From an uncultured Oscillospiraceae bacterium (lineage in GTDB: Bacteria > Bacillota > Clostridia > Oscillospirales > Ruminococcaceae), in the NCBI GenBank assembly GCA_964391915.1, contig CAYMNV010000002.1:52531-116530 (forward strand): 64,000 bases of DNA, given 5' to 3'. The notes beneath the pieces were generated by a model. It did no database searches and had not been told where the DNA came from. It saw nothing but the letters and a program-made list of their open reading frames with translations. This document shows, in pieces, positions 1-64,000 of this stretch; the first letter of the stretch is position 1; each line of letters starts with the position of its first letter. Both the position numbers and the translations under genes were made by a program.

Positions 1-19
1 AACCGATGAGCCTTCCTGC

Positions 20-964
20 TTATTTAAACATTTTTAATCTGGTGAAAAATACGGTTGCCAAAACACTCAACACCACGGATATGCCAATGATGATAGGAAA
101 TCCCCACGGGCTTTCTATAAAAGGCATTCCCGCCATGTTGACATTCATGCCATAAGCGCTGAAAATCATAGTGGGGATGGCCATGACAATGGTAATGATG
201 GCCAGCACCTTCATAACAATGTTTAAATTGTTGGAAATAACCGAGGCAAAGGCATCCATCATGCCGCTGAGAATCCCGCTGTAGATGTTCGTCATCTCGA
301 TGGCCTGCTTATTTTCAATAATGACATCCTCCAGCAATTCGGAATCCTCGGGATATTTTTTGATGAGCTCTATCCGCAGCAGTTTTTCCAGCACCGCCTC
401 ATTGGAGCGCAAAGCCGTTGTGAAATATACCAGGCTTTTTTCCAGTTTTAAAAGTTCAATCAGTTCCCGGTTCTGCGTAGACTTGTGCAGCTGCATCTCC
501 ACCTCATCGCTCTTTTTGTCTACGTTGCGCAGGTCCTGCAGATACAAAGTGGCGATCCCATACAGAAATTGCAGGATGAACCGGGACCTCATCTCGGTAT
601 GGAAATCCCGCACCTTTCCCTGCTCAAAGGTTTGGATAATCGGAGAATCCTCGCTGCAAACAGTAATAATTACTTTCTGCGCAATTAAGATAGACAAAGG
701 AATGGTGCTGTATAACTCTTTTTCGCTCTGTTCCTCCACGGTGGGGATGTTTACCAAGATCATGGTATAGTTGTCGCCCGTGTCGATACGGGAGCGTTCG
801 TCCGTATCCAGCGCCGCTCGCAGCGCATCACTGTCCAGACAATACTGCTGTGAAATTTGCTGTACTTCCTGCTCGCTGGGCGCCACGATGGAAACCCAGC
901 AGCCTGTCTGCGGGGTGGTTAGTTCCCGCAGCTGATCGTTTTCAGTCAGATAATACCGTATCAT
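20..964 (-). CDS. corA: CorA-family Mg2+/Co2+ transporter
   Basis: Track ORF 20..985. C-terminal TM pair carries the CorA GMN signature (FSAYGMNVNMAGMP). Start moved to ATG 964 (MIRYYLTEND), with SD-like GGGAAAGGG 8-9 nt upstream. The GTG at 985 lies inside a hairpin. Confidence 0.85.
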   Translation of the reverse strand: MIRYYLTENDQLRELTTPQTGCWVSIVAPSEQEVQQISQQYCLDSDALRAALDTDERSRIDTGDNYTMILVNIPTVEEQSEKELYSTIPLSILIAQKVIITVCSEDSPIIQTFEQGKVRDFHTEMRSRFILQFLYGIATLYLQDLRNVDKKSDEVEMQLHKSTQNRELIELLKLEKSLVYFTTALRSNEAVLEKLLRIELIKKYPEDSELLEDVIIENKQAIEMTNIYSGILSGMMDAFASVISNNLNIVMKVLAIITIVMAIPTMIFSAYGMNVNMAGMPFIESPWGFPIIIGISVVLSVLATVFFTRLKMFK

Positions 965-972
965 ATAAATGC

Positions 973-999
973 CCTTTCCCGGCACCGTGCCGGGAAAGG
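973..999 (-). promoter_or_regulatory. Leader hairpin overlapping the corA ribosome-binding site
   Basis: Perfect 13+13 nt inverted repeat CCTTTCCCGGCAC-c-GTGCCGGGAAAGG. On the mRNA strand its 3' arm holds the only purine-rich SD candidate before ATG 964. Confidence 0.5.
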
Positions 1000-1702
1000 C
1001 GCGGTGCTATTTCATATGTATATTTTCTGAGGAAAAATATTGGCCTATACTTGGGCCGGATTCCATATCATCGCATCCTTTCGACTTGAGCATGCTTTTT
1101 ATGAGTATCATTTACCAGCATCACCGGCTCATGCCACAGCACCGAAACAGCGGCAAGACCGAATGCGGTGAGCAGTTGCCCGCCGGAGAGCGGTATCCTG
1201 ATTGCTCCCATGGCACAACATTAAAGGCCGGTGTTTCTCAGGGGGACATAAAAATAACACACCGGCAGAACATACTACTGTCCTGCAGATGTGCATCAAA
1301 TGCCGTCTGCTGCCGCTCTTTGGGCGGCCCGGCCCCACGCCCGTGCGGGCATCGCCTGCTCAGTTTGTACTGTTGATCTTGCATTTCAGTTTCCGTGAAA
1401 TGTAATGCAGCGCAAAGAGGTTAGTTGTTATTATATGCGGTGAAAGAAGAACTGTCAATCAGATAAATAAAATGTTGGCAATTTTTCTGTCGGCCTTTTT
1501 CTCAATTCGTCTTCTTGCGCGTAATTGGGCAGACGGTTTCAAGCAAAACGCCTTTTGTCAGGCTGGTTTTGCCAGACAAAGCCGTTTTAAAAAAGAGAAG
1601 GCCTTTCCTTTATCGTTGAAAATTTCCAGTCATAAAAATTCATGAGGGGAAAACACTATTCTTGCAAACGCAAAACACAGCAAAACAAGGAGTGAAAAAT
1701 TT

Positions 1703-1882
1703 ATGGCGAACAAACAGGCTAAGAATTCTCTTGAACAGTTCAAACAGGAAGCTGCGAGCGAAGTCGGTGTCAATCTGAAACAGGGTTACAATGGGGATCT
1801 CACTTCCCGTCAGGCCGGTTCCGTCGGTGGCCAGATGGTCAAAAAGATGATCGAGTCCTACGAAAACAGCATGAATGGGTAA
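1703..1882 (+). CDS. Small acid-soluble spore protein, alpha/beta type
   Basis: 59-codon ORF below the track cutoff. AAGGAG lies 10 nt upstream of ATG 1703. Product MANKQAKNSLEQFKQEAASEVGVNLKQGYNGDLTSRQAGSVGGQMVKKMIESYENSMNG shows the conserved SASP blocks (E.A.E.GV, G.LTSRQ.G.VGG.M.K..I). A terminator follows. Confidence 0.85.
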   Translation: MANKQAKNSLEQFKQEAASEVGVNLKQGYNGDLTSRQAGSVGGQMVKKMIESYENSMNG

Positions 1883-1906
1883 TGGATTCGTCCTTTGACG
1901 GATCGC

Positions 1907-1936
1907 GGAGCCGGATGGATTCCGGCTCCATTTTTT
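1907..1936 (+). terminator. Intrinsic terminator after the SASP gene
   Basis: GGAGCCGGA-tggat-TCCGGCTCC followed by A-TTTTTT. Confidence 0.8.
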
Positions 1937-2099
1937 ATGGGCGCTGCCGGCAGGTACGCGGATTCCGGCGCGATTTCGTCTCTTTTGTTGCGTTTTGTCC
2001 GTTTTTGGACGCGAATCCGGTCATAAACGGTTGAAATTATCCGAAAATTCCTTTATAATTATTTCTCGGAAAGCAGTCGTTTTTTCGGGAGGTGGCAGT

Positions 2100-3365
2100 A
2101 TGGCGTTCGCTGAGGATCTCAAAAAAGCGGAGAAACTGCGCGCTTCGGGCAAAAACGGCGCCGCGGTTGCCGCCCTGGAATCCGTCTGGGTGGGCCGCCT
2201 CACGAAACAGGAACTCCAACAGCTCCGGGATTTTTTTGACGGGATCCCGGAACAGGAACGCAAAAACTCCATGACCCACTGCCTTCAGGAAATGGAACTC
2301 GACTGGCTGGAAGGCCGGTTTTCCGATATTGACGTCTGGCACGAAGCCCTGACCGCCCGGAGGAGCAAGTTCCATGAGGAATCCCCGGCAAGGACGCAGC
2401 TGGAGACATATATCTGTGCCGCGAATCTGCTTCGCGTGCCGAAGGAAAATTCCCGTCTGCTGCTGATGCTCGGGATTCTGTATAACGGGGGACGGGGCTG
2501 CTCGCCCTATCCGATCCTTCCGACCGGCCGTATGCCGAGCGTCCTGCGCGGCAGCAGGGATCTCTCCGATCTGACGGTCTACGCCGGCGCGGTGAGCGCG
2601 ATTGTCCGCCCGATGCTGCCTGCGCTTTCCTTCGGAAACGGCGGCGGGCTTGTCGAATGCGCGCGCGCCGAGCTGTTTTATGAGCAGAATGATCTGACCC
2701 GGGCTTCGCTGGAGGTCGCCTCTGCGCTCCATGCGGAGGAGCCGGAAATCTTATTTGCCGCCTATGCGCTCATGACCCGCCTGCGTGCGCTGGAACCTTC
2801 CGGTCCGGGTTGGCGCGATGCCGCAGCGCATCTTGCCCGCATGCTGAAGGAGAAGCGCGCGGAGTGGCTTTTCCCGAATTTCGAGGCGTTTCAGGCGCGC
2901 ATGGAGGCGCTTGCCGGGAATCTGGATGCGGTGCGGCTCTGGCTGGATTCCGCCGAGGATGAGTGGGACGGGATCACGCCGGAGAACTTTTACCGGATGG
3001 CGACCAAAGCATACGCCTATTTAAGTCTCGGCCGGTATCAGGAGGCGCTCTCTCTTCTCGAGCAGCTCCGGCAGATCATTTCAAGGGATAACCGCGTGCT
3101 CGACCACGTCGATACCCTCTGCTGCATGACGGTGGCGCTGGATGCACTGGGCAAGCGAGAGTTCGCGCTGGAAAAGCTGCGGGAGGCTCTGGATTTGGCG
3201 GAGCCCTTCGAATATATCCGCGCCGTTGCGGATAAGGGCGGGGCGATTCTGCCGCTTCTGGATGCGCTTTCCGACGGCAGCGCCTACTTTGGCCGCGTAC
3301 GCCGGGCGGCGGAAAGCTTTGCCGCCGTTTACCCGGATCTATATGCGGTTTCGTCCGCTTCCTGA
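2100..3365 (+). CDS. Hypothetical helical-repeat (TPR / MalT-sensor-like) protein
   Basis: Track ORF 1995..3365. Start placed at ATG 2100 (GGGAGGTGG 6 nt upstream; MAFAEDLKK). The sequence is all-helical and repeat-like, resembling the superhelical region of MalT/LuxR-type large regulators. I see no NTPase motif and no HTH. Family call is by eye only. Confidence 0.55.
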   Translation: MAFAEDLKKAEKLRASGKNGAAVAALESVWVGRLTKQELQQLRDFFDGIPEQERKNSMTHCLQEMELDWLEGRFSDIDVWHEALTARRSKFHEESPARTQLETYICAANLLRVPKENSRLLLMLGILYNGGRGCSPYPILPTGRMPSVLRGSRDLSDLTVYAGAVSAIVRPMLPALSFGNGGGLVECARAELFYEQNDLTRASLEVASALHAEEPEILFAAYALMTRLRALEPSGPGWRDAAAHLARMLKEKRAEWLFPNFEAFQARMEALAGNLDAVRLWLDSAEDEWDGITPENFYRMATKAYAYLSLGRYQEALSLLEQLRQIISRDNRVLDHVDTLCCMTVALDALGKREFALEKLREALDLAEPFEYIRAVADKGGAILPLLDALSDGSAYFGRVRRAAESFAAVYPDLYAVSSAS

Positions 3366-3391
3366 ACGGCATCGGCAGGTGCCGTTTTTTT
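3365..3391 (+). terminator. Intrinsic terminator
   Basis: AACGGCA-tcggcagg-TGCCGTT followed by a T-run, overlapping the stop codon of the upstream gene. Confidence 0.7.
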
Positions 3392-3625
3392 GCGCCTGTT
3401 TTTTAAAAAGCGGATACCTCCGTTTTTGAAGCGGCCCCGGGAGAATCTTTGCCGAGGAACATTCCGCCGCATGTTTTTCGGCGTGGAAACATGAATTTGG
3501 CGGCGGACGCATCCATGAGAAAAGAGCGGATCACCTATCGGCATCACCCAAAAACACGAAAGCGCGGCGCGTGGCGTCGTTTTTATTTTCTCATAAAGCC
3601 GCCGGAGCGGTCTCTGATTCAGCCA

Positions 3626-3666
3626 AGAAAAACGCCCTCAGGATTTTGTTGAATCCTGAGGGCGTT
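3626..3666 (-). terminator. Intrinsic terminator of the symporter gene
   Basis: 15-bp arms AACGCCCTCAGGATT / AATCCTGAGGGCGTT. A T-run follows on the minus strand (AAAAA at 3626-3630 on plus). Confidence 0.8.
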
Positions 3667-3681
3667 GTCATGCCTGCGGGC

Positions 3682-5130
3682 TTACCGCATCGTTTTTTTA
3701 CGCTTCCCAAAAATATAGGCCCGGAAGGAGATCACGTTCATGATGAGGAAGAGGGCCGTCACGACGCCGAGCGTCAGCCAGGCCTTTCCGATGCTCACCG
3801 GGGCCACGCTCAGGAGCAGCAGCATCGGGAATCCGAAGAGGATTGCCCACGGCTGGTGGTAAACAAGGTTGCTGGCGGCCTGGGTTTCAAACTTCGGGTC
3901 CGTTTCGCGCAGGAGGATGATGCCGGTGCTGGCGGTGCCGGTCAGCATGCCGTAAAGCGAGAGAAAGGCCTCGTCCCGGTAGAGGTAAAATACTTTTTTG
4001 CAGACGATATCCAGATAAAAATAGGTTGCCGCGCCGCCCAGCAGGCAAAGGAGGGCCAGCGGGACCACAAAGTTCCGGTGGGTGAAGGCGGAGAGGTCGA
4101 TCGCGGCGATGGAGGCCACCACCATGATGTCGAACATGAAGCCGGAGATGCGGTTCTGCAGGAAGTTATTCATGTATTCCCGGCGGATTACACCCTTTTT
4201 CTTCAGCTTGTTGAGCAGAGCCTTAAGCAGCAGGGCAAAGATGGTGCCGAGCAGAAAGTTAAAGGGCCAGAGCGTCGTCTTGAGCACATTGCCGAAACCG
4301 CCGAGCACGCCGGAATCGGCCAGCGCGTTGACGCCGAGCAGGGAGAGGTAGGCCATGCTGTACGCCAGAAAGACCAGGGCGACCTGAATCGTAAATTTAT
4401 CCATCGCCTCGGTCAGCGGGATTTCTCCGTCTCCCATGACGTCGTTCAGCGTGACGCGCTCCGATTCGCAGGCGGAGCCGATCTCGCCGGAAAAGCGGCC
4501 CTTTTTTCGCAGAACGTTGAGGTAAATGATGCCGCCGATGCTCGCCGCGATGAATCCCATGGCCGCGACGGTCAGGCCGAAGCTCGTGCCGTTGACGAAG
4601 CCGTAGCTGTTTTCGTAGGTACGTCCCCAGGTATAGGCGTTGCCCGGTCCCTGCCCGTAGCCGAGAGGCAGCAGCATGCCGGAGGCAAAGAAACTGCCCA
4701 GCGCATAATAACAGCCGATCGAGACGATCATGCCGAGAACGGCCTGCATCAGATAGGTTGCGACGACGGTGACGCCGGTGTCAAAGCCGCCGGTTTTCAT
4801 CGTGCGGCCCTCCTGCAGCTCCGTGTTGCGCAGGGACATCGCCACAAACCCGAGCCCGAGCCCGTGGTAGGTGAGCGTCTCCAGCGTGGAGGTCGGGAGC
4901 AGGGGATTGCCGGTGATCTCCCGGTAAAGATACCCGGCGAAGAGGATCAAAAAGCCGCCGAGGACGGAGCTGGGGATCATCAGCCTGCGGAGGGCGGGGA
5001 TCAGGTTCCGCAGGGTGTTCGCCGCCATCATGGCGAAAAAGAGCAGAGTCAGCGTCACGATGAAGGACCATACTTCCTTATCCCAGAGGTTGATTCCGGT
5101 TGTCATAAAGGCACCGCCTTTCGTTTCCAT
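3682..5130 (-). CDS. Sodium/glutamate symporter-like (GltS/ESS family) membrane transporter
   Basis: 482-aa polytopic membrane ORF. The N-terminal region (LRNLIPALRRLMIPSSVLGGFLIL) resembles the start of GltS. An alternative start is ATG 5106. Substrate is not determinable from sequence. Confidence 0.55.
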   Translation of the reverse strand: METKGGAFMTTGINLWDKEVWSFIVTLTLLFFAMMAANTLRNLIPALRRLMIPSSVLGGFLILFAGYLYREITGNPLLPTSTLETLTYHGLGLGFVAMSLRNTELQEGRTMKTGGFDTGVTVVATYLMQAVLGMIVSIGCYYALGSFFASGMLLPLGYGQGPGNAYTWGRTYENSYGFVNGTSFGLTVAAMGFIAASIGGIIYLNVLRKKGRFSGEIGSACESERVTLNDVMGDGEIPLTEAMDKFTIQVALVFLAYSMAYLSLLGVNALADSGVLGGFGNVLKTTLWPFNFLLGTIFALLLKALLNKLKKKGVIRREYMNNFLQNRISGFMFDIMVVASIAAIDLSAFTHRNFVVPLALLCLLGGAATYFYLDIVCKKVFYLYRDEAFLSLYGMLTGTASTGIILLRETDPKFETQAASNLVYHQPWAILFGFPMLLLLSVAPVSIGKAWLTLGVVTALFLIMNVISFRAYIFGKRKKTMR

Positions 5131-5452
5131 GATACCTTCTATCTTATCGCTCGATGTGAACTATATTTGAACCGAATGCGGCAATTCCGCGGAGACCTTC
5201 GCAGAAAAGACCTCTGCGCTGGCACCGGAGAGACCCGCCGCAGGAAAACGTCCATAAAAAACGCCCGGCCCGATTTCGGGCGAGGCGCCTTTTGTGCAAA
5301 TAATTTTAAAAGAAATTGCGGAAGGTTGCCCGGGCGGCGGGCGCAAACGGTTTCGGGGCGTTCTTGTATGCCAAACGGGGCGGTTCGCTTCTGGGGCGAT
5401 CTCCCGGGGCGCGCGGTTGGCGGGGAGCCCGCCGGCCCCGGCGCAAAAACCG

Positions 5453-6502
5453 TCAGCAGGGAAGTTCCACCGTGAAAGCGACCTGCCCGCCCGAAGTCGT
5501 CTCCATGAAAATCCGGCCGCCGTGAAGCTCCACGATCCGTTTTGCGAGCGCAAGCCCGAGGCCGGAGCCCTCTTTTCGGTGCTCGCCCTCCTGCTGATAA
5601 AACAGCTCGAAGGCCCGGGCGGCCGTCTCCTCCGAAACGTCGGCGCCGCCGTTCACAAAACGGGCCGCCGCGGTGCCGTTATCTTTCCGGAGGGAGACGG
5701 AAACGCCCCCGCCGGGGGCGGAGAATTTGACCGCGTTGTCCAACAGATTGAACCAGACGCAGGAGAGCAAATCCTCGTCGCCCGTAAAGGAGACCTCGGC
5801 TAAGGCCACGTCGAAGCCGAGGTTCTTGGCGCTCCATTTCGGCTCGAGCTGGAGGATGGTCTGCCGGATCTGCTCGTCGAGGGAGAAGATCCGCTTTTTC
5901 TCGAGGATCTTCTGGTTGTCGAGGCGGGAGAGACGCAGCAGATTCCCGGTCATCTCGGTCAGGCGCTCCGTCTCCCCGGCGATGAAGCCGGCGTATTCCC
6001 GCTGCTCCTCCTCGGAGAGGCCGCCGCCCTGAAGAAGCTTCGCATAGCCGCCGATGATCGAGAGGGGCGTCTTGAATTCGTGGGAGACGTTGGAGATAAA
6101 ATCTTTCCGCAGGTACTCGTTGCTTTTGAGCTCCTTCACCATCAGGTTGAAATTCCGCTGCAGCTCCTGATATTCGAGCGTCCTGCCGGCTGCGCGCTCC
6201 CGGAAGTTGAGCTGCACGTCGAAATTCCCGGCGGCGATCTGCTCCGCCGCCTTGGAGAGCTCCACAATCGGATTCGACGTACGGCGGGACATCAGGATCA
6301 CCATGGCGATCACGAAGCAGGCGGAGATCAGCAGCAAAATGAGATCCTTGACCGCGTATTCGGAGATCAGGAGCTCGAGATCTTCCCGCTTCAGAAGGCG
6401 GTCGTTGCGGATCAAAGCGGACATGCCGAGCGTATAGGCGGAACTGAGCGCAACGACGATAAAAAACGTCAGAGTCAGCCGGAACCGGATCCGTTTCATC
6501 AA
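5453..6502 (-). CDS. Sensor histidine kinase (2 TM, HAMP, HisKA, HATPase_c)
   Basis: H-box SNVSHEFKTPLSII and G2 box GSGLGLALAKRIVELHGGRI. Lies 10 nt downstream of its response regulator. Confidence 0.9.
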   Translation of the reverse strand: MMKRIRFRLTLTFFIVVALSSAYTLGMSALIRNDRLLKREDLELLISEYAVKDLILLLISACFVIAMVILMSRRTSNPIVELSKAAEQIAAGNFDVQLNFRERAAGRTLEYQELQRNFNLMVKELKSNEYLRKDFISNVSHEFKTPLSIIGGYAKLLQGGGLSEEEQREYAGFIAGETERLTEMTGNLLRLSRLDNQKILEKKRIFSLDEQIRQTILQLEPKWSAKNLGFDVALAEVSFTGDEDLLSCVWFNLLDNAVKFSAPGGGVSVSLRKDNGTAAARFVNGGADVSEETAARAFELFYQQEGEHRKEGSGLGLALAKRIVELHGGRIFMETTSGGQVAFTVELPC

Positions 6503-6512
6503 AAGACCTCCT

Positions 6513-7184
6513 TCATTTGAGCACCGCCCGGTACCCGAGCCCGCGGACAGTTTGAATCTCGAATCCTGTAAAGCTTATGAGCTTTTCACGCAGACGTTTG
6601 ATGTGCGTATCCACGGTTCTGGGGTCGGAGTCGCTGTCGTAGCCCCAGATTTCATCCATCAGGTTCTGCCGCGAGAAGATTTTGTTCGGGTAGGAGAGCA
6701 GCATCCGCAGCAGGAGATATTCCTTCCGGCGCAGCGATACGGCGCTTCCCTTGTCAGAGACGGAGAGAGAGTCCGAATCGAGCGTGCAGCCGCCGATCTC
6801 CGTGACGGATTCCCGCATCATGTTGCAGCGCCGGAGCAGGGCCTCGACGCGAAGCAGCAGTTCCTCCATATCAACGGGCTTCGTCATGTAGTCGTCGGCT
6901 CCCTGACGGAATCCCTCCCGTTTGTCGTCGAGCGTGTCCTTTGCCGAAACGATCAACACCGGAATCGTAAGATTCGCGCCGCGGATTTCGGCGGTCAGCT
7001 CGTAGCCGTCCATCACGGGCATCATCAGATCCATGACGATCAGATGGATGCTGGCGTGCTCCATCACGTCAAGCGCAGCGGCGCCGTTCTCCGCCTCGTA
7101 CACCTCGTAGCCGGCGCGGCGGATGTAAATCCGCATCAGCCTGCGCAGCTCCGCGCTGTCCTCCACAATCAGAATGTTCGCCAT
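6513..7184 (-). CDS. OmpR-family response regulator
   Basis: Receiver (ILIVEDS..., DLMMP) plus C-terminal winged helix (TVDTHIKRLREKL, RGLGYRA). Confidence 0.9.
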   Translation of the reverse strand: MANILIVEDSAELRRLMRIYIRRAGYEVYEAENGAAALDVMEHASIHLIVMDLMMPVMDGYELTAEIRGANLTIPVLIVSAKDTLDDKREGFRQGADDYMTKPVDMEELLLRVEALLRRCNMMRESVTEIGGCTLDSDSLSVSDKGSAVSLRRKEYLLLRMLLSYPNKIFSRQNLMDEIWGYDSDSDPRTVDTHIKRLREKLISFTGFEIQTVRGLGYRAVLK

Positions 7185-7396
7185 CTTCCCACCCCTTTTT
7201 AGCTTCAGTATAGCATACTTCCTTTATGAACTCAATTTGAACCCGACGGGGCAAGGCCGAAAAAGGTAAGTGAAAAACGGGAAGGGCAGTCCGCCGGAAT
7301 CGCGGAAATGGGCACTTCTTGCTTATCCGGCTGCCCAAAAACATCTCTCAGGGCCCTTTTTCCGGGGCCAGGGGAGGAACCGGCTGTCCGGCGTAC

Positions 7397-7434
7397 GAAA
7401 ATGCCGGCAGGGGGAAGCATCCCTCTGCCGGCAT
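7397..7434 (-). terminator. Intrinsic terminator downstream of nrdJ
   Basis: ATGCCGGCAGGGGGA-agca-TCCCTCTGCCGGCAT, with TTTT on the minus strand. The hairpin also faces a T-run on plus. Confidence 0.7.
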
Positions 7435-7447
7435 CCTTATTTTTTAT

Positions 7448-9700
7448 TCAGTTGCACTTTGACCAGCCGCAGGAACGGCAGGAGACGCAGCCGCCCTCAT
7501 GCTCCAGAAGTTCGCCGCATTCCGGGCAAAATTTCAGCGTATGCTTGTTGGGGTTTTCAATTTCAACCTGCGGGGCGTCGGCGCTCATGCTCTCAGGGGA
7601 GACCGCCATTCCTTTGATCTGCATATCGTAGACCTTCTTGATGACTCTGGCGATCGCATCCGGGCAGCTCGTGCATTTGAGGCCGGGCTGGCGGATGGTG
7701 GACGGGCAGCGGATACCGCGGATCTGCTTGATGATCTCGTCGATGCTGATGCCGCTGCGCAGGGCGACGGAGATGAGCCTTGCGGTCGCCTCAGACTGGC
7801 TCGGGCAGCCGCCCTCCTTGCCGGTGTTGGTGAAGATCTCACAGATGCCGTCCTTGTCGTAGTTGACGGTGACGTAGAGATTACCGCAGCCGATCCGCAT
7901 CCGCTCCGTGATGCCGAAGACGGTATCGGGTCTCGGTCTCGGCACGATCGCGTGCTCCACGACGGTCACGGCGGAGGCGGGATCCTTCTTATCCTCCTTG
8001 CCGATGTTCAGCACCTGGGAATCCCGGCTGCCGTCGCGGTAGATGGTCACGCCCTTGCAGCCGAGGCTGTACGCAAGATCAAACACATGGCGCACTTCGT
8101 CCTGCGTGGCTTCGTTTTTGAAGTTGACGGTCTTGGAGACCGCGTTGTCGGTATGTCTCTGGAAGGCGGCCTGCATCCGGATATGGTATTCCGGGCTGAC
8201 GTCATGCGCGGCGATATAGACGCGGCGGATATCCTCCGGGATCTCCATGATATGGGCGAGGGAGCCGTGCTCGGCGATCCGGTTCATGAGCTCCTCCGAA
8301 GCGAGGCCGCGCTCTTCGAGCAGGGATTTGAGCACCGGGCTGACTTCCACCATCTTGGTGTTGTCCATGATGTTGCGGATGTAGGCATAGGCAAAGACCG
8401 GTTCGACGCCGGAGGAGCAGCCCGCGATGATGGAGAGGGTGCCGGTCGGGGCGATGGTGGTGATGGTCGCGTTGCGGAGCGGCTCGCCGTCCTTGTAGAT
8501 GCTCTCGCCGAAGAGCGGGAAGGCGCCGCGAATTTTGGCGAGCTTTTTGCTCTCTTCGCGGCCGGTCTCGGTGATGAAGCCCATCAGCGCTTCGGCGAGG
8601 TCGACGGCCTCGTCGGAGCAGTAGGGGATGCCGAGCTTGAGCAGCAGATCCGCCCAGCCCATGATGCCGAGGCCGATCTTTCTGGTGGCCTTCGTCGTCC
8701 TGTCGATCTGATCGAGCGGGTAGCGGTTGACGTCGATGACGTTGTCGAGGAAGTGAACGGCGTCCCTGACGATCTCGCCGAGGCGCTCATAATCAATCTC
8801 GACGCCGTCCTCCGTCTCCTTGGTCAAGACGGAGAGGTTGATGGAGCCGAGGTTGCAGGATTCGTAGGGGAGAAGGGGTTGTTCGCCGCAGGGGTTCGTA
8901 CTTTCGATCTCGCCCTGCGCGGGGACGACGTTGTCCCGGTTGAGCCGGTCAAGGAACAGGATGCCCGGCTCGCCGTTTCTCCAGGCGCCCTCGATAATCT
9001 TCTGATAAACCGCGGAGGCCTCCAGCTGGCTCACGGCCTTTTTAGTATGCGGGTCCACAAGATCATAGAGCTCGCCCTTTTGGGCGGCCTCCATGAATGC
9101 TTCCGTCACGCCGACGGAGATATTGAAATTGTTGAGCTCGCTGTTGTTCTTCTTGCAGTCGATGAATTCAAGAATATCCGGATGGTCGACGCGGAGGATG
9201 CCCATGTTGGCGCCGCGGCGGGTTCCGCCCTGCTTCACGGCCTCGGTGGCCATGTTGAACACCTTCATGAAGCTGATCGGGCCGGAGGCGACCCCGCCGG
9301 TGGAACGGACGGTGCTGCCTTTCGGGCGGAGTCTGGAGAAACTGAATCCGGTGCCGCCGCCTGACTGGTGGATCAGCGCCGCATTTTTGAGGGAATCAAA
9401 AATGTCGATCATGCTGTCCTCTACCGGCAGGACGAAGCAGGCGGAAAGCTGGCCGAGCGGACGGCCTGCGTTCATCAGCGTCGGGCTGTTCGGCAGGAAT
9501 TCGAGGTTGGACATCCTCTGGTAGAATTGCTCCGCGAGCGCAGCGGTGTCGGCCTCCGGGTCGTAATTCCGGTCGGCGGAGGCAATGGCGGCTGCAACTC
9601 TCCGGAAGAGATCCTCAGGAGTCTCCACGCATTCCCCTTTTTCATCCTTAACAAGGTATCTGCGTTCGAGTACGGCTTTCGCATTGTCAGTTAGCTTCAT
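7448..9700 (-). CDS. nrdJ: Adenosylcobalamin-dependent (class II) ribonucleotide reductase
   Basis: Track ORF 7448..9709. MKLTDNAKAVLERRYL N-terminus, active-site block ESTNPCGEQPLLPYESCNLGSINL, and C-terminal zinc ribbon CPECG...CVSCRSCGWSKC. ATG 9700 has better SD spacing than ATG 9709. Confidence 0.9.
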   Translation of the reverse strand: MKLTDNAKAVLERRYLVKDEKGECVETPEDLFRRVAAAIASADRNYDPEADTAALAEQFYQRMSNLEFLPNSPTLMNAGRPLGQLSACFVLPVEDSMIDIFDSLKNAALIHQSGGGTGFSFSRLRPKGSTVRSTGGVASGPISFMKVFNMATEAVKQGGTRRGANMGILRVDHPDILEFIDCKKNNSELNNFNISVGVTEAFMEAAQKGELYDLVDPHTKKAVSQLEASAVYQKIIEGAWRNGEPGILFLDRLNRDNVVPAQGEIESTNPCGEQPLLPYESCNLGSINLSVLTKETEDGVEIDYERLGEIVRDAVHFLDNVIDVNRYPLDQIDRTTKATRKIGLGIMGWADLLLKLGIPYCSDEAVDLAEALMGFITETGREESKKLAKIRGAFPLFGESIYKDGEPLRNATITTIAPTGTLSIIAGCSSGVEPVFAYAYIRNIMDNTKMVEVSPVLKSLLEERGLASEELMNRIAEHGSLAHIMEIPEDIRRVYIAAHDVSPEYHIRMQAAFQRHTDNAVSKTVNFKNEATQDEVRHVFDLAYSLGCKGVTIYRDGSRDSQVLNIGKEDKKDPASAVTVVEHAIVPRPRPDTVFGITERMRIGCGNLYVTVNYDKDGICEIFTNTGKEGGCPSQSEATARLISVALRSGISIDEIIKQIRGIRCPSTIRQPGLKCTSCPDAIARVIKKVYDMQIKGMAVSPESMSADAPQVEIENPNKHTLKFCPECGELLEHEGGCVSCRSCGWSKCN

Positions 9701-9937
9701 AAGTAACATCCTTTTCTATATGTTTTCTCCACTCCACTGCAGATCCGCCTCCATCCGAAAGACGAAAAAGCATAGATAAATTATAACTTACGCCCAAAAA
9801 AAAGTAAAGGCAATTATCGACAGCGAAAATAATAAACAAAAAGCAAAAAAGGGAAAATATCCACGCTTTTTCTTTCTCCCCTTTAAAACTCAGGAAAAAT
9901 TTTATATAATAAACTGGATTCAAAAGGAAGGGGAGTT

Positions 9938-11407
9938 TTGCCGTACATGAGCGTCAGCAAAAAGATGATCGCCTCGGCGGGAGGAGCGCTTCTCGTGACC
10001 GCCGTTTTGATCGGGAGCCAGATCCACAACCATAAACCCGGCCCCGCGGTCACCTGCACGGAACCTCAGGTCTGCACGGTCTGCGGAGAGGTGCTTGAGG
10101 AGGCGACAGGCCATACGCCCGGTCCCGCGGCCACCTGCACGGAGCCTCAGGTCTGCACGGTCTGCGGAGCGGTTCTTGAGGAGGCGACAGGCCATACGCC
10201 GGGTCCCGCGGCCACCTGCACGGAACCTCAGGTCTGCACGGTCTGCGGGGCTGTGATCGAGGCGGCGACAGGCCATACGCCGGGTCCCGCGGCCACCTGC
10301 ACGGAGCCTCAGGCCTGCACGGTCTGCGGGGAGGTTCTCGAAGAGGCGAAGGGCCATACGTTCATGACGGAGGGAGACACCCGCGTCTGCACGGTCTGCG
10401 GCTATTCCGAAAAAGTCACCGCCGCGCAGGCTGCAGCGGGTACTGCCGCCCAGACCGCTGCAAACACCGTCACCGAGCCGCAGACCACGGAGATCTGCGA
10501 CGAGACGACGAGCGGCGTCCATTACCACAACACGATCAACGCCTATTATTCCGGCAACGTGCTGGTTTGCGGCGACTATGCGCTCGAGTATTTCAGCTCC
10601 AATTCCTCAGGCAGCAGCTCCTATGCCTCCATCCTGACGGATTTTGCGGCGAAATACCCATCCGTTCAGGTCATCAGCCTGCTGGTGCCGAAGAGCTGCG
10701 CCTTCAACGGGCCCGCCGGCTATGGGGATACCTACGACAGCCAATCCTCGTTCATTTCCAATACCTACTCCATGATGTCCGGTGTTACCACGGTCGACGC
10801 GGCGGGCCTGATGGCCCAGCACAGCGGCGAGTATCTCTATTACCGCACCGACCATCACTGGACCAGCCTCGGCGCCTATTACGCCTCCGCAGCCATGTGT
10901 GATGCCATCGGGATGACGCCACGGGATATTTCCAGCTACACGACCGTCGTCAACACCGGCTTCATCGGTACCCTTTACGGCTATACGACCGAGCCGCATC
11001 CGGCCTGCCTGCTTGCCAATCCGGACTACACGGTCGGCCACTACCCAAGAACTTCTTATACCATGACCTATTACAGCGGCGGCGTCAGTTACTCCGGCAG
11101 CGCGATCAATGGCAGCGCGAAGAGCTACGCCTCCATGTTTATCTGCGGCGACCAGCCCCTGACCGTCATCCAGACGGAAAACCACAACGGCCGGAGGCTG
11201 CTGATCTTCAAGGAATCCTACGGCAACGCCTTTGTGCCTTATATGATCGATTATTTTGAGGAGATCGTCGTCGTCGACATCCGCAAATCCTGCAAGAGCA
11301 CAAGCAAGATCATCAGCGAATACGGCATCACCGACGCGCTTGTCATCAACAACGTGCAGGCCGCCGTCAGCCTGCAGAGCAGCCTGCAGGGCAAGCTGAC
11401 TTCATAA
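9938..11407 (+). CDS. Membrane-anchored DHHW-family protein with N-terminal Cys-rich tandem repeats
   Basis: N-terminal TM (ASAGGALLVTAVLIG), then 4-5 copies of a 27-aa CX6CX2C..H unit, then a C-terminal domain with the family signature YYRTDHHWTSLGAYYA. The start could be TTG 9938 or ATG 9947. Confidence 0.8.
   Translation: MPYMSVSKKMIASAGGALLVTAVLIGSQIHNHKPGPAVTCTEPQVCTVCGEVLEEATGHTPGPAATCTEPQVCTVCGAVLEEATGHTPGPAATCTEPQVCTVCGAVIEAATGHTPGPAATCTEPQACTVCGEVLEEAKGHTFMTEGDTRVCTVCGYSEKVTAAQAAAGTAAQTAANTVTEPQTTEICDETTSGVHYHNTINAYYSGNVLVCGDYALEYFSSNSSGSSSYASILTDFAAKYPSVQVISLLVPKSCAFNGPAGYGDTYDSQSSFISNTYSMMSGVTTVDAAGLMAQHSGEYLYYRTDHHWTSLGAYYASAAMCDAIGMTPRDISSYTTVVNTGFIGTLYGYTTEPHPACLLANPDYTVGHYPRTSYTMTYYSGGVSYSGSAINGSAKSYASMFICGDQPLTVIQTENHNGRRLLIFKESYGNAFVPYMIDYFEEIVVVDIRKSCKSTSKIISEYGITDALVINNVQAAVSLQSSLQGKLTS
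10037..10401 (+). repeat. In-frame 81-bp tandem repeat array (4 full copies plus partial flanks)
   Basis: Units start at 10051, 10132, 10213 and 10294 (CACCTGCACGGA[A/G]CCTCAGG[T/C]CTGCACGGTCTGCGG...). Only a few substitutions per copy. Each encodes TCTEPQVCTVCG.VLEEATGHTPGPAA. Confidence 0.9.
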
Positions 11408-11417
11408 AAACAGCGTG

Positions 11418-11475
11418 ACGCCCGCCTTTGGAAACTCCGGTCAAAACGGATTCCCAAAGGCGGGCGTTTTTTTTG
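11418..11475 (+). terminator. Intrinsic terminator
   Basis: 14-bp arms ACGCCCGCCTTTGG / CCAAAGGCGGGCGT followed by T8. Confidence 0.85.
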
Positions 11476-11485
11476 AGCACCGTGC

Positions 11486-11947
11486 TCAAAGATAGGAGCG
11501 AATATCCCTCGACAGGCGGTCCTCAACCTCGGCCAGACGCCGGGCAACGCTTTTTGCCTGCTCGTCCGCGTTCTGATACTCATTCAGATAGCGGTTCAGG
11601 GATTTGACGCCCGTGTTGCAGCCGTCGATCATCAGGTCGGCCACGGTGTCGTCGCCGGCATCCACCGCCAGCTTGACGTTCGTTTTAAACCAGCTCATCC
11701 CTTCGGCGATCGGGCTCGGCTCCTTACCGTCGGCATTGTGCTGTTCCAACAGGCTCCGGGCTTCGCTGCCGAGCTTCCTGTGGTTTTCCTTGCAGTTGGA
11801 GAGCATTGTCTTCAGCCCGAGGCTTTTTACCGACGGCAGCACCTCGTCGATGGAGGTAACCCCCATTTTCACGCCTGCGTCGCATTCTTTCAGCAAATTG
11901 ACGGTATCTTCGTTTTCTACCATTTTGTTTTTCACTTTCCCTTCCAT
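11486..11947 (-). CDS. Hypothetical helical-bundle protein (possibly ferritin-like/DUF2383-like)
   Basis: 153-aa ORF with clean coding character, divergent from the PerR-like operon. The family guess rests only on overall helical pattern and context. Confidence 0.5.
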   Translation of the reverse strand: MEGKVKNKMVENEDTVNLLKECDAGVKMGVTSIDEVLPSVKSLGLKTMLSNCKENHRKLGSEARSLLEQHNADGKEPSPIAEGMSWFKTNVKLAVDAGDDTVADLMIDGCNTGVKSLNRYLNEYQNADEQAKSVARRLAEVEDRLSRDIRSYL

Positions 11948-12007
11948 ACCGGAATACCCTTAGTATCTGCGGAAGCAGAAAAAATATGAAAAAACGGCAT
12001 GCGGAGG

Positions 12008-12054
12008 TTGACTTTTCGCAGAATGCTGATATAATCAAATAAGAACAATTCTTA
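12008..12054 (+). promoter_or_regulatory. Sigma-A-type promoter with overlapping palindromic operator candidate
   Basis: TTGACT (12008-13), 16-nt spacer, TGaTATAAT (TATAAT at 12030-35). Immediately downstream is a 15-bp palindrome TAAGAAcaaTTCTTA (12040-54), followed by AGGAGG and ATG 12075. Confidence 0.6.
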
Positions 12055-12074
12055 GTTAAGGAGGCGCCGGAAAT

Positions 12075-12485
12075 ATGAAGAATACCCTACAGAAGGATAT
12101 TGTTCTTCAGGCTCTCCGCGCGCTGGATCATCCGACCGCAGAGGAAGCCTACGCGTGGATCCATAAGACGTTTCCCGGCATCAGCAAGGCGACGGTCTAC
12201 CGGATTCTCGGCCGGCTTGCGGCGGAGGAGGAGATCACCGATATCAAGGTGGCCTCCGGCCCCGCCCATTACGACTGGAATGCCATGAAGCATTACCATA
12301 TCCTCTGCGTCCGGTGCGGAAAAGTGCGGGATGTCATGATGCCGGAGCTTCGCGGCGTCGAAGAAAGAGTCAGTGACGCCGCCGGATTCCGAATCCTCGG
12401 TTATGAGCTTGTGTTCACGGGGATCTGCGCGGAATGCGGCGGAGCTGAAATAAAGCAATCAGGAAAGGAGAAGGATCATGGATAA
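12075..12485 (+). CDS. Fur-family metalloregulator (PerR-like by context)
   Basis: Winged-helix N-terminus (ATVYRILGRL) and two CxxC pairs (CVRCG, CAECG). First gene of an operon with a rubredoxin-fusion reductase and rubrerythrin. Confidence 0.8.
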   Translation: MKNTLQKDIVLQALRALDHPTAEEAYAWIHKTFPGISKATVYRILGRLAAEEEITDIKVASGPAHYDWNAMKHYHILCVRCGKVRDVMMPELRGVEERVSDAAGFRILGYELVFTGICAECGGAEIKQSGKEKDHG

Positions 12486-13092
12486 TAAGGCGTTATTCAA
12501 AATCAGCTACGGCCTTTTCGTTCTGAGCGCCAGAGAAGGCGAAAAGGACAACGGCTGTATCATCAACACCTTTTCCCAGGTGACGAGCAATCCGCTCCGC
12601 GGCAGCATTGCCATCAACAAACTGAATCTGACGTGCGAAATGATTCAAAAGACCGGAAAATTCAGTGTCTCCGTTCTGGATACCACCGCGCCGTTCGACC
12701 TGTTCAAACGATTCGGTTTCCAGAGCGGCAAGGATGCCGATAAATTTGAGGGACTTCCGGGCACGGCGCGCGGGGAAAACGGCATCCTCCACCTGACGGA
12801 GCACGTCAACGCCGTCTTCTCCGGGACGGTCGTACAGGAGATCGATCTCGGCACCCACGTCATGTTTATCGTGGATATCGACGACGCGGAGGTATTGGGA
12901 GACGGAGATTCCGTCACCTACACCTATTATCAGGAAAATATCAAGCCCAAATTCAAGCCGACCAAGGCCATCAAAGGCTGGCGCTGCGTGATCTGCGGAT
13001 ATATTTATGAAGGGGAGAACCTCCCCGCGGATTTTATTTGCCCGATCTGCAAGCACGGCGCCGTTGACTTTGTTCCGATTATGGAAGAATAA
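12478..13092 (+). CDS. Flavin reductase-like domain fused to rubredoxin (Hrb-type high-molecular-weight rubredoxin)
   Basis: N-terminal flavin-reductase-like fold (FKISYGLFVLSA...). C-terminal rubredoxin has two CxxC knuckles (WRCVICGYIYEG...FICPICKHG). Overlaps the upstream gene by 8 nt. Confidence 0.8.
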   Translation: MDNKALFKISYGLFVLSAREGEKDNGCIINTFSQVTSNPLRGSIAINKLNLTCEMIQKTGKFSVSVLDTTAPFDLFKRFGFQSGKDADKFEGLPGTARGENGILHLTEHVNAVFSGTVVQEIDLGTHVMFIVDIDDAEVLGDGDSVTYTYYQENIKPKFKPTKAIKGWRCVICGYIYEGENLPADFICPICKHGAVDFVPIMEE

Positions 13093-13122
13093 ACCCACCA
13101 TCATAAAAAAGGAGAGGATCGT

Positions 13123-13662
13123 ATGGAACTCAAAGGCAGCAAAACCGAAAAAAACCTGATGACCGCTTTTGCGGGAGAATCCGAAGCCAGAAATAAATAC
13201 ACCTATTTCAGCGGCAAGGCGAGAAAAGAAGGCTTCAACCAGATCGCGGACATTTTTGAGGAAACCGCCGGCAACGAGAAAGAACATGCCAAACTCTGGT
13301 ATAAATACCTGGTGGGCGGAGAGATCAAATCCACGGCCGAGAACCTTGCCACCGCCGCCGGCGGCGAGCATTATGAGTGGACCGAGATGTATGCGACTTT
13401 TGCAAAGGAAGCCAGAGAAGAGGGCTTCGATGAAATCGCCGCTAAATTCGAGGGCGTTGCCGCGATCGAAAAGACCCACGAGGAACGTTATCTCAAGCTT
13501 CTGGAGAACGTCAAGGCCGGCGAAGTCTTCAAAAAAGGCTCCATCGTGATCTGGAAGTGCACCAACTGCGGCCACATCCACATCGGCGAGAACGCGCCGG
13601 AGATCTGCCCGGTCTGCAATCATCCGCAGTCCTATTTCCAGCTCCGCGCCGAAAATTACTGA
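13123..13662 (+). CDS. rbr: Rubrerythrin
   Basis: Ferritin-like diiron domain ([38 protein letters not shown]) plus C-terminal rubredoxin-like CTNCG...CPVCNHP. Confidence 0.9.
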
Positions 13663-13672
13663 TCAAAAAAGC

Positions 13673-13708
13673 ACGGCGGGCGGTCCCATATGGGCCGCCT
13701 GTCTTTTT
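13673..13708 (+). terminator. Intrinsic terminator of the rbr operon
   Basis: GC-rich hairpin ACGGCGGGCGGTCCCA/TGGGCCGCCTGT (imperfect) followed by CTTTTT. Confidence 0.6.
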
Positions 13709-13941
13709 ATGCGCGCCGGCGGGAATGCCCGGAGATTCGCCCGTTCTTCCCAAGAAAAAGCGGCTTCGGCGGCTTGTTGCTTTCAGCGCATGGAAAAACC
13801 CGTTCCCGGCCGTTTGGCGCTGAAAAACCGGAAAACGTTCTTTCGGCCGGGCAGGGCAGAATCCTTCGTGCCGCCGAATAAAAAAGAAGCCGCCGGGAAT
13901 CCGGACGGCTTCTTCTTTTATTTTTCTTTTGAAAAAACGAA

Positions 13942-16317
13942 TCACCAGGTCACGTCGGTATCAAGCACACGGCCGCGGTTGGTGAGGGCATCCAGCATGA
14001 TGCGCTGCTCGACCTGGGCGACCATCTTGCGGGTAAATTTGACGCGGTCCGGGTTGACGGAGATGCTGTCGATGCCGGAGCGCACGAGGAATTCGGCAAA
14101 TTCCGGATAGACGCTCGGCGCCTGCCCGCAGATGGAGACGGTCTTGCCGTCCTTGTGGGCGGCCTCGATCAGATGCTTGACGGCGCGCTTGACGGCGAGG
14201 TTGCGCTCATCGAAGATGTGGGAAACCGTGTCGTTGTCGCGGTCGCAGCCGAGCACCAGCATCGTCAGGTCGTTGGAACCGATGGAATAGCCGTCGACGA
14301 ACTGATTGAACTGATCGGCGAGAATGATGTTGGCCGGGATCTCCGCCATCAGCCAGACCTTGAAGTCCGGCCCGCGGCGCAGGCCCTCCTCCGCCATAAT
14401 GGTGACGACCTTTTCGCATTCCGCGACGCTTCTGCAGAACGGAATCATCACATGCAGGTTTTTGAGGCCGTATTCCTCTCTGACCTTGCGCACCGCCTGA
14501 CACTCGAGGCGGAAGCCCTCGATGTATTTCGGGTCGTAGTAGCGGGAGGCGCCTCTCCAGCCGAGCAGGGCGGAGGGCTCGTTGGGCTCAAATTCCTCGC
14601 CGCCCTTGAGGTCGCGGTACTCGCTCGATTTAAAATCGGAGAAGCGCAGCGTAACCGGGCGGGGAGCCATCGCCTGGCAGACCTGGCGGAAGCCCTCGGC
14701 CAGCTGGTCGACGACCTTCTCCGGGTGGCCGGATTTGATCAGATAGAGCGGATGCTCGTGGATATAGGTGGTCCAGATGAATTCTTCGCGCATCAGGCCG
14801 ATGCCGTCGCAGGGGAGTGGGGCGTACTTTTCGGCCAGGTCCGGGTCGCCGAGGTTCATATAGATCTTGGTGCCGGTGACCGGGAAGGTCTCCGCGGCGA
14901 CGACGGCGGCCGGGGCGGCTTCGGGTTTCTTTTCCTCCACGATGCCCCTATATACGACGCCGTTGTTCGCATCGACGGTGATCTCCATGCCGTCGGTGAT
15001 GACTTCGGTGCAGGCGTTGCCGCGGCTCTTGGTGCCGACGATGCAGGGGATGCCGAGCTCCCGGCTGACGATGGAGGCGTGGCAGGTCATGCCGCCGGAG
15101 TTGGTGACGATGGCCTTGGCCTTCTTCATGGCGGGCACCCAGTCCGGCGCGGTCATCTCGGTGACGAGGATCTCGCCGTCGTGGAACTGGTCGATATGCT
15201 CCGGGCTCAGGATTACGTGCGCCTTCCCGGAGATGAGGCCCGGGCTGGCCGGAAGTCCTTTTGCAATGACTTCGCGGGCGGCACCCTCGGCATTCTTCTT
15301 GTTTTTACGGCTCCAGACAGTCTCGGGGCGCGCCTGAAGCAGCCATGTCTTGCCGGTGCGTTCGTCGATGCCCCACTCCATATCCATGTAGCAGCCATAA
15401 TGGTTTTCCAGCCGCTTCGCATATTCGGCGAGTTCAAGGATCTGCTGATCGGTCAGTTTCTGACGGCTCGCCGCCTCCGGGTCTACGGCGCGTTCCTCGC
15501 AGTCGCCGCCAACCTTGCAGGCGTACATGACGTTCTGGACGTGGACGTCCTTGGAGACGATCTGCATCGTCGCCTTGTCAATGATGTAGTCGTCCGGGGT
15601 AACAATGCCCTGCACGACGTATTCGCCGAGGCCGTAGGCGCCCTCGATGATGATCTTGGTGTCGTCGCCGTTCGAGATGTTCACGGAGAACATGACGCCG
15701 GAGGCCTTGGAGAAAACCATCATCTGGATGGCGGCGGAGAGGGCGAGATTCATGTGATCGTAACCCTGTTTTTCGCGGTAGAACGTGGCGCGGTCCGTGA
15801 AGCAGGAGGCATAGCACTCCTTGACCTTTCTGACGACCTCGTCGCCGCCGACCACGTTGAGATAAGTATCCTGCTGGCCCGCGAAGGAGGCGTCCGGCAG
15901 ATCCTCCGCGGTCGCGCTGGAGCGGACGGCCACCAGCGGCAGATCGTCGCCGATCAGCTCGGGGCAGTCGCGGCGGATGCGCGCGGCCAGCTCGATATAG
16001 GCGTCCTTAATGGCTTTTTCCAGGTCGGCCGGCATCTGCTTCTCGACAAATTTGGTGCGGATGGCGGAGCAGACTTCATGGAGTTTTTCGGAATTATCAA
16101 CGTCAAGGCCCTTGAGCATCGCATACATTTCGTCCTTCAGGCCAGTGGATTCCAGAAAATACCGGTAGGCATAGGCGGTCGTGGCGAAGCCGTACGGGAC
16201 GGGGACGTCCGTTTTGGAAGTCATTTCGCCAAGGGAAGAGGATTTACCTCCCACGATAGAAACATCGTTTCTTTCCAACTCGTCAAACCAGAGCAGGAAT
16301 TGATTTTCTTTTTCCAT
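13942..16317 (-). CDS. ppsA: Phosphoenolpyruvate synthase (pyruvate, water dikinase)
   Basis: Track ORF 13942..16383. Start placed at ATG 16317 (GAGGTGA upstream; MEKENQFLLWFDEL). Phosphohistidine block GGMTCHASIVSRELGIPCIVG. About 791 aa, which fits PpsA rather than PPDK. Confidence 0.9.
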   Translation of the reverse strand: MEKENQFLLWFDELERNDVSIVGGKSSSLGEMTSKTDVPVPYGFATTAYAYRYFLESTGLKDEMYAMLKGLDVDNSEKLHEVCSAIRTKFVEKQMPADLEKAIKDAYIELAARIRRDCPELIGDDLPLVAVRSSATAEDLPDASFAGQQDTYLNVVGGDEVVRKVKECYASCFTDRATFYREKQGYDHMNLALSAAIQMMVFSKASGVMFSVNISNGDDTKIIIEGAYGLGEYVVQGIVTPDDYIIDKATMQIVSKDVHVQNVMYACKVGGDCEERAVDPEAASRQKLTDQQILELAEYAKRLENHYGCYMDMEWGIDERTGKTWLLQARPETVWSRKNKKNAEGAAREVIAKGLPASPGLISGKAHVILSPEHIDQFHDGEILVTEMTAPDWVPAMKKAKAIVTNSGGMTCHASIVSRELGIPCIVGTKSRGNACTEVITDGMEITVDANNGVVYRGIVEEKKPEAAPAAVVAAETFPVTGTKIYMNLGDPDLAEKYAPLPCDGIGLMREEFIWTTYIHEHPLYLIKSGHPEKVVDQLAEGFRQVCQAMAPRPVTLRFSDFKSSEYRDLKGGEEFEPNEPSALLGWRGASRYYDPKYIEGFRLECQAVRKVREEYGLKNLHVMIPFCRSVAECEKVVTIMAEEGLRRGPDFKVWLMAEIPANIILADQFNQFVDGYSIGSNDLTMLVLGCDRDNDTVSHIFDERNLAVKRAVKHLIEAAHKDGKTVSICGQAPSVYPEFAEFLVRSGIDSISVNPDRVKFTRKMVAQVEQRIMLDALTNRGRVLDTDVTW

Positions 16318-16567
16318 CTTTTCACCTCGTTTACTGAATGTTACTGAACAAGTATAACCTTTTTCCGCAATACGTGCAAGCAAATGTATAGGAAGTTATT
16401 GGATTGTTGAAAGAAACAGTGAAAGATTGATAAAAACGGTTGCTTTTGTCCTGCGGACATCGGGATTGCGGAGAAAAAACGCAACGGCTTTTCTTCATGA
16501 AACACCCCCCGTCGGAGATCAAATTTTTATTCCGGACCCATTGGGAACAAATCGCTTTTTTATGGAG

Positions 16568-17737
16568 TTATCTTATTTTCCGGGCTTCGAGATAATACCG
16601 CTTTTCGTACGGATGCCCCATCGCGAAGCTCTTGCGGACAAAGCGGCCGTTCTTCCGTACCACGTCGAAGAGGCCTTCTTTGTCGAAAGTTTCATAAGTG
16701 AAGGCAAGACTGCGCGTTTTTTTGCCAAGCTCCCGGCAGGTGCGGGCGTCGTGCACATATTCGAGCTGCGCCTCGGGGTGGGATTCGAGCCACCGGTCGA
16801 GGATCGGCTGGAGCGTCTGCAGATCCGGCAGATCCGAAAGGTCGAGCCCCATCTCCGCGAGCGCCTCGCCGGGGTCGACGTTCGTCAGCAGCCGGTTCAT
16901 GCCCTCGTAGGGCATCGCCGGGTCGTAGAGGTTGATGATCTCGGCCAGTGCGTAGCGGGCGGGGTGGGTTTCCCGCTCGGCAGGGGAGAGCGTGGGTTTC
17001 AGTTCCTCCCAGTAGCTCTTCGCCGCGGCGAAGGAGTGGTTGCCGTCGCCCATGGCAAAGAGGAAGCCGTCGCCGCTTCGCTCGCGGAGAATCTCCAGGG
17101 CGTCGGCCACTTTGCCGAGCAGTTCCGGGGAATCGACGCGGTAGCCGGTGATGTGGCCGCCGCCCTCCATCAGATCGAAGTCGTAGAGGAGCGGCAGATT
17201 CCCGTTTTCCGCATCCAGCATGCGCATCAGCAGGTCCTCGCGGTCGTCGATGAGCACGAGCACGTGCGGAAGTTCGAGGGGCGACTGCCTCCGGATCTCC
17301 ACGCGGGGCGGCACCCGGCTGAGGACGGTCTCCTCGGTCGCCCGGATCAGAAGTTTGGAATCCGGGTTAAAATCGTACTGCTCCATGTCGAAGGCGACCA
17401 CTAAGCCCCTTCGCTCGCCGTCCGGCGTTTTCCTCCGGCAGAAGACCATCGTCTCGCCCTTATTCTCCAGCGTGCCGTCCGAGAGGTAGCGCTCCATCGC
17501 CCGGGCGCGTTTCGCGTAATCCCGGTCGCCGCTCAGCAGAAACGCCTCCGGCAAAATCATATTGAGCGCCGAAGGCGCATCTCCGACAAAATCCTTCACG
17601 CGGTCCCAGTATTCCGGCTGGGCCGCGTACTGGTCGCAGGCGAGCACGGCGTATTTCCGGTAGTCCACGGCACCGCCGGGCAGCCAGATCTCCGGCACTT
17701 TGATGCCGAGGGCTGCAAATCGTTCCTCCAAATTCAT
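16568..17737 (-). CDS. DUF1015-family protein
   Basis: Track ORF 16568..17749. ATG 17737 follows GGAGGA at 5 nt. MGDGNHSFAAAKSYWEE resembles the (A/I)DG(H/N)H(R/S) signature I associate with DUF1015. Last gene of the serC-serA operon. Confidence 0.55.
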   Translation of the reverse strand: MNLEERFAALGIKVPEIWLPGGAVDYRKYAVLACDQYAAQPEYWDRVKDFVGDAPSALNMILPEAFLLSGDRDYAKRARAMERYLSDGTLENKGETMVFCRRKTPDGERRGLVVAFDMEQYDFNPDSKLLIRATEETVLSRVPPRVEIRRQSPLELPHVLVLIDDREDLLMRMLDAENGNLPLLYDFDLMEGGGHITGYRVDSPELLGKVADALEILRERSGDGFLFAMGDGNHSFAAAKSYWEELKPTLSPAERETHPARYALAEIINLYDPAMPYEGMNRLLTNVDPGEALAEMGLDLSDLPDLQTLQPILDRWLESHPEAQLEYVHDARTCRELGKKTRSLAFTYETFDKEGLFDVVRKNGRFVRKSFAMGHPYEKRYYLEARKIR

Positions 17738-17809
17738 GTTTTCCTCCATTATCCTTGAAAAACGAACGGCGGCCCGTTTCCGAGCCGCTGAACTGATAGA
17801 ATCCGACCC

Positions 17810-18973
17810 TCAGAGTACCCGGACCCGTCTGATGTTCTCAAGAGCTGCAAGCTCATTGGACAGGGACTCCGGGAAATCCGTATTGAAATCCAGGATCGTA
17901 TATGCGATTGCCCCGAGGGACTTGTTGACCAGGTTTTCGATGTTGAGCCCGGCCGCGGCAACTTTTTCGGTAATCATGCCGAGCATGCCGGGAATGTTGC
18001 TGTGAATCAGGGTGACGCGGGCCCCGGCCGCTCTTGGGAAGCTGACCGCGGGCAGGTTCACGGCGTTCGTGATGTTGCCGTTTTCCAGATAGTCGATGAT
18101 TTCCTTTGCGCCCATGACCGCGCAGTTTTCGTCGGCTTCCGGCGTTCCGGCGCCGAGGTGCGGCGTGCAGAAGACGGTTTCAATCCCAAGCTGCGCCTTG
18201 GTGGGGAAGTCGGTCGCAAAGGCCTTCACCTTCCCGCTGAGAAGCGCCGCATTGAGCGCCTCCTCGTTGATAATCGGGCCGCGGGCATAGTTGATCAAGT
18301 AGACGCCGGGCTTCATCATGTCGATTTCGGCGGCGCCGATATAGTCGCGGGTCTCGTCGTTGAGCGGGACATGCACGGTGATATAGTCGCAGGTCTTGTA
18401 AATCTCCGTGACGTCGTCGGTGAAATTGAGATAGGCGCGCAGATCCTTCTTGCGCATCGGCAGCAGGTAGGGGTCGTAACCGATCACGTCCATGCCGAGA
18501 TCGGAGCAAGCCTTCGCCATACGGGAGCCGATCGAGCCCACGCCGATGATGCCGATGCGTTTGCCCATGATCTCCGGTCCGCGAAAAACTTCCTTGCCCT
18601 TTTCCACCGCTTTTCCGGGCTCGCTTTCGCTGTCCTTCAGGGTTTTTACCCAGGAGGAGGCCGCTTCCACGTTGCGGGTGATCGAGACCATCGCCGCAAT
18701 GGCGAGTTCCTTCACGGCGTTGGCGTTGCCGCCGGGCGTGTTGAAGACCACAATGCCGTTTTCGGTGCAGCGGTCGACCGGGATCGTGTTGACGCCCGCG
18801 CCGACGCGGACAATCGCCTTCAGCTTGTCGCCGAAGACGAGGTCGTGCAGGGGAGCGGAGTGGACCATGATCGCATCCGGGTTGTCGAGCACGTCGGTGA
18901 TGACGTATTTGTTTTTATCATAGAGATCAAGGCCGACCTGGCCGATTTTGTTGTAGGTGTTGATAATATACAT
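17810..18973 (-). CDS. serA: D-3-phosphoglycerate dehydrogenase
   Basis: Track ORF 17810..19096. Start placed at ATG 18973 (AAGGAGATTC upstream; MYIINTYNK). 2-hydroxyacid dehydrogenase fold with GIIGVGSIGSRMA NAD site and a C-terminal ACT-like tail. Confidence 0.85.
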   Translation of the reverse strand: MYIINTYNKIGQVGLDLYDKNKYVITDVLDNPDAIMVHSAPLHDLVFGDKLKAIVRVGAGVNTIPVDRCTENGIVVFNTPGGNANAVKELAIAAMVSITRNVEAASSWVKTLKDSESEPGKAVEKGKEVFRGPEIMGKRIGIIGVGSIGSRMAKACSDLGMDVIGYDPYLLPMRKKDLRAYLNFTDDVTEIYKTCDYITVHVPLNDETRDYIGAAEIDMMKPGVYLINYARGPIINEEALNAALLSGKVKAFATDFPTKAQLGIETVFCTPHLGAGTPEADENCAVMGAKEIIDYLENGNITNAVNLPAVSFPRAAGARVTLIHSNIPGMLGMITEKVAAAGLNIENLVNKSLGAIAYTILDFNTDFPESLSNELAALENIRRVRVL

Positions 18974-19128
18974 GAAAAAGAATCTCCTTATCACAATAAA
19001 ATAATGGGGTCCGTCCCCTGCGGGATGCGGCGGCTTCCCGGCCGGGAAGAAAAGAAACGTTCTCCGGTCGGAAAAAAGCGGGCGCCTGCCCGGCAAAAGG
19101 GTGTGCGGACGGGGAGAGGCAGAGGAGA

Positions 19129-20214
19129 TTACAAAATCTGTTTTTCAAAGTCGCGCATGCATTCCACGAGCTTCACCACGCCTTCGGTCGGCATGGCGTT
19201 GTAGATCGAAGCCCGGCAGCCGCCGACAGCGCGGTGACCTTTGATGTTGATGAGGCCGCGTTCCTCCGCCATGCGGAGAAAATCGGCCGTCAGCTTCTCA
19301 TCGGGCAGCGTGAAGGTGACGTTCATGTCGGAACGGAATTCCTTCGCGGCGACCGGGCGGAAGAGCTTCGATTCGTCGAGCGCGGAGTAGAGGATCGCGG
19401 CTTTTTCGGCGTTATGCTTTTCCAGAGCGGGCACGCCGCCTTGGTCGAGCGCCCACTGATACACGAGCCCGGCGACGTAGATTGCGAAAGCCGGCGGCGT
19501 GTTGTACATGGATTCTGTCTCTGCCATGACTTTGTATTGCAGCATGGATGGGACGACGGGGTCGACCTCATCCGGAATTGCCGATTTTTTGAGAATGACA
19601 ACCGTGACGCCGGCGATGCCCATGTTTTTCTGGGCGCCTGCGTAAATCAGCGTGTATTTGCGGACGTCGATTACGCGGCCGAGGATCGCGGAGGACCAAT
19701 CCGCCACCAGCGGGATGCCGTTCGTCTCGGGCTCCGTCCGGTAGGCGGTGCCGTAGATCGTGTTGTTCCCGGTGATGTGCAGATAGCAGGCATCCGGAGA
19801 GAGCTTATCGGGCGTCAGCTCCGGAATCGTGGTGTAACCGGACAACGAGCCGTCGGAAACGGCATTGGCACAACACCACCTTTTCGCCTCTGCGAAGGCT
19901 TTTTTTGCAAAGACACCGGTGACGGCGTAATCCGCGGTCTGGCCGCGTTTTGCGAGGTTCATCGGCACCATGGAGAACTGCAGGGAGGCGCCCCCCTGTA
20001 AAAAAAGCACCGCGTAGTCCTCCGGTATCTGCATCAGCTTCCGCAGAGTCTCTTCCGCGCGGCCGATGATGGCTTCATAGGCATGAGATCGATGGCTCAT
20101 CTCCATGACGCTGCATCCCGCGCCGGGATAGCAGACCAGATCCCGCTGCGCCTGTTCGAGCACAGGCAGCGGCAGCATCGACGGTCCCGCGGAGAAGTTA
20201 TACACCCGATCCAT
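19129..20214 (-). CDS. serC: Phosphoserine aminotransferase
   Basis: MDRVYNFSAGPSMLPLPVLEQAQ N-terminus typical of SerC; class V aminotransferase length. ATG 20214 has AAAGGA 9 nt upstream (the track starts at GTG 20223). Confidence 0.85.
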   Translation of the reverse strand: MDRVYNFSAGPSMLPLPVLEQAQRDLVCYPGAGCSVMEMSHRSHAYEAIIGRAEETLRKLMQIPEDYAVLFLQGGASLQFSMVPMNLAKRGQTADYAVTGVFAKKAFAEAKRWCCANAVSDGSLSGYTTIPELTPDKLSPDACYLHITGNNTIYGTAYRTEPETNGIPLVADWSSAILGRVIDVRKYTLIYAGAQKNMGIAGVTVVILKKSAIPDEVDPVVPSMLQYKVMAETESMYNTPPAFAIYVAGLVYQWALDQGGVPALEKHNAEKAAILYSALDESKLFRPVAAKEFRSDMNVTFTLPDEKLTADFLRMAEERGLINIKGHRAVGGCRASIYNAMPTEGVVKLVECMRDFEKQIL

Positions 20215-20442
20215 CCGATTCACTCCTTTGAAAACAAGTTCTGCCGAGAAAGAGAGTATGTATCCAATATTCTACCATATCGCCGGAAATAATCAAGACT
20301 TTTTGAATAAAACCGAGAAATGAATTTCATAATTCATGAAAAAACGTCAGAAAACATGTTCTTTTATCCTTTTGAATGTTTGAAAAAACGCTTGATGATT
20401 CACAAAGAGAATGCTACACTATATCAAAAGGAGGGGAGGACC

Positions 20443-21033
20443 ATGCCGAAAAGGAATTCCCGCAACACAAAAAGCCGTATCGTCGACGCCGCGTGGCATC
20501 TCTTTTACCGGCAGGGGTACGACGACACAACCGTCGACGACATCATCGAGGAATCCGGCACCTCCAAGGGCTCGTTTTATCATTATTTTGAAGGAAAAGA
20601 TGCGCTGCTCTCCTCGCTCTCAATCCTCTTCGACGAAAAATACGAGGAGCTGGAGGAGACGGTGGACCCGGAGATGGATGCTTTCGACGAGCTCATCTAT
20701 CTCAATGAGGAGCTCTTCGGCATGATCGAAAACACGGTCGCAATCGACCTGCTTGCGCGCCTCTATTCCTCCCAGCTCGTGACAAAAGGCGACAAGCACC
20801 TGCTCGACCGCAACCGCACCTATTATAAACTCCTGCGGGCGATCGTGACAAGGGGGCAGGAGCGGGGCGAGCTCCGGGACGACGTCTCCGCCAACGAGAT
20901 CGTCAAGGCCTATGCGCTTCTCGAGCGCGCGCTGCTCTACGACTGGTGCATCTGCAACGGCGAGTACTCCCTGCGGCAGTATGCCAAACGCATGATGCCC
21001 GTGTTTTTGCATGAATTTCGAAAAAATATTTAA
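20443..21033 (+). CDS. TetR/AcrR-family transcriptional regulator
   Basis: Track ORF 20320..21033. ATG 20443 follows AAAGGAGGGGAGG. HTH block RIVDAAWHLFYRQGYDDTTVDDIIEESGTSKGSFYHYF. Confidence 0.9.
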   Translation: MPKRNSRNTKSRIVDAAWHLFYRQGYDDTTVDDIIEESGTSKGSFYHYFEGKDALLSSLSILFDEKYEELEETVDPEMDAFDELIYLNEELFGMIENTVAIDLLARLYSSQLVTKGDKHLLDRNRTYYKLLRAIVTRGQERGELRDDVSANEIVKAYALLERALLYDWCICNGEYSLRQYAKRMMPVFLHEFRKNI

Positions 21034-21224
21034 AAAAATATTTTTTTCGTATAATTTAAAGTCTAACAATAAATACATAAATGGAATAGCATAACTAAAA
21101 CAAAATTTCGCTGTAAATGCCGGACGGGAACGGGATGGAGTATATACTTCGTTCTGTATTCTCGTACGGTATTTTTTGTGTTATAATCACTTCATTCTGG
21201 AATAACCGAATGGGGTGATAGTTT

Positions 21225-22766
21225 ATGACACAGGGACAGATCTTTATGACGGTATCGATTGTCCTCTACATTGTATCGGTGATCGTCGTGGGCCTGTGGT
21301 ACGCAAGAAAAAATAAAAACACCGACGATTTCTATATCGGCGGCAGGAGGCTCGGACCGTATGTGACGGCGATGAGTGCCGAGGCCACCGATATGAGCGC
21401 GTGGCTGCTGATGGGCCTTCCGGGCACGGCCTATTTTTTCGGCACGGCGGAAGCCTTCTGGACGGCGGTCGGTCTTGCGGCCGGCACCTATCTTGCGTGG
21501 TTGATTGAGGCAAAGCGTCTGCGCCGTTATTCTCAGGCGGTTGACGCCATCACGATCCCGGATTTCTTTGCGAACCGGTTTCATGATAAAAGTAAGCTGC
21601 TGCTGCTGATCTCCTCCGTGACGATCATCGTCTTTTTTGTGCCGTATACTTCCTCCGGCTTTAACGCGAGCGGCAAGCTCTTTGCGAGCCTCTTCGGCGT
21701 GGATTACCGCGTGGCGATGCTTATCAGCGCGGTGGTCATTGTGTTTTATACCGCGCTGGGCGGCTTCCTTGCGGAGTCCGTCACCGACGTGATCCAAGGC
21801 GTCATCATGAGCTTTTCGCTCGGCTTCGTTTTCATCTACGGCGTGGTTCATGCCGGCGGCTTCGGCAACGTAATCGAGAACGCCTCCAAACTGCCCGGCT
21901 ATCTGAGCGTCTCCGCAAGCTATGTCTGGGAGACCGGAGGCAGTCAGCCCTATACGGTGATCGCGGCGATCTGCCTCTTAGCATGGGGGCTCGGCTATTT
22001 CGGCATGCCGCACTTCATTCTGCGCTTCATGGCGATCGAGGATGAAAATAAGATCAAGGTCGCGCGCAGGGTCGCCTCCATTTGGGTCGTCCTCTCCATG
22101 GGCGTCGCCATCCTGATCGGCGTCACCGGCTTCAGCCTTTCGAAGGACGGCATGATCGGCACCCTCAATACATACAGCGACGCGGAAACCATCATCGTTA
22201 TCATTTCCAATTTCCTGAGCCAAAACGGCATCATTGCGGCGCTGCTGGCCGGCCTTGTCATCGCGGGTATCCTTGCGAGCACGATGTCCACCTCCGACTC
22301 GCAGCTGCTGGTCGCCTCCTCGGCCATCGCGCAGAATGTACTGCAGGGCGTCTTCGGCGTAAAGCTCACGGAGAAACAGTCCATGCTGGCGGCGAGGCTC
22401 ACGGTCATCGGAATCGCGGTCGTCTCCGCCGTCGAGGCGTGGGAACCCGCCTCCGTCTTCTCCATTGTCTCCTTCGCGTGGGCGGGCTTCGGCGCCGCAT
22501 TCGGGCCGGTCATGCTCTGCGGGCTGTTCTGGAGGCGGACCAACCGCACCGGCGCTCTGGCAGGCATGATCTCCGGTGGAGCGATGGTGTTTATCTGGAA
22601 ATATCTCGTCCGTCCGCTGGGCGGCGCGTGGAACGTCTACGAACTGCTTCCGGCCTTCCTGTTCGGCTTGGCGGTGATCATTGTGGTGAGCCTGCTGACC
22701 GAGAAGCCCTCCGCCGAAATGGAGCGCGAATTCGATTATGCGGCCGGAAAGGTAAACCTCAACTGA
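21225..22766 (+). CDS. putP: Sodium/proline symporter (SSS family)
   Basis: 513-aa polytopic ORF. N-terminus GLWYARKNKNTDDFYIGGRRLGPYVTAMSAEATDMSAWLLMGLPG matches the conserved PutP/SSS opening. A TGtTATAAT promoter element lies upstream at about 21176-21184. Confidence 0.8.
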   Translation: MTQGQIFMTVSIVLYIVSVIVVGLWYARKNKNTDDFYIGGRRLGPYVTAMSAEATDMSAWLLMGLPGTAYFFGTAEAFWTAVGLAAGTYLAWLIEAKRLRRYSQAVDAITIPDFFANRFHDKSKLLLLISSVTIIVFFVPYTSSGFNASGKLFASLFGVDYRVAMLISAVVIVFYTALGGFLAESVTDVIQGVIMSFSLGFVFIYGVVHAGGFGNVIENASKLPGYLSVSASYVWETGGSQPYTVIAAICLLAWGLGYFGMPHFILRFMAIEDENKIKVARRVASIWVVLSMGVAILIGVTGFSLSKDGMIGTLNTYSDAETIIVIISNFLSQNGIIAALLAGLVIAGILASTMSTSDSQLLVASSAIAQNVLQGVFGVKLTEKQSMLAARLTVIGIAVVSAVEAWEPASVFSIVSFAWAGFGAAFGPVMLCGLFWRRTNRTGALAGMISGGAMVFIWKYLVRPLGGAWNVYELLPAFLFGLAVIIVVSLLTEKPSAEMEREFDYAAGKVNLN

Positions 22767-22841
22767 TCTTTTCGATGAATCGCTTGTTGCCGGCGTTTCC
22801 GCCCGACGGGAACGCCGGATTCAAAAATTCCTCCAACGTGT

Positions 22842-22879
22842 CAAAACCCCCTCCGGATGTTGATCCTGAGGGGGTTTTG
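22842..22879. terminator. Bidirectional hairpin between convergent genes
   Basis: 12-bp arms CAAAACCCCCTC / GAGGGGGTTTTG with U-rich flanks in both orientations. Confidence 0.7.
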
Positions 22880-22969
22880 GCGTATAAGAGAGCGTATCGG
22901 TTCGTTTGTGAGCGCCGAAGCGCCGCCCAAACAATGCGGGGAGTTTTGAAGCGTGGGTTCCGGCCTCGC

Positions 22970-24544
22970 TCAGGCTTGAATGAGGAATTCCGCCGAGGCC
23001 CAGCCGACCGTATCGCCGTAGACGACGTAGCACCAGCCGTCCGCCTCCTGCAGCACGATCGCTTTTGCATTTTCGGGAATGATGCCGAGCTTCTCATAAT
23101 CCGCGCCGGGGCCGGAGCGGATATAAAGACCTCCTTCGGCGGTGCAGGTGAAAGGGGACTCCTGTTTCCAGATCTGGAGGGCGTGGGATTTCCCGGAGGT
23201 GAGGTTCATCGCGAGATGCGTGCCGTCATAGGCGCCGCCGTCGGGATAATAGAGAAAATAGGTGATCCCGTCGCTGAAATTCTGAAAATCAAGGTACCAG
23301 CCGTCCCTCGAAGCGCGAAGGCCGGAGGAGAGGTTTTCCACAATCGTTCCGTCATCCCGGAACGTGCAGAAATATAGGATCTGCTCTTCCTCGTTGAAAT
23401 AAGGAACGACATGCAGGCTCGAATCCTTCTTATCGGTCATCGGCTGCCAGGGAAGATAGACGCTGTCGTCGGAGAAGCCTTTTCCGCTGCCGCCGAGGAC
23501 GGCGGCCGGCTCCCACGGCGTTTCGGTTTCGGTATGATAGATAAAAATTTCATCGGCTTCTCCGTCGGTTATCGAGAAAGCGCCCGTGCTCAGAACGGAA
23601 AACTGCGGGGAATAAAACCGGCTGCCCCCGTACACAAGCGGATGCAGCTCCTGGGCGGAGGCGTCGTAATAGGCGACATCCATCAAGTCGTCAAGGTTGT
23701 TGTCGCGGTAAAGGTAGACGATGCGATCGTCCGGGGTGCCGTTCATTTTATAAGACGCCAGTTTTTCGGAATAAAAGACCGTATGGCCGAGCCCTTCGGG
23801 GATCTCGCGGACGGCGATCATCTCATCCATAATCGAAAAATCGATCAGCACCGTGCGGCCGGTCGCGGCATTCACAAGGCTGGGATAATAATCGTTTTCC
23901 AGACGGAAGACGGTATGGGCCTCGGCGTAGTCCTCCTCGGTGCCGAATTGGAGCTCCGATTCCCGGCCGAAAGCCCAGTAGATCAGGGATTCCGCCTGCG
24001 GCACATAGAAATCGCCGCTGCCGGCCAACACGGCGTACTGATCGATGCAGACGAACGCGAGCCGGTCGTAGGTGCCGGAGGTGTCGCTTCCCAGCATGAC
24101 GAAGCGCAGAGGCATCCACTGGTCGCGCCACGAATAAGTATAGGGGTCATACATCCCCGTCTGAAGGACGTAGTGGTCGTCTTCAAAAAGGACGTGCCAA
24201 TCCGAGAGGTCGCCGACGTCGCCGATATCTCCCATAATCCCGTCGAAATTCTCCGCCAGATAGGTTTGGCAGGATTTTGTCTCAAGGAACGGGGTGATTT
24301 CGCTGTCATCGGGCTTTTCCGTATCCGGTTCACCATCCGTGACCCAGCGGTCGAAATCCTCGCAGGAGATGGAAGGAAATATCCCATCCTCATTCGGCGC
24401 GGTCACTTCCGGCGGGAGATCCGCCCCGGCTCCGGAGGAAGCCTCCGTCTCGGCGGCGGAAGATTCCGGCTCCGGTACCTCCGTCTTTGCGCATCCGCCC
24501 AGCAGAACGATCAGCGCAAGAATCCACGGCAAAATTCGTCTCAT
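22970..24544 (-). CDS. Lipoprotein of unknown function with C-terminal SH3b-like domain
   Basis: Signal peptide plus lipobox (LIVLLGGC). The C-terminal ~60 aa (GGLYIRSGPGADYEKLGIIPENAKAIVLQEADGWCYVVYGDTVGWASAEFL) is bacterial-SH3-like. Confidence 0.7.
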   Translation of the reverse strand: MRRILPWILALIVLLGGCAKTEVPEPESSAAETEASSGAGADLPPEVTAPNEDGIFPSISCEDFDRWVTDGEPDTEKPDDSEITPFLETKSCQTYLAENFDGIMGDIGDVGDLSDWHVLFEDDHYVLQTGMYDPYTYSWRDQWMPLRFVMLGSDTSGTYDRLAFVCIDQYAVLAGSGDFYVPQAESLIYWAFGRESELQFGTEEDYAEAHTVFRLENDYYPSLVNAATGRTVLIDFSIMDEMIAVREIPEGLGHTVFYSEKLASYKMNGTPDDRIVYLYRDNNLDDLMDVAYYDASAQELHPLVYGGSRFYSPQFSVLSTGAFSITDGEADEIFIYHTETETPWEPAAVLGGSGKGFSDDSVYLPWQPMTDKKDSSLHVVPYFNEEEQILYFCTFRDDGTIVENLSSGLRASRDGWYLDFQNFSDGITYFLYYPDGGAYDGTHLAMNLTSGKSHALQIWKQESPFTCTAEGGLYIRSGPGADYEKLGIIPENAKAIVLQEADGWCYVVYGDTVGWASAEFLIQA

Positions 24545-24614
24545 ACCCTACCTCCGTCAGATGTCAAAAATAGTTCCTCATTCATTCTATAAGATAGTAG
24601 TGGAAAATTCAATT

Positions 24615-24656
24615 CAAAAAAATGCCTCCGGAGGATTTGCAACCGGAGGCGTTTTT
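24615..24656 (-). terminator. Intrinsic terminator of ABC operon 1
   Basis: GCCTCCGG ... CCGGAGGC hairpin, with A7 on plus (T-run on minus) at 24615-24621. Confidence 0.7.
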
Positions 24657-24662
24657 ATGGAA

Positions 24663-25394
24663 TTACAATACGCAGCTCAGAAAATCTTTCGTGCGCTGCT
24701 CTTTCGGGTGGAGAATGATCTCCTTAGGAGGCCCTTCTTCCACGATGTGGCCGTCGGACATGAAGATCACGCGGTCCGCCACATCGCGGGCGAAGCCCAT
24801 CTCATGCGTGACGACGATCATCGTCATGCCGCCCTCCGCGAGCTCCCGCATGACCTGCAGCACCTCGCCGACCATCTCGGGGTCAAGGGCGGAGGTCGGT
24901 TCGTCGAAGAGCATGATCGCGGGATTCATCGCGAGCGCGCGGGCAATCGCGACGCGCTGCTGTTGGCCGCCGGAGAGCTGTCTCGGGAAGGCGTCCGCTT
25001 TGTCGCGCAGGCCGACACGATCCAGCAGCTCAAGCGCCCGCTTTTTCGCCTCGGCCCGGGTCATCTTCTTGAGGTCGACCGGAGCCATCATGATGTTCTC
25101 CGTCACGGAGAGGTGAGGGAAGAGGTTGAACTGCTGAAACACCATGCCGATGTTTTCGCGGACCTTGTTGATGTCGGTCTCCTTTTGGGAGATCTGCTGG
25201 CCGTTGATCTCGATCTCGCCGGAGGTCGGCTCCTCAAGGCGGTTGAGGCAGCGGAGAAACGTGGATTTTCCGGAACCGGAGGGGCCTATCATGCAGACGA
25301 CCTCGCCCTCTTCGACGTCGAGATCGAGGCCTTCCAGCACCGAAAGGCTGCCGAAGCTCTTGTAAAGGTTCCGGACTTTAACCTTTTGCGCCAC
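24663..25394 (-). CDS. Polar amino-acid ABC transporter, ATP-binding protein
   Basis: Walker [10 protein letters not shown], signature [15 protein letters not shown], Walker [13 protein letters not shown]. GlnQ/HisP-like. Confidence 0.9.
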
Positions 25395-26055
25395 AGTCGA
25401 GCCCCCTTTCGATGCGGTTCATGAGGTACGAGAGGGCTGCGATCACCAATAGATAGACACAGCCGACCAAAATGTAGGTTTCAAAGCTCTTGAAGGAATA
25501 GCCGACGTAGATCTTGCCCTGATAAAATAGCTCGTTGAGGCCGATCACCTGCGCCAGGGAGGAATCCTTCAGCGTGATGATGAACTGGTTCCCGAGGGAG
25601 GGGATGCAGATCCGGATCGCCTGCGGCAGGATCACCTTCCGCATGGCGTGGCCCTTGGGTAGGCCGAGGCTGCGCGCGGCCTCCATCTGGCCGACATCGA
25701 CCGCCTGGATGCCGCCGCGGAAGATCTCGCTCAGATAGGCGCCGGCGTTCAGCGCGAGCGTGGCGATGGCGGCGGTGGTGATGCCGATGTTAAACTCCGG
25801 CATCCATATTTTCATAAGTTGGGGGAACCCGTACTTTACGAGGAAAAGCTGCACGATGAATGGCGTTCCGCGAATGACCCAGACATATGCCCTGGAGATC
25901 CATTTGAGGAAAAACACTTTCGACATCCCCATCAGGCAGGACATCAGCCCCAGAAAAAAGGCGATGAAGAGGGCAATCGCGGAGACTTTCAACGTCATGC
26001 CGAGGCCCTGCAGCAGCATCGGCCAGACGTCGAGAAATACGCCATAAAAGTCCAT
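25378..26055 (-). CDS. Polar amino-acid ABC transporter, permease
   Basis: 225-aa, 5-TM ORF with an EAA-like loop ([22 protein letters not shown]). Overlaps the ATPase gene by 17 nt. Confidence 0.9.
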
Positions 26056-26159
26056 AATGAAACAACCCCAATACCATTTGATTTCCCATATAAAGAGAAT
26101 GCGGATAAGGACTTATCCGCATTCTGAAAAACATGGAATTTTGTTTTACGGAAAAACGA

Positions 26160-26921
26160 TCAGCCCTCGGAAATGTATTTGTCGAGGATTTCCTGATATT
26201 TGCCGTTCGCGATAATGTTGGCAAGTCCGTCGTTGAACATCTGAAGCAGTTCGGCGTTCTGGCCCTTCAGCACGGCGAAGCCGTAGGAGGAACCCTGAAC
26301 CATGTCGCCGACCATCTTGAGGCCGTTGCCCTGGCTGATGCCGTAGCCCATAACCGGATAATCCTCGACGCAGGCGTCGGCGTCTCCGGTCTTGACGGCT
26401 TCATACATATAAGCGGAATCATCGTAATAGACCAGCGTCAGGTTGTACTGATCCTTGATGGATTCCGCAAAAGAGGCGCCCTCGGTTCCGTTCTTGACGG
26501 CGACGGAGAGGCCCGTGAGATCCTCATAGGAAGCGATGGTGGAATCGGCCTTAACCGCGACAACCACGCCGCTGTCATAATATGCGGTGGAGAAGTCGTA
26601 GGTCTCTTTGCGCACGTCGGTGATGCTCATGCCGGCGATCATGCCGTCAACCTCGCCGGCCTGCAGCGCGGTGAGGGAGGCGTCAAAGCCAAGAGACTGA
26701 AGCTCATAATCAAAACCCTGATCCTCGGCTACCGCGGCCAGGATGTCGACATCGATGCCGACGAAGTTGCCGTCGCCGTCGGTGAACTCAAACGGAGCAA
26801 AGGTGGTGTCGGTGGCGATCAGGTATTTTTCCTTCTCAGGCTGTCGTTCGCACCCCGAAATACAGGCAACGAGCATCAGTGCCCCCAGAAAGAGTGAAAC
26901 AAAGCGTAAGAATTTTCTCAT
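26160..26921 (-). CDS. Polar amino-acid ABC transporter, substrate-binding lipoprotein
   Basis: Track ORF 26160..26951. ATG 26921 gives MRKFLRFVSLFLGALMLVACISGC (lipobox) and follows AAAAAGGAGG. Type 3 SBP-like (TDTTFAPFEF, DGMIAGMSIT). Confidence 0.85.
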   Translation of the reverse strand: MRKFLRFVSLFLGALMLVACISGCERQPEKEKYLIATDTTFAPFEFTDGDGNFVGIDVDILAAVAEDQGFDYELQSLGFDASLTALQAGEVDGMIAGMSITDVRKETYDFSTAYYDSGVVVAVKADSTIASYEDLTGLSVAVKNGTEGASFAESIKDQYNLTLVYYDDSAYMYEAVKTGDADACVEDYPVMGYGISQGNGLKMVGDMVQGSSYGFAVLKGQNAELLQMFNDGLANIIANGKYQEILDKYISEG

Positions 26922-26971
26922 GCGAATGACCTCCTTTTTCAGCGAATCCATGCCGGATTCAAATTTTCTAC

Positions 26972-27000
26972 ATTATATCACCGCGCATTTTGAATGTAAA
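26972..27000 (-). promoter_or_regulatory. Promoter of ABC operon 1
   Basis: On the minus strand: TTTACA, 17-nt spacer, TGaTATAAT (extended -10). Confidence 0.55.
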
Positions 27001-27241
27001 GAGGAAACTCGGAATTCATGCATTTCATTTTATTCCAAGCTGCAAGATTCCCCTTCAAAAAACGTGGAAACCGCCAAAATAGAGCGGAATAACGAATTTT
27101 TGCACGGATCCGGTGCAAATCATGAATTTAAATGACGAAAAAGATGCAGGATTTCGGGAGAACGGATGCAATTCTTTTAATATTATAGTATAATAATTCC
27201 ATTCGCGGCCAGAAACGGAAGGTGCGCTCCGGCCGGCGGGC

Positions 27242-28939
27242 TCACTCGTACGGGACGATCCTCACCGGATATCCGCCGGTGACAGGGTCTTTTCCGGTAT
27301 AATCGACGACGGCGGCCTCCCGCCCGGAGAAGAGCAGAGCAAACCCCCGCCGGACGCCGGTTTTCTGTTCCAATCCCGGACGCTGCTCGATCTCCCGCCG
27401 GATTTTTTTGATATCCGGGTCCTTTTTCTTCAGAAATTCCGGCAGCTTGCCGCCCGGGACCGTCGAGAGGCGGTCGATCAGCATGGCGTCCTTCAGGCGG
27501 TCGGGATCCGTGCCGGGCAGGCCGGAAAAATAGGCGCAGGCAAGCTCGGTAAAATCGTCCAGCGAAATGTCGGAGACATCCCGGGCGGCCGTCTCCTCGC
27601 CGAAGCAGCGGAACAGACTGTACGCGTCCACTTCGTCCGCTTCCGTGAGCAGATAGTCGACGGTTTTGCGGAAACGCCCGCTGTTGTAAAGCCGCTCGAG
27701 GGCGTCCTCCGTCCGGTGCAGACTTTGGAGCGCCCGTTCGGACATCCACGGCGTCTCGGTCACTTCATAGGGCGGGCGCCTGTCGAAGCGGCAGGGGTAA
27801 TCGACGGGGTTTTCGCGCATCGGTGCCCCGTGGAGCAGCTTCAGGAAGCCGAGCTGCAGCATGTCCGGCCGCAGGGCGAAGGCACGGTTGAAGCTGTCGA
27901 TGAAGGAGGGAAGGTCCTCGTAAGGAAGCCCGGCGATCAGGTCGATATGGATATGGATGTTGCGCGGCGCAAGCAGGGCGAGAATGTTGCGCTGCAGCTT
28001 TTCGAGGTCGGTTTTCCGCATCACGGCGGAGAGTGTCTGGCGGTTGAAGGACTGCAGGCCGATCTCAAGCTGGATGGAGCCTTTTGGCGCCGTATTGAGC
28101 AAAGCGACCGCTTCGTCGTCGAGAAGGTCGCCGGCGATCTCAAAGTGAAAACAGACCCCCTCCGGGATCCCAAGGCCCTGCTGCTCGATCACGAAGCGCC
28201 AGATCTCCATGGCGCGCTCCCGGTTGGCATTGAACGTGCGGTCCACGAGCTTAACGGTCCGCGCGCCGCTGTTGGCGAGAAACAGAATCTCGCGTTTCGC
28301 GCGGGCGACGGGGAAGAAGCGGACGCCGCCGCACCTGCCGGAGAGGCAGAACGCGCAGGAAAACGGGCATCCGCGGCTGGTTTCCAGATAGGCGATCCGG
28401 CCGTTCAGGGCGCGGAGATAGTCCTCGGAATAGGGGCACGGCGGCTCGGTATCCGGGAGAAACGGGGCGGCTTCCACGATGCCGTTCGCCTTCCGGAAGC
28501 AGAGTCCCGGGATGCCCTCCGGGTCTTCCCCGCGGGAGAGGGCCTCTGCGAGCTTTGCGAACGGGAGCTCGCCCTCGCCGGAAAGGATATAGTCGATCCA
28601 CGGGGAGGATTTGAGCAGCTCCGCCGCGCGGTAAGAGACCTCCGGCCCGCCGAGCACGAGTTTCGTTTCGGGGAAGCGGCGTTTGAGCTCCGGCGCGAGC
28701 TCCATGATCGTTGTGATGTTCCAGATGTAGCACGAGAAACCGAGAAGATCGGGTATCTGCTGCGACAGGCGGTCAAGGATCGCGTCACCGCTCTCGTTGA
28801 TCGTGCCCTCTATCACGCCGCAGGATACCGTGTCCCCGCAGGTCTCTTTCACCGCCGCGGAGAGATACCACGCCGCGAGCGAGGAATGAACGAATTTTGA
28901 ATTGAGCGAACAGACGGCTGTTCTGTATTTTGATTCCAT
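27242..28939 (-). CDS. B12-binding-domain radical SAM protein (DUF4080-type C-terminus)
   Basis: Track ORF 27242..28978; start taken as MESKYRTAVCSLNSKF. CxxxCxxC cluster SRGCPFSCAFCLS lies after a B12-binding-like N-domain, followed by a long C-terminal extension as in the widespread clostridial DUF4080 group. Confidence 0.75.
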   Translation of the reverse strand: MESKYRTAVCSLNSKFVHSSLAAWYLSAAVKETCGDTVSCGVIEGTINESGDAILDRLSQQIPDLLGFSCYIWNITTIMELAPELKRRFPETKLVLGGPEVSYRAAELLKSSPWIDYILSGEGELPFAKLAEALSRGEDPEGIPGLCFRKANGIVEAAPFLPDTEPPCPYSEDYLRALNGRIAYLETSRGCPFSCAFCLSGRCGGVRFFPVARAKREILFLANSGARTVKLVDRTFNANRERAMEIWRFVIEQQGLGIPEGVCFHFEIAGDLLDDEAVALLNTAPKGSIQLEIGLQSFNRQTLSAVMRKTDLEKLQRNILALLAPRNIHIHIDLIAGLPYEDLPSFIDSFNRAFALRPDMLQLGFLKLLHGAPMRENPVDYPCRFDRRPPYEVTETPWMSERALQSLHRTEDALERLYNSGRFRKTVDYLLTEADEVDAYSLFRCFGEETAARDVSDISLDDFTELACAYFSGLPGTDPDRLKDAMLIDRLSTVPGGKLPEFLKKKDPDIKKIRREIEQRPGLEQKTGVRRGFALLFSGREAAVVDYTGKDPVTGGYPVRIVPYE

Positions 28940-29081
28940 AAAATGCCTCCGTATGACGGGCTTCTTGAAAGATACCATAAATCCTGCTATAATTCAATAT
29001 ACCAAAAATCTCCCATCAGCAGGGAAAAAGGACAGGAATGTGAAAGATTTGCCTATCGAAAAGCCCGATAAAATATACCGA

Positions 29082-29213
29082 ATGGCCCACGATCCCGTGG
29101 AAAAACTGGCCGCGGGGCGGACCGTTCCCGTGATTCTCACCATGCTGATCACGAATCTTTACAGCATGGCGGAGAGGGCGGCGCCCGGATCAGCCGGCCG
29201 ATCGCCGGCGTGA
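29082..29213 (+). pseudogene. Possible 5' remnant of a MATE-family efflux transporter gene
   Basis: MAHDPVEKLAAGRTVPVILTMLITNLYSMAER resembles the conserved MATE N-terminus (..G.l...P.i...L...LY..vDr). The frame then ends after 44 codons and no transporter body follows. Confidence 0.3.
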
Positions 29214-29279
29214 TCACCCTTTGCCGCTCGCTGCCGATGGGGCTTTGCGTTCTGAAAACACTGCAGGGTGGTGAAGAAG

Positions 29280-29906
29280 ATGACTGAGATTTATCTCGCG
29301 GATATCCGCCGGCTCGCCCCATACGGCGCCGCCGTTTATGATGCTCTTCCCGCCGCAAGAAGGGGGAAGGCGCTCTCCATCCGGAATCCGGAGGAGCGGC
29401 TGCGCTCCGCGGCGGCAGGCCTGCTGCTCAAATTCGTCTTCGGGGAAGAGAAGTCGGAGACCCTGCTGCAGAATGAGCACGGCAAGCCGTTTTTTGAGCA
29501 CGGGCCGGAATTCTGCCTCTCCCACAGCGGCTTCTACGCCGTTCTGGCGGCGGGAGATTTCCCGCTCGGGGTCGATATCGAGGCCCCGGCCGCCTATAAC
29601 GAAAAAGTCGCCGGGCGGTGCTTCACTCCGGAGGAACAATCCTTTGCCCGGTCGCATGAAAACGGATTCGGCCTCGTCTGGACAAAGAAAGAGGCCGTGC
29701 TCAAGGCCTCCGGCGTCGGATTTGCGCTGTCTCCCGCGTCGTTCTGCGTGCTGGAGAATCCCTGCGCGGCCGGCGGCGGAAAATATTATTTAGCGGAGGC
29801 GGAGTACGGCGGCTATGCGGTCGCGCTCGCCTCAGCGGAAGAAACCGGCGAAATCCGTTTCCGCCCGGTCTCCGCGGAGGAACTGCTTCAGAGGAGGACA
29901 AAATGA
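29280..29906 (+). CDS. 4'-phosphopantetheinyl transferase (Sfp type)
   Basis: Track ORF 29268..29906. Motifs GKPFF, FCLSHSG, LGVDIE and WTKKEAVLKASG. Confidence 0.8.
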   Translation: MTEIYLADIRRLAPYGAAVYDALPAARRGKALSIRNPEERLRSAAAGLLLKFVFGEEKSETLLQNEHGKPFFEHGPEFCLSHSGFYAVLAAGDFPLGVDIEAPAAYNEKVAGRCFTPEEQSFARSHENGFGLVWTKKEAVLKASGVGFALSPASFCVLENPCAAGGGKYYLAEAEYGGYAVALASAEETGEIRFRPVSAEELLQRRTK

Positions 29907-30508
29907 AAATCTGTATTTTGATGGGAAGCCCGCGCCAAAACGGCAACACGGCCGCGCTCTGCGTGCCGTTCCGGGAGGAGCTCGAGCGCCTCGGCGCGGC
30001 ATGTACCTATCTTCCCGTGGCGGAGAGGCGAATTTTGCCCTGCCGGGGGTGCTATGCCTGCCAAAACGTCAGCGGGGTCTACGGATGCCCGCAGCAGGAC
30101 GATATGGCGGAGATCGTGGAGGCGGTATGCGCCTCCGACTGTGTGGTCCTTGCGACGCCGATCTATATCTGGTACTGTCCGTCGCAGCTCAAAGCGGTTC
30201 TTGACCGCTTTTACGGAATGAACAAATATTATGGAAAAGGGGAGGGCTCCCTCTGGGTCGGAAAACCGCTGGCGCTCGTCGTGACGCAGGGATACGACAC
30301 GGAATACGGCGCGGGGCCGTTTGAGCTTGGGATGAGACATTTCTGCGAGCATGCCGGGCTGCGGTATTTCGGCATGTTTTCCTGCCGGGATATCGATGGG
30401 ATCACGGATTTCCAGACGGAGGAGGCCGTCTCCGGCGCGAAACAATTTGCACGGCAAATGGTCGCTTTGCTGAAGGACGAAACGGAAGGATCCTGCCTGC
30501 CTATCTGA
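29903..30508 (+). CDS. Flavodoxin-like fold / NADPH-dependent FMN reductase family protein
   Basis: MKICILMGSPRQNGNT opening and CRGCYAC motif, as in iron-sulfur flavoproteins. ATGA overlap with the PPTase stop. Confidence 0.75.
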   Translation: MKICILMGSPRQNGNTAALCVPFREELERLGAACTYLPVAERRILPCRGCYACQNVSGVYGCPQQDDMAEIVEAVCASDCVVLATPIYIWYCPSQLKAVLDRFYGMNKYYGKGEGSLWVGKPLALVVTQGYDTEYGAGPFELGMRHFCEHAGLRYFGMFSCRDIDGITDFQTEEAVSGAKQFARQMVALLKDETEGSCLPI

Positions 30509-30517
30509 GAGATCATG

Positions 30518-30558
30518 AAAAGCGGCCGCGGAGCGATGAGTTCCGCGGCCGCTTTTTT
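30518..30558. terminator. Bidirectional terminator between convergent genes
   Basis: AAAAGCGGCCGCGGA-gcgatgagt-TCCGCGGCCGCTTTTTT. Confidence 0.85.
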
Positions 30559-30569
30559 ATGGGGTTGTT

Positions 30570-32462
30570 TTACGAGCCCGATGTCGCGCCGACGGTGAAG
30601 ACCCACTGGCTGCTGCCGGTATAGTCCGGGCAGTCCGAAGTGACCGCGATGGTCAGGCAGTAGGTGCCTGCGTCGGTCGGGAGGATGTCGGTAATACTGC
30701 CGTCCGAAAGCAGGATGGTCTTCGAGTAGTTCTCGGAGGGGACGTCTACGATGCTGAACTGAACGTATTTGCCGTCGATCTCCGCCGTGCTGCCGTCCGC
30801 GCCGGTCGCGCCGTTATAGACGATGCCGACCGTGTCGACGGAGAGGATCGTATCGTCCTCGTTGACATGGAAGGTGAGCGCCGCCTTTCCGGAGGCCTCG
30901 GCATAGTCGCCGACGCCGCTGAAGCTGTGAACGGAGGCTGTGATCGTGAAGTCCACAGAGGGCTCTCCGGTTTCCGTTGTGCCGCCCTCCGGCATCTGAC
31001 CGCCTTCCGGCTTTTGCGGAGCTTCGCCGTTCTCCGGCATCGAAGGCATCTCGCCGGAGACATTTTCACGCATGCCGGGCTGCTTTCCGGAGGTTCCGTC
31101 GAGGCTGCCCTCCGCCATCTTGGGGGCTTCGCCTTCCTGCGGCACCTGTGCGTCAAATCCCTCCGGAGGCTTCTGCGGGTCGAAGTTGCCCTCCGGCATC
31201 TGGCCGCCCGGCCGCATGCCGCCGTTTCCTGCCGCCCAGGAGGTGAGGTTTCCGGTGTACTGCTGCTGGATTCCATTGGCGTAGACGTGATAGACCGTAT
31301 TTTCCGCGAGGTCGGCCGAGCTGAACGTGAAGCTCTGGAAGGCCTTTTCCATCGCCGTTTCAAGCAGCACGCCGCCGTTTTCGTCCTCGATGCGGATAGT
31401 GGTGCCGGCACTCTGCGTGGCGGCAAAGCTCAGTTCCATATACGGCTGGGCGGAATCCGTGGCGACCGCGTCGTTGCGGCTGCCGGAGGCGATCACGACG
31501 CCGCCGTTGATCAGAATCTTGCCGTCCGCATCAATGCCGCCGTCGCCGGTCTGCGGGTTCGCCATCGCGACGATGGTTCCGCCGTTGATGATGAGGTCGC
31601 CGTTGGAGTCGATGCCGTCACCCTCGGCGCCCTGCCCGGCGTTGATCGTGAGGGAACCGCCGTTGATCGTGCAGACCGACACGCCGTCCTCGTTGGTGTT
31701 GATGCCGTCGTCCATGGAGGAAATATGAATCGTGCCGCTGTTGACGGTCAGGTGCATCTCGCTGTCAAGCCCCTCATTGTCGGCGTTGATCGTGAGGGAG
31801 CCCTCCCCGTCGAAGGACATCGTCATCTTGCTGTAAAAGGCACCGTCGAATTTGTAGAGCTTTTCTTCGGTGCCCTCTTTAAAGATTTTTGCGACGTGGG
31901 AGCCGGTGACGGTATTTTCGCTTCCGTCGGCAAGGATCACCTGCGCGCCGGCCTCCGAGGTGCTCTTCGTCTCATATACATTATAGAAGATGACGGCGGG
32001 CGCCACCGGGCAGGTGATGTCGGTGCCGTCAAGGATCAGTTTGACAACCGCGTTCTCGTCCGCCGCAGCGTCCTCTCCGAGATCCACGGCGATCTGGCCG
32101 TTGGAGAGAGTGCCGGTCACATGGTAGCTTCCGGGCTGCGTGATCGTGAGCACGGTGCTTGCGGCGGCCTCTTCTGCGGTGTGGCCTTCGGATTCGCCGC
32201 CCTCCCCATAGGTCTCGTCATGGCCGGCTTCATAATAAATAATCGGCGCGCCGACGTAGACCGCATCTTCCGGGTTTTCGGAAACGGCCACCCCGTCTAC
32301 CGTGATGCCGTCGTCGCCGAGAGCGATCTGCGCCGCGTCCGCGTAGGCCTCGGCGGATTCGCCGCTTTCCGAAGGTTCTGTCTCTTCTCCGGTGGAGGTG
32401 CATCCTGCAAACAGCGCCGCCGCCATGCAGAATGTCAATAAAGCGGAAAGGAATTTTTTCAT
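30570..32462 (-). CDS. Lipoprotein with Cthe_2159-like carbohydrate-binding beta-helix domain and Pro/Glu/Gly-rich linker
   Basis: Track ORF 30570..32513. MKKFLSALLTFCMAAALFAGC lipobox. ITQPGSYHVTGTLSNGQIAVD and repeated (I/L)T(I/V)N(G/S)G..(I/T) rungs match my memory of the PF14262 family. Confidence 0.65.
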   Translation of the reverse strand: MKKFLSALLTFCMAAALFAGCTSTGEETEPSESGESAEAYADAAQIALGDDGITVDGVAVSENPEDAVYVGAPIIYYEAGHDETYGEGGESEGHTAEEAAASTVLTITQPGSYHVTGTLSNGQIAVDLGEDAAADENAVVKLILDGTDITCPVAPAVIFYNVYETKSTSEAGAQVILADGSENTVTGSHVAKIFKEGTEEKLYKFDGAFYSKMTMSFDGEGSLTINADNEGLDSEMHLTVNSGTIHISSMDDGINTNEDGVSVCTINGGSLTINAGQGAEGDGIDSNGDLIINGGTIVAMANPQTGDGGIDADGKILINGGVVIASGSRNDAVATDSAQPYMELSFAATQSAGTTIRIEDENGGVLLETAMEKAFQSFTFSSADLAENTVYHVYANGIQQQYTGNLTSWAAGNGGMRPGGQMPEGNFDPQKPPEGFDAQVPQEGEAPKMAEGSLDGTSGKQPGMRENVSGEMPSMPENGEAPQKPEGGQMPEGGTTETGEPSVDFTITASVHSFSGVGDYAEASGKAALTFHVNEDDTILSVDTVGIVYNGATGADGSTAEIDGKYVQFSIVDVPSENYSKTILLSDGSITDILPTDAGTYCLTIAVTSDCPDYTGSSQWVFTVGATSGS

Positions 32463-32647
32463 AAGCTGCCTCCTTTTTAAAGTCAAGGATAATCTATCAT
32501 CATCTTGTTTCAAGAATACGGAAGAATTGTTAAGATTTTTTGAGCAATCCGTGCGGAAAACCGCCGGAGGTAAAATTTTGTTTGACAGAACCTGAATTCT
32601 GTTTAAGATAGATATTATAATTTAGATGATTTTGAGGGTTTGAGGGA

Positions 32648-33874
32648 ATGAAGACGGAAAGAATGTTTCCCGGCGCGGTCGTGACAAAAAAGGCGGAACT
32701 CTCTGTTTCGGAGGGTCATCCGTGGATCTACGACACGGAAGTACTGTCCGTAAGTGAGGGTTTTGTGAACGGCGGACTGGTGGATGCGGTGACGGAAAAG
32801 GGCCGTTACCTCGGCACCGGTTTTCTCAGTACGGAGAGCAAGATCCGGATCCGCCTGATCTCCCGGAACGCCAACGACCGCTTTGACCGGGATTTCTTCC
32901 GCAGGAGGATCCAGTACGCATGGGATTACCGGAAGACCGTCATGGGGGAGGATACGGACTGCTGCCGGGTCATTTTCGGCGAGGCGGATCAGTTCCCGGG
33001 CCTCACGGTGGACCGCTTCCACGATATCCTCGTCACACAGACGCTCTCCGTCGGCATCGAAAAGCTCAAACCCATGCTGTTCCCGCTGATCCGCGAGGTT
33101 CTGACGGAAAATGGAGAACGGATTTCCGGCCTTTACGAGCGCAATGACGTCGCAATCCGGCAGCTCGAGGGGCTGGAGGAAAACAAGGGCTGGTTCCCAC
33201 TGCCCGGTATCCCCAATCCGGCGGAGACGACCGCCTCCGTCACGGAAAACGGCATCCGGTATCTCGTCGACTTCGAAAACGGCCAGAAGACCGGCTTTTT
33301 CCTCGATCAGAAGTATAACCGCCTTGCCGTGTCGAAACTGGCGAAAGGCAGACGGGTGCTCGATTGTTTCACCCACACCGGTTCCTTCGCCCTCAACGCC
33401 GCGAAGGGGGGCGCCGTCTATGTCAAGGCGGCCGATATCTCCGAGTCCGCGCTCGAAACGGCGAGACGGAACGCGGAGCTAAATGGGTTTTCAGACAAAA
33501 TCGATTTTGTTGCGGCGGATGTGTTCGATCTCCTACCGTCGCTGGAAAACTCGGCGGAAAAATACGATTTCATCATCCTTGATCCGCCGGCGTTCACCAA
33601 ATCCAGAAAGACCGTCGCCGGCGCCGAGCGGGGATACAAGGAGATCAATTACCGGGCGATGAAGCTGCTGCCGAGGGGCGGCTACCTCGCAACCTGCTCC
33701 TGTTCCCACTTCATGCCGGACGAGCTGTTTGTGAAGATGCTCCGCTCCGCCGCAAAGGACGCCGCCGTGAGCCTGCGCCAGATCGAGGCTCGCCAGCAGG
33801 CGCCGGATCATCCGATTCTATGGAACGTGCCGGAGACGGACTACCTGAAATTTTATCTGTTCCAGATCGTCTGA
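32648..33874 (+). CDS. rlmI: PUA-domain class I SAM-dependent rRNA (cytosine-C5) methyltransferase, RlmI-like
   Basis: GHPWIYDTEV N-terminal motif, SAM site VLDCFTHTGSFAL, and IILDPPAF. Confidence 0.8.
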   Translation: MKTERMFPGAVVTKKAELSVSEGHPWIYDTEVLSVSEGFVNGGLVDAVTEKGRYLGTGFLSTESKIRIRLISRNANDRFDRDFFRRRIQYAWDYRKTVMGEDTDCCRVIFGEADQFPGLTVDRFHDILVTQTLSVGIEKLKPMLFPLIREVLTENGERISGLYERNDVAIRQLEGLEENKGWFPLPGIPNPAETTASVTENGIRYLVDFENGQKTGFFLDQKYNRLAVSKLAKGRRVLDCFTHTGSFALNAAKGGAVYVKAADISESALETARRNAELNGFSDKIDFVAADVFDLLPSLENSAEKYDFIILDPPAFTKSRKTVAGAERGYKEINYRAMKLLPRGGYLATCSCSHFMPDELFVKMLRSAAKDAAVSLRQIEARQQAPDHPILWNVPETDYLKFYLFQIV

Positions 33875-33964
33875 AGTGCCGGACAAGGGCTCTGCCTGAT
33901 CCGATGCCGGGGTCTCCGACCGGAGACCGACCACCTGAAATTTTATCTGATCCAGATCGTCTGA
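33830..33964 (+). repeat. 45-bp direct duplication of the rlmI 3' end
   Basis: 33830-33874 CCGGAGACGGACTACCTGAAATTTTATCTGTTCCAGATCGTCTGA versus 33920-33964 CCGGAGACCGACCACCTGAAATTTTATCTGATCCAGATCGTCTGA (3 mismatches, 90-bp offset). Confidence 0.9.
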
Positions 33965-34092
33965 GGCGCTGAACGGAGCGCACCTGTTTTTGCCGGACGG
34001 GGGTTCGCCGGCATGCGGGATGTTTTGGAAAAGGCGCGAAATCCGTAATTTTTCTCTTTTGGCTCATTTTTTCCCGGAAGAAAGGAACACGC

Positions 34093-34956
34093 ATGGGGAC
34101 TTATAAACTCACCAAAGAGAAGCTGACCGAGTATGCGTTGTTGTCGGTATCGTCGCTGCTGATTATTTTCGGCAACTATTTCTTTAAATATCCGAATAAT
34201 TTTGTATTCGGCGGCGTGACCGGCGTCTCCATCCTCCTGAGCAGAATATTTACGCTGAGCACGGCGACCTACAACCTGATCATCAACATCGCCCTGCTGG
34301 GGATCGGGACCCTCGTGCTCGGAAAAGAATTCGTCAAAAAGACGCTCTATGTCTGCGTGACCTCGACGCTCGGCCTCTCCCTGATGGAAAAGATCTGCCC
34401 GATGCAGGCCCCGCTGACCAATCAGCCGATGCTCGAGCTGATCTTCGCCATCGTGATTCCGGGCGTCGCGGCGGCCATCCTCTTCAATATGGAGGCGTCG
34501 AGCGGCGGCACGGATATCCCGGCCATGATCATCAAAAAATATACGACGCTGGATGTGACCGCGGGGCTGTTCCTTGTCGACCTCGTCATCACCCTGCTGT
34601 CGTTCGTCGTGTTCGACATCGAGACCGGTCTCTTTTCCATCACGGGTCTGCTCTGCAAGACACTCGTCATCGACAGCGCAATCGAGAACATCAACCTCTG
34701 CAAATATTTCACGATTGTTTGCACAAACCCGGATCCGATCTGCGATTTCATTCACGAAAAACTGCACCGCACCGCCACGATCTTCGGCGCGGAGGGCACC
34801 TACAGCCACCAGAAAAAATATGTGATCCTCGCCGTCATGCGGCGTAGCCAGGCGGTGCGTCTCCGCCGCTTCATCAAGGAGGTCGAGCCGAGTGCGTTCC
34901 TGATGATTACCAACTCGAGCGAGATCATCGGCAAGGGCTTCCGCGGATACAACTGA
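34093..34956 (+). CDS. YitT-family membrane protein (DUF2179 C-terminal domain)
   Basis: NNFVFGGVTGVSILL motif, 5-6 TM helices, and a soluble C-terminal domain (ATIFGAEGTYS...VILAVMRRSQAVRLRRFIKEVEPSAFL). Confidence 0.8.
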   Translation: MGTYKLTKEKLTEYALLSVSSLLIIFGNYFFKYPNNFVFGGVTGVSILLSRIFTLSTATYNLIINIALLGIGTLVLGKEFVKKTLYVCVTSTLGLSLMEKICPMQAPLTNQPMLELIFAIVIPGVAAAILFNMEASSGGTDIPAMIIKKYTTLDVTAGLFLVDLVITLLSFVVFDIETGLFSITGLLCKTLVIDSAIENINLCKYFTIVCTNPDPICDFIHEKLHRTATIFGAEGTYSHQKKYVILAVMRRSQAVRLRRFIKEVEPSAFLMITNSSEIIGKGFRGYN

Positions 34957-35161
34957 GCGCCGCGCGGAGAGGCAGACCTCTTGCCATCGCCGGCTTCGCA
35001 CAAAATTTTGTGCGATCTGACGGAAAACCGCCGGGGTGAGTTATGAAAACCGCTGCAGGTGAATAAATTTTCAAAAGGGTGTTGACACGATTTCAAAAGC
35101 GTGTTAAGGTAATCACAACAATTTCATACCGTTGTTTCGGAGGGCAATCCTCCCAAACAAT

Positions 35162-35330
35162 GATAGAGGCGCGGAAAGTAAGAGTATCTGTCGGCAAGGC
35201 GCGGCTGCCGCCGATGGGGAAAGGGCTTTTCGCCGAAATGGTTACACGGGGCCGCCTGTGTTTCCGTTGGGGCCGGAGATAAGATCTCCGGGACTGTCAC
35301 CCTTTGGGTGGAGCGCTATCATTGGTCAGA
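35162..35330 (+). promoter_or_regulatory. Lysine riboswitch (L-box)
   Basis: Conserved L-box blocks in order: GATAGAGGCGCGGAAAGTAAGAGTA, GATGGGGAAAGGG, GCCGAAA, GGACTGTCA, TGGAGCGCTATC. They align block for block with the B. subtilis lysC leader as I remember it. A TTGACA sits at 35082-87. Confidence 0.85.
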
Positions 35331-35352
35331 AACATGATTTTTGTATGTTTTC

Positions 35353-35399
35353 GCCATGTGTGCTTTCCCATAAGGGGAAGCAGGTATGGCGATTTTTTT
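35353..35399 (+). terminator. Candidate expression-platform terminator of the L-box
   Basis: Composite hairpin GCCAT...TTCCC-ataag-GGGAA...ATGGC followed by GATTTTTTT. The stem is short and imperfect. Confidence 0.45.
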
Positions 35400-35472
35400 A
35401 TCCGCGCCTCCGCAGGGAAATTGAATGATCAAAAAACAGAAAAATTTGATGGTTTGAAAGGAGAACGCATCA

Positions 35473-36371
35473 TGGCAAGAAGAATTTTTGCGCTGCTGGT
35501 ATCCCTCGCGATGGTATTTGCCTTCGCAGCCTGCTCCTCCGGGGAAGAAGGAGAAGAAAGCGTTTCCGCCGGTGATTCCGGCTCCGAGTCCGCACCCGCC
35601 GAGGAAGAGGGCATCCTTACCGACAATGTGCTCTCCGTCGCGATGGAATGCGGCTATGCGCCGTATAACTGGTCCCAGGCCACCGACGCCAACGGCGCCG
35701 TGCCGATCAAGGACAGCAGCGAATACGCCTACGGATACGACGTGATGATGGCCAAGTACATCGCCGACTATCTTGATATGGATCTGGAGATCGTCCGGCT
35801 CGACTGGGATTCCATTCCGCTTGCCGTCCAGTCCGGAACGGTCGACTGCGGCATCGCGGGCCAGTCGATCACCGCCGAGCGCCTGCAGACCATGGATTTC
35901 TCAAATCCGTATTATTTCGCCTCCATCGTCGCGCTGGTCGATGCGAACGGCTCCTACGCCGCCGCCGAGGGCATCTCCGGTCTTGCGGGCGCCGCCTGCA
36001 CCTCCCAGCTCAACACCGTCTGGTATGACGTCTGCCTGCCGCAGATCCCGGATGCCGAAATCCTGACTGCTCAGGAAAACGCCCCCTCCATGCTCGTGGC
36101 GCTCAACTCCGGCGTCTGCGATGTGGTCGTCACCGATATGCCGACCGCGATGGCCGCCTGCGCCGCCTACCCGAATCTGAAGATGCTCGACTTCACCGGC
36201 ACCGACGACAACTTCGTGGTCTCCGAAGAGGAGATCAACATCGGCGCCTCCATCCAGAAGGGGAACACGGAGCTGGTCGAAAAGATCAACGAGGCCCTTG
36301 CCACGCTGACCGTCGACGACTACAATGAAATGATGAACGGGGCCATTGCCGTTCAGCCGCTCACGAACTGA
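35473..36371 (+). CDS. Amino-acid ABC transporter substrate-binding lipoprotein (lysine-regulated)
   Basis: Track ORF 35304..36371. ATG 35473 follows GAAAGGAGAA. MARRIFALLVSLAMVFAFAAC lipobox; type 3 SBP-like. Confidence 0.85.
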
Positions 36372-36397
36372 GCAAACTATAACAAGGGAGCAAAATC

Positions 36398-37204
36398 ATG
36401 TCGTTGCCTTCTGATTTCTGGGGCAGGATCGTATTCCTGTTTGAACAGTACGGCGTCTCTTATCTCAAGGGCGCCGGAACCACGCTGGTGATTGCGGTGG
36501 TTTCCACCTTCTTCGGCTGCGTGATCGGGTTTGTCGTCGGCATCATCCAGACCATCCCGGTCGGAAAACGCGACAAGATGCCCAAGCGTATCTTTTTCAG
36601 GTTCGTCAACGTGATCCTGAGGATCTATGTCGAACTGTTCCGTGGGACGCCGATGATGGTGCAGGCCATGTTTATTTATTACGGCGCGGCGCAGATCTTT
36701 GGCCTGAGAATGAATATGTGGGTCGCCGCCCTGTTTATCGTCTCGATCAACACCGGCGCCTATATGGCCGAGACGGTCCGCGGCGGCATCCTTTCGATCG
36801 ACATCGGCCAGACGGAGGGCGCGAAGGCCATCGGTATGACGCACTTCCAGACCATGATGTTCGTCGTCTTTCCGCAGGCGCTGCGGAATATCCTGCCGCA
36901 GATCGGCAACAACCTGATCATCAACATCAAGGATACCTGCGTGCTCTCCGTCATCGGCACGGTGGAGCTGTTCTTCGCCTCCAAATCCGTTGCCGGCACC
37001 TACTACACCTTCTTTGAGTCCATGACGATCGCCATGGTGATCTACCTCATCATGACGGTCACGGCCTCCAAGCTCCTGCTCTGGTGGGAAAAGAAGCTGG
37101 ATGGCCCGGAGGAATACGACCTTGCCACGACCGATACGCTGATGTTTACGAGCGGCATGGTCAATTTCCCGGACAGAAAGCGTCCGAAAGGGGAGGACGA
37201 ATGA
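36398..37204 (+). CDS. Amino-acid ABC transporter permease
   Basis: Polytopic ORF with EAA loop ([29 protein letters not shown]). Confidence 0.9.
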
Positions 37205-37944
37205 TGAGCACGCCTGTTCTGGAAGTCAGACATCTGAGCAAGAGTTTCGGCAAAAACCCGGTTCTCCGGGATATCGATTTTTCCGTCAGCCCCGGCGACG
37301 TCACAACGGTGATCGGGGCCTCCGGCTCCGGAAAATCCACACTGCTGCGCTGCATCAACCTGCTGGAGACGCCATCCTCGGGTGACATCGTTTTTCATGG
37401 GGAGAGCGTGCTGCAACCGGGGTTCAACGTCTCGACCTACCGCGCGAAGGTCGGCATGGTGTTCCAGAGTTTCAATCTCTTCAACAACATGACCGTGCTC
37501 GAAAACTGCATGATCGGCATGACGAAGGTGCTCAAAAAGGATCCGGCCGCAGCAAGGGAGAAGGCGCTCTTCTTCCTCGACAAAGTCGGCATGAATCCGT
37601 TCATCAACGCGAAGCCGAAGCAGATCTCCGGCGGCCAAAAACAGCGGGTGGCGATTGCCCGCGCCCTTTGTATGGAGCCGGAAGTGCTGCTCTTCGACGA
37701 GCCGACCTCCGCCCTCGACCCGCAGATGGTCGGCGAGGTGCTCGAAGTTATGAGGATCCTTGCGGCGGAGGGCTCCACAATGGTGATCGTGACGCACGAG
37801 ATGGCCTTTGCGCGCGACGTCTCCAGCCATGTCGTCTACATGGCGGACGGCGTCATCTGCGAGGAGGGCTCCTCGGAGGATATCTTCGTGCACCCGCAGA
37901 ATGATTCGACAAAGGAATTCCTGAAGCGTTTCATCCATCAATAA
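37201..37944 (+). CDS. Amino-acid ABC transporter ATP-binding protein
   Basis: Track ORF 37084..37944; ATG 37201 overlaps the permease stop (ATGA). [35 protein letters not shown]. Confidence 0.9.
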
Positions 37945-37953
37945 AAGAACTGA

Positions 37954-37986
37954 AATATCCCGCCTTTTTGGCGGGATATTTTTTTT
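37954..37986 (+). terminator. Intrinsic terminator of ABC operon 2
   Basis: AATATCCCGCC-tttttg-GGCGGGATATT followed by T-run. Confidence 0.9.
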
Positions 37987-38056
37987 GCGTGTTCCGGCGC
38001 GGAAACAGAAGAAAACCTGCAAAAGTGATGGGAATGTGAAAATATTTATTCTTATC

Positions 38057-38084
38057 ATTCATAATAAAATAAAATATTATGAAT
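38057..38084. promoter_or_regulatory. Perfect 10-bp inverted repeat in the AT-rich pocket upstream of the WYL regulator gene
   Basis: ATTCATAATA-n8-TATTATGAAT. A TGgTATAAT extended -10 follows at 38163-38171. Confidence 0.35.
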
Positions 38085-38195
38085 TATACTCATGTAAAAA
38101 TGAAAAATCGTCAAAAAATGACGCTGAAATTTGTTTCTATTCCATTTCTTGATAAAATTTTTTGGTATAATTAACCAAGAAAGGGGAGGACAGCG

Positions 38196-39191
38196 TTGGC
38201 GGGACAGACAAAGGAGAAGCTTCTTTATATCCTTGACATTCTCAAAAAGACCGATGAGCAGCATCCGGTCAATACGGTGGAGATTCTGAAGATCCTGGAG
38301 GACAGGGGTCTTGTCGCCGAGCGCAAATCCATCGCGCGGGACATTGCGGTTCTCAGGGAGACCGGCTATTCGATCATCTCCTGCGACGAGCTGAAAAAAG
38401 GCTTTTACATGACCGATCAGCTCTTTGAGGATTATGAGCTTAAAATGCTGGCGGATGCGATCTCCGGAGCAAAATTCCTCACGGAGGAGGATACGGAGAA
38501 TCTCCTTAATAAGCTGGCCCAGCTTGCGACGCCGACCGGCGAGGAGATCCTGAGGGAGCAGACCGTCATCGACCCGGCGATCAAAACCGACAACCGGACG
38601 GTGCGGTATAATATCGATAAGATCATCACCGCGATCAAGCAGCGCCGCCGTATCCTGTTTCGGTATTTTGAGAGGGCGGAGGACGGAAGCCTCAAATTCA
38701 AAAGGAGCGGCCATGTTTACGAAATTTCCCCGTATTATCTGGTCTGGTCGGAGGATGAGTATTATCTGATCGGCAACAGCAAGAGCCACGACCATCTGAC
38801 GCATTTTCATGCGGACATGATCACCAACGCCGAGATCAGTGATCTGTCGGTTCGGCCGTGCTCGGAGATCGAGGAATTCCGCGGCGATTTTTCCATCTGC
38901 GACTATCTGCGGCGGAACGTCAACATGTTTACCGGGCCGGATACGGAGATCGAAATGCTTGTCAGTCCTGCCATCGTCAAGGACGTCGTCAAGCGCTTCG
39001 GAAACGAGCTGCGTTTTGAGGCCATGCCCGACGGGAGATCCCGGGTATCCGTCCGCGCCGCGGAGGGCGAGGGTACGCTTCGCTGGCTCTGCGGGTTCGG
39101 CGTGGACGAGCTCAAGGTCGTCGGTCCGGAGAGCGTCCGTGCCGCGATGGCGCAGCGAGCCTCCGCGGCGGTGCGGGCTTATTCCGGATAG
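38196..39191 (+). CDS. WYL-domain transcriptional regulator (wHTH-WYL-C-terminal extension)
   Basis: TTG start after AAAGGGGAGGA. N-terminal wHTH (VNTVEILKILEDRGLVAERKSIARDIAVL) and WYL core (ISPYYLVWSEDEYYLIGNSKSHDHLTHFHADMI). Confidence 0.8.
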   Translation: MAGQTKEKLLYILDILKKTDEQHPVNTVEILKILEDRGLVAERKSIARDIAVLRETGYSIISCDELKKGFYMTDQLFEDYELKMLADAISGAKFLTEEDTENLLNKLAQLATPTGEEILREQTVIDPAIKTDNRTVRYNIDKIITAIKQRRRILFRYFERAEDGSLKFKRSGHVYEISPYYLVWSEDEYYLIGNSKSHDHLTHFHADMITNAEISDLSVRPCSEIEEFRGDFSICDYLRRNVNMFTGPDTEIEMLVSPAIVKDVVKRFGNELRFEAMPDGRSRVSVRAAEGEGTLRWLCGFGVDELKVVGPESVRAAMAQRASAAVRAYSG

Positions 39192-39233
39192 GCCGGTTCC
39201 GGCTCCGCTTTCCCGGATAAGATGATTCAAAAA

Positions 39234-39278
39234 TACCCGCCTGCCTCCGGCCGGAGACAAGCGGGTAACTTCTTTTTT
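39234..39278. terminator. Bidirectional terminator between the WYL gene and mazF
   Basis: TACCCGC...CTCCGGCCGGAG...GCGGGTA with T-runs on both strands. Confidence 0.75.
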
Positions 39279-39316
39279 CAGGTCCATGCATTTCCACGAG
39301 CGCGCGTCACTACGGG

Positions 39317-39679
39317 TTATGTAGTGACCGCGCTGTCCGCAAGGCCGAAACTGATCGACAGGGCTTCGTCAATTTTCTCCATCGCGCCATCGTCCAGACG
39401 ACCCATCTTTTCTTTCAGCCGCTGCTTGTCGATCGTGCGGATCTGTTCAAGCAGGACGATCGAATCCTTGGCCAGGCCGCAGTCTTTCGGCTCAACTTCG
39501 ATATGCGTCGGAAGTTTCGTCTTTTCTTTCTGGCTGGTGATCGCCGCGGCGATAACGGTGGGGCTATATTTGTTGCCGACGTCGTTCTGCACAATGAGAA
39601 CCGGACGGATGCCACCCTGTTCCGATCCGACCACCGGGCTCAGGTCGGCGTAAAAAATGTCTCCCCGTTTAACAGTCAC
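39317..39679 (-). CDS. mazF: MazF/PemK-family endoribonuclease toxin (EndoA/NdoA-like)
   Basis: GTG start after [60 protein letters not shown]...[13 protein letters not shown] is near-colinear with B. subtilis EndoA as I recall it. Confidence 0.9.
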
Positions 39680-39857
39680 GATTCTATCCTTCCTTTCCCA
39701 TTTTTAGGGCAATCTTCCCTGCTCCTTGCAGGGATAGTATTGCCGCGCGGGGGAACGGATAATCACGTCGGCAGTGAAATTATCCGAAGAGCATTGCCCG
39801 CGCGCACAGAAAGCGGCCCATGCATGTACAGGCGGGGATCCTGTGCATCCCATCCTA

Positions 39858-39886
39858 TTGTCAAAACGGCGGCGCCGTGATAAAAT
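39858..39886 (+). promoter_or_regulatory. miaB promoter
   Basis: TTGTCA, 17-nt spacer, TGaTAAAAT (extended -10). Confidence 0.55.
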
Positions 39887-39915
39887 GTCAGTATTGTCCG
39901 AAAGGGGGGCCGCCC

Positions 39916-41289
39916 GTGACCGGAATGGAAGAATCCGCCGCAAAAGTGCGTGCGCTGCTCAATCAAAAGGGCGGCGCCCACCGGGCGTTTGTCCGCACAT
40001 ACGGCTGTCAGCAGAATTTCGCCGACGGCGAGAAGCTCGAGGGCATGCTGCTGGCGATGGGCTATTCCCTTGCAGACAAGATGGAGGACGCGGAGTTTGT
40101 GATCTTCAACACCTGCGCCATCCGGGAAAATGCGGAGCGCCGCGTGTTCGGCAACGTCGGCATCCTAAAAAAGGCGCACCGCGAAAACCCGGATATGATC
40201 ATCGCGGTCTGCGGCTGCATGGTGCAGCAGGAGCATATCGCGGAGAAATTCCGCCGCAGCTATCCGTTTGTGGATCTCGTATTCGGCACGCATGCCGCGG
40301 AACGGATGCCGGAGCTGGTTTATCGGTATCTGACGCAGAAAAAGCGCCTCTGCGACATCGGAGAAGGGGAGGGCTGCATGGCGGAATATCTGCCGGTTCA
40401 CCGGGACGATCCGCTGAAGGCCAACCTGCCGGTCATGCACGGCTGCGACAATTTCTGTTCCTACTGCGTCGTGCCGCTGGTGCGGGGCAGGGAAAAGAGC
40501 CGCGAGCCGGAGGATATCCTTGCCGAAGCACGGGCGATCGCCGCGGCCGGCTATAAAGAGATCACGCTGCTCGGCCAGAACGTCAATTCCTACGGAAAAG
40601 GGCTCGCGCATCCGATGAGCTTTGCCCAGCTTCTGCGCGAAGTGAGCGACATCGAGGGCGATTTCCGCATCCGTTTCATGACCTCCCACCCGAAGGACTG
40701 CACGAGGGAACTGCTCGAGACGATCGCGGACTGCAAAAAAGTCTGCCGCTCGATTCATCTGCCGGTGCAGAGCGGCTCCGACCGTATTCTGCGCGAGATG
40801 AACCGCCGCTATACGGCGGAGCACTATCTGGATCTGCTCCGGATGGTGCGGGAGATCGTGCCGGGCATCACGATCACGAGCGATCTGATCGTCGGATTTC
40901 CCGGCGAGACGGAGGAGGACTTCGCGGCCACTATGGCGCTCTGCAGAGAGGCGCGCTGGCTCATGACCTACAGCTTCATTTATTCAAAACGCGAGGGCAC
41001 CCGCGCGGCGGAAATGGAGGATCAGGTCCCGCCGGAGGTCTCTTCGCGGAGATTTCAGGAACTTTTGCAGCTTCAGACTTCCATCAGCCGGGAGATCAAT
41101 GCCTCCTACGTCGGAAAGACGGCGACGGTGCTCTTTGACGACGAGGCGGATGCCGGAGAAGGCTTCATCAGCGGCCGCAGCTCGGAAAATCTCGTGGTGC
41201 GGATTCCGCGGGAGGATGCGCCGGAGGGATTCGCGGAAGTATATTTAAAGGAGACGCTCGGATGGGCGCTCGAAGGCGAACGCATATAA
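39916..41289 (+). CDS. miaB: tRNA (N6-isopentenyl-A37) 2-methylthiotransferase
   Basis: Track ORF 39820..41289; start is GTG 39916 or ATG 39925, after GAAAGGGGGG. MTTase N-domain (TYGCQQNFADGE), radical SAM GCDNFCSYCVVP, and C-terminal TRAM-like region. Confidence 0.85.
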   Translation: MTGMEESAAKVRALLNQKGGAHRAFVRTYGCQQNFADGEKLEGMLLAMGYSLADKMEDAEFVIFNTCAIRENAERRVFGNVGILKKAHRENPDMIIAVCGCMVQQEHIAEKFRRSYPFVDLVFGTHAAERMPELVYRYLTQKKRLCDIGEGEGCMAEYLPVHRDDPLKANLPVMHGCDNFCSYCVVPLVRGREKSREPEDILAEARAIAAAGYKEITLLGQNVNSYGKGLAHPMSFAQLLREVSDIEGDFRIRFMTSHPKDCTRELLETIADCKKVCRSIHLPVQSGSDRILREMNRRYTAEHYLDLLRMVREIVPGITITSDLIVGFPGETEEDFAATMALCREARWLMTYSFIYSKREGTRAAEMEDQVPPEVSSRRFQELLQLQTSISREINASYVGKTATVLFDDEADAGEGFISGRSSENLVVRIPREDAPEGFAEVYLKETLGWALEGERI

Positions 41290-41326
41290 TAGGGAACAAA
41301 TGAGTTTTATACAGGAGGAAACACGA

Positions 41327-41755
41327 ATGGATATCATTGAAATGGCGCGGGAGCTCGGAAAGAAACTGCAGGAGGAGGAGACCTACCTCCACCTGAGGAC
41401 CGCGCAGCAGGCCGTCGAGGACGACATGTCGCTTCAGGACCGGATTTCGGAATTCAATCTGCAGCGCGCGGCGCTCGGCCAGGAGGCGGCAAAGGAAAAG
41501 CGCGATCAGGCAAAGATCGACGCGCTGGACAAAAAAGTCCGCGATCTGTATGAGGAGCTGATCCACGATGCGAAGCTCTCGGCCTACAACGACGCACAGG
41601 ACGAATTCAACGAGATCTTCGGCTTCGTTGTTCATATTTTGCAGATGTCCGCCTCCGGCAGCGATCCCATGACGGTTACGAGGGATACCATGGGCGGATG
41701 CGGCGGCGAGTGCGGCGAGTGCGGGGACTGCGGTTCCTGCGGAGGCTGCCACTGA
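41327..41755 (+). CDS. YlbF/YmcA-family protein with Cys-rich C-terminal tail
   Basis: ATG 41327 after AGGAGGA. Helical YlbF-like body, then GGCGGECGECGDCGSCGGCH (7 Cys in 20 aa). Confidence 0.7.
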   Translation: MDIIEMARELGKKLQEEETYLHLRTAQQAVEDDMSLQDRISEFNLQRAALGQEAAKEKRDQAKIDALDKKVRDLYEELIHDAKLSAYNDAQDEFNEIFGFVVHILQMSASGSDPMTVTRDTMGGCGGECGECGDCGSCGGCH

Positions 41756-42423
41756 TGGAGCGCGCGGAACTTGCCAAAAAGATCGATCATACGCTGCTTC
41801 GGCCGGACGCTACCCACGCCGATCTTCACGCGCTGTGTGAGGAGGCCAAAAAATACGGCGTCGCGTCGGTCTGTGTCAACTCCCTGAATGTCTGGTTCGT
41901 CCATAAGGAACTCAAGGGCACCGGAATCCGGACCTGCTCCGTAGTGGGTTTCCCGCTCGGCGCCATGGCCTCCGCCGCGAAGGCGTTTGAGGCCTCCTGT
42001 GCGATCGAGGACGGCGCGGAGGAGATCGACATGGTGATGGATATCGCCTCCGCCAAGGCCGGAAACTGGCGCAAGGTGAAGGAGGATATCGAGGATGTGC
42101 TCGACGCCTGCGAGGAGGGCGGCGGCGTGTTGCTCAAAGTGATCCTTGAGTGCTGCCTGCTCACCGACGAGGAGAAGCGGCAGGCCTGCCTGATTGCAAA
42201 AGAGGCGGGCGCCGATTTCGTCAAGACCTCGACCGGCTTCGCAAAGGGCGGGGCGACGGTGGAGGATATCCGGCTGCTGCGGGAGGCCGTGGGCCCCGAA
42301 ATGGGCGTCAAGGCTTCCGGAGGGATCCGGGATTTTGAGACCGCCTGCGCGATGATCGAAGCCGGCGCCAGCCGGATCGGCACCTCCTCCACGGCGAAGA
42401 TCCTCGGAGAAGACGAGGAGTAA
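41755..42423 (+). CDS. deoC: Deoxyribose-phosphate aldolase
   Basis: MERAELAKKIDHTLLRPDAT, VCVN, and Schiff-base region DFVKTSTGF. ATG overlaps the ylbF stop (TGATG). Confidence 0.9.
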   Translation: MERAELAKKIDHTLLRPDATHADLHALCEEAKKYGVASVCVNSLNVWFVHKELKGTGIRTCSVVGFPLGAMASAAKAFEASCAIEDGAEEIDMVMDIASAKAGNWRKVKEDIEDVLDACEEGGGVLLKVILECCLLTDEEKRQACLIAKEAGADFVKTSTGFAKGGATVEDIRLLREAVGPEMGVKASGGIRDFETACAMIEAGASRIGTSSTAKILGEDEE

Positions 42424-42445
42424 AAGGAAATCCCCCAAACGATAG

Positions 42446-42490
42446 AAAAAGCCGGAAGGCCCGATCGGGGCTCCCGGCTTTTTATTTTTA
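42446..42490 (+). terminator. Intrinsic terminator after deoC
   Basis: AAAAAGCCGGAAG...CTCCCGGCTTTTT followed by ATTTTT. Confidence 0.75.
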
Positions 42491-42649
42491 TGAGTGCCTT
42501 TCGTTCCATGAGGCTGTTTTTGATCCACCGATTTTTTGCTTGACGTTAAGAAGAAAATCGGTGCTTTTCATATGGAAGTCCCATGCTCATGCGGGATAAG
42601 CAGGCCGGCCGCAGCGGCTCTTCGGCAGGAAAATGGAAACGGCGGGCGA

Positions 42650-42683
42650 AAAAAAGAGGCACCGGAACTTCCGGTGCCTCTTT
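42650..42683 (-). terminator. Intrinsic terminator of hppA
   Basis: AGAGGCACCGGA-actt-CCGGTGCCTCT, with a T-run on minus (A7 at 42650-56). Confidence 0.85.
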
Positions 42684-42704
42684 GATGGCTTAAAACGGAT
42701 TTGC

Positions 42705-44741
42705 TTACAGGAAAAGCGGAACGAAAACGAGGGCGACGATCGTCATCAGCTTGATGAGGATGTTCATGGACGGGCCGGAGGTATCCTTGAAAGGATCGCC
42801 GACCGTGTCGCCGACCACGGCGGCCTTGTGGGACTCGGAGCCCTTTCCGCCGAAGTTGCCGTTTTCAATATACTTCTTCGCGTTGTCCCAGGCGCCGCCG
42901 GCGTTGGACATCGTGATGGCCATCAGCACGCCGGTGACCAGCGCGCCGCCAAGCAGGCCGCCGAGGGCTTCCGGCCCAAGGATCAGGCCGCAGGCGATCG
43001 GGCTGACGATCGCGAGGATGCCCGGAAGGAGCATCTCTTTGATCGCGGAGCGGGTGGAGATATCCACGCATTTCGCGTAATCCGGCTTGGAGGTTCCGGC
43101 AAGGATGCCGGCGTCGGCATGGAACTGACGGCGGACTTCCTCGATCATCTCATTCGCGGCTTTGCCCACGGAATTCATGGTGATCGCGCCGAAGAGCATC
43201 GGCAGCATACCGCCGATGAAGAGGCCGGCGACGACCATCGGATCAAGCAGGTCGATCGAGGTAAGGCCGGCGACGGTGGAGTAGGAGACAAACAGGGCGA
43301 GGGCGGTCAGAGCGGCGGAGCCGATGGCGAAGCCCTTGCCGACGGCCGCGGTGGTGTTGCCCACGGAGTCGAGGGTATCGGTGATGTCGCGGACGCTTTC
43401 CGGCAGGTCGGACATTTCGGCGATGCCGCCGGCGTTGTCGGAGATCGGGCCGTAGGCGTCGACGGCGACGACGGTACCGGTGGTGGAGAGCATGCCGACC
43501 GCGGCGATTGCGATGCCGTAGAGGCCGAAGCTCATGTAGGAGAGAATGATGCCCACGGCGATCAGCAGGATCGGGAAGACGGTGGAGTTAAGACCGGATG
43601 CGTAGCCGCTGATGATAACAGTGGCGGCGCCGGTTTCACTCTGGCGGGCAATTTCCTTGACCGGCTTGTAGTCCGCGGAAGTATAGATCTCCGTCAGGGC
43701 TCCGATCGCAACGCCGATGACCAGACCGACCACAACCGCCACAAAGGCGCCGAGGCCGTTGAACATATAGCGGGAAAGGAAGAATGAGGCGACGATCACG
43801 ATTCCGCTGGAGATGTAAGTACCCAAATTCAGCTGTTTGGCAGGATTCTGGCCCTCTTTGCCGCCGACCATGAAGGCGGCGATCACGGAGGCGCAGATGC
43901 CGATTGCGGCAAGAAGCAGCGGGAACAGGGAACCTTCGATGGGCGGAAGCTCAACATCGCCGAAGAAGTGGGAAGTGACGCTCGGAATCGTCACCGCAAG
44001 CGTGATAGCGGAGACGATGGCGCCAACGTAGGATTCAAACAGGTCGGAGCCCATGCCGGCGACGTCGCCGACGTTATCGCCGACGTTATCCGCGATGACG
44101 GCAGGGTTGCGGGGGTCGTCCTCAGGAATGCCGGCTTCCACCTTGCCGACGAGGTCGGCGCCGACGTCGGCCGCTTTGGTATAGATACCGCCGCCGACAC
44201 GCCCAAACAGAGCCATGGAGGAGGCACCGAGCGAGTAGCCGGTGACGATCTCGGAGATCAGCACGGCGTTTGCTTCCGTAACGCCGATCGTGGCATCAAA
44301 CAGGCAGAAGAGAGCGGAAATTCCAAGAAGGCCGAGGCCAACGACGCAGAGGCCCATGACTGCTCCGCCGCGGAACGCGACTTTCAGAGCAGCAGCCATG
44401 CCCTTGGTGCGGGCTTTGTTGGTGGTGCGGACGTTGGCGAGGGTGGCCGTTCTCATGCCGATGTATCCGGCAAGAACGGAGAACGAGGCACCGAGCACAA
44501 ATGCGCCGGCGGCAAGCCAACTGATCGCAAATCCAAGGACCACGACCATAATGGCGCCGAAGATGATGATGGTCTTATACTCGCGTTTCAGGAACGCCAT
44601 CGCGCCCACGCGGATATAGCCGGAAATCTCTTTCATCCGGTCGGTGCCTTCTTCCTGCTTGCCGATCCATGCCTTGAACGCAAACGCGACCACAAGGGCG
44701 AGGATCGCCGCAAACGGGACTGCATAGAATAAACTTTCCAT
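42705..44741 (-). CDS. hppA: Membrane-bound ion-translocating pyrophosphatase (K+-dependent type)
   Basis: 678-aa, ~16-TM ORF. Blocks [28 protein letters not shown] and [10 protein letters not shown] (Ala at the K+-dependence position). Confidence 0.9.
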
Positions 44742-44805
44742 GTTTGTTCACTCCTGTTTGTGAATTTTCTTTGGGGACAAGCCCCGTGTTGAATAGCAAC
44801 AACTT

Positions 44806-44834
44806 ATTATATAGAATCCGGCGAAAACAGTCAA
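44806..44834 (-). promoter_or_regulatory. hppA promoter
   Basis: On minus: TTGACT, exact 17-nt spacer, TATAAT. Confidence 0.65.
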
Positions 44835-44884
44835 TAAAAAACGACAAAGAAAAGCTAAAATTTAGTAAAAAAGTTTTTTAAATT

Positions 44885-44917
44885 ATAAAAAGCACCGGAG
44901 ATGGAAATCACGGTGCT
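44885..44917 (-). terminator. Intrinsic terminator of spoIIR
   Basis: AGCACCG-n13-CGGTGCT followed by TTTTAT on minus. Confidence 0.7.
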
Positions 44918-44937
44918 AATGGCATTTTTTTCCGTGC

Positions 44938-45570
44938 TCACGGATCGGAGATAACTTTTTTGATGCGTTCGTAGAGCTCCACGACGGCGAAGCGGATCTC
45001 GTATTTGGAACCGGTAACAAACGCCTCGTCCTCTCCGTAGGCCTCCGCCGCATCCGTCGCGGAGGAAACGCAGAGCGGGGGATACATGACACACCACCAG
45101 TTGGCGCCCTCGCCGGCGCCGATCACGATGCGCACGGTGTCGTATTCCCCGGCAGGCAGGGTGAAGCCGTCGTAGCTGCGGGTCTCAAACCAATCCTTGG
45201 ACAGGGAGACGGTCACGTCGTACTCCGTGCCCTCTTCGGCGATCACGTCCTCGGCCAGCGCCTGAATCTCATTCAGGCTGATCTTGGTCAGGGCGACGGC
45301 GTCGGATTTGCCGGTTACCTCCGCGAAGAGCTCACCGGTTTCGTCTAAAATACGGTCCCGGACCTTCAGCTTCAGTGCCTGGTCCTCCTCGCTGTCCGAA
45401 TTTGCAATAATATGAAGACGCAGCGTCTCGTCGCGTACCTCGCTGCTTTGCGCGATCGCGCGTTTGGCGTAGCTGTTTATTGCCGTAATCATCAGCCCCG
45501 CAAGGACGACAAGCTCAAAGCCGCGCAGCCTGCCGCTCTGGTGAAATGTTCTAAAATTGCTTAACTGCAA
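44938..45570 (-). CDS. spoIIR: Stage II sporulation protein R
   Basis: N-terminal anchor, then LRLHIIANSDSEEDQALKLKVRDRIL, the hallmark SpoIIR block. Confidence 0.85.
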   Translation of the reverse strand: MQLSNFRTFHQSGRLRGFELVVLAGLMITAINSYAKRAIAQSSEVRDETLRLHIIANSDSEEDQALKLKVRDRILDETGELFAEVTGKSDAVALTKISLNEIQALAEDVIAEEGTEYDVTVSLSKDWFETRSYDGFTLPAGEYDTVRIVIGAGEGANWWCVMYPPLCVSSATDAAEAYGEDEAFVTGSKYEIRFAVVELYERIKKVISDP

Positions 45571-45630
45571 GGAAAAAGCCGCCTTTCCTTTTTTCTGGAG
45601 TATGGGCGGCTTTTCTGAAAGATATTCATT

Positions 45631-46119
45631 TTACAGGCTAATGTACGTGACAGGGTTGCCGTTTGCCGTGACAAAGCGGACCAGATCTTCAAAGGAGAGC
45701 CAAACCATGCCGGAGTTGTCGTTCGGGTGAACGCCGACGCAGGGGCAGCCAAGAAAATCCCGGTCGAAAACGACTTCCACATCCGCATTGGTGTTGTAAA
45801 GGACGCCGAGCGGGGAGACGCTGCCTTTCGAAAGTCCCAGGTGGCTTTCAAGCCGTTCCGCCGAACCGAAGCTGAGCCGCGTGGAGCCGATCTTTTCCTT
45901 CAGGGCGTCGAGGTCGACCTTTTTGTCGCCATGGACGAACACCAGAAAATGCCGGTGTCCCTTCGCGTCCCGCAAAAACAGGTTCTTTCCGATCACGCCC
46001 TTCGGATCGAGGCCGATTTCGGCGAGTTCCTCCATGGTTTCCGCCGGTCGGCAGCGTACAAGTTCGTACGGAATGTGCAGCTCCTCCAGCCGACGCACGG
46101 CGTCTTCGATTTTATCCAA
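45631..46119 (-). CDS. YbaK/ProX-type aminoacyl-tRNA deacylase domain protein
   Basis: 162 aa. KNLFLRDAKGHRHFLV and LGLSKGSVSPLG blocks are typical of the prolyl-tRNA-synthetase-associated editing domain. Confidence 0.7.
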   Translation of the reverse strand: MDKIEDAVRRLEELHIPYELVRCRPAETMEELAEIGLDPKGVIGKNLFLRDAKGHRHFLVFVHGDKKVDLDALKEKIGSTRLSFGSAERLESHLGLSKGSVSPLGVLYNTNADVEVVFDRDFLGCPCVGVHPNDNSGMVWLSFEDLVRFVTANGNPVTYISL

Positions 46120-47026
46120 CGATCTCCACGCCCTTTCTCACAGGACCGGTCAGAAAGACTTCGCGGTATTTTTCCGCAAGCGCCCGGAACGCGGATTTTG
46201 CTTTTTCTTCATCGTCGAAGATGCCGAATACCGCGGTTCCGCTGCCGGTCATGGAGGCACCCAGAGCGCCGCTTTCCAAAAGGATTTGTTTGATGGCGGA
46301 AACCGGTTCCTGCGGCGCGGCAGATTCGAGCACGTTGCAAAGGCGCGAGGCAATGCCTTCGATGCTCCCGGCCGAGACGGCGGCGAGCATGCCCTCGCTG
46401 TCCGGATGGGCGGAAGAGGGGAGGGCCAGTGAATCGTAGCGCCGGTAACTATCGGCGGTGGACATGCCGGCCCCGGGCTTCGCGATTACGAAAAAGCAGC
46501 CCGGAATCGGGGGGAGCGGAGTCAGAAATTCGCCTGTGCCTTCCGCGAGCATCGTGGAGCCGCAGAGGCAGAACGGCACGTCCGCGCCGATCTCAAGACC
46601 GAGCCCGCGTAGCTCTTTTTCGGAGAGCGGCCCGCCGAAGAGATGGTTCAGCCCGGTCAGCACGGCGGCGGCATCCGCACTGCCTCCCGCCATGCCCGCG
46701 GAGACCGGGATCTGCTTTTCAATCCGGATCTCAAGCCCGGAATTCGTCAGCCCCGTTTCGCGGAAAAACGCCTCCGCCGAAAGGAAAGCCGTGTTGCGCG
46801 CGGGCTCGGCCGCACATTCCGGGCAGACGATGCGGATTCCGCCCCCGTCATCCGGAGTGAGAACGATCCGGTCAACGAGGCCGACGGACTGCATGACCAT
46901 GCGCAGAAGGTGATACCCATCCGCGCGTTTTCCGGTAATATCCAGCGTCAGGTTCACCTTGGCGAAGGCCTTCAGTTCGCAGGATTTGCACAGGGGCAGT
47001 TCCATGGTGCGGCGCTCCTTTCCCAA
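46112..47026 (-). CDS. ispE: 4-diphosphocytidyl-2-C-methyl-D-erythritol kinase
   Basis: AKVNLTLDITGKRADGYHLL and GHMP loop IPVSAGMAGGSADAAAV. An alternative start at 47005 (MELPLCK) is possible. Confidence 0.9.
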   Translation of the reverse strand: MGKERRTMELPLCKSCELKAFAKVNLTLDITGKRADGYHLLRMVMQSVGLVDRIVLTPDDGGGIRIVCPECAAEPARNTAFLSAEAFFRETGLTNSGLEIRIEKQIPVSAGMAGGSADAAAVLTGLNHLFGGPLSEKELRGLGLEIGADVPFCLCGSTMLAEGTGEFLTPLPPIPGCFFVIAKPGAGMSTADSYRRYDSLALPSSAHPDSEGMLAAVSAGSIEGIASRLCNVLESAAPQEPVSAIKQILLESGALGASMTGSGTAVFGIFDDEEKAKSAFRALAEKYREVFLTGPVRKGVEIVG

Positions 47027-47228
47027 AAATGAAGAAAAATCCCAGCATAAAATTCAATACGTTTGTCCCGTTCCGGGCGGCGGCCCATCAATCGGCCGGT
47101 ACATAACGCAATCCCCGTTTGGCAATTCGAAAAAAAGGTGGGCGCATCCGGAGATCCGCCCACCTTTCATAATAGAAAAGATTCCCTGTGGGCGCCCTTC
47201 GCAGAAATCCGCGGTTTTGCCCGGACGG

Positions 47229-48419
47229 TCAGGCGCCGGCGCCTTTTGCCCGGCATTCTTCCACGAAACGGCCGATGCGCTGCAGGGCTTCCATCAGGTG
47301 ATCCAGCGAATAGGAATAGGAAATCCGGATGAAGCCTTCTCCGCAGTCGCCGAATGCGTCGCCCGGGACGACGGCCACATGCTGTTTCTGGAGCAGCTGC
47401 TCACAAAACTGCGCGGAGCCGAGCCCCGTGGATTTGATACAGGGAAAGACGTAGAAGGCGCCCTGCGGCTCGAAGGTGTGCAGGCCGAGGTTGTTGAGGC
47501 CCTCCACGAGAAAGCGCCTGCGCATGTCGTATTCCTTGACCATCGCGGCGACCTCCTCGTCGCAGTCCCGCATGGCGACGATCGCCGCGTACTGGCTGGT
47601 GGTCGGGGAGCTCATGATCGCAAACTGGTGAATCTTGAGCATCTGGGTGATGACCGGAGCGGGTCCCGCGGCATAGCCGAGCCTCCATCCGGTCATGGCG
47701 TAGGCCTTGGAGAAGCCGTTGACCACGATGGTGCGCTCTCTCATGCCGTCGAGCTCCGCGATGGAGACATGGCGTTCACCGCCGTAAGTAAGCTCCGAAT
47801 AGATTTCGTCGGAGAGGACGAACAGGTTATGTTTTCTGACGATCTCGGCGATGGGTTCAAGATCTTCGCGCCGCATGACCCCGCCGGTCGGATTGTTTGG
47901 GAAGGGCAGGACCAGCAGTTTCGATTTCGGCGTGATGGCGGCCTCCAGCTCCTCGGGAGTCAGACGGAAGTCGTCCTCCTCCTTCGTCACGATCGGAACG
48001 ACCACCCCGTCGGACATCCGGCAGATCGGGTCGTAGCAGACGAAGCAGGGTTCCGGCAGCAGCATTTCGTCGCCGGGTTCGATCAGCGCGCGGATGCACA
48101 GGTCGATCGCCTCCGAGCCGCCCACCGTAACGAAAAGCTCGTTTTTGGGGCTGTACTCGAGGCCGAGGCGCCGCCGCAGGTAGTTGGAGATTTCACTGCG
48201 CAGCTCGGTAAGGCCGGCGTTTGCGGTGTACCAGGTGCGGCCTTTTTTCAGGGAGTCGATGCCGGCCTCGCGGATCAGCCACGGCGTGCGGAAATCCGGC
48301 TCTCCCACGCCGAGCGAGAGGACGTCGTCCATCTCGGCGGCGAGGTCGAAAAAGCGCCGGATGCCGGAAGGCTTCAGCGAAAGGGCCTTTTTCGACAGAA
48401 ATTGGTTATAGTCAATCAA
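47229..48419 (-). CDS. Class I/II pyridoxal-phosphate-dependent aminotransferase (AspB-like)
   Basis: PLP-lysine block NGFSKAYAMTGWRLGY; PNNPTG motif (FPNNPTGGV). Confidence 0.85.
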   Translation of the reverse strand: MIDYNQFLSKKALSLKPSGIRRFFDLAAEMDDVLSLGVGEPDFRTPWLIREAGIDSLKKGRTWYTANAGLTELRSEISNYLRRRLGLEYSPKNELFVTVGGSEAIDLCIRALIEPGDEMLLPEPCFVCYDPICRMSDGVVVPIVTKEEDDFRLTPEELEAAITPKSKLLVLPFPNNPTGGVMRREDLEPIAEIVRKHNLFVLSDEIYSELTYGGERHVSIAELDGMRERTIVVNGFSKAYAMTGWRLGYAAGPAPVITQMLKIHQFAIMSSPTTSQYAAIVAMRDCDEEVAAMVKEYDMRRRFLVEGLNNLGLHTFEPQGAFYVFPCIKSTGLGSAQFCEQLLQKQHVAVVPGDAFGDCGEGFIRISYSYSLDHLMEALQRIGRFVEECRAKGAGA

Positions 48420-48897
48420 GGCCGTAGAGCCTCCTTTCGTCCTTCTCCGGATCCTCGATCAGCAGGTTGCGCTCCTTGTAGCGGCGGAGCACGAAGTTGG
48501 TCGCGGTGGAGGTGACGGAATCCAGTGTGGCGAGGCGTTTGGCCACGAACATGGAAACCTCGCGAAAATTCCGTCCACGGACGACGACGGCAAGATCGTA
48601 GCTGGAGCTGCTCATCAGCCAAACGGCCTCGACCTCTTCAAAATGTGTGATTTCCTCGGCAATTTCTTCGTAGCCGCGGTCGCGTTTCGGGCGTACTTTC
48701 ACTTCGATATAGGCGGTGCAGTCGTCGGCGTCGGCCTTTTCCCAGTTGATCAGTGCGTTATATCCGAGGATGATGCGGTCTTTTTCATATTGTTCGATCT
48801 CTTTCCGGATCTCTTCCTCCGGCAGGTCGAGCAGGGCCGAGAGCTGGGCATCCGTAAGCTTTGCGTTCATTTCCAGAAGCTTTAATAAATCTTTCAT
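48412..48897 (-). CDS. Lrp/AsnC-family transcriptional regulator
   Basis: N-terminal HTH (LLEMNAKLTDAQLSALLDLPEEEIRKEI) plus an RAM-like domain. Overlaps the aminotransferase start by 8 nt. Confidence 0.85.
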   Translation of the reverse strand: MKDLLKLLEMNAKLTDAQLSALLDLPEEEIRKEIEQYEKDRIILGYNALINWEKADADDCTAYIEVKVRPKRDRGYEEIAEEITHFEEVEAVWLMSSSSYDLAVVVRGRNFREVSMFVAKRLATLDSVTSTATNFVLRRYKERNLLIEDPEKDERRLYGLD

Positions 48898-48917
48898 AAT
48901 AGAATCTCCTTATGAAG

Positions 48918-49739
48918 TTATTTCAGTTCGGCCAGCTGAGGCTGACGATTAATATAATAGGTAAAATACTTGTATCCCGCTTCGCAGGCGAGGTCCATGC
49001 CTTCTGTGATATCGGTGCCGAGCGTATCCGTATCGTGCGCGCCGGAGCCGATGGTGACGAATTCGCCGCCCAGTTCACGGAAACGCCTGACATAGCGCAC
49101 GGAAGGCTGCACCGCATGCGCGCGGCCGCGCAGAGCGGAAGTGTTGATTTCCAGGGCGATCCCTTTTTTGGCCGCCAAGCGCAGGATCTCCTCAACGAGA
49201 TCCTCGCAGGGCCGCAGGTACGCATCCTCCGCGTCGGCGCGGCCAAGATAGCGCAGCGGGAAGGTGAGCTGGGAGAGAACGTCGAATTTTCCCCAGAGCA
49301 CCATTTGGCGGACCTGCTCAAAGTAGCCGGAGATGAGCCCGGAGAGCTCCTCCTCCGCAAAGTCGGGAGCCTGAATGCGGGAAGGTCTTCTGCCGTCCGC
49401 AAACGTCTTTATGGAAGCAAGCACGAGGTCGAAGGGGTAGAGCGAAGCGATCTTTTCCGCATGCTCCGGATCGGCGATGGGCTGACTCAGCTCGATGCCG
49501 CAGGAAAGAATCAGGCTGTCGCCGAAGGCGGCCCTGGCTTTATATACGCTGTAGACGGATGCTCTGACACGCTCGCCGAACTGTTTTTCCACGTACCGGT
49601 CGAAGTCACAGCAGTCGGTAATAGCGATCCCGGTGAGGCCTTTGCGGACTGCCTGTTCACACAGGGCCATCACCGGATCACGACCTTGGGGAGAGCAATC
49701 GCTGTGGACGTGGCTGTCAAATTTATTCAAATAAAACAA
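48918..49739 (-). CDS. PHP-family phosphoesterase (HisJ/HisK-type histidinol-phosphatase-like)
   Basis: FDSHVHSDCSPQG metal site, ITDCCD, and C-terminal GSGAHD. Confidence 0.75.
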   Translation of the reverse strand: MFYLNKFDSHVHSDCSPQGRDPVMALCEQAVRKGLTGIAITDCCDFDRYVEKQFGERVRASVYSVYKARAAFGDSLILSCGIELSQPIADPEHAEKIASLYPFDLVLASIKTFADGRRPSRIQAPDFAEEELSGLISGYFEQVRQMVLWGKFDVLSQLTFPLRYLGRADAEDAYLRPCEDLVEEILRLAAKKGIALEINTSALRGRAHAVQPSVRYVRRFRELGGEFVTIGSGAHDTDTLGTDITEGMDLACEAGYKYFTYYINRQPQLAELK

Positions 49740-49933
49740 GCGCAGTCCCTCCCATGTATATTTTTTTCATACTATCATATTTTTTTCAGTAATGCAAAGA
49801 TTTTGTTGATGCAAGTCTCCCGAAAAACTGCAATTTGCCATGAAAAAAGAAACCAGAGGCCCCGGATTTTTTTACCGGGAAGGCTGTTGACAAATCGTGG
49901 TTTCTGTGATATTATCAATCCCGTCGCTGAGAT

Positions 49934-50009
49934 GCTGGTGTAGCTCAGTCGGTAGAGCAGCTGATTTGTAATCAGCAGGTCGGGGGTTCGAATCCGTCCA
50001 CCAGCTCCA
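49934..50009 (+). tRNA. tRNA-Thr (anticodon UGU)
   Basis: Hand-folded 76-nt cloverleaf. Acceptor GCTGGTG/CACCAGC, D stem GCTC/GAGC, anticodon stem GCTGA/TCAGC, loop TTTGTAA, T loop TTCGAAT, encoded CCA. One G-G mismatch in the T stem. Confidence 0.85.
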
Positions 50010-50032
50010 CCGTTCCGGCGCAAAATGAATAT

Positions 50033-50118
50033 GGGAGCGTACCCAAGTGGCTAAAGGGGGCAGACTGTAAATCTGTTGTCTAACGACTACGGTGGTTCGA
50101 ACCCACCCGCTCCCACCA
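50033..50118 (+). tRNA. tRNA-Tyr (anticodon GUA)
   Basis: 86 nt. Acceptor GGGAGCG/CGCTCCC, anticodon loop CTGTAAA, long variable arm (TGTCTAACGACTAC), T arm GGTGG-TTCGAAC-CCACC, encoded CCA. Confidence 0.9.
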
Positions 50119-50122
50119 GAGA

Positions 50123-50172
50123 AAAACCGCACGGTTAAGCCTTAATTGGCATGCTGTGCGGTTTTTGTTTTT
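50123..50172 (+). terminator. Intrinsic terminator after the tRNA pair
   Basis: AAAACCGCAC...GTGCGGTTTT followed by TGTTTTTT. Confidence 0.8.
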
Positions 50173-50186
50173 TGTCTTAAAATCGG

Positions 50187-50219
50187 TTTGACCCCAATTT
50201 GACCACAATTTGACCCCAC
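50187..50219 (+). repeat. Three tandem 11-bp direct repeats
   Basis: TTTGACCCCAA TTTGACCACAA TTTGACCCCAC, located between the tRNA terminator and the recombinase remnant. Confidence 0.9.
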
Positions 50220-50232
50220 TTTTCAAAAAAAT

Positions 50233-50430
50233 CAGTAGGCCAGCTTCTGCGATGCGTTCTTGATGTCCTCGGCGTCTACGTCAAAGTAAATCTGCGCGGT
50301 CGCCAGCGAAGCGTGGCCGAGAATCTTCTGCACGTCTTTTGCCAAGGCACCGCCGCGGGTGAGGCAGGTGACAAACGTGTGCCGGCACTTGTGCGAAGAC
50401 AGATCATCCATCAGTTTCTCTCGGCTTACT
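50233..50430 (-). pseudogene. 3'-terminal remnant of a tyrosine recombinase/integrase gene
   Basis: My translation of the minus strand: ..REKLMDDLSSHKCRHTFVTCLTRGGALAKDVQKILGHASLATAQIYFDVDAEDIKNASQKLAY*. It carries the HxxR and LGH...Y catalytic blocks. The upstream in-frame sequence loses similarity, and a stop at 50577-79 leaves no room for the ~250 N-terminal residues. Confidence 0.7.
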
Positions 50431-50592
50431 ATAAAGGCAGCGTTGACGACATGGGTTATCCCGGTGTTGATTCCGATGGGAAAAGTTGTATAATATAAAC
50501 CGATCCCGGCGCTTTTTGCATAAAAAAGGATTTTTCCGGGGGGCTGTTTTCCGGGATGCCCGGCAGGACATAAATTTTAAAACGGAGTGCCT

Positions 50593-51876
50593 ATGAGCGA
50601 AACGAATGCGATTGTGGAGGCATACAGCGTCGTCATCTCCATGCTGCTGATCTCGTGCCTCGTTTTCTGCAAGGATTACAAAACAAAGCTGGGGCGGCTG
50701 TTTCTTGCGATGCTCATCGTAAATGTGCTGATCCTTGCAAGCGACATCATCACATGGGTTTTTGACAAAAATCCGAGATACAACACCTTGATGATGGCGG
50801 CAAACTTTTTTGTCTATCTCTGGAGTTATGTTTTCGCCGCATTTTATACCACATATCTGACAGCCTGTATCGAGCAGAAAAAACCGCTCCGCCGCGCGAA
50901 AGCATTTCTGTATACGGTTTACGGAACATGCATGCTCGCAGCCGTCATGCTCGTGGTATCTCTGTTTAACCATATGTATTTTTATCTTGATGAGTATGGC
51001 GCCTATATCCGCGGGCCGCTGTATAGTGTTTCCCTGATTTTTTCGATCTGTCTGGACATCGCCAATATGGCGATGATTCTTATCCATTGCAGGGTACTTG
51101 GGCTGCCGGATACGCTTGCGCTGCTTTCCTACGGTTTTCTGCCCCTCATCGCGATGGCCGTGCGCATTTACATCTACGACATCACATTTTTGTATTCCTC
51201 CACCACCGTGTCGCTGCTTATCATTTATATTTATATTCAAAACAAACAGAGGCAGCGGCTGTATCGGCAGGAGCGGGAGCTTGCCGAATCGAAAGTCGAT
51301 CTGATGATTTCCCAGATCCAGCCGCATTTCATCTTTAATACGCTGAATTCGATCCGAGAGCTGATCTACAGCGACGTCAACAAGGCCGATCAGATGGTCG
51401 TCCATTTTTCCAAATATCTGCGTGCCAATATCGGTTCCCTGCAGAGCACCTCGGTCGCCTTTTCCGACGAACTGCAGAATGTGGGGGTTTACCTGTCGAT
51501 TGAAAAGGAACGCTTCGGCGATAAAATCCGTTATGTGGAAGAGATCGGCTGCCGGTCGTTTTTCCTTCCGCCGCTGATCATCCAGCCGATCGTGGAGAAT
51601 GCCGTAAAGCACGGCATCTGCCAAAAAGCGGAGGGCGGCACCGTCAGACTCACCACGCAGCCCGAAGGAGACTACATAAAAATCACCATTGAAGACGACG
51701 GGGCGGGGTTTGACGTCGCGGAGAAAAAAGCGGATTCCGTCGGCATCAATAACGTCAGAATGCGGGTGAAATACATGCTCGGAACCGATATGAAAATCGA
51801 GAGCGAACCCGGCATCGGCACGAGGGTGGAAATTCTGGTGCCCCAAAACTACGCGGGAGAGGATGAGCATCGTTGA
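50593..51876 (+). CDS. LytS/YehU-type sensor histidine kinase (His_kinase + HATPase_c), polytopic N-terminus
   Basis: Track ORF starts at GTG 50587; ATG 50593 is 6 nt from AACGGAG. About 6 TM helices, then the family signature ISQIQPHFIFNTLNSI and an ATPase domain (VENAVKHG, DDGAGF, GIGTR). Confidence 0.85.
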   Translation: MSETNAIVEAYSVVISMLLISCLVFCKDYKTKLGRLFLAMLIVNVLILASDIITWVFDKNPRYNTLMMAANFFVYLWSYVFAAFYTTYLTACIEQKKPLRRAKAFLYTVYGTCMLAAVMLVVSLFNHMYFYLDEYGAYIRGPLYSVSLIFSICLDIANMAMILIHCRVLGLPDTLALLSYGFLPLIAMAVRIYIYDITFLYSSTTVSLLIIYIYIQNKQRQRLYRQERELAESKVDLMISQIQPHFIFNTLNSIRELIYSDVNKADQMVVHFSKYLRANIGSLQSTSVAFSDELQNVGVYLSIEKERFGDKIRYVEEIGCRSFFLPPLIIQPIVENAVKHGICQKAEGGTVRLTTQPEGDYIKITIEDDGAGFDVAEKKADSVGINNVRMRVKYMLGTDMKIESEPGIGTRVEILVPQNYAGEDEHR

Positions 51877-52655
51877 AAGCGATCTATGTCGACGACGAAA
51901 ATCTGGCCCTGAGTCTTTTTTGCCGGATCACGGAAGGCCTCGGCGGCGTGACGTTTGAAGTGTTCGGCGATCCCGGCGGCGCCCTTTCCTATGCCGAAAC
52001 GAATCCGATCGATCTTGCCTTTCTGGATATCGAAATGCCGGATCTCGGCGGCATTGAGCTTGCAAAAAGGCTGAAGGAACTGGATCCCAATATCAGCGTG
52101 GTGTTTGTGACGGCCTATGCAAAGTATGCCCTCGACGCCTTTGGGGTGGATGCGATCGGTTACCTTTTAAAGCCGTACCTCCGCGAGGATATCGAAAAGT
52201 ACATCGAAAAGAAAAAGCACATCCTTCCGGTTTACAGAAAAAGCGTGCGGATTCAGACCATGCCGGATTTTCATCTTTTTGTGGATGGCGCGGAGATCCG
52301 GCTCGGCAATACCAAATATGCGGAAATGCTGGCGGCGATCGTGGCTTCCGGCGGCAGCGTCTCCTCCTCCAATTTATCCTTTCTGTTGTGGGAGGATTCC
52401 GCGCTGACGGAGAAGACGATGAATGCCTTTCGGGTCGCCTTCAGCCGTCTCAAAAGCATTCTGGAGGGAAACGGGATCGGCTATATCCTGCACAGCGACA
52501 AAACCACGCGGTATCTCGATAAAAATGCGGTATCCTGCGACTTCTTTGACTTACTGGACGGAAAGGAAGAGGCAATCAAAAGCTATAAGGGATTCTTTTT
52601 GGAGGAATATGCATGGTCGGAGTCAATTAAGGAAAAGCTGAAAATCCATATATAA
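51873..52655 (+). CDS. Response regulator: receiver + SARP/OmpR-like winged-helix output
   Basis: TTG start overlapping the kinase stop (TTGA). REC (IYVDDE, FLDIEMPDLGG, YLLKP). C-terminus VRIQTMPDFHLFVDGAEIRLGNTKYAEMLAAIVASGGSVSSSNLSFLLWED...AFSRLKSIL...RYLD...CDFFD follows the pattern of SARP N-terminal wHTH domains. Confidence 0.75.
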   Translation: MKAIYVDDENLALSLFCRITEGLGGVTFEVFGDPGGALSYAETNPIDLAFLDIEMPDLGGIELAKRLKELDPNISVVFVTAYAKYALDAFGVDAIGYLLKPYLREDIEKYIEKKKHILPVYRKSVRIQTMPDFHLFVDGAEIRLGNTKYAEMLAAIVASGGSVSSSNLSFLLWEDSALTEKTMNAFRVAFSRLKSILEGNGIGYILHSDKTTRYLDKNAVSCDFFDLLDGKEEAIKSYKGFFLEEYAWSESIKEKLKIHI

Positions 52656-52668
52656 CCAAGAATTTTGG

Positions 52669-52708
52669 AAGATCCTGCGGAAAAAACAAAGCCGCAGGAT
52701 CTTTTTTT
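52669..52708 (+). terminator. Intrinsic terminator after the two-component genes
   Basis: AGATCCTGCGG-n10-CCGCAGGATCT followed by T7. Confidence 0.9.
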
Positions 52709-52736
52709 GGTCTTTTTTGCGAATTTCCTGTCGAAA

Positions 52737-52770
52737 TGTAACGGTTCTGTAACGGTCTCTTTTTTATAAT
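52737..52770 (+). promoter_or_regulatory. Direct-repeat activator site plus -10 element
   Basis: TGTAACGGT at 52737-45 and 52748-56 (exact, 11-bp phasing). TATAAT at 52765-70 begins 8 bp after the second repeat. No -35 hexamer. Confidence 0.55.
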
Positions 52771-52795
52771 ATAAGAAGAAAAAGCGCGGATATTC

Positions 52796-54370
52796 ATGGG
52801 GATGATTCTGAAAACGGGCCGTGAAAAGCCGGGCGCGCCGGCCGGACACGGTTCCCATTTGCGGGAAGGGATACGGAACATGGTAAAAGCAACCAGAGCA
52901 GGCGGCTTTGCGGCACAAAACGGCGGCACCATCCTCAACTGTTACAGCACCGTTATGCTGAAAGCAAAATGTACCGCAACCGGCGGCTTTGTCGGAGAGA
53001 ACGACGGAAGCATTTCAAAAAGTTTCTGCGGCGGCCGGCTCGGGCATCTGACCGGCGGCTTTGTCGGCGTGGGCGGCGGCAGCCAGAAGGACGGGTGCTA
53101 TTTTTTCTATGCGGGAAAAAACGACGGCGGAAAACTTTCGGCGCTGTTTGACGGCTACCTCGGTCAGCAGATCAAAAACATAAAAAATGCGCAGGACACG
53201 GAAAATCTCGGTTACGACCTTCAAACGATCTTTGAATATACGGAAGGGGAGAAGGTTCCGCTTCGTTTCAACCCCGAAAACTGGCTGTTCGATACGGAGC
53301 GGGATTGCGGGACTGCACCCTCCGTGCTCATAAAAACGGCGGACGAGCTGTATGAGCTCGCGGAAAAAATCAACGGCGGCGACCGCGGGCTTGCCGGTGC
53401 CCATATCGCCTTGGAACATGATCTCGATCTGGGCGGCAGGGAATGGATACCGATCGGCTCGGACCGGACAAACGCTTTTACCGGGGTGTTTGACGGTGCG
53501 GGGCATACGGTTAAAAATTTTGTCGTCAAAAACAAATCCGTTCAGGATAAAGGCTTTTTCGGCTTTCTGAAAGGTAAGGTTTATAACCTTTCGGTGGACT
53601 GCATCCTGAGGGACGGCCTGTGCGTCGGCGGAATCGCCGCACGGTGCGACGGCGGCACGATCGGGTGCTGCTCCGCCGTGGTGGGGATATCCGGGAAAGC
53701 GGAGGATGCCGGCGGCCTGGTGGGAAGAAACAGCGGGGTAATTTTTCAAAGCTATGCGGGCGGCGTGCTGGAGACCGAGGCGATTCCTTGGCGATGGCTG
53801 TTATTGCCCGTTATTTTTGCTCTGCTGGCGGTTCTGATCTGGAGTTTTTCCAACGCAAGAAACAGCATCCCGATTTTTGCTCCGGTCCCCTACGATCCGG
53901 ATGCGGTCATCAATCCGGAGGAGAGCGGCGATGCCTCCCAACCCGGCGGCAACTTCGTCTCCTTCCAATTTGAGCAGAATATCGACGTGGATCTCTCCGC
54001 GGGGCTCTGCAACTTCAATTTTAAAAACCCGGGCGAATCCAATCACAATATCGTGGTAAAGCTTCAGTTCACCGACTCCCAGGCGGTCACCATCATGGGC
54101 AGCACGGGCAGAACCGAAAAGGAGCAGAAGAAGCTCGAAAGCACGGAGGGCTACGACCCCGACACCTACCGCGTCACCATCGCGGAATCCGGAGCCATCC
54201 GTCCGGGCTATCTGCTGGAAAATCTCCGCTTAGTCGATCAGGCAAACGGTGCGACGGTTCCTCCGGGGAGCTACAACGCCGTGGCCTACCTGATCTTCTA
54301 TGATAAAGACACGAATGAACGGGCGATGCTGGAATCGCAGCTTCCGGTCGTCATTACCGTTCATGACTAA
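52796..54370 (+). CDS. GLUG-motif protein with internal TM helix and C-terminal small domain
   Basis: GLUG-type repeats (GGFVGENDGSISKSF, VGGIAARCDGGTIGCCSA, AGGLVGRNSGVIFQSYAGG) plus the usual LDLGGREWIPIG...FTGVFDGAGHTVKNF core. TM helix WRWLLLPVIFALLAVLIWSF, then ~165 aa. No signal peptide. The better RBS (GGGAAGGG) precedes ATG 52880. Confidence 0.7.
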   Translation: MGMILKTGREKPGAPAGHGSHLREGIRNMVKATRAGGFAAQNGGTILNCYSTVMLKAKCTATGGFVGENDGSISKSFCGGRLGHLTGGFVGVGGGSQKDGCYFFYAGKNDGGKLSALFDGYLGQQIKNIKNAQDTENLGYDLQTIFEYTEGEKVPLRFNPENWLFDTERDCGTAPSVLIKTADELYELAEKINGGDRGLAGAHIALEHDLDLGGREWIPIGSDRTNAFTGVFDGAGHTVKNFVVKNKSVQDKGFFGFLKGKVYNLSVDCILRDGLCVGGIAARCDGGTIGCCSAVVGISGKAEDAGGLVGRNSGVIFQSYAGGVLETEAIPWRWLLLPVIFALLAVLIWSFSNARNSIPIFAPVPYDPDAVINPEESGDASQPGGNFVSFQFEQNIDVDLSAGLCNFNFKNPGESNHNIVVKLQFTDSQAVTIMGSTGRTEKEQKKLESTEGYDPDTYRVTIAESGAIRPGYLLENLRLVDQANGATVPPGSYNAVAYLIFYDKDTNERAMLESQLPVVITVHD

Positions 54371-54391
54371 AAAACAAAGGAGAAGATAACC

Positions 54392-55153
54392 ATGAAAAAA
54401 GTTTTATCAGCTGCCATTGCGCTTATGATGATGATGGCGATGTTTGTCCCGGCATTTGCGGAAGACGGCGTTGCGCCTGCGGCACCGGCGGGCGGCACGG
54501 CGGCGGTCACCAGCAGCGACGGCACAACCTGGGTAGTCGCCAACGACGACGATGAAATTACCTCGAGTTCCGACCACGAAACCAATATCAACGTCTGGGC
54601 GGAGGTCAAGGACAACGGAACGAGCGTCTACAAAGTTGACATCACCTGGGGCGAAATGAAATTCGAGTTTAACAGCGGAACAAAATGGAATGTGGATACC
54701 CATACTTACACCGCTGTGGAGGGCGTCACCGCGGGATGGCAGGTGAACGGTTATTTGGACGGAACGAACAACAGGATTATCGTAACCAACCACTCCAATG
54801 AGGCCATTGAGGCCACCTTTGCGTATGCCATGGCCGATACGAATATCTTCAACACCGATGCGAGCGCCAGTAATCCAACGCACGTGGTCGGCAACTTCTT
54901 TGAGGACAACACAGCCGCGGTAACCGCCGCCGGCGTTTCCGACGTAAGCACTGTCGTGGGTACGATCACAGGCAACAAGATAACAGTTGCCTCCGCCGAT
55001 AACGGCACAGAAGGCGGAGCCGGAAATCCTGTAACGGAAGATGTCTTCTTCGCGTTCAGCGGCATTCCGGATTCGGGCAAAGGCGCGGACCTCGCCGATT
55101 TCACCAAGGTCGGCGTGATCACCGTCACGATCGCGGTTGCTGCTGTTGGATAA
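54392..55153 (+). CDS. Secreted protein sharing a C-terminal domain with the 1116-aa protein
   Basis: AAGGAGAAG RBS and signal peptide MKKVLSAAIALMMMMAMFVPAFA. Residues ~65-253 are paralogous to 58771..59247 (VYKVDITWGEMKF, WNVDTHTY, NNRIIVTNHSNEA, FTKVGVITVTI). Confidence 0.8.
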   Translation: MKKVLSAAIALMMMMAMFVPAFAEDGVAPAAPAGGTAAVTSSDGTTWVVANDDDEITSSSDHETNINVWAEVKDNGTSVYKVDITWGEMKFEFNSGTKWNVDTHTYTAVEGVTAGWQVNGYLDGTNNRIIVTNHSNEAIEATFAYAMADTNIFNTDASASNPTHVVGNFFEDNTAAVTAAGVSDVSTVVGTITGNKITVASADNGTEGGAGNPVTEDVFFAFSGIPDSGKGADLADFTKVGVITVTIAVAAVG

Positions 55154-55200
55154 GTAAACGGTGCTAATCTTCTGCAAGTAGAGATTCTACTCCGCACCGG

Positions 55201-55269
55201 CCTTCCCTTTCACGGGATGGGCGGCATAAAAATGGGATAGGATCCATTCGCCGCCCGTGAAAGGGAAGG
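55201..55269 (+). other. Long imperfect intergenic stem-loop
   Basis: CCTTCCCTTTCACGGG(atg)GGCGG ... CCGCCCGTGAAAGGGAAGG. 19 bp with a 3-nt bulge, ~26-nt loop, no T-run. Confidence 0.6.
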
Positions 55270-55356
55270 CATTGCATAAGGGAGCAGATCCGACCGTCTC
55301 ACGCTGCGGGAGACGGAAACCTTTTTTCAACGTTTTTTGCAGAAAGGACAAGCATT

Positions 55357-55872
55357 GTGAGAGCACAGCCCACCAAACTGCAGACAGGAACAGGGAGAAA
55401 GCGCCTGCTTCTTTTTTCAGCCGCGGCGCTGATTCTGTTGCTGGCTGCCGGAATTGTATACATAAAGAACGATGAGCCGCCGTATCGTCCGCCGCTTTGG
55501 GAAGAAAACGCCGTCAACGGCGTTCCCGAACCGGAGGAGAGCCTGAATTACGGTACGATTGAAACGGACGGCGGTTTGATCTTTGCGCTTGCCGGCACCA
55601 TGTACCAGCAGGAGGACGGCTCGCTTCTTCTTTATTTTACAAATCCCGAAGACAGCGGGGTTCTGATGATGTGCGAGATCCGCGGGGAGGGCGGCAAGGT
55701 CCTGTATCAAAGCGGGATGCTTTCTCCGGGGCAGTATGTCGAGCGCCTATATCCGCAATGCAAGCTAAAAAACGAAGCGATGAAAATTGAAATGAAAGTC
55801 TACGGCTTTGAGCCGGAGACCTATTACAGCATGGGTACGGTCACCTTGGAAAATACCCTGCAGCCATGGTAA
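55357..55872 (+). CDS. N-terminally anchored small protein, paralogous to the C-terminal domain of the GLUG protein
   Basis: GTG start 8 nt after GAAAGGA. Basic N-terminus plus TM (GRKRLLLFSAAALILLLAAGIVYI). Ectodomain shares F.NP..S, SG.(I/L).PG.Y.E.L and terminal beta-like strings with 53900..54367. Confidence 0.65.
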   Translation: MRAQPTKLQTGTGRKRLLLFSAAALILLLAAGIVYIKNDEPPYRPPLWEENAVNGVPEPEESLNYGTIETDGGLIFALAGTMYQQEDGSLLLYFTNPEDSGVLMMCEIRGEGGKVLYQSGMLSPGQYVERLYPQCKLKNEAMKIEMKVYGFEPETYYSMGTVTLENTLQPW

Positions 55873-55899
55873 ACATCCTAAAGAAAGGAGGTGAGGCGA

Positions 55900-58800
55900 A
55901 TGATGAAAACAGTAAGCCGAAAACTCTTTGCTGCGCTGATTGCATTCGCGATAGTGGGAACGGTGCTGCCGGAGCCTTCGTTTGCCATGACGAATACCAC
56001 CGTCAGTTCCATAACTTCTGCGACGGCGGCGGGTACGACCCTTTCCGACGGCTATACATATAAAGTGACCTCCAATGTCACCATAACGAACAACTCCACG
56101 GGCGGAAACGGCCTGAATATCGCATCCGGCGCAACGGTTGTCATCTATATCGCATCCGGCTATACGCTGACCGTAAAGGGCGGAAACGGCTCGGGCACAA
56201 TCGGCGGCGGCGCGGGAATTTATCTTCCAAACAATTCCATACTGATTCTTACCGGCGGCGGACGGTTGTCGGCGACCGGCGGCATGGGTACGTCGCCCGG
56301 CTCCGGATATTCCGGAGACTATGCGTATTTCACGGGAGACTGTGACTATCTGTATGGCGGCACCGGCGGCAGCGGCGGATACGGCGGCGGCGGAGCCGGC
56401 GCAGGAATCGGCGGAAACGGCGGGACCGGCGGCAGCGGCGGCAGCTACGGAACAAACAACTGGAGCAGCGGTTTTTTATGGAGTAAAGGGAACAGAGACG
56501 GAAATGCCGGCGGCACCGGCTATAGCGGCGGAAATGGCAGCGCCATGGGGACTTTATATGTTCTCGGAAGCGTGACGGTCTACGCCTATGCGGGTACTTC
56601 CTATTCCACTTCACGCGGGAACGGCGGATCGGGCGGCAGCTCTGTGGCGGGGTATTATACCACTTATGGCCAGTATGCCTCTGCCACAGGCGGTGCCGGC
56701 GGAGGCGGCGGCGGAGCCGGCGGCAATGCGGCAAACATCGGCGGCGGCGGTGCCGGCGGTGGAGGCGGCGGCGGAGGCGGCGGCGGAAGCTACCACTATA
56801 AAACCGGAGGGAGCTACTGCTACATGATCCGCGGTGGTTCCGGCGGCGGAGGCGGTGGAGCTTCCGGCTACGGCGGCTATGCCGGCGACCTCTCGACCGG
56901 TATCCGCCAGTATTGGCGCGACGGCTACTTTGGCAGCAATACGATTCAGTGGAAGGGCGATACGGGAAAAGCCGGTACAACCAGTGGCGGCACCGGCGGC
57001 GCCAGCACGACGCTGGATAGTTATTGGGGCGGTACCGGCGGCAACGGAGGCTCTGTGGGCAGCGGCGGCAGCGGCGGCAGCGTGTATGTGGCGCCGACTG
57101 CAAGCGTGACGACACCGAGCGGAAGTTCGGCTTCGACCGGAAACGGCGCCGCGGCCAGCAGGTCTTCCTATTCCGGAACACCTGCCGCAGTAAGCAATAT
57201 CCTGTATTTGAACAATACGAACAGCAGCAATACCGCGGCGGGCTCCAATGCGGCGAGCTATACCGTTGCTTACGGCAACGCGCTGCCTTCGGCGGTAACG
57301 GTTCCGATACTTCAGAATTATTCCTTTATGGGCTATTATACCGGGCTCGGCGGCACGGGCACACGGGTGTATAACCACCGCGGAGAAAAGCTCGTAAGTG
57401 AATGGAGTTGGACAAGCAACCTGACGCTCTATGCCTATTGGAAACAGAGTCAGTTCGTGATAACCTTCAACCAGCAGAACGGCACGGGCGGCACAAGCAG
57501 CATCATTACCGGCGTAACGATCGATGAGGGTACCGGGGATATCACCGATAAGGGTATCCTTACGGCGCTTTCAGTTCTTCCGACAAGGACGCATTACGCC
57601 TTTGCGGGATATTACGATCAGGCCTCCGGGAACGGAACCAAGTATTACAGTGCGGACGGTACGCTCACGAGCAGCGCCGTAAGGATCACCGAAAATAAAA
57701 CGCTGTACGCCTGCTGGACGCAAAACCAATATAGTGTGATCTTTAACAGGAACGGCGGGCTCGGCGGCACGGAAAGCGCCTATACCACCGGCACGGACGG
57801 AACGCTTCCTGCCATATCCGTTCCCACAAGAACCGGATATGCCTTCACCGGGTATTACGGCACGGCAAGCGGCGGGACCTGTTATTATGATGCTGCCGGT
57901 ACTGTGCAGAGCGCAAAGCTTTCCGCCAATACGACGGTGTATGCGAACTGGAGCGAGGCTTCCTATTCCATTACCTACAATCTTAACGGCGGAACGGCCG
58001 GAACAAATGCGCCGGCTTCTTATTCCTACAGCGTGGGGGCCGTCGTTTCCAATCCGACAAAAGCGGAGTATACCTTTACCGGCTGGCAGATCAACGGCGG
58101 TACCGAGAGAATCCGGAATTTTTCCATCTTGGCAAACGACGCGGGCTATGCGAAGAACCTGACGCTGGAAGCCGTATGGACGAAATCGGCCGACGTCAGT
58201 ATTTCGATCGACAGCGAAATTTCCGAAGAAGTACAGGCTTCCGCCAATACGAACAGCCAGCTTGAAGCGGTTTTCAATACCGTGGTCGGTGATGAAAACG
58301 GCGGGGTCACGGCGGACGATCTCTCGCCGGATAATGCCGTTTCGTTGAAACTTTCCGTCAGTGCGGCCGATCCGGAAGGCACCGCTTCATCGGATGCGGA
58401 GGCAATTGCCGATATCGCGCAGGGCAGTGCGGAAAAGTATTACGACATCCGCGCCATAAAAACAGTGATTACGGGAGAAAACAGCACAGAATATACCTTG
58501 ACGGAGATTCCTTCTTCCGTAGAGGTGCTGATCCCGATTAGCGGCGATCTTTCCGGGCGGGAATCCTACTTTGTCTACCGCTATCACGACGGCGTTGCGG
58601 AAAGGCTTCCTCTTGGCCCGCCGGCAGATGCATCCGACAGCGCGGAATACTACTATATTGATTCCGCAAACAGCCAGATCGTCGTCATGACGCGCAAATT
58701 CTCCACCTATGCGGTATACAGCTCCAACCTGTCCCTCAGCGGGGAAGGGTATTTCTATTCCGGGAACAACAATGTGGATGTTCAGGCGCGAATCGCGGAG

Positions 58801-59250
58801 GATACCAGCAAAGTGTATAAAATAGACATCGGCTGGGGAAGCATGAAATTCGTGTACTCCACGGACTCGGAATGGAATGTGGATACGCACATGTATTCGG
58901 AAGGCTCCTATAACGACTGGCTGCCGTCCTATTTCGACGCGGTAAACAATAAAATCACCATGCTGAATCACAGCAACGGTGCGGTAAAGATCACTCTGAC
59001 GGTCACGGAAAACGCTCTGGCCGGCGTCGGTATGTCGCTGCATCTGTATAACGAAATCACTTCCGCCGAGACGGAAAGTTATCTTCTTGATGCGGCCGCA
59101 GTGGGTGCCACGAATGAGGAACTGATTCCGGCGAATGCGTATCTTTTCCTGAGCGGAACTCCGGAGAGAAGCTGGATCAACGACGACGGGAACCTGACTT
59201 TTCAAAAGGTCGGCGTGATCACAGCCACCATTGAGCCATACGCGGGCTAA
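55900..59250 (+). CDS. Large secreted protein: Gly-rich region, four Listeria-Bacteroides (InlB B / Flg_new) repeats, C-terminal shared domain
   Basis: Track ORF from GTG 55891; ATG 55900 follows AAAGGAGGTGAGG. Signal peptide ..AIVGTVLPEPSFA. Gly-dominated stretch at about 56300-57150. Four B-repeats at about 57230-58190 (e.g. YSITYNLNGGTAG...YTFTGWQ...LTLEAVW). C-terminal domain at 58771-59247. No LPXTG, SLH or lipobox. Confidence 0.85.
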   Translation: MMKTVSRKLFAALIAFAIVGTVLPEPSFAMTNTTVSSITSATAAGTTLSDGYTYKVTSNVTITNNSTGGNGLNIASGATVVIYIASGYTLTVKGGNGSGTIGGGAGIYLPNNSILILTGGGRLSATGGMGTSPGSGYSGDYAYFTGDCDYLYGGTGGSGGYGGGGAGAGIGGNGGTGGSGGSYGTNNWSSGFLWSKGNRDGNAGGTGYSGGNGSAMGTLYVLGSVTVYAYAGTSYSTSRGNGGSGGSSVAGYYTTYGQYASATGGAGGGGGGAGGNAANIGGGGAGGGGGGGGGGGSYHYKTGGSYCYMIRGGSGGGGGGASGYGGYAGDLSTGIRQYWRDGYFGSNTIQWKGDTGKAGTTSGGTGGASTTLDSYWGGTGGNGGSVGSGGSGGSVYVAPTASVTTPSGSSASTGNGAAASRSSYSGTPAAVSNILYLNNTNSSNTAAGSNAASYTVAYGNALPSAVTVPILQNYSFMGYYTGLGGTGTRVYNHRGEKLVSEWSWTSNLTLYAYWKQSQFVITFNQQNGTGGTSSIITGVTIDEGTGDITDKGILTALSVLPTRTHYAFAGYYDQASGNGTKYYSADGTLTSSAVRITENKTLYACWTQNQYSVIFNRNGGLGGTESAYTTGTDGTLPAISVPTRTGYAFTGYYGTASGGTCYYDAAGTVQSAKLSANTTVYANWSEASYSITYNLNGGTAGTNAPASYSYSVGAVVSNPTKAEYTFTGWQINGGTERIRNFSILANDAGYAKNLTLEAVWTKSADVSISIDSEISEEVQASANTNSQLEAVFNTVVGDENGGVTADDLSPDNAVSLKLSVSAADPEGTASSDAEAIADIAQGSAEKYYDIRAIKTVITGENSTEYTLTEIPSSVEVLIPISGDLSGRESYFVYRYHDGVAERLPLGPPADASDSAEYYYIDSANSQIVVMTRKFSTYAVYSSNLSLSGEGYFYSGNNNVDVQARIAEDTSKVYKIDIGWGSMKFVYSTDSEWNVDTHMYSEGSYNDWLPSYFDAVNNKITMLNHSNGAVKITLTVTENALAGVGMSLHLYNEITSAETESYLLDAAAVGATNEELIPANAYLFLSGTPERSWINDDGNLTFQKVGVITATIEPYAG

Positions 59251-59725
59251 AACCGCAGGCACCGAAAAAGGGCAGGCTGCCGTATTTTTATTGCGGCGGC
59301 CCGCCTTTTTTATCCGGCAGAAAAAAATGCTTGGCCTGAAAACAAGAAAATCCGCATGAGCATGAATGCCTGCGAAACGGATTCCCTTGAGCATGCCCAT
59401 CCGCGTCGGCACCGCTTTTTGAGCACAGCCGGTGGCACATACAAAATATCGGTGATTTATTATAAAATTGATTATATATAATATCTAATTCGATGAATTC
59501 CACGGGGATAATTTTCTATAAAACGGAGAAAAATATGGAATGGGCTTGTTTTTCCAGCAGAAACTGTTATTATTATAATGTTCTTTTAACTTTTTATGAA
59601 AATGGAGCGAAGAGAAATGAAGCCCCGAAGTTCTGCCAACAGAACCGAATCCTGTAGCTCGTCCGCGGTGCGCAGCAGGTACTACGGGAAGGGCTGCTGC
59701 AACCATAAGCATAGACCGACAAGAT

Positions 59726-59761
59726 AAGAGCACCATTGCGGCGCTCTTTTTTCTTTTTTTT
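59726..59761 (+). terminator. Terminator/attenuator immediately upstream of purB
   Basis: AAGAGCaCC-attg-cGGcGCTCTT followed by TTTTCTTTTTTTT. Ends 16 nt before ATG 59778. Confidence 0.6.
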
Positions 59762-59777
59762 CAAAGCGGAAAGGGTG

Positions 59778-61214
59778 ATGGATATGCACGATTTCTATGA
59801 GAGTCCGCTGGAGGGTCGCTATGCGGGCGAGGAGATGAAGCGCAACTTCTCGGACCAGAAGAAATTCTCCACCTGGCGCCGGCTCTGGCTCGCGCTTGCG
59901 GAGGCGGAGCAGGCGCTCGGCCTCCCGATCACGGATCTCCAGCTCGATGAGATGCGCGGGCACCTCGACGACATCAATTTCGAGGATGCCGAGGCAATCG
60001 AGGCCGAGATCCGCCACGATGTGATGAGCCATGTGCAGGCCTTCGGGATGCAGTGCCCGGAGGCGAAACCGATTATCCACCTTGGCGCGACCTCCTGCTA
60101 CGTCGGGGACAACGCCGATCTGATCCTCATGCGGGACGGGCTGGAGATTCTGAAGAAAAAGCTCGTCAACATCCTTGCCGTACTGGCCGACTTTGCTGAA
60201 AAAGAGAAAGACCTGCCGTGTCTCGCTTATACGCACTGCCAGCCGGCGCAGCTCACGACGGTCGGCAAGCGCGCCTGCCTCTGGGCACAGGATTTCGCCG
60301 AGGATTACGAAGTCATCTGCGAGACAATCGCAAATATGAAACTGCGCGGCGCAAAGGGCACGACCGGAACGCAGGCTTCTTTCCTTGAGCTGTTCGGCGG
60401 CGACGTCAGTAAAGTAAAAAGACTTGACGGCATGATCGCCGAAAAAATGGGCTTTGAAAAGACCTTTTCCGTCACCGGGCAGACCTATCCGAGAAAGCAG
60501 GATTACCGGATCCTGACCGCGGTCGCCGGGATTGCGCAGAGCGCGCACAAATTCACGAACGACATCCGCCTGCTGCAGAGTTTCGGCGAGATCTGCGAGC
60601 CCTTCGGCGGCAAGCAGGTCGGTTCCTCCGCGATGGCCTACAAGCAGAATCCGATGCGCAGCGAGCGGTGCGCGGGCCTCAGCCGGTACCTGTCGAATCT
60701 GGTACTGAATCCGGCCGAGACCGCCTCCGAGCAGTGGTTCGAGCGGACGCTCGACGATTCCGCCAACCGCCGCCTTGCCATCTCCGAGAGCTTTCTCACG
60801 GCGGACGGCATCCTCAGTCTGGTGGCCAACATCGCCGGCGGGCTCCGCGTATTCCCGAAGGTTATCGCGGTCCGCGTCCGCCGGGAGCTTCCTTTTATGG
60901 CGACGGAAAACATCTTGATGGACGCGGTGAAAAAAGGCGGCGACCGGCAGGAGCTTCACGAGGTGATCCGCGAATATTCGATGGAGGCGTTCCGCCGGAT
61001 CCGGGAGGAGAACGAAGAGAATAACCTGCTCGACGTCCTTGCGGCGGACGGCCGCTTCGGTCTCGACGAAGAGAGCCTCAAGGCCAATCTGATTCCGGAA
61101 AAATATACCGGCCTCGCGGCGGAGCAGACCGAGGATTACGTAGCCGAGCTGCGCGAGACGATCATCGGGCCGAATCGGGATCTGCTCGGCATGAAGGACG
61201 AAGTCCGTCTGTAA
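59778..61214 (+). CDS. purB: Adenylosuccinate lyase
   Basis: Track ORF 59736..61214; start MDMHDFYESPLEGRYAG. Fumarate-lyase signature SSAMAYKQNPMRSE. Confidence 0.9.
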   Translation: MDMHDFYESPLEGRYAGEEMKRNFSDQKKFSTWRRLWLALAEAEQALGLPITDLQLDEMRGHLDDINFEDAEAIEAEIRHDVMSHVQAFGMQCPEAKPIIHLGATSCYVGDNADLILMRDGLEILKKKLVNILAVLADFAEKEKDLPCLAYTHCQPAQLTTVGKRACLWAQDFAEDYEVICETIANMKLRGAKGTTGTQASFLELFGGDVSKVKRLDGMIAEKMGFEKTFSVTGQTYPRKQDYRILTAVAGIAQSAHKFTNDIRLLQSFGEICEPFGGKQVGSSAMAYKQNPMRSERCAGLSRYLSNLVLNPAETASEQWFERTLDDSANRRLAISESFLTADGILSLVANIAGGLRVFPKVIAVRVRRELPFMATENILMDAVKKGGDRQELHEVIREYSMEAFRRIREENEENNLLDVLAADGRFGLDEESLKANLIPEKYTGLAAEQTEDYVAELRETIIGPNRDLLGMKDEVRL

Positions 61215-61485
61215 AAGCGGCCCGGAAGATCGGCGTTCCCTCCGAAGGAATGGACGAAGGCCGATAGGCCGGGGCACGAAAAATTCTTTATTTTAATAGA
61301 ACCCCCGGGGTATAAAAGGCAAAGCCGGGCTGTAAAAATAGTTTGGAAGAGCAGCTTTTTCCGCGGCACAGAGGGAGATTCGCCCGCAGGTGCCGCGGAG
61401 GAGAATTTTACTGGGAGAACCGGGGACCGCCCGCAGGCAAAGCGGGGCAGGTTTCCGCAAAAATATATTGAAAAGGAAGAAAATT

Positions 61486-62760
61486 ATGGTACACGCAATC
61501 GTTGGAGCTAACTGGGGAGACGAAGGCAAGGGCAAGATCACAGATATGTTCGCACAGAACGCGGATGTCGTCGCGAGATTCCAGGGTGGTGCGAACGCCG
61601 GCCATACGATCATCACCGATCAGGGAAAGGTCGTTTTGCACATTCTTCCTTCCGGCTCCTGCTACGAAAAAACGGAGAACCTCATCGGAAACGGCGTTGC
61701 GCTCGATGTCCGCAAATTCCAGAAAGAGATCGAAAACGTCCGCGCCGCCGGATTCAACCCGAAGGTGCTCGTTTCGAACCGCGCGCAGGTCCTCATGCCG
61801 TATCACGTCGATTTCGATAAATGGGAAGAGGAACGCCTCGGCGCGAGATCCTTCGGCTCCACCAAATCCGGCATCGCTCCGTTCTATTCCGATAAATACG
61901 CCAAGATCGGCATCACGGTCGATTCGCTCTACTACCCGGATTTTCTCCGAGACAGAGTCTCCGAGATTCTGGATCTCAAAAACCAGATCGCGCAGGCCGT
62001 CTATCATAAGGAACCTTATGACCTCGATCAGATCATGCAGGAGCTCGCCGAGTACGCCGAGATCCTGAAGCCGTATGTCTGCGATTCCGTCCGCTTCATG
62101 CAGGATGCCGTCCGCGACGGCAAAAACATCCTGCTCGAGGGCCAGCTCGGATCGCTGCGGGACCCGGATTTCGGTATCTACCCGATGTCCACCTCCTCCA
62201 ACACCGTCTCCGGTTATGGAGCGGTCGGCGCCTCGATCCCGCCGTCCATGATTTCCCGGGTCACCGCCGTCGTGAAGGCCTATTCCAGTGCGGTCGGCGC
62301 CGGCCCGTTTGTCAGCGAGATCTTCGGCGACGAGGCGAGCGAGCTGCGTGAGCGCGGCGGCGACAAGGGCGAGTACGGCGCCACTACCGGACGCCCGCGC
62401 CGCATGGGCTGGTTCGACTGCGTGGCCACCCGCTACGGGTGCCTGGTACAGGGCGCCACGGACGTCGCTTTCACGGTTGTGGATGCGCTGGGCTATCTCG
62501 ACGAGATCCCGGTCTGCGTCGGCTACGAATACAAAGGCGAGGTCCTGCGCGACTTCCCGACCTATCCGGTCCTGCTTGAAGCGAAGCCGATTCTGAAAGT
62601 TTTCCCGGGCTGGAAATGCGACATCCGCGGCATCCGCGAATACGGCAATCTCCCGCAGGCATGCCGGGACTATATCGAATTCATCGAAAAAGAGATCGAG
62701 GTCCCGATCAAGATCGTCTGCAACGGCCCGAGGCGCGAGGACGTCATCTTCCGCGGCTGA
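61486..62760 (+). CDS. purA: Adenylosuccinate synthase
   Basis: Track ORF 61390..62760; ATG 61486 gives MVHAIVGANWGDEGKGKITD (P-loop), GGANAGHT and TTGRPRRMGWFD. Confidence 0.9.
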   Translation: MVHAIVGANWGDEGKGKITDMFAQNADVVARFQGGANAGHTIITDQGKVVLHILPSGSCYEKTENLIGNGVALDVRKFQKEIENVRAAGFNPKVLVSNRAQVLMPYHVDFDKWEEERLGARSFGSTKSGIAPFYSDKYAKIGITVDSLYYPDFLRDRVSEILDLKNQIAQAVYHKEPYDLDQIMQELAEYAEILKPYVCDSVRFMQDAVRDGKNILLEGQLGSLRDPDFGIYPMSTSSNTVSGYGAVGASIPPSMISRVTAVVKAYSSAVGAGPFVSEIFGDEASELRERGGDKGEYGATTGRPRRMGWFDCVATRYGCLVQGATDVAFTVVDALGYLDEIPVCVGYEYKGEVLRDFPTYPVLLEAKPILKVFPGWKCDIRGIREYGNLPQACRDYIEFIEKEIEVPIKIVCNGPRREDVIFRG

Positions 62761-63025
62761 TCTTTTGAAAGAAACCGAATAAAAACGGCGGCGCACGGTC
62801 CGGCCGGAGCGGTGCAGAGCGCAGGCTTCCGGGATGGATTGGCCCGCCGTTTTTTTGCCCGGTCTTTCACCTGAACCGGGCGGCGGGGAAGAGCGCGGTC
62901 CGGCTGCCTTCGGCAAGGAAGATTGCCGCGCCGGCGGCAGAGATCGGGCGGCGGTGTTTCCAATCTGATAATCAGGCCCCGCCGGGGTACATTATGGATA
63001 TTGATTTCGTAAAGGAGACTGCAGC

Positions 63026-64000
63026 ATGGAGGAATCCCCCGAACTGAAAGAAAGACTTGAGAAACTGGCGCTGCTTCAAAAGCAGATCTTCGCCTACAAA
63101 TACGCCTGCTCCTCCATTGAGCTGGACAGCGTCACCGTCGCGCCGCCGGAGACGGAGGAGGGCCGCTCCGAGGCACTGGGCATCCTTTCCGGATTCCAGT
63201 ACCTGCTCTCGACCTGCCCGGAGACAGTCGAACTGCTGGAATGGCTCCGCGCCAACAAGGAACAGCTGACCGTCCATCAGGCGAGGGAAGTGGAGCTGCT
63301 TCTCCGCGACCGGGACTATGTCGGGAGCATCCCGCAGGAGGAGTTCGTCGCGTACCAGAGGACACTCTCCAAGGCCGAGGCCGTCTGGCACAGGGCGAAG
63401 CCGGCAAACGATTTTGCCATGTTTAAGCCCTATCTTGAGAAGATTTTCGACGCCAACATCCGGTTTGCAAAATACTACAAGCCGAATCAGGCTCCCTACG
63501 ACACGCAGCTCGATCTCTATGAGCGCGGCCTCACGATGGAGAAGGCGGATCGCTTTTTTGCGGTTCTGCGGGAGGGCATCGTCCCGCTGATTCAAAAGAT
63601 CGCAAAGGCGCCGCAGATCGACGACTCGCCGCTTCACGGAAAGTATCCGGTCGAGAAGCAGAAGCAGCTCACGAAATACCTGATGGATTTCATGGGCATC
63701 GACCCCAGGCACTGCAACTGCGGCGAGACGGAGCATCCCTTCACGCTGGAGTTTTCCAATGAGGATGTCCGCATCACGACGCATTATTACGAGGACAACG
63801 TGACCTCCTCGATGTATTCCGTCATTCACGAGGGCGGGCATGCGCTTTACGAGCTCGGCGGCTCGGATGAGCACCGCTATACGGCGGTGGCCGGCGGGGT
63901 TTCGATGGGCATTCACGAGAGCCAGTCCCGTTTCTTTGAAAACATCATCGGCCGCAGCGAGCCGTTCATCACCGCGATTCTGCCGAAGCTCCGGGAGCTC
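63026..64000 (+). CDS. M32-family carboxypeptidase (Taq-like), 3'-partial
   Basis: Not in the track because it runs off the window with no stop. AAAGGAG lies 8 nt before ATG 63026, then 325 open codons. My translation contains EHPFT and the zinc site HEGGHALYE, typical of M32. Confidence 0.8.
   Translation, partial: MEESPELKERLEKLALLQKQIFAYKYACSSIELDSVTVAPPETEEGRSEALGILSGFQYLLSTCPETVELLEWLRANKEQLTVHQAREVELLLRDRDYVGSIPQEEFVAYQRTLSKAEAVWHRAKPANDFAMFKPYLEKIFDANIRFAKYYKPNQAPYDTQLDLYERGLTMEKADRFFAVLREGIVPLIQKIAKAPQIDDSPLHGKYPVEKQKQLTKYLMDFMGIDPRHCNCGETEHPFTLEFSNEDVRITTHYYEDNVTSSMYSVIHEGGHALYELGGSDEHRYTAVAGGVSMGIHESQSRFFENIIGRSEPFITAILPKLREL

Follow-up and report, generated by a model that had tools for sequence, protein, structure and literature searches.

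The window, the whole 64,000-nucleotide stretch of DNA from an uncultured Oscillospiraceae bacterium analysed here, contains a block of genes that lies between a tRNA pair and purB, whose start at approximately position 59778 bounds the block on the right. From left to right the order is tRNA-Thr and tRNA-Tyr, an integrase remnant, genes for a histidine kinase (HK) and a response regulator (RR), a terminator, a direct-repeat promoter, genes 1 to 4, and purB. The features are as follows.

49934..50009, + strand: tRNA-Thr (TGT) (ARAGORN; Rfam)
50033..50118, + strand: tRNA-Tyr (GTA), left landmark of the block (ARAGORN; Rfam)
50232..50411, - strand: tyrosine-recombinase remnant, 59 aa, C-terminal catalytic region only (Pfam PF00589)
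50467..50494, + strand: sigma-70-like promoter, TTGATT-16-TATAAT, upstream of the kinase gene (consensus scan)
50587..51876, + strand: sensor histidine kinase, PF06580 His_kinase and HATPase_c (Pfam)
51873..52655, + strand: response regulator, REC with a probable OmpR/PhoB-like winged-helix C-terminus (Pfam; alignments)
52671..52708, + strand: intrinsic terminator after the RR gene, 10-bp GC-rich stem and T7 run (read from sequence)
52737..52770, + strand: direct-repeat promoter, two copies of TGTAACGGT and TATAAT (sequence; chance expectation)
52880..54370, + strand: gene 1, 496 aa, GLUG β-helix, transmembrane (TM) helix and domain X (X1 type) (AF2, Pfam, hydrophobicity)
54392..55153, + strand: gene 2, 253 aa, "small Y" protein (BLASTP, HMM, predicted structure)
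55357..55872, + strand: gene 3, 171 aa, TM helix and domain X (X3 type) (profile comparison, hydrophobicity)
55891..59250, + strand: gene 4, 1119 aa, "large Y" protein (Pfam, NCBIfam, BLASTP, HMM)
59275..59311, + strand: terminator closing the four-gene operon (sequence scan)

Boundaries and control region of the block

A preliminary description of this DNA had placed a decapitated tyrosine recombinase after the tRNA pair, and we find a 59-aa open reading frame 113 nt from tRNA-Tyr that matches Phage_integrase (PF00589, E 8e-11) only over its final 45 positions, 126-170 of the 172 in the profile. A second sample of this species (L090) has both this remnant and the block itself. The proposal that the block is a tRNA-flanked island is plausible, although the case is circumstantial. 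In its favor, an integrase gene lies beside the tRNA 3' end, albeit solely as the 59-aa remnant, and GC3 is low in all six genes of the block (0.63-0.67, against 0.75±0.06 in 46 other ORFs), a moderate deviation of 1.4-2.5 SD. The kinase and regulator genes, thought earlier to lie about 10 G+C points below their surroundings, are indeed lower, but by about 8 points (0.50, against a mean of 0.58±0.03 for other genes), and genes 1 to 4 are near-normal in G+C (0.535-0.570). Against it, we found no direct repeat (attL/attR) bounding an insert and no second copy of the tRNA-Tyr 3' end with three or fewer mismatches anywhere in the window. Scans with purB and with the PHP protein yielded relatives of at most 64% and 33% identity, respectively, and no block-free close relative was found.

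The kinase and regulator form a two-component pair. In the kinase, a multi-pass membrane region, marked by hydrophobic segments, precedes the PF06580 and HATPase_c domains, and the kinase stop overlaps the regulator start by 4 nt. The receiver domain of the regulator is clear in Pfam; its C-terminus aligns weakly with OmpR-family DNA-binding domains and has no Trans_reg_C match. The two-component system recurs as full-length orthologs across the long modules described below, with kinase orthologs beside the module in L085, L003 and L088 and regulator orthologs in L085, L001, L003 and L088. The promoter stretch ahead of the kinase gene and the terminator that follows the regulator gene are both kept in L085. 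Downstream of that terminator lies the direct-repeat promoter that had been described, with copies of TGTAACGGT at 52737 and 52748 (an 11-bp period) and TATAAT 8 nt further on; 0.02 such tandem patterns are expected per window by chance. TGTA repeats with the same 11-bp spacing occupy the same place upstream of gene 1 in L085 and L001, and the TGTAACGGT repeats are the probable binding site of the response regulator. The four genes that follow are tightly packed, with intergenic gaps of 21, 203 and 18 nt between genes 1-2, 2-3 and 3-4, and the terminator at 59275 separates them from purB.

Two domains shared among four proteins

Searches of Pfam and NCBIfam and by regular expression found no LPXTG, SLH, CWB or choline-binding repeat, lipobox or Gram_pos_anchor match in any of the four products, in agreement with the preliminary description. 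The regular expression for a sortase motif picks up only IPDSG in the interior of gene 2, where a β-strand of the fold comes next and no basic tail is present. The same description held that the four products are linked in pairs by two unnamed domains, and no Pfam, NCBIfam or PDB entry covers either one, here called X and Y. Domain Y is the sole domain of gene 2, which consists of a signal peptide, approximately 55 disordered residues and Y alone, and it recurs at residues 961-1119 of gene 4, behind a signal peptide, a Gly-rich region and at least three Listeria-Bacteroides (Flg_new) repeats. Gene 2 and the C-terminus of gene 4 are related at the level of BLASTP (E 8e-19, 43% identity over 79 aa, reaching the final residues). 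Conserved motifs of Y are VYKVDIxWGxMxF, THxY, VTNHSN and KVGxITVTV, with no WxL pair. A profile search recovered at least 3,297 clusters at 50% identity; in every large carrier Y sits at the extreme C-terminus, and the passengers N-terminal of it vary (Flg_new, β-helix, fn3, cohesin).

Domain X links genes 1 and 3. BLASTP gives no significant match for the proposed resemblance between the C-terminus of gene 1 and gene 3 (E 0.35), and only profile-to-profile comparison recovers it (hhalign probability 94.5%, E 7.5e-8, 108 columns). Gene 3 consists of a short basic N-terminus, with only about 15 cytoplasmic residues, one TM helix and domain X. A basic N-terminus followed by a single TM helix in the X proteins places domain X outside the cell. 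For gene 1 we preferred a start at 52880 (496 aa) over one at 52796; the protein is modeled (AF2, pLDDT 89.8) as a GLUG-type β-helix (residues 1-300), a single TM helix (residues 300-327) and then the β-sandwich domain X, and GLUG matches are present in 29 of 32 homologs. Gene 1 had been counted among the envelope proteins, a label that does not fit its N-terminal part. Because no signal peptide was found (there is a single hydrophobic segment), because the β-helix is Cys-rich, and because an ECF sigma factor is fused to the N-terminus of some homologs (P0106, P0110 and P0112) with no TM helix between, the 300-aa β-helix is probably cytoplasmic, and it may be a signaling part.

Recurrence of the module in other loci

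The block behaves as a self-contained gene set, as had been suggested. A related species (L085; gene 1 at 85% identity) has kinase, regulator and genes 1 to 4 in unchanged order, and the module recurs with variations in several loci at 45-55% identity. X and Y occur together in every related locus examined, very distant ones included, which bears out the expected co-occurrence of the two domains. Genes of the X1 type and the X3 type are found with at least two Y genes in the window, L001, L085, L087 and L088, and the same combination is seen in three remote modules of a "short" type (L089, L096 and L097), where the identity of Y proteins to gene 2 is only about 30%. One exception in gene content is L003, which has no X3 gene and carries a cytoplasmic GGDEF protein in the X3 slot; X3 is thus dispensable in some modules, an observation that counts against the display reading given below.

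The short modules differ in what is joined to Y. The large protein of L097 carries Y as a fusion, while in L089 and L096 a giant protein has dockerin-like repeats at its end and is followed by a gene for a cohesin-like domain joined to Y. The cohesin and dockerin matches in these two loci fall below Pfam thresholds; one other Y protein matches Cohesin at 2.4e-13. The fusion in one case and the cohesin-like swap in the other suggest that Y is the part that holds the passenger. Short modules end with a protein bearing SPxTG, a TM helix and a basic tail.

Could these be unrelated hypothetical surface proteins that lie by chance beside a two-component system, with shared segments that reflect low complexity or coincidence? 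The lack of a significant BLASTP match between genes 1 and 3 and the composition of gene 4 (17% Gly, and biased) are in keeping with this idea, but it is refuted by the conservation data and is extremely improbable, as order and content are kept across loci at 30-85% identity, profile comparisons are significant, and the shared parts are well-folded β-sandwiches and not low-complexity sequence.

A candidate surface-display module and its alternatives

We favor, with a probability of roughly one half, the reading that the block is a regulated cell-surface display module with logic like that of WxL (Csc) systems, built from unrelated parts. The kinase would sense an envelope or environmental cue and phosphorylate the regulator, which would bind the 11-bp-spaced TGTAACGGT repeats and so switch on one operon. 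That operon would supply two secreted proteins with the same C-terminal β-sandwich, the small Y-only product of gene 2 and the Gly-rich/B-repeat, adhesin-like product of gene 4, together with the products of genes 1 and 3, which each cross the membrane once and whose paralogous Ig-like β-sandwiches would lie on its outer side. These X proteins might hold or assemble the Y domains, and the large protein would thereby be kept on the cell by a route other than sortase, SLH or lipid anchoring, while the cytoplasmic β-helix of gene 1 would probably inform the cytoplasm about the condition of the surface complex. The idea in the preliminary description of small partners that dock or anchor a large repeat protein thus remains the best reading and has a published analog in WxL clusters, although docking between X and Y is our inference. 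We note three further points that count against the display reading. Because X lies right at the membrane, a membrane tether would have to cross the wall by way of the Y proteins; Foldseek searches gave only weak, generic Ig-like matches; and the fusions of ECF sigma factors to gene 1 homologs suit sensing no less than they suit anchoring.

WxL clusters are defined by a minimum of one WxLIP plus two WxL proteins within four genes (PMC10599100), and combine a small, a large and a membrane-anchored Ig-like partner, whose binding is experimentally supported there (PMC10599100, PMC9772566); they often end with an LPxTG protein (PMC9772566). Known from Lactobacillales and Listeria, they have as their partner protein WxLIP (DUF916-DUF3324-TM). 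The modules described here likewise encode together a small secreted protein that is almost only the shared domain (gene 2 in the window), a large protein without a sorting signal that ends in the shared domain after N-terminal domains of adhesin type (β-helix, Ig-like repeats), and membrane-anchored Ig-like β-sandwich partners; some clusters (L089, L096 and L097) also include a sortase-substrate protein. This is a functional analogy and not membership. PF13731, the C-terminal WxL domain whose two Trp-x-Leu motifs lie on adjacent strands, found no match in genes 2 and 4 or in 26 + 50 Y-family members (E up to 1 and 0.01), DUF916 and DUF3324 found none in gene 1, its 32 homologs or gene 3, and with PF13731, PF06030 and PF11797 never matched and WxL motifs absent there is no detectable sequence relationship. 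Unlike WxLIP, which has a signal peptide and a C-terminal TM helix, the partner here is anchored by an N-terminal TM helix, has one Ig-like domain and not two, and comes as two paralogs (X1 and X3), one of which carries a 300-aa cytoplasmic β-helix and, in some homologs, a sigma factor. The module also has a dedicated two-component system, and its hosts are Clostridia, not Bacilli. A second parallel is with the anchoring scaffoldins of cellulosomes, which join cohesin to an SLH, sortase or TM anchor; in L089 and L096 the cohesin-like domain is joined to Y, which takes the place of the SLH or LPXTG anchor, whereas the window's own module has neither cohesin nor dockerin, and no glycoside hydrolase takes part.

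An alternative that we consider unlikely is that the module builds a sortase-independent fiber or pilus, in which Y polymerizes (for example by strand complementation), gene 2 forms the shaft, gene 4 is a tip adhesin joined through its C-terminal Y, and the membrane X proteins are a chaperone or assembly platform and not a permanent anchor. As in TasA/TapA fibers and chaperone-usher pili, the subunits are β-sandwiches and a subunit-like domain connects the large protein. Modules have several Y paralogs (up to four in L089 and L096), and small Y proteins of the long type are extended at the N-terminus by about 55 conserved, disordered residues in which a short strand is predicted, but short-type Y proteins have no N-terminal extension, and AF2 models Y as a complete sandwich built with its own C-terminal strand, with nothing to suggest that the fold is incomplete. 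The weak Foldseek neighbors include the TasA fiber, the pilins CfaB, CooA and AggA, and the chaperone-usher chaperones SafB, Caf1M and SfaE; none of them reaches significance (E 1.6e-3 or higher; TM no higher than 0.26 for Y), and there is no match to a TasA/camelysin, pilin, SipW, usher or chaperone family.

It is also conceivable, though again improbable as a full account, that the module is a trans-membrane signaling device in which X domains are extracellular sensors, gene 1 resembles an anti-sigma factor or co-regulator with a cytoplasmic β-helix that controls transcription, and Y proteins are ligands or outputs and not anchored cargo. Like the anti-sigma factors of the RsgI/SigI and FecR/FecI systems, gene 1 is single-pass with a cytoplasmic N-terminus and an extracellular C-terminal β-sandwich, and in three homolog clusters an ECF sigma factor is part of the same polypeptide, with the locus of one such fusion (L087) having no two-component system. 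Immediately upstream of gene 1, L003 and L088 encode single-domain receivers, and some modules have GGDEF, SpoIIE and MCP genes within them. Unlike those anti-sigma factors, gene 1 contains no detectable anti-sigma family, its cytoplasmic part being a GLUG-type β-helix, and the regulator in the window is a two-component system, with no sigma gene in the block. The X1-type protein of the short modules has no cytoplasmic domain at all, and therefore the ancestral role of X was not signaling; the few cytoplasmic residues of gene 3 and the cohesin/dockerin swap, which points to a structural role for Y, argue the same way. The display and signaling readings are compatible, in that an anchor could also signal.

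More broadly, and tentatively, X and Y may constitute a sortase-independent system of Clostridia for surface anchoring or assembly that is widespread, as yet without a name, and of an origin separate from WxL, with cargo fused to Y or attached through cohesin-dockerin pairs. In the window's sub-type the membrane partner would have acquired a GLUG β-helix on the cytoplasmic side, or even a sigma factor, through which the condition of the surface complex is fed back into transcription. How large repeat proteins of gut and digester Clostridia are retained on the cell is often unexplained, as they have no LPXTG, SLH or CWB signals. If this broader reading is correct, the anchoring of thousands of such proteins would be accounted for by a recurring C-terminal domain and the membrane partners dedicated to it, annotators would gain two new domain families, and there would be a new non-covalent display scaffold that is already combined naturally with cohesin-dockerin. 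It would also mean that a GLUG-type β-helix, normally extracellular, is probably used inside the cell and possibly ties surface assembly to gene control.

Two domains shared among four genes

We have found that the four genes of the operon at 52880-59250 (plus strand; genes 1 to 4) are linked by two shared domains: Y, which is found in gene 2 and at the C-terminus of gene 4, and X, which is found at the C-terminus of gene 1 (X1 type) and in gene 3 (X3 type). A preliminary description, made by a model from the sequence alone, had put forward both likenesses; its finding is real, with its 'island' and 'envelope-only' parts qualified below. Gene 2 and the gene 4 C-terminus are alike, as had been claimed: across 79 aa they share 43% identity (E 8e-19), and the resemblance runs up to the last residues of both proteins (FTKVGVITVTI versus FQKVGVITATI). 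The claimed likeness between the gene 1 C-terminus and gene 3 falls short of significance in BLASTP, but it is recovered when profiles of 32 gene 1 and 18 gene 3 homologues are compared (hhalign probability 94.5%, E 7.5e-8, 108 columns), with an insertion of ~32 aa on the gene 1 side. The domain-sharing logic is confirmed, and the Y family is far larger than the first search implied: an exhaustive profile search returned 3,297 representatives at E ≤1e-3 and 1,996 at E ≤1e-10.

AlphaFold2 models Y in gene 2 as a β-sandwich of ~170 aa (core pLDDT >85) preceded by ~55 disordered residues, and gene 1 (pLDDT 89.8) as a β-helix (aa 1-300), a transmembrane helix (aa 304-327) and a β-sandwich (aa 360-495). 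In the family and structure searches that the preliminary description had called for, X and Y match no Pfam, NCBIfam or PDB family. Foldseek found no match at E ≤0.001 in PDB or BFVD for the gene 2 model, or in PDB for the gene 1 model; the only neighbours were weak and generically Ig-like (PmoB, pilus chaperones, pilins and TasA), and profile searches of PDB sequences with Y, gene 1 and gene 3 found nothing. Across 26, 32 and 50 family members, Pfam and NCBIfam recognised GLUG at the gene 1 N-terminus and passenger domains only. Assignment to DUF7658 was dropped (one match, E 0.021, absent in other members). We also rejected the gene 2 C-terminus (IPDSG plus a hydrophobic end) as a sorting signal; it is a core β-strand with no basic tail and is missing in short-type Y. 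A tblastn search of plasmids with a short Y protein gave no match, and a literature search found papers on WxL proteins, none describing the X/Y pair. The gene set, which the preliminary description did not recognise, is likewise absent from the libraries and papers searched, and within these the X/Y system is undescribed.

Gene 4 is 17% Gly overall; its residues 60-470 (55891-57300) hold long GGxGGxG runs with a 9-nt periodicity in the DNA. The stretch has no Pfam family and could form a Gly-rich β-helix or a polyglycine-II-type structure.

Modules carrying X and Y

A word-indexed search yielded few close homologues: 49 of gene 2, 19 of gene 3 and, at full length, ~70 of gene 1. Those that have names are hypothetical proteins throughout, most of them from Oscillospiraceae metagenome-assembled genomes. 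The contigs of these homologues carry the same module, with full-length orthologues of the kinase and regulator across the long-module loci. As the neighbourhood check confirms, X1-type, X3-type and Y proteins occur together again in L085, L001, L087 and L088.

Gene order in long modules of relatives (HK, histidine kinase; RR, response regulator; g1-g4, genes 1-4; small Y, Y-only protein; large Y, big protein ending in Y)
L085: HK, RR, g1, g2, g3, g4; gene 1 identity 85%
L001: RR, g1, g2, g3, large Y, second large Y
L003: two HK, three RR, g1, g2, cytoplasmic GGDEF protein in the g3 slot, two large proteins
L088: two HK, RR, receiver-like protein, g1, Y, degenerate Y, g3
L087: sigma-fused g1, large Y, small Y, g3; two-component system absent

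A C-terminal Y is detected in the complete large protein of L003, the other being interrupted by the locus end. We also asked whether the GGDEF protein of L003 is an X3 fusion and rejected this, since the protein is cytoplasmic and lacks an X domain. We note that it is a PAS-GGDEF protein, and that MCP, SpoIIE and GGDEF genes lie downstream in L088.

More distant, short modules (L089, L096 and L097) encode, in order, a large protein, a cohesin-like protein with Y, a transmembrane helix with X1, two Y proteins, a transmembrane helix with X3, and an SPxTG protein. The giant protein of L089 and L096 has dockerin-like repeats at its end, and the gene after it encodes a cohesin-like domain plus Y, these matches lying under the Pfam threshold (Cohesin E 1.8e-4 and 0.024; Dockerin_1 E 0.003). 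L097 has no separate cohesin-like protein with Y; instead, its large protein, of 1650 aa, itself ends in a fused Y (E 2.7e-27 against the cohesin-Y protein). This exchange of a fusion for a cohesin-dockerin pair argues that the passenger is retained through Y. Eight of the carriers listed are >470 aa long and have a passenger at the N-terminus; in every one of them Y ends ≤7 residues from the C-terminus. Passengers on Y carriers include Flg_new, β-helix, fn3 and cohesin. We also note that the giants (L089 3-7252; L096 1143-6866) are of LRR type, the cohesin-dockerin pair within these modules being non-cellulosomal. The product of the final gene (L089 9550-10272; L096 9139-10062; L097 9160-9849) is secreted; it ends in SPQTGD, SPATGD or SPKTGD followed by a hydrophobic stretch or transmembrane helix and a basic tail, and so resembles sortase substrates of the (S/P)PxTG type.

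WxL clusters pair a small, domain-only protein with a large protein bearing the same C-terminal domain; a membrane-anchored Ig-like partner binds the WxL domain, and a sortase substrate is often present (PMC9772566, PMC10599100). The X/Y module follows the same organisation, with its small and large proteins and membrane-anchored Ig-like partner, but all the defining sequence features of WxL and WxLIP were tested and none was found; the module is a WxL analogue, not a member. On the basis of this matching organisation we propose that the X proteins would hold or assemble the Y domains, forming a regulated, sortase-independent display module. That the Y domains instead polymerise into a fibre, with the X proteins as assembly platform, seems to us unlikely.

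Gene 1 topology

The gene 1 protein lacks a signal peptide and contains just one hydrophobic segment. In gene 3 and in the short X1-type proteins a basic N-terminus precedes the transmembrane helix, which places X on the outer side. Cys is abundant in the first 300 residues of gene 1, against none in gene 2 and four among the 1119 residues of gene 4. In three homologue clusters (P0106, P0110 and P0112) a complete ECF sigma factor forms the N-terminal part, with no transmembrane helix ahead of the GLUG part. The GLUG β-helix is met elsewhere in secreted proteins. The lack of a signal peptide, the Cys content and these fusions together suggest that the gene 1 β-helix is most likely cytoplasmic, so that the description of four envelope proteins applies to the X domain of gene 1 but probably not to its N-terminal part.

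The sigma-fused homologues (754-779 aa; for example L087 1526-3790) contain ECF sigma-70 regions 2 and 4 and a Ser/Gly-rich linker; such a fusion would tether a sigma factor to the membrane and combine it with a GLUG β-helix and, outside the cell, an Ig-like domain. Single-domain, receiver-like proteins are encoded directly upstream of the gene 1 homologue in L003 (8072-8428, 118 aa) and L088 (9518-9979, 153 aa), and are possible cytoplasmic partners of the β-helix. A purely signalling system, in which X is an extracellular sensor and the Y proteins are not anchored cargo, is in our judgement unlikely too. In the display module proposed here, the cytoplasmic domain of gene 1 would probably add transcriptional feedback.

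Regulatory sites and island status

Features of the block and its edges
49934-50009: tRNA-Thr (ARAGORN, Rfam)
50033-50118: tRNA-Tyr (ARAGORN, Rfam)
50232-50411, minus: 59-aa integrase-remnant ORF, 113 nt downstream of tRNA-Tyr; Phage_integrase profile match
50467-50494: promoter-like site, between integrase remnant and kinase gene
50587-51876: kinase gene; several N-terminal membrane segments, PF06580 His_kinase, HATPase_c
51873-52655: regulator gene, 4-nt overlap with kinase gene; receiver domain and C-terminus
52671-52708: terminator hairpin and T-run, closing the kinase/regulator pair
52737-52756: tandem repeat TGTAACGGT-TC-TGTAACGGT, 3' of the hairpin; TATAAT 8 nt further downstream

The regulator C-terminus aligns weakly to DNA-binding domains of OmpR-family regulators. 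The 8-nt spacing from repeat to -10 element resembles the arrangement for SARP/OmpR-type activators, and TGTA repeats at 11-bp spacing also precede gene 1 in L085 and L001. The tandem repeat has a further copy, inverted and imperfect (CATAACGGTGCTGTAACAGT; 52938-52957, minus, 3 mismatches), within the gene 1 5' end, ~190 bp past the promoter repeats; with it, the window holds two matches to a pattern expected 0.02 times per window by chance. This copy may be another site for the regulator, used in looping or repression, or may be there by coincidence. Gene 1 starts at 52880 (496 aa), judging by homologue lengths and a GGAAGGG ribosome-binding site; the intergenic gaps are 21, 203 and 18 nt, and a terminator at 59275 precedes purB.

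Of the Phage_integrase profile, the integrase remnant matches just the final 45 positions (E 8e-11), the rest being missing because its space is taken by the promoter-like site and the kinase gene.

Composition of the six block genes and the 46 other window ORFs
G+C: HK and RR 0.50; four envelope genes 0.535-0.570; other ORFs 0.58±0.03
GC3: HK and RR 0.64-0.66; four envelope genes 0.63-0.67; other ORFs 0.75±0.06

The kinase and regulator genes are low in G+C, as had been estimated, but low G+C alone does not mark out the block, since 1-kb windows at 1-2000 and 38001-39000 are as low (0.475-0.481). The codon-usage check put all six genes below the mean synonymous-codon likelihood; a run of six adjacent low-GC3 genes is unlikely by chance, yet each single deviation is moderate. 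The integrase remnant and the low GC3 favour the proposed island, but the tRNA-Tyr 3' end has no second copy and no direct repeat bounds the block. Among the matches listed by a purB scan of genome contigs, relatives have ≤64% identity only, and metagenomes searched with the neighbouring PHP protein gave matches of ≤33% only; in L090, from another sample of this species, the arrangement is identical, integrase remnant included. The block is thus a plausible but unproven genomic island.

Rfam matches between 49 and 62 kb are confined to the two tRNAs, with nothing in the 465-nt spacer between the operon terminator and purB (59312-59777); hence no riboswitch was seen upstream of purB. This spacer contains a very AT-rich patch (59440-59500) and a GC-rich, structured-looking stretch (59600-59740).

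Follow-up and report, generated by a model that had tools for sequence, protein, structure and literature searches.

A direct-repeat promoter and a candidate SARP-type response regulator in a putative accessory island of gut Clostridia

In the 64,000-nt stretch of DNA analysed here (the window), an exact pair of direct repeats takes the place of a −35 element in front of a surface-protein operon, and a two-component system is encoded immediately upstream. Sequence comparison and structure modelling make it very probable that this −35-less promoter is activated by the adjacent response regulator, which, once phosphorylated, would bind both repeats as a tandem dimer. The LytS-type kinase would phosphorylate the receiver at D52, and the regulator would bind head-to-tail as a dimer, with a protomer on each repeat and both on one face of the helix, between about −40 and −21. 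The bound regulator would substitute for the missing −35 and recruit or adapt sigma-A RNA polymerase to the TATAAT hexamer. Transcription would then run from near 52777 through a four-gene surface-protein operon in a class II, SARP-type mode of activation. We infer that this regulator is the binder, that its effect is activating, where transcription starts and that activation depends on phosphorylation. The result is a concrete predicted wiring, from kinase to regulator to box to surface-protein operon, for an accessory island of gut Clostridia and for the regulator family to which it belongs.

The repeat box and the operon downstream

The repeat TGTAACGGT is found on the + strand at 52737–52745 and again at 52748–52756, with a start-to-start distance of 11 bp and a TC spacer. 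An 8-bp gap (CTCTTTTT) separates the second copy from a TATAAT −10 hexamer at 52765–52770 on the same strand, and the promoter stretch as a whole reads cgaaaTGTAACGGTtcTGTAACGGTctctttttTATAATataag. The 11-bp phasing of the 9-mer and the 8-bp distance to a perfect TATAAT had both been claimed in an earlier note on this DNA, and both are confirmed. The absence of a −35, also claimed there, holds as well. The candidate hexamers GGTTCT, CGGTTC and ACGGTT, at spacers of 16–18 bp, agree with TTGACA at 0–1 of 6 positions, and a sigma-70 scan of the window called no promoter at the site. The TATAAT at 52765–52770 has no TG extension upstream. Transcription is predicted to start near 52776–52778, which would place the upstream repeat at about −40 to −32 and the downstream repeat at about −29 to −21.

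The repeat pair is real, exact, correctly placed and rare in the genome. Within the window the 9-mer TGTAACGGT occurs in just these two places, and the degenerate pair pattern is expected 0.13 times in the window on the basis of shuffles. According to the earlier note, a frequent occurrence of the pair away from promoters would have counted against a regulatory role. A scan of all 42 contigs of the assembly (1.85 Mb) with the 20-bp tandem pattern, allowing up to 3 mismatches, gave a single tandem site, and a reversed-pattern control gave 0 matches genome-wide, so the pair is not a frequent genomic sequence. The scan returned one additional match, which is inverted, carries 3 mismatches and lies 181 bp downstream inside the first gene. 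Further regulon members were looked for in the same search, and only the promoter box and this intragenic inverted copy came out of it. A candidate third repeat, TGTCGAAA, was also rejected; it lies 8 bp rather than 11 bp before the first repeat, which puts it out of phase, and it is not conserved in one of the orthologous loci (L007).

In the target promoters of SARPs, the repeats are spaced by 11 or 22 bp, and 8 bp separate the 3′ one from the −10 (PMC10936776). The window promoter has the geometry of this published rule, as the earlier note had proposed, and shares the 11-bp repeats and the 8-bp distance with the promoters of AfsR (the afs box), ActII-ORF4 and DnrI. In the case of AfsR, the box runs from −40 to −19, across a poor −35 (Wang et al. 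2024, PMC10936776). Two AfsR protomers lie side by side on it, and within each 11-bp repeat a protomer touches the first 8 bp (PMC10936776). The window box, at about −40 to −21 from the predicted start near 52777, has the same placement, over a −35 that is missing rather than poor.

The box is located 30 bp past the intrinsic terminator of the kinase-regulator operon (52668–52710, + strand), which has a perfect stem of 12–13 bp and a T run (−25 kcal/mol, z −2.9) and has an equivalent hairpin in the orthologues. Judged from its sequence, this terminator should shield the downstream operon against read-through, and the operon would therefore depend on the repeat-box promoter. Four genes on the same strand follow the box (52881–59250). 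The first encodes a GLUG-motif protein with a membrane helix in mid-protein (52881–54370, + strand). The longest open reading frame of this gene begins at 52796 with a poor RBS, and the orthologues keep a start equivalent to 52881; the true start is likely the ATG at 52881, with the RBS GGGAAGGGA, and the annotated start should probably be placed there. With this start, the leader is ~100 nt long. A riboswitch or structured leader before this ATG was considered and rejected, with no Rfam match at E ≤ 1 and a leader that is not conserved in two orthologous loci (L006 and L008). The other genes, all on the + strand, encode a secreted protein of 253 aa (54392–55153), a membrane-anchored protein of 171 aa (55357–55872) and a Gly-rich surface protein of 1119 aa with Listeria-Bacteroides (Flg_new) repeats (55891–59250). 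A terminator at 59275–59301 closes the operon.

The island, the two-component genes and the output domain

The genes lie downstream of tRNA-Thr (49934–50009) and tRNA-Tyr (50033–50118). Next to these is the C-terminal catalytic stump of a tyrosine recombinase (50232–50420, − strand), which has ~60 codons and contains ...HKCRHTF...LGHASLATAQIYFDV... Because the stump adjoins the two tRNA genes, the kinase, the regulator and the surface operon look like the cargo of a decayed integrated element, and this sequence context supports an integrated island. Also, the output domain of the regulator is encoded in only 2 of 25 same-genus genomes, and by this measure the island appears to be accessory. 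Three tandem 11-bp units, TTTGACC(C/A)CA(A/C), occupy 50187–50220; the tRNA-Tyr terminator lies on one side of them and the integrase stump, with its 3′ end, on the other. These units are unrelated to the TGTAAC box, have no −10 8 bp beyond them and may serve the island as arm-type recombinase sites.

The sensor histidine kinase (429 aa, 50587–51876, + strand) has a multi-pass membrane N-terminus followed by a His_kinase domain (PF06580, LytS/YehU type) and HATPase_c. The promoter scan assigns it a sigma-70-like promoter, TTGATT-16-TATAAT, at 50467–50494. Autoregulation was considered and rejected, since no box-like repeat is present upstream of the kinase and this ordinary promoter is found instead. 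The response regulator (260 aa, 51873–52655, + strand) consists of a REC domain and a predicted shortened SARP-type domain, and its gene begins with a TTG that overlaps the stop codon of the kinase (TTGA). In three relatives with 87% identity (L003, L004 and L005), the kinase is called as two genes of 125 aa and 309–314 aa, at about 4720–6004 in L003 and L004, and the sensor of these three may be broken. The operon that follows is also shorter in these relatives and has no gene for the 1119-aa protein, which indicates that the cargo varies among close relatives.

The REC domain covers residues 1–115 and matches PF00072 with an E-value of 8.8e-19 (Pfam). Among 58 homologues D52, K100 and P101 are invariant, and D7, D8, E9 and T80 are nearly invariant. 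The nearest named relatives of the receiver are the BtsR/LytR receivers, which is consistent with a LytS-type kinase partner. For residues 120–260 no Pfam family is found at E ≤ 10, neither Trans_reg_C (PF00486) nor BTAD nor LytTR, and NCBIfam alignments to VanR and RpaB reach weakly into the output domain, far below the cut-off. In a full-length AlphaFold model (58 homologues, pLDDT 91.5), the receiver is followed by a small beta-sheet, three helices, a beta-hairpin wing and three short helices. The model thus places an OmpR-like winged helix at about residues 122–215 and ~3 helices of a BTA domain (~40 aa, about residues 223–259) before the protein ends at residue 260. The topology of beta-sheet, alpha1–alpha3 and wing is that of the N-terminal OmpR-type winged-helix (ODB) domain of SARPs. 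A complete all-helical BTA (BTAD) domain is not present, as only ~40 residues follow the wing.

A full-length Foldseek search with this model returns PrrA, VanR, RpaA, DrrD, DrrB, KdpE and PhoP as the best matches, with ~226–233 aligned columns. The C-terminal domain gives a different ranking. Its profile matches EmbR (E 1.2e-5) and AfsR (E 1.7e-4) among PDB sequences, and OmpR-type domains follow at E ≥ 0.016; the EmbR alignment runs through the 'CDL' motif that opens the BTA domain. When the C-terminal domain was modelled alone (pLDDT 89.1), Foldseek matched it to AfsR in the transcription activation complex (8hvr_I; E 5e-5, TMq 0.68) and to EmbR (2ff4; TMq 0.73 over 164 columns), whereas the domains of ArlR and PhoB gave a TMq below 0.5 and covered ~85 of 143 residues. 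As both profile and fold rank EmbR and AfsR first, the output domain is best described as a SARP-type winged helix with a BTA stub, nearer to SARPs than to OmpR/PhoB as far as the models go. The earlier note had ascribed a SARP- or OmpR-type winged helix to the neighbouring regulator; profile and predicted fold agree with it and favour the SARP side. Its further prediction, a direct switching-on of the envelope operon by the two-component system of the island, is likewise supported by comparison and predicted structure.

The BTA domain in AfsR makes many RNA-polymerase contacts. Since only ~3 BTA helices have been kept, the polymerase contacts of the window regulator, and even the sign of the regulation, could differ. 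If the regulator bound the repeats as a repressor, it would occlude polymerase at −40 to −21, and such a role would fit a box that overlaps the polymerase footprint, a perfect −10 and the loss of most of the domain that contacts polymerase. We consider repression unlikely nevertheless. Sigma-A promoters with neither a −35 nor a TG extension are expected to have low basal activity, and low basal activity is therefore expected at the repeat-box promoter, which has neither. Also, the 8-bp register to the −10 is kept family-wide and would be needed by an activator in contact with polymerase, but not by a simple roadblock, and the identical geometry defines the SARP activators.

Activation by this particular regulator has a second competitor, in which the repeats serve another tandem-binding protein, for instance another OmpR/PhoB-type response regulator encoded in this genome. 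Direct repeats of 11 bp in place of a −35 do fit PhoB/OmpR-type regulators in general. However, in 25 of 54 loci the boxes travel and co-vary with regulators of this family, and within the genus the box is found exactly in those genomes that have the regulator, which are few. The source genome has a single regulator of this type and a single box. Taken together, these distributions make a different binder very improbable, and the adjacent regulator is retained as the predicted one.

Conservation of the box in orthologous loci and across the family

Six orthologous loci were compared, namely the window, L004, L006, L007, L008 and L010. The regulators of L004, L008, L006 and L007 are 87%, 76%, 74% and 60% identical to that of the window, respectively; L010 is a same-genus genome with a regulator that is 85% identical over the C-terminal domain. 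The box lies directly past the regulator's terminator in the other five loci, and all six keep TGTAAYGGT-N2-TGTAAY 8 bp ahead of a −10-like hexamer. The window has TGTAACGGT tc TGTAACGGT, the gap ctcttttt and TATAAT, and the same hexamer is found in L004 (TGTAACGGT ta TGTAACGCT, gap gccttttt), L010 (TGTAACGGT ta TGTAACAAT, gap gctttttc) and L006 (TGTAACGGT ta TGTAATGGT, gap gagcttta). L008 has TGTAACGGT ta TGTAATGGT, the gap gaatattg and AATAAT, and L007 has TGTAACGGT tg TGTAATGGT, the gap aagcagtt and TAGTAT. In a five-way alignment, no other invariant run of the intergenic region is as long as TGTAACGGT-N2-TGTAAY; the flanks and the leader have diverged. All orthologues have an identical upstream repeat, and the promoter-proximal repeat varies at positions 6–8. 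L007 retains the box despite a different downstream gene.

The inverted copy inside the first gene, CATAACGGT-GC-TGTAACAGT (52938–52957, − strand), falls on the codons N-C-Y-S-T-V. It has 3 mismatches in the same-genus locus L010 also, and 5–6 in L004, L006 and L008, at synonymous positions. These changes suggest that the copy is probably a by-product of coding, and less probably a weak auxiliary site or a looping partner. Together with this copy, the box could also belong to a phase-variable promoter that inverts: the box would be the left of two arms of 18 nt and 89% complementarity (52739–52756 and 52938–52955), and the promoter and the 5′ part of the first gene would lie between them. A copy with 3 mismatches is improbable by chance within 200 bp, with ~1 expected genome-wide by our own estimate, and the island does carry an integrase remnant. 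On the other hand, no intact recombinase is encoded nearby, only the ~60-codon C-terminal stump, and an inversion would sever the 5′ end of the gene from its body. The right arm, which coincides with the conserved NCYSTV codons, has lost matches at synonymous sites in L004, L006 and L008, where the left box is intact, and distant family members have the tandem box with no inverted partner. An invertible promoter is accordingly given little weight here.

Beyond the orthologues, 54 loci with full-length relatives of the regulator were gathered from genome collections. A scan covered the 300 bp after each regulator gene and periods of 6–16, and a 9-mer pair was allowed one mismatch at most. A period-11 pair is present in 25 of the 54 loci, and each of the other periods in 0–4 loci. 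The period-11 count in 200 shuffles has a mean of 1.36 and a maximum of 5, which corresponds to an enrichment of ~18-fold. The automatic anchoring overlooked L004 and L008, which both have the pair. At this stringency, about half of the family loci lack a period-11 pair within the scanned 300 bp; the 11-bp rule is common but not universal, or the targets are elsewhere. Two loci (L020 and L026) have their boxes ahead of the kinase gene or in divergent orientation to it.

Under an automatic register rule, 17 of the 25 loci have TAnnnT 8 bp beyond the last repeat, and most of the remaining loci are mere register slips of 1–2 bases. AT-rich intergenic DNA readily acquires short tandem duplications, and the window pair could in principle be a chance repeat or a product of replication slippage that has no function. 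The box is kept in six orthologous loci with diverged flanks, however, period-11 pairs exceed shuffles across the family by the margin given above, and the distance to the −10 is fixed. Because of the conservation of the box, this reading is excluded for practical purposes.

The sequence of the box shifts with the regulator (TGTAAG, TGTCATAGG, TTTTACGCT, TGTGACTGA, TGTTATACA) and the geometry stays constant. Related regulators have related boxes, from which it follows that box and regulator co-vary. A TACAAT hexamer is found after TGTAAGGGT tg TGTAAGGGT tt TGTAAGGGC in L014 (gap atttatga), after TGTTATACA tt TGTTATACA in L019 (gap tgaggtat) and after TGTGACTGA ag TGTGACCGA in L107 (gap acaaaaga). 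TATAAT is found in L024 (TGTGAAAGT tt TGTGAAGGT, gap gagtatgc) and in L098 (TTTTACGCT ct TTTTACGCG, gap gagcgtta), and TAATAT in L015 (TGTAAGGTT tt TGTAAGGGT, gap gggtgtga). Finally, TAAAAT follows TGTCATAGG tt TGTCATAGA in L112–L114 (gap tagtctga; L115–L118 are similar) and TGTCACGGT tc TGTCACGGA in L119 (gap tgatgtgc). The boxes accompany the regulator family in many families of Clostridia (the 25 of 54 loci), and the output domain is encoded in 37 of 399 sampled Clostridia genomes (~9%). The same box layout thus recurs, at the level of sequence, across an uncharacterised regulator family of gut Clostridia, which domain databases name merely 'response regulator'.

The genes after the boxes mostly encode large secreted or surface proteins (L007, L014, L015, L019, L025, L033, L096, L098, L112 and L123). 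Since many of the targets are of this kind, the systems may control the surface presentation of gut bacteria. In L123, a secreted protein with Gly-rich repeats of the GGxGAGIGGG type follows the box and a small REC-only gene, from about position 2520 onwards, and these repeats resemble those of the 1119-aa protein of the window. The regulator family seems to be recurrently tied to Gly-rich surface proteins. In the distant loci L030 (Paenibacillus), L119 and L123, the box is followed first by a gene for a receiver alone (~126 aa), which suggests a branched or multi-step phosphorelay in these three loci.

Relation to known systems

The DNA-binding domain of the window regulator finds its best matches, in both profile and fold, among the SARP proteins, and the match includes the first helices past the wing (M. 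tuberculosis EmbR, 164 columns). The regulator differs in having an N-terminal receiver and a histidine kinase partner. To our knowledge, the known SARPs have neither of these, and AfsR is controlled by Ser/Thr kinases. The BTA domain is another difference, as it is reduced to ~3 helices (~40 aa) with the Pfam models BTAD and Trans_reg_C both silent. The hosts differ too, being actinomycetes for the SARPs and gut Clostridia (Oscillospiraceae-like) for the window regulator, and so do the targets, which are antibiotic biosynthesis for the SARPs and a surface-protein operon in the window. A literature search found no characterised REC-SARP regulator or COG3947 member, and the coverage of the search was incomplete, so one could exist. 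The mechanism class, SARP/OmpR-type class II activation, is known, and it is the receiver-fused 'mini-SARP' regulator family that is uncharacterised and widespread.

On balance, we favour the view that the family represents a widespread, uncharacterised two-component output of Clostridia, in which a LytR-lineage receiver is joined to a 'mini-SARP' (a winged helix with a BTA stub). Such a protein would adapt sigma in SARP style at −35-less promoters with most of the BTA domain missing, typically at one adjacent operon for surface or secreted proteins. If this is correct, SARP-type activation extends beyond the actinomycetes and is linked to a His-Asp phosphorelay. The promoter grammar of the SARPs is apparently not limited to the antibiotic regulators of actinomycetes and usable with a minimal BTA stub under a phosphorelay, which bears on the question of which SARP parts are needed for polymerase. 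Each regulator adjoins its own box, and the family is therefore a ready data set for specificity rules; at least 25 regulator/box pairs would give a readable DNA-recognition code. Orthogonal switches for Firmicutes might also be drawn from the family.

The LytTR regulators (AgrA, ComE and LytR/BtsR) resemble the window system in the type of kinase and in the lineage of the receiver, and LytTR-type regulators are the usual partners of PF06580 kinases. Activation of adjacent operons from direct repeats is also common to both, being proposed in the case of the window. LytTR boxes consist of 9-bp repeats ~21 bp apart, whereas the period in the window is 11 bp, and the predicted output domain is a winged helix rather than a LytTR domain.

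With the OmpR/PhoB regulators, the window regulator shares the architecture of REC plus winged helix, as seen in the full-length Foldseek search. PhoB binds pho boxes head-to-tail in tandem, on 11-bp direct repeats that stand in place of the −35, and the window repeats likewise have an 11-bp period and replace the −35. The differences from OmpR/PhoB are as follows: the window regulator has no detectable Trans_reg_C (PF00486), its C-terminal domain ranks SARPs first, with OmpR-type domains covering ~85 of 143 residues, and its receiver is closest to the LytR/BtsR receivers. Also, the kinase is of the LytS/YehU His_kinase type and not of the EnvZ/PhoR HisKA type, and the spacing from repeat to −10 is the 8 bp of the SARPs. 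The core of the E. coli pho box is CTGTCAT repeated at 11 bp (TGTCA). In L112–L118, the boxes found 48–60 bp past the stop of the response regulator, TTTGTCATAGG-TTTGTCATAG (TGTCATAGG-TT-TGTCATAG), resemble this TGTCA core. There are thus hints of a shared winged-helix recognition of TGTNA across OmpR, PhoB, the SARPs and the family described here.
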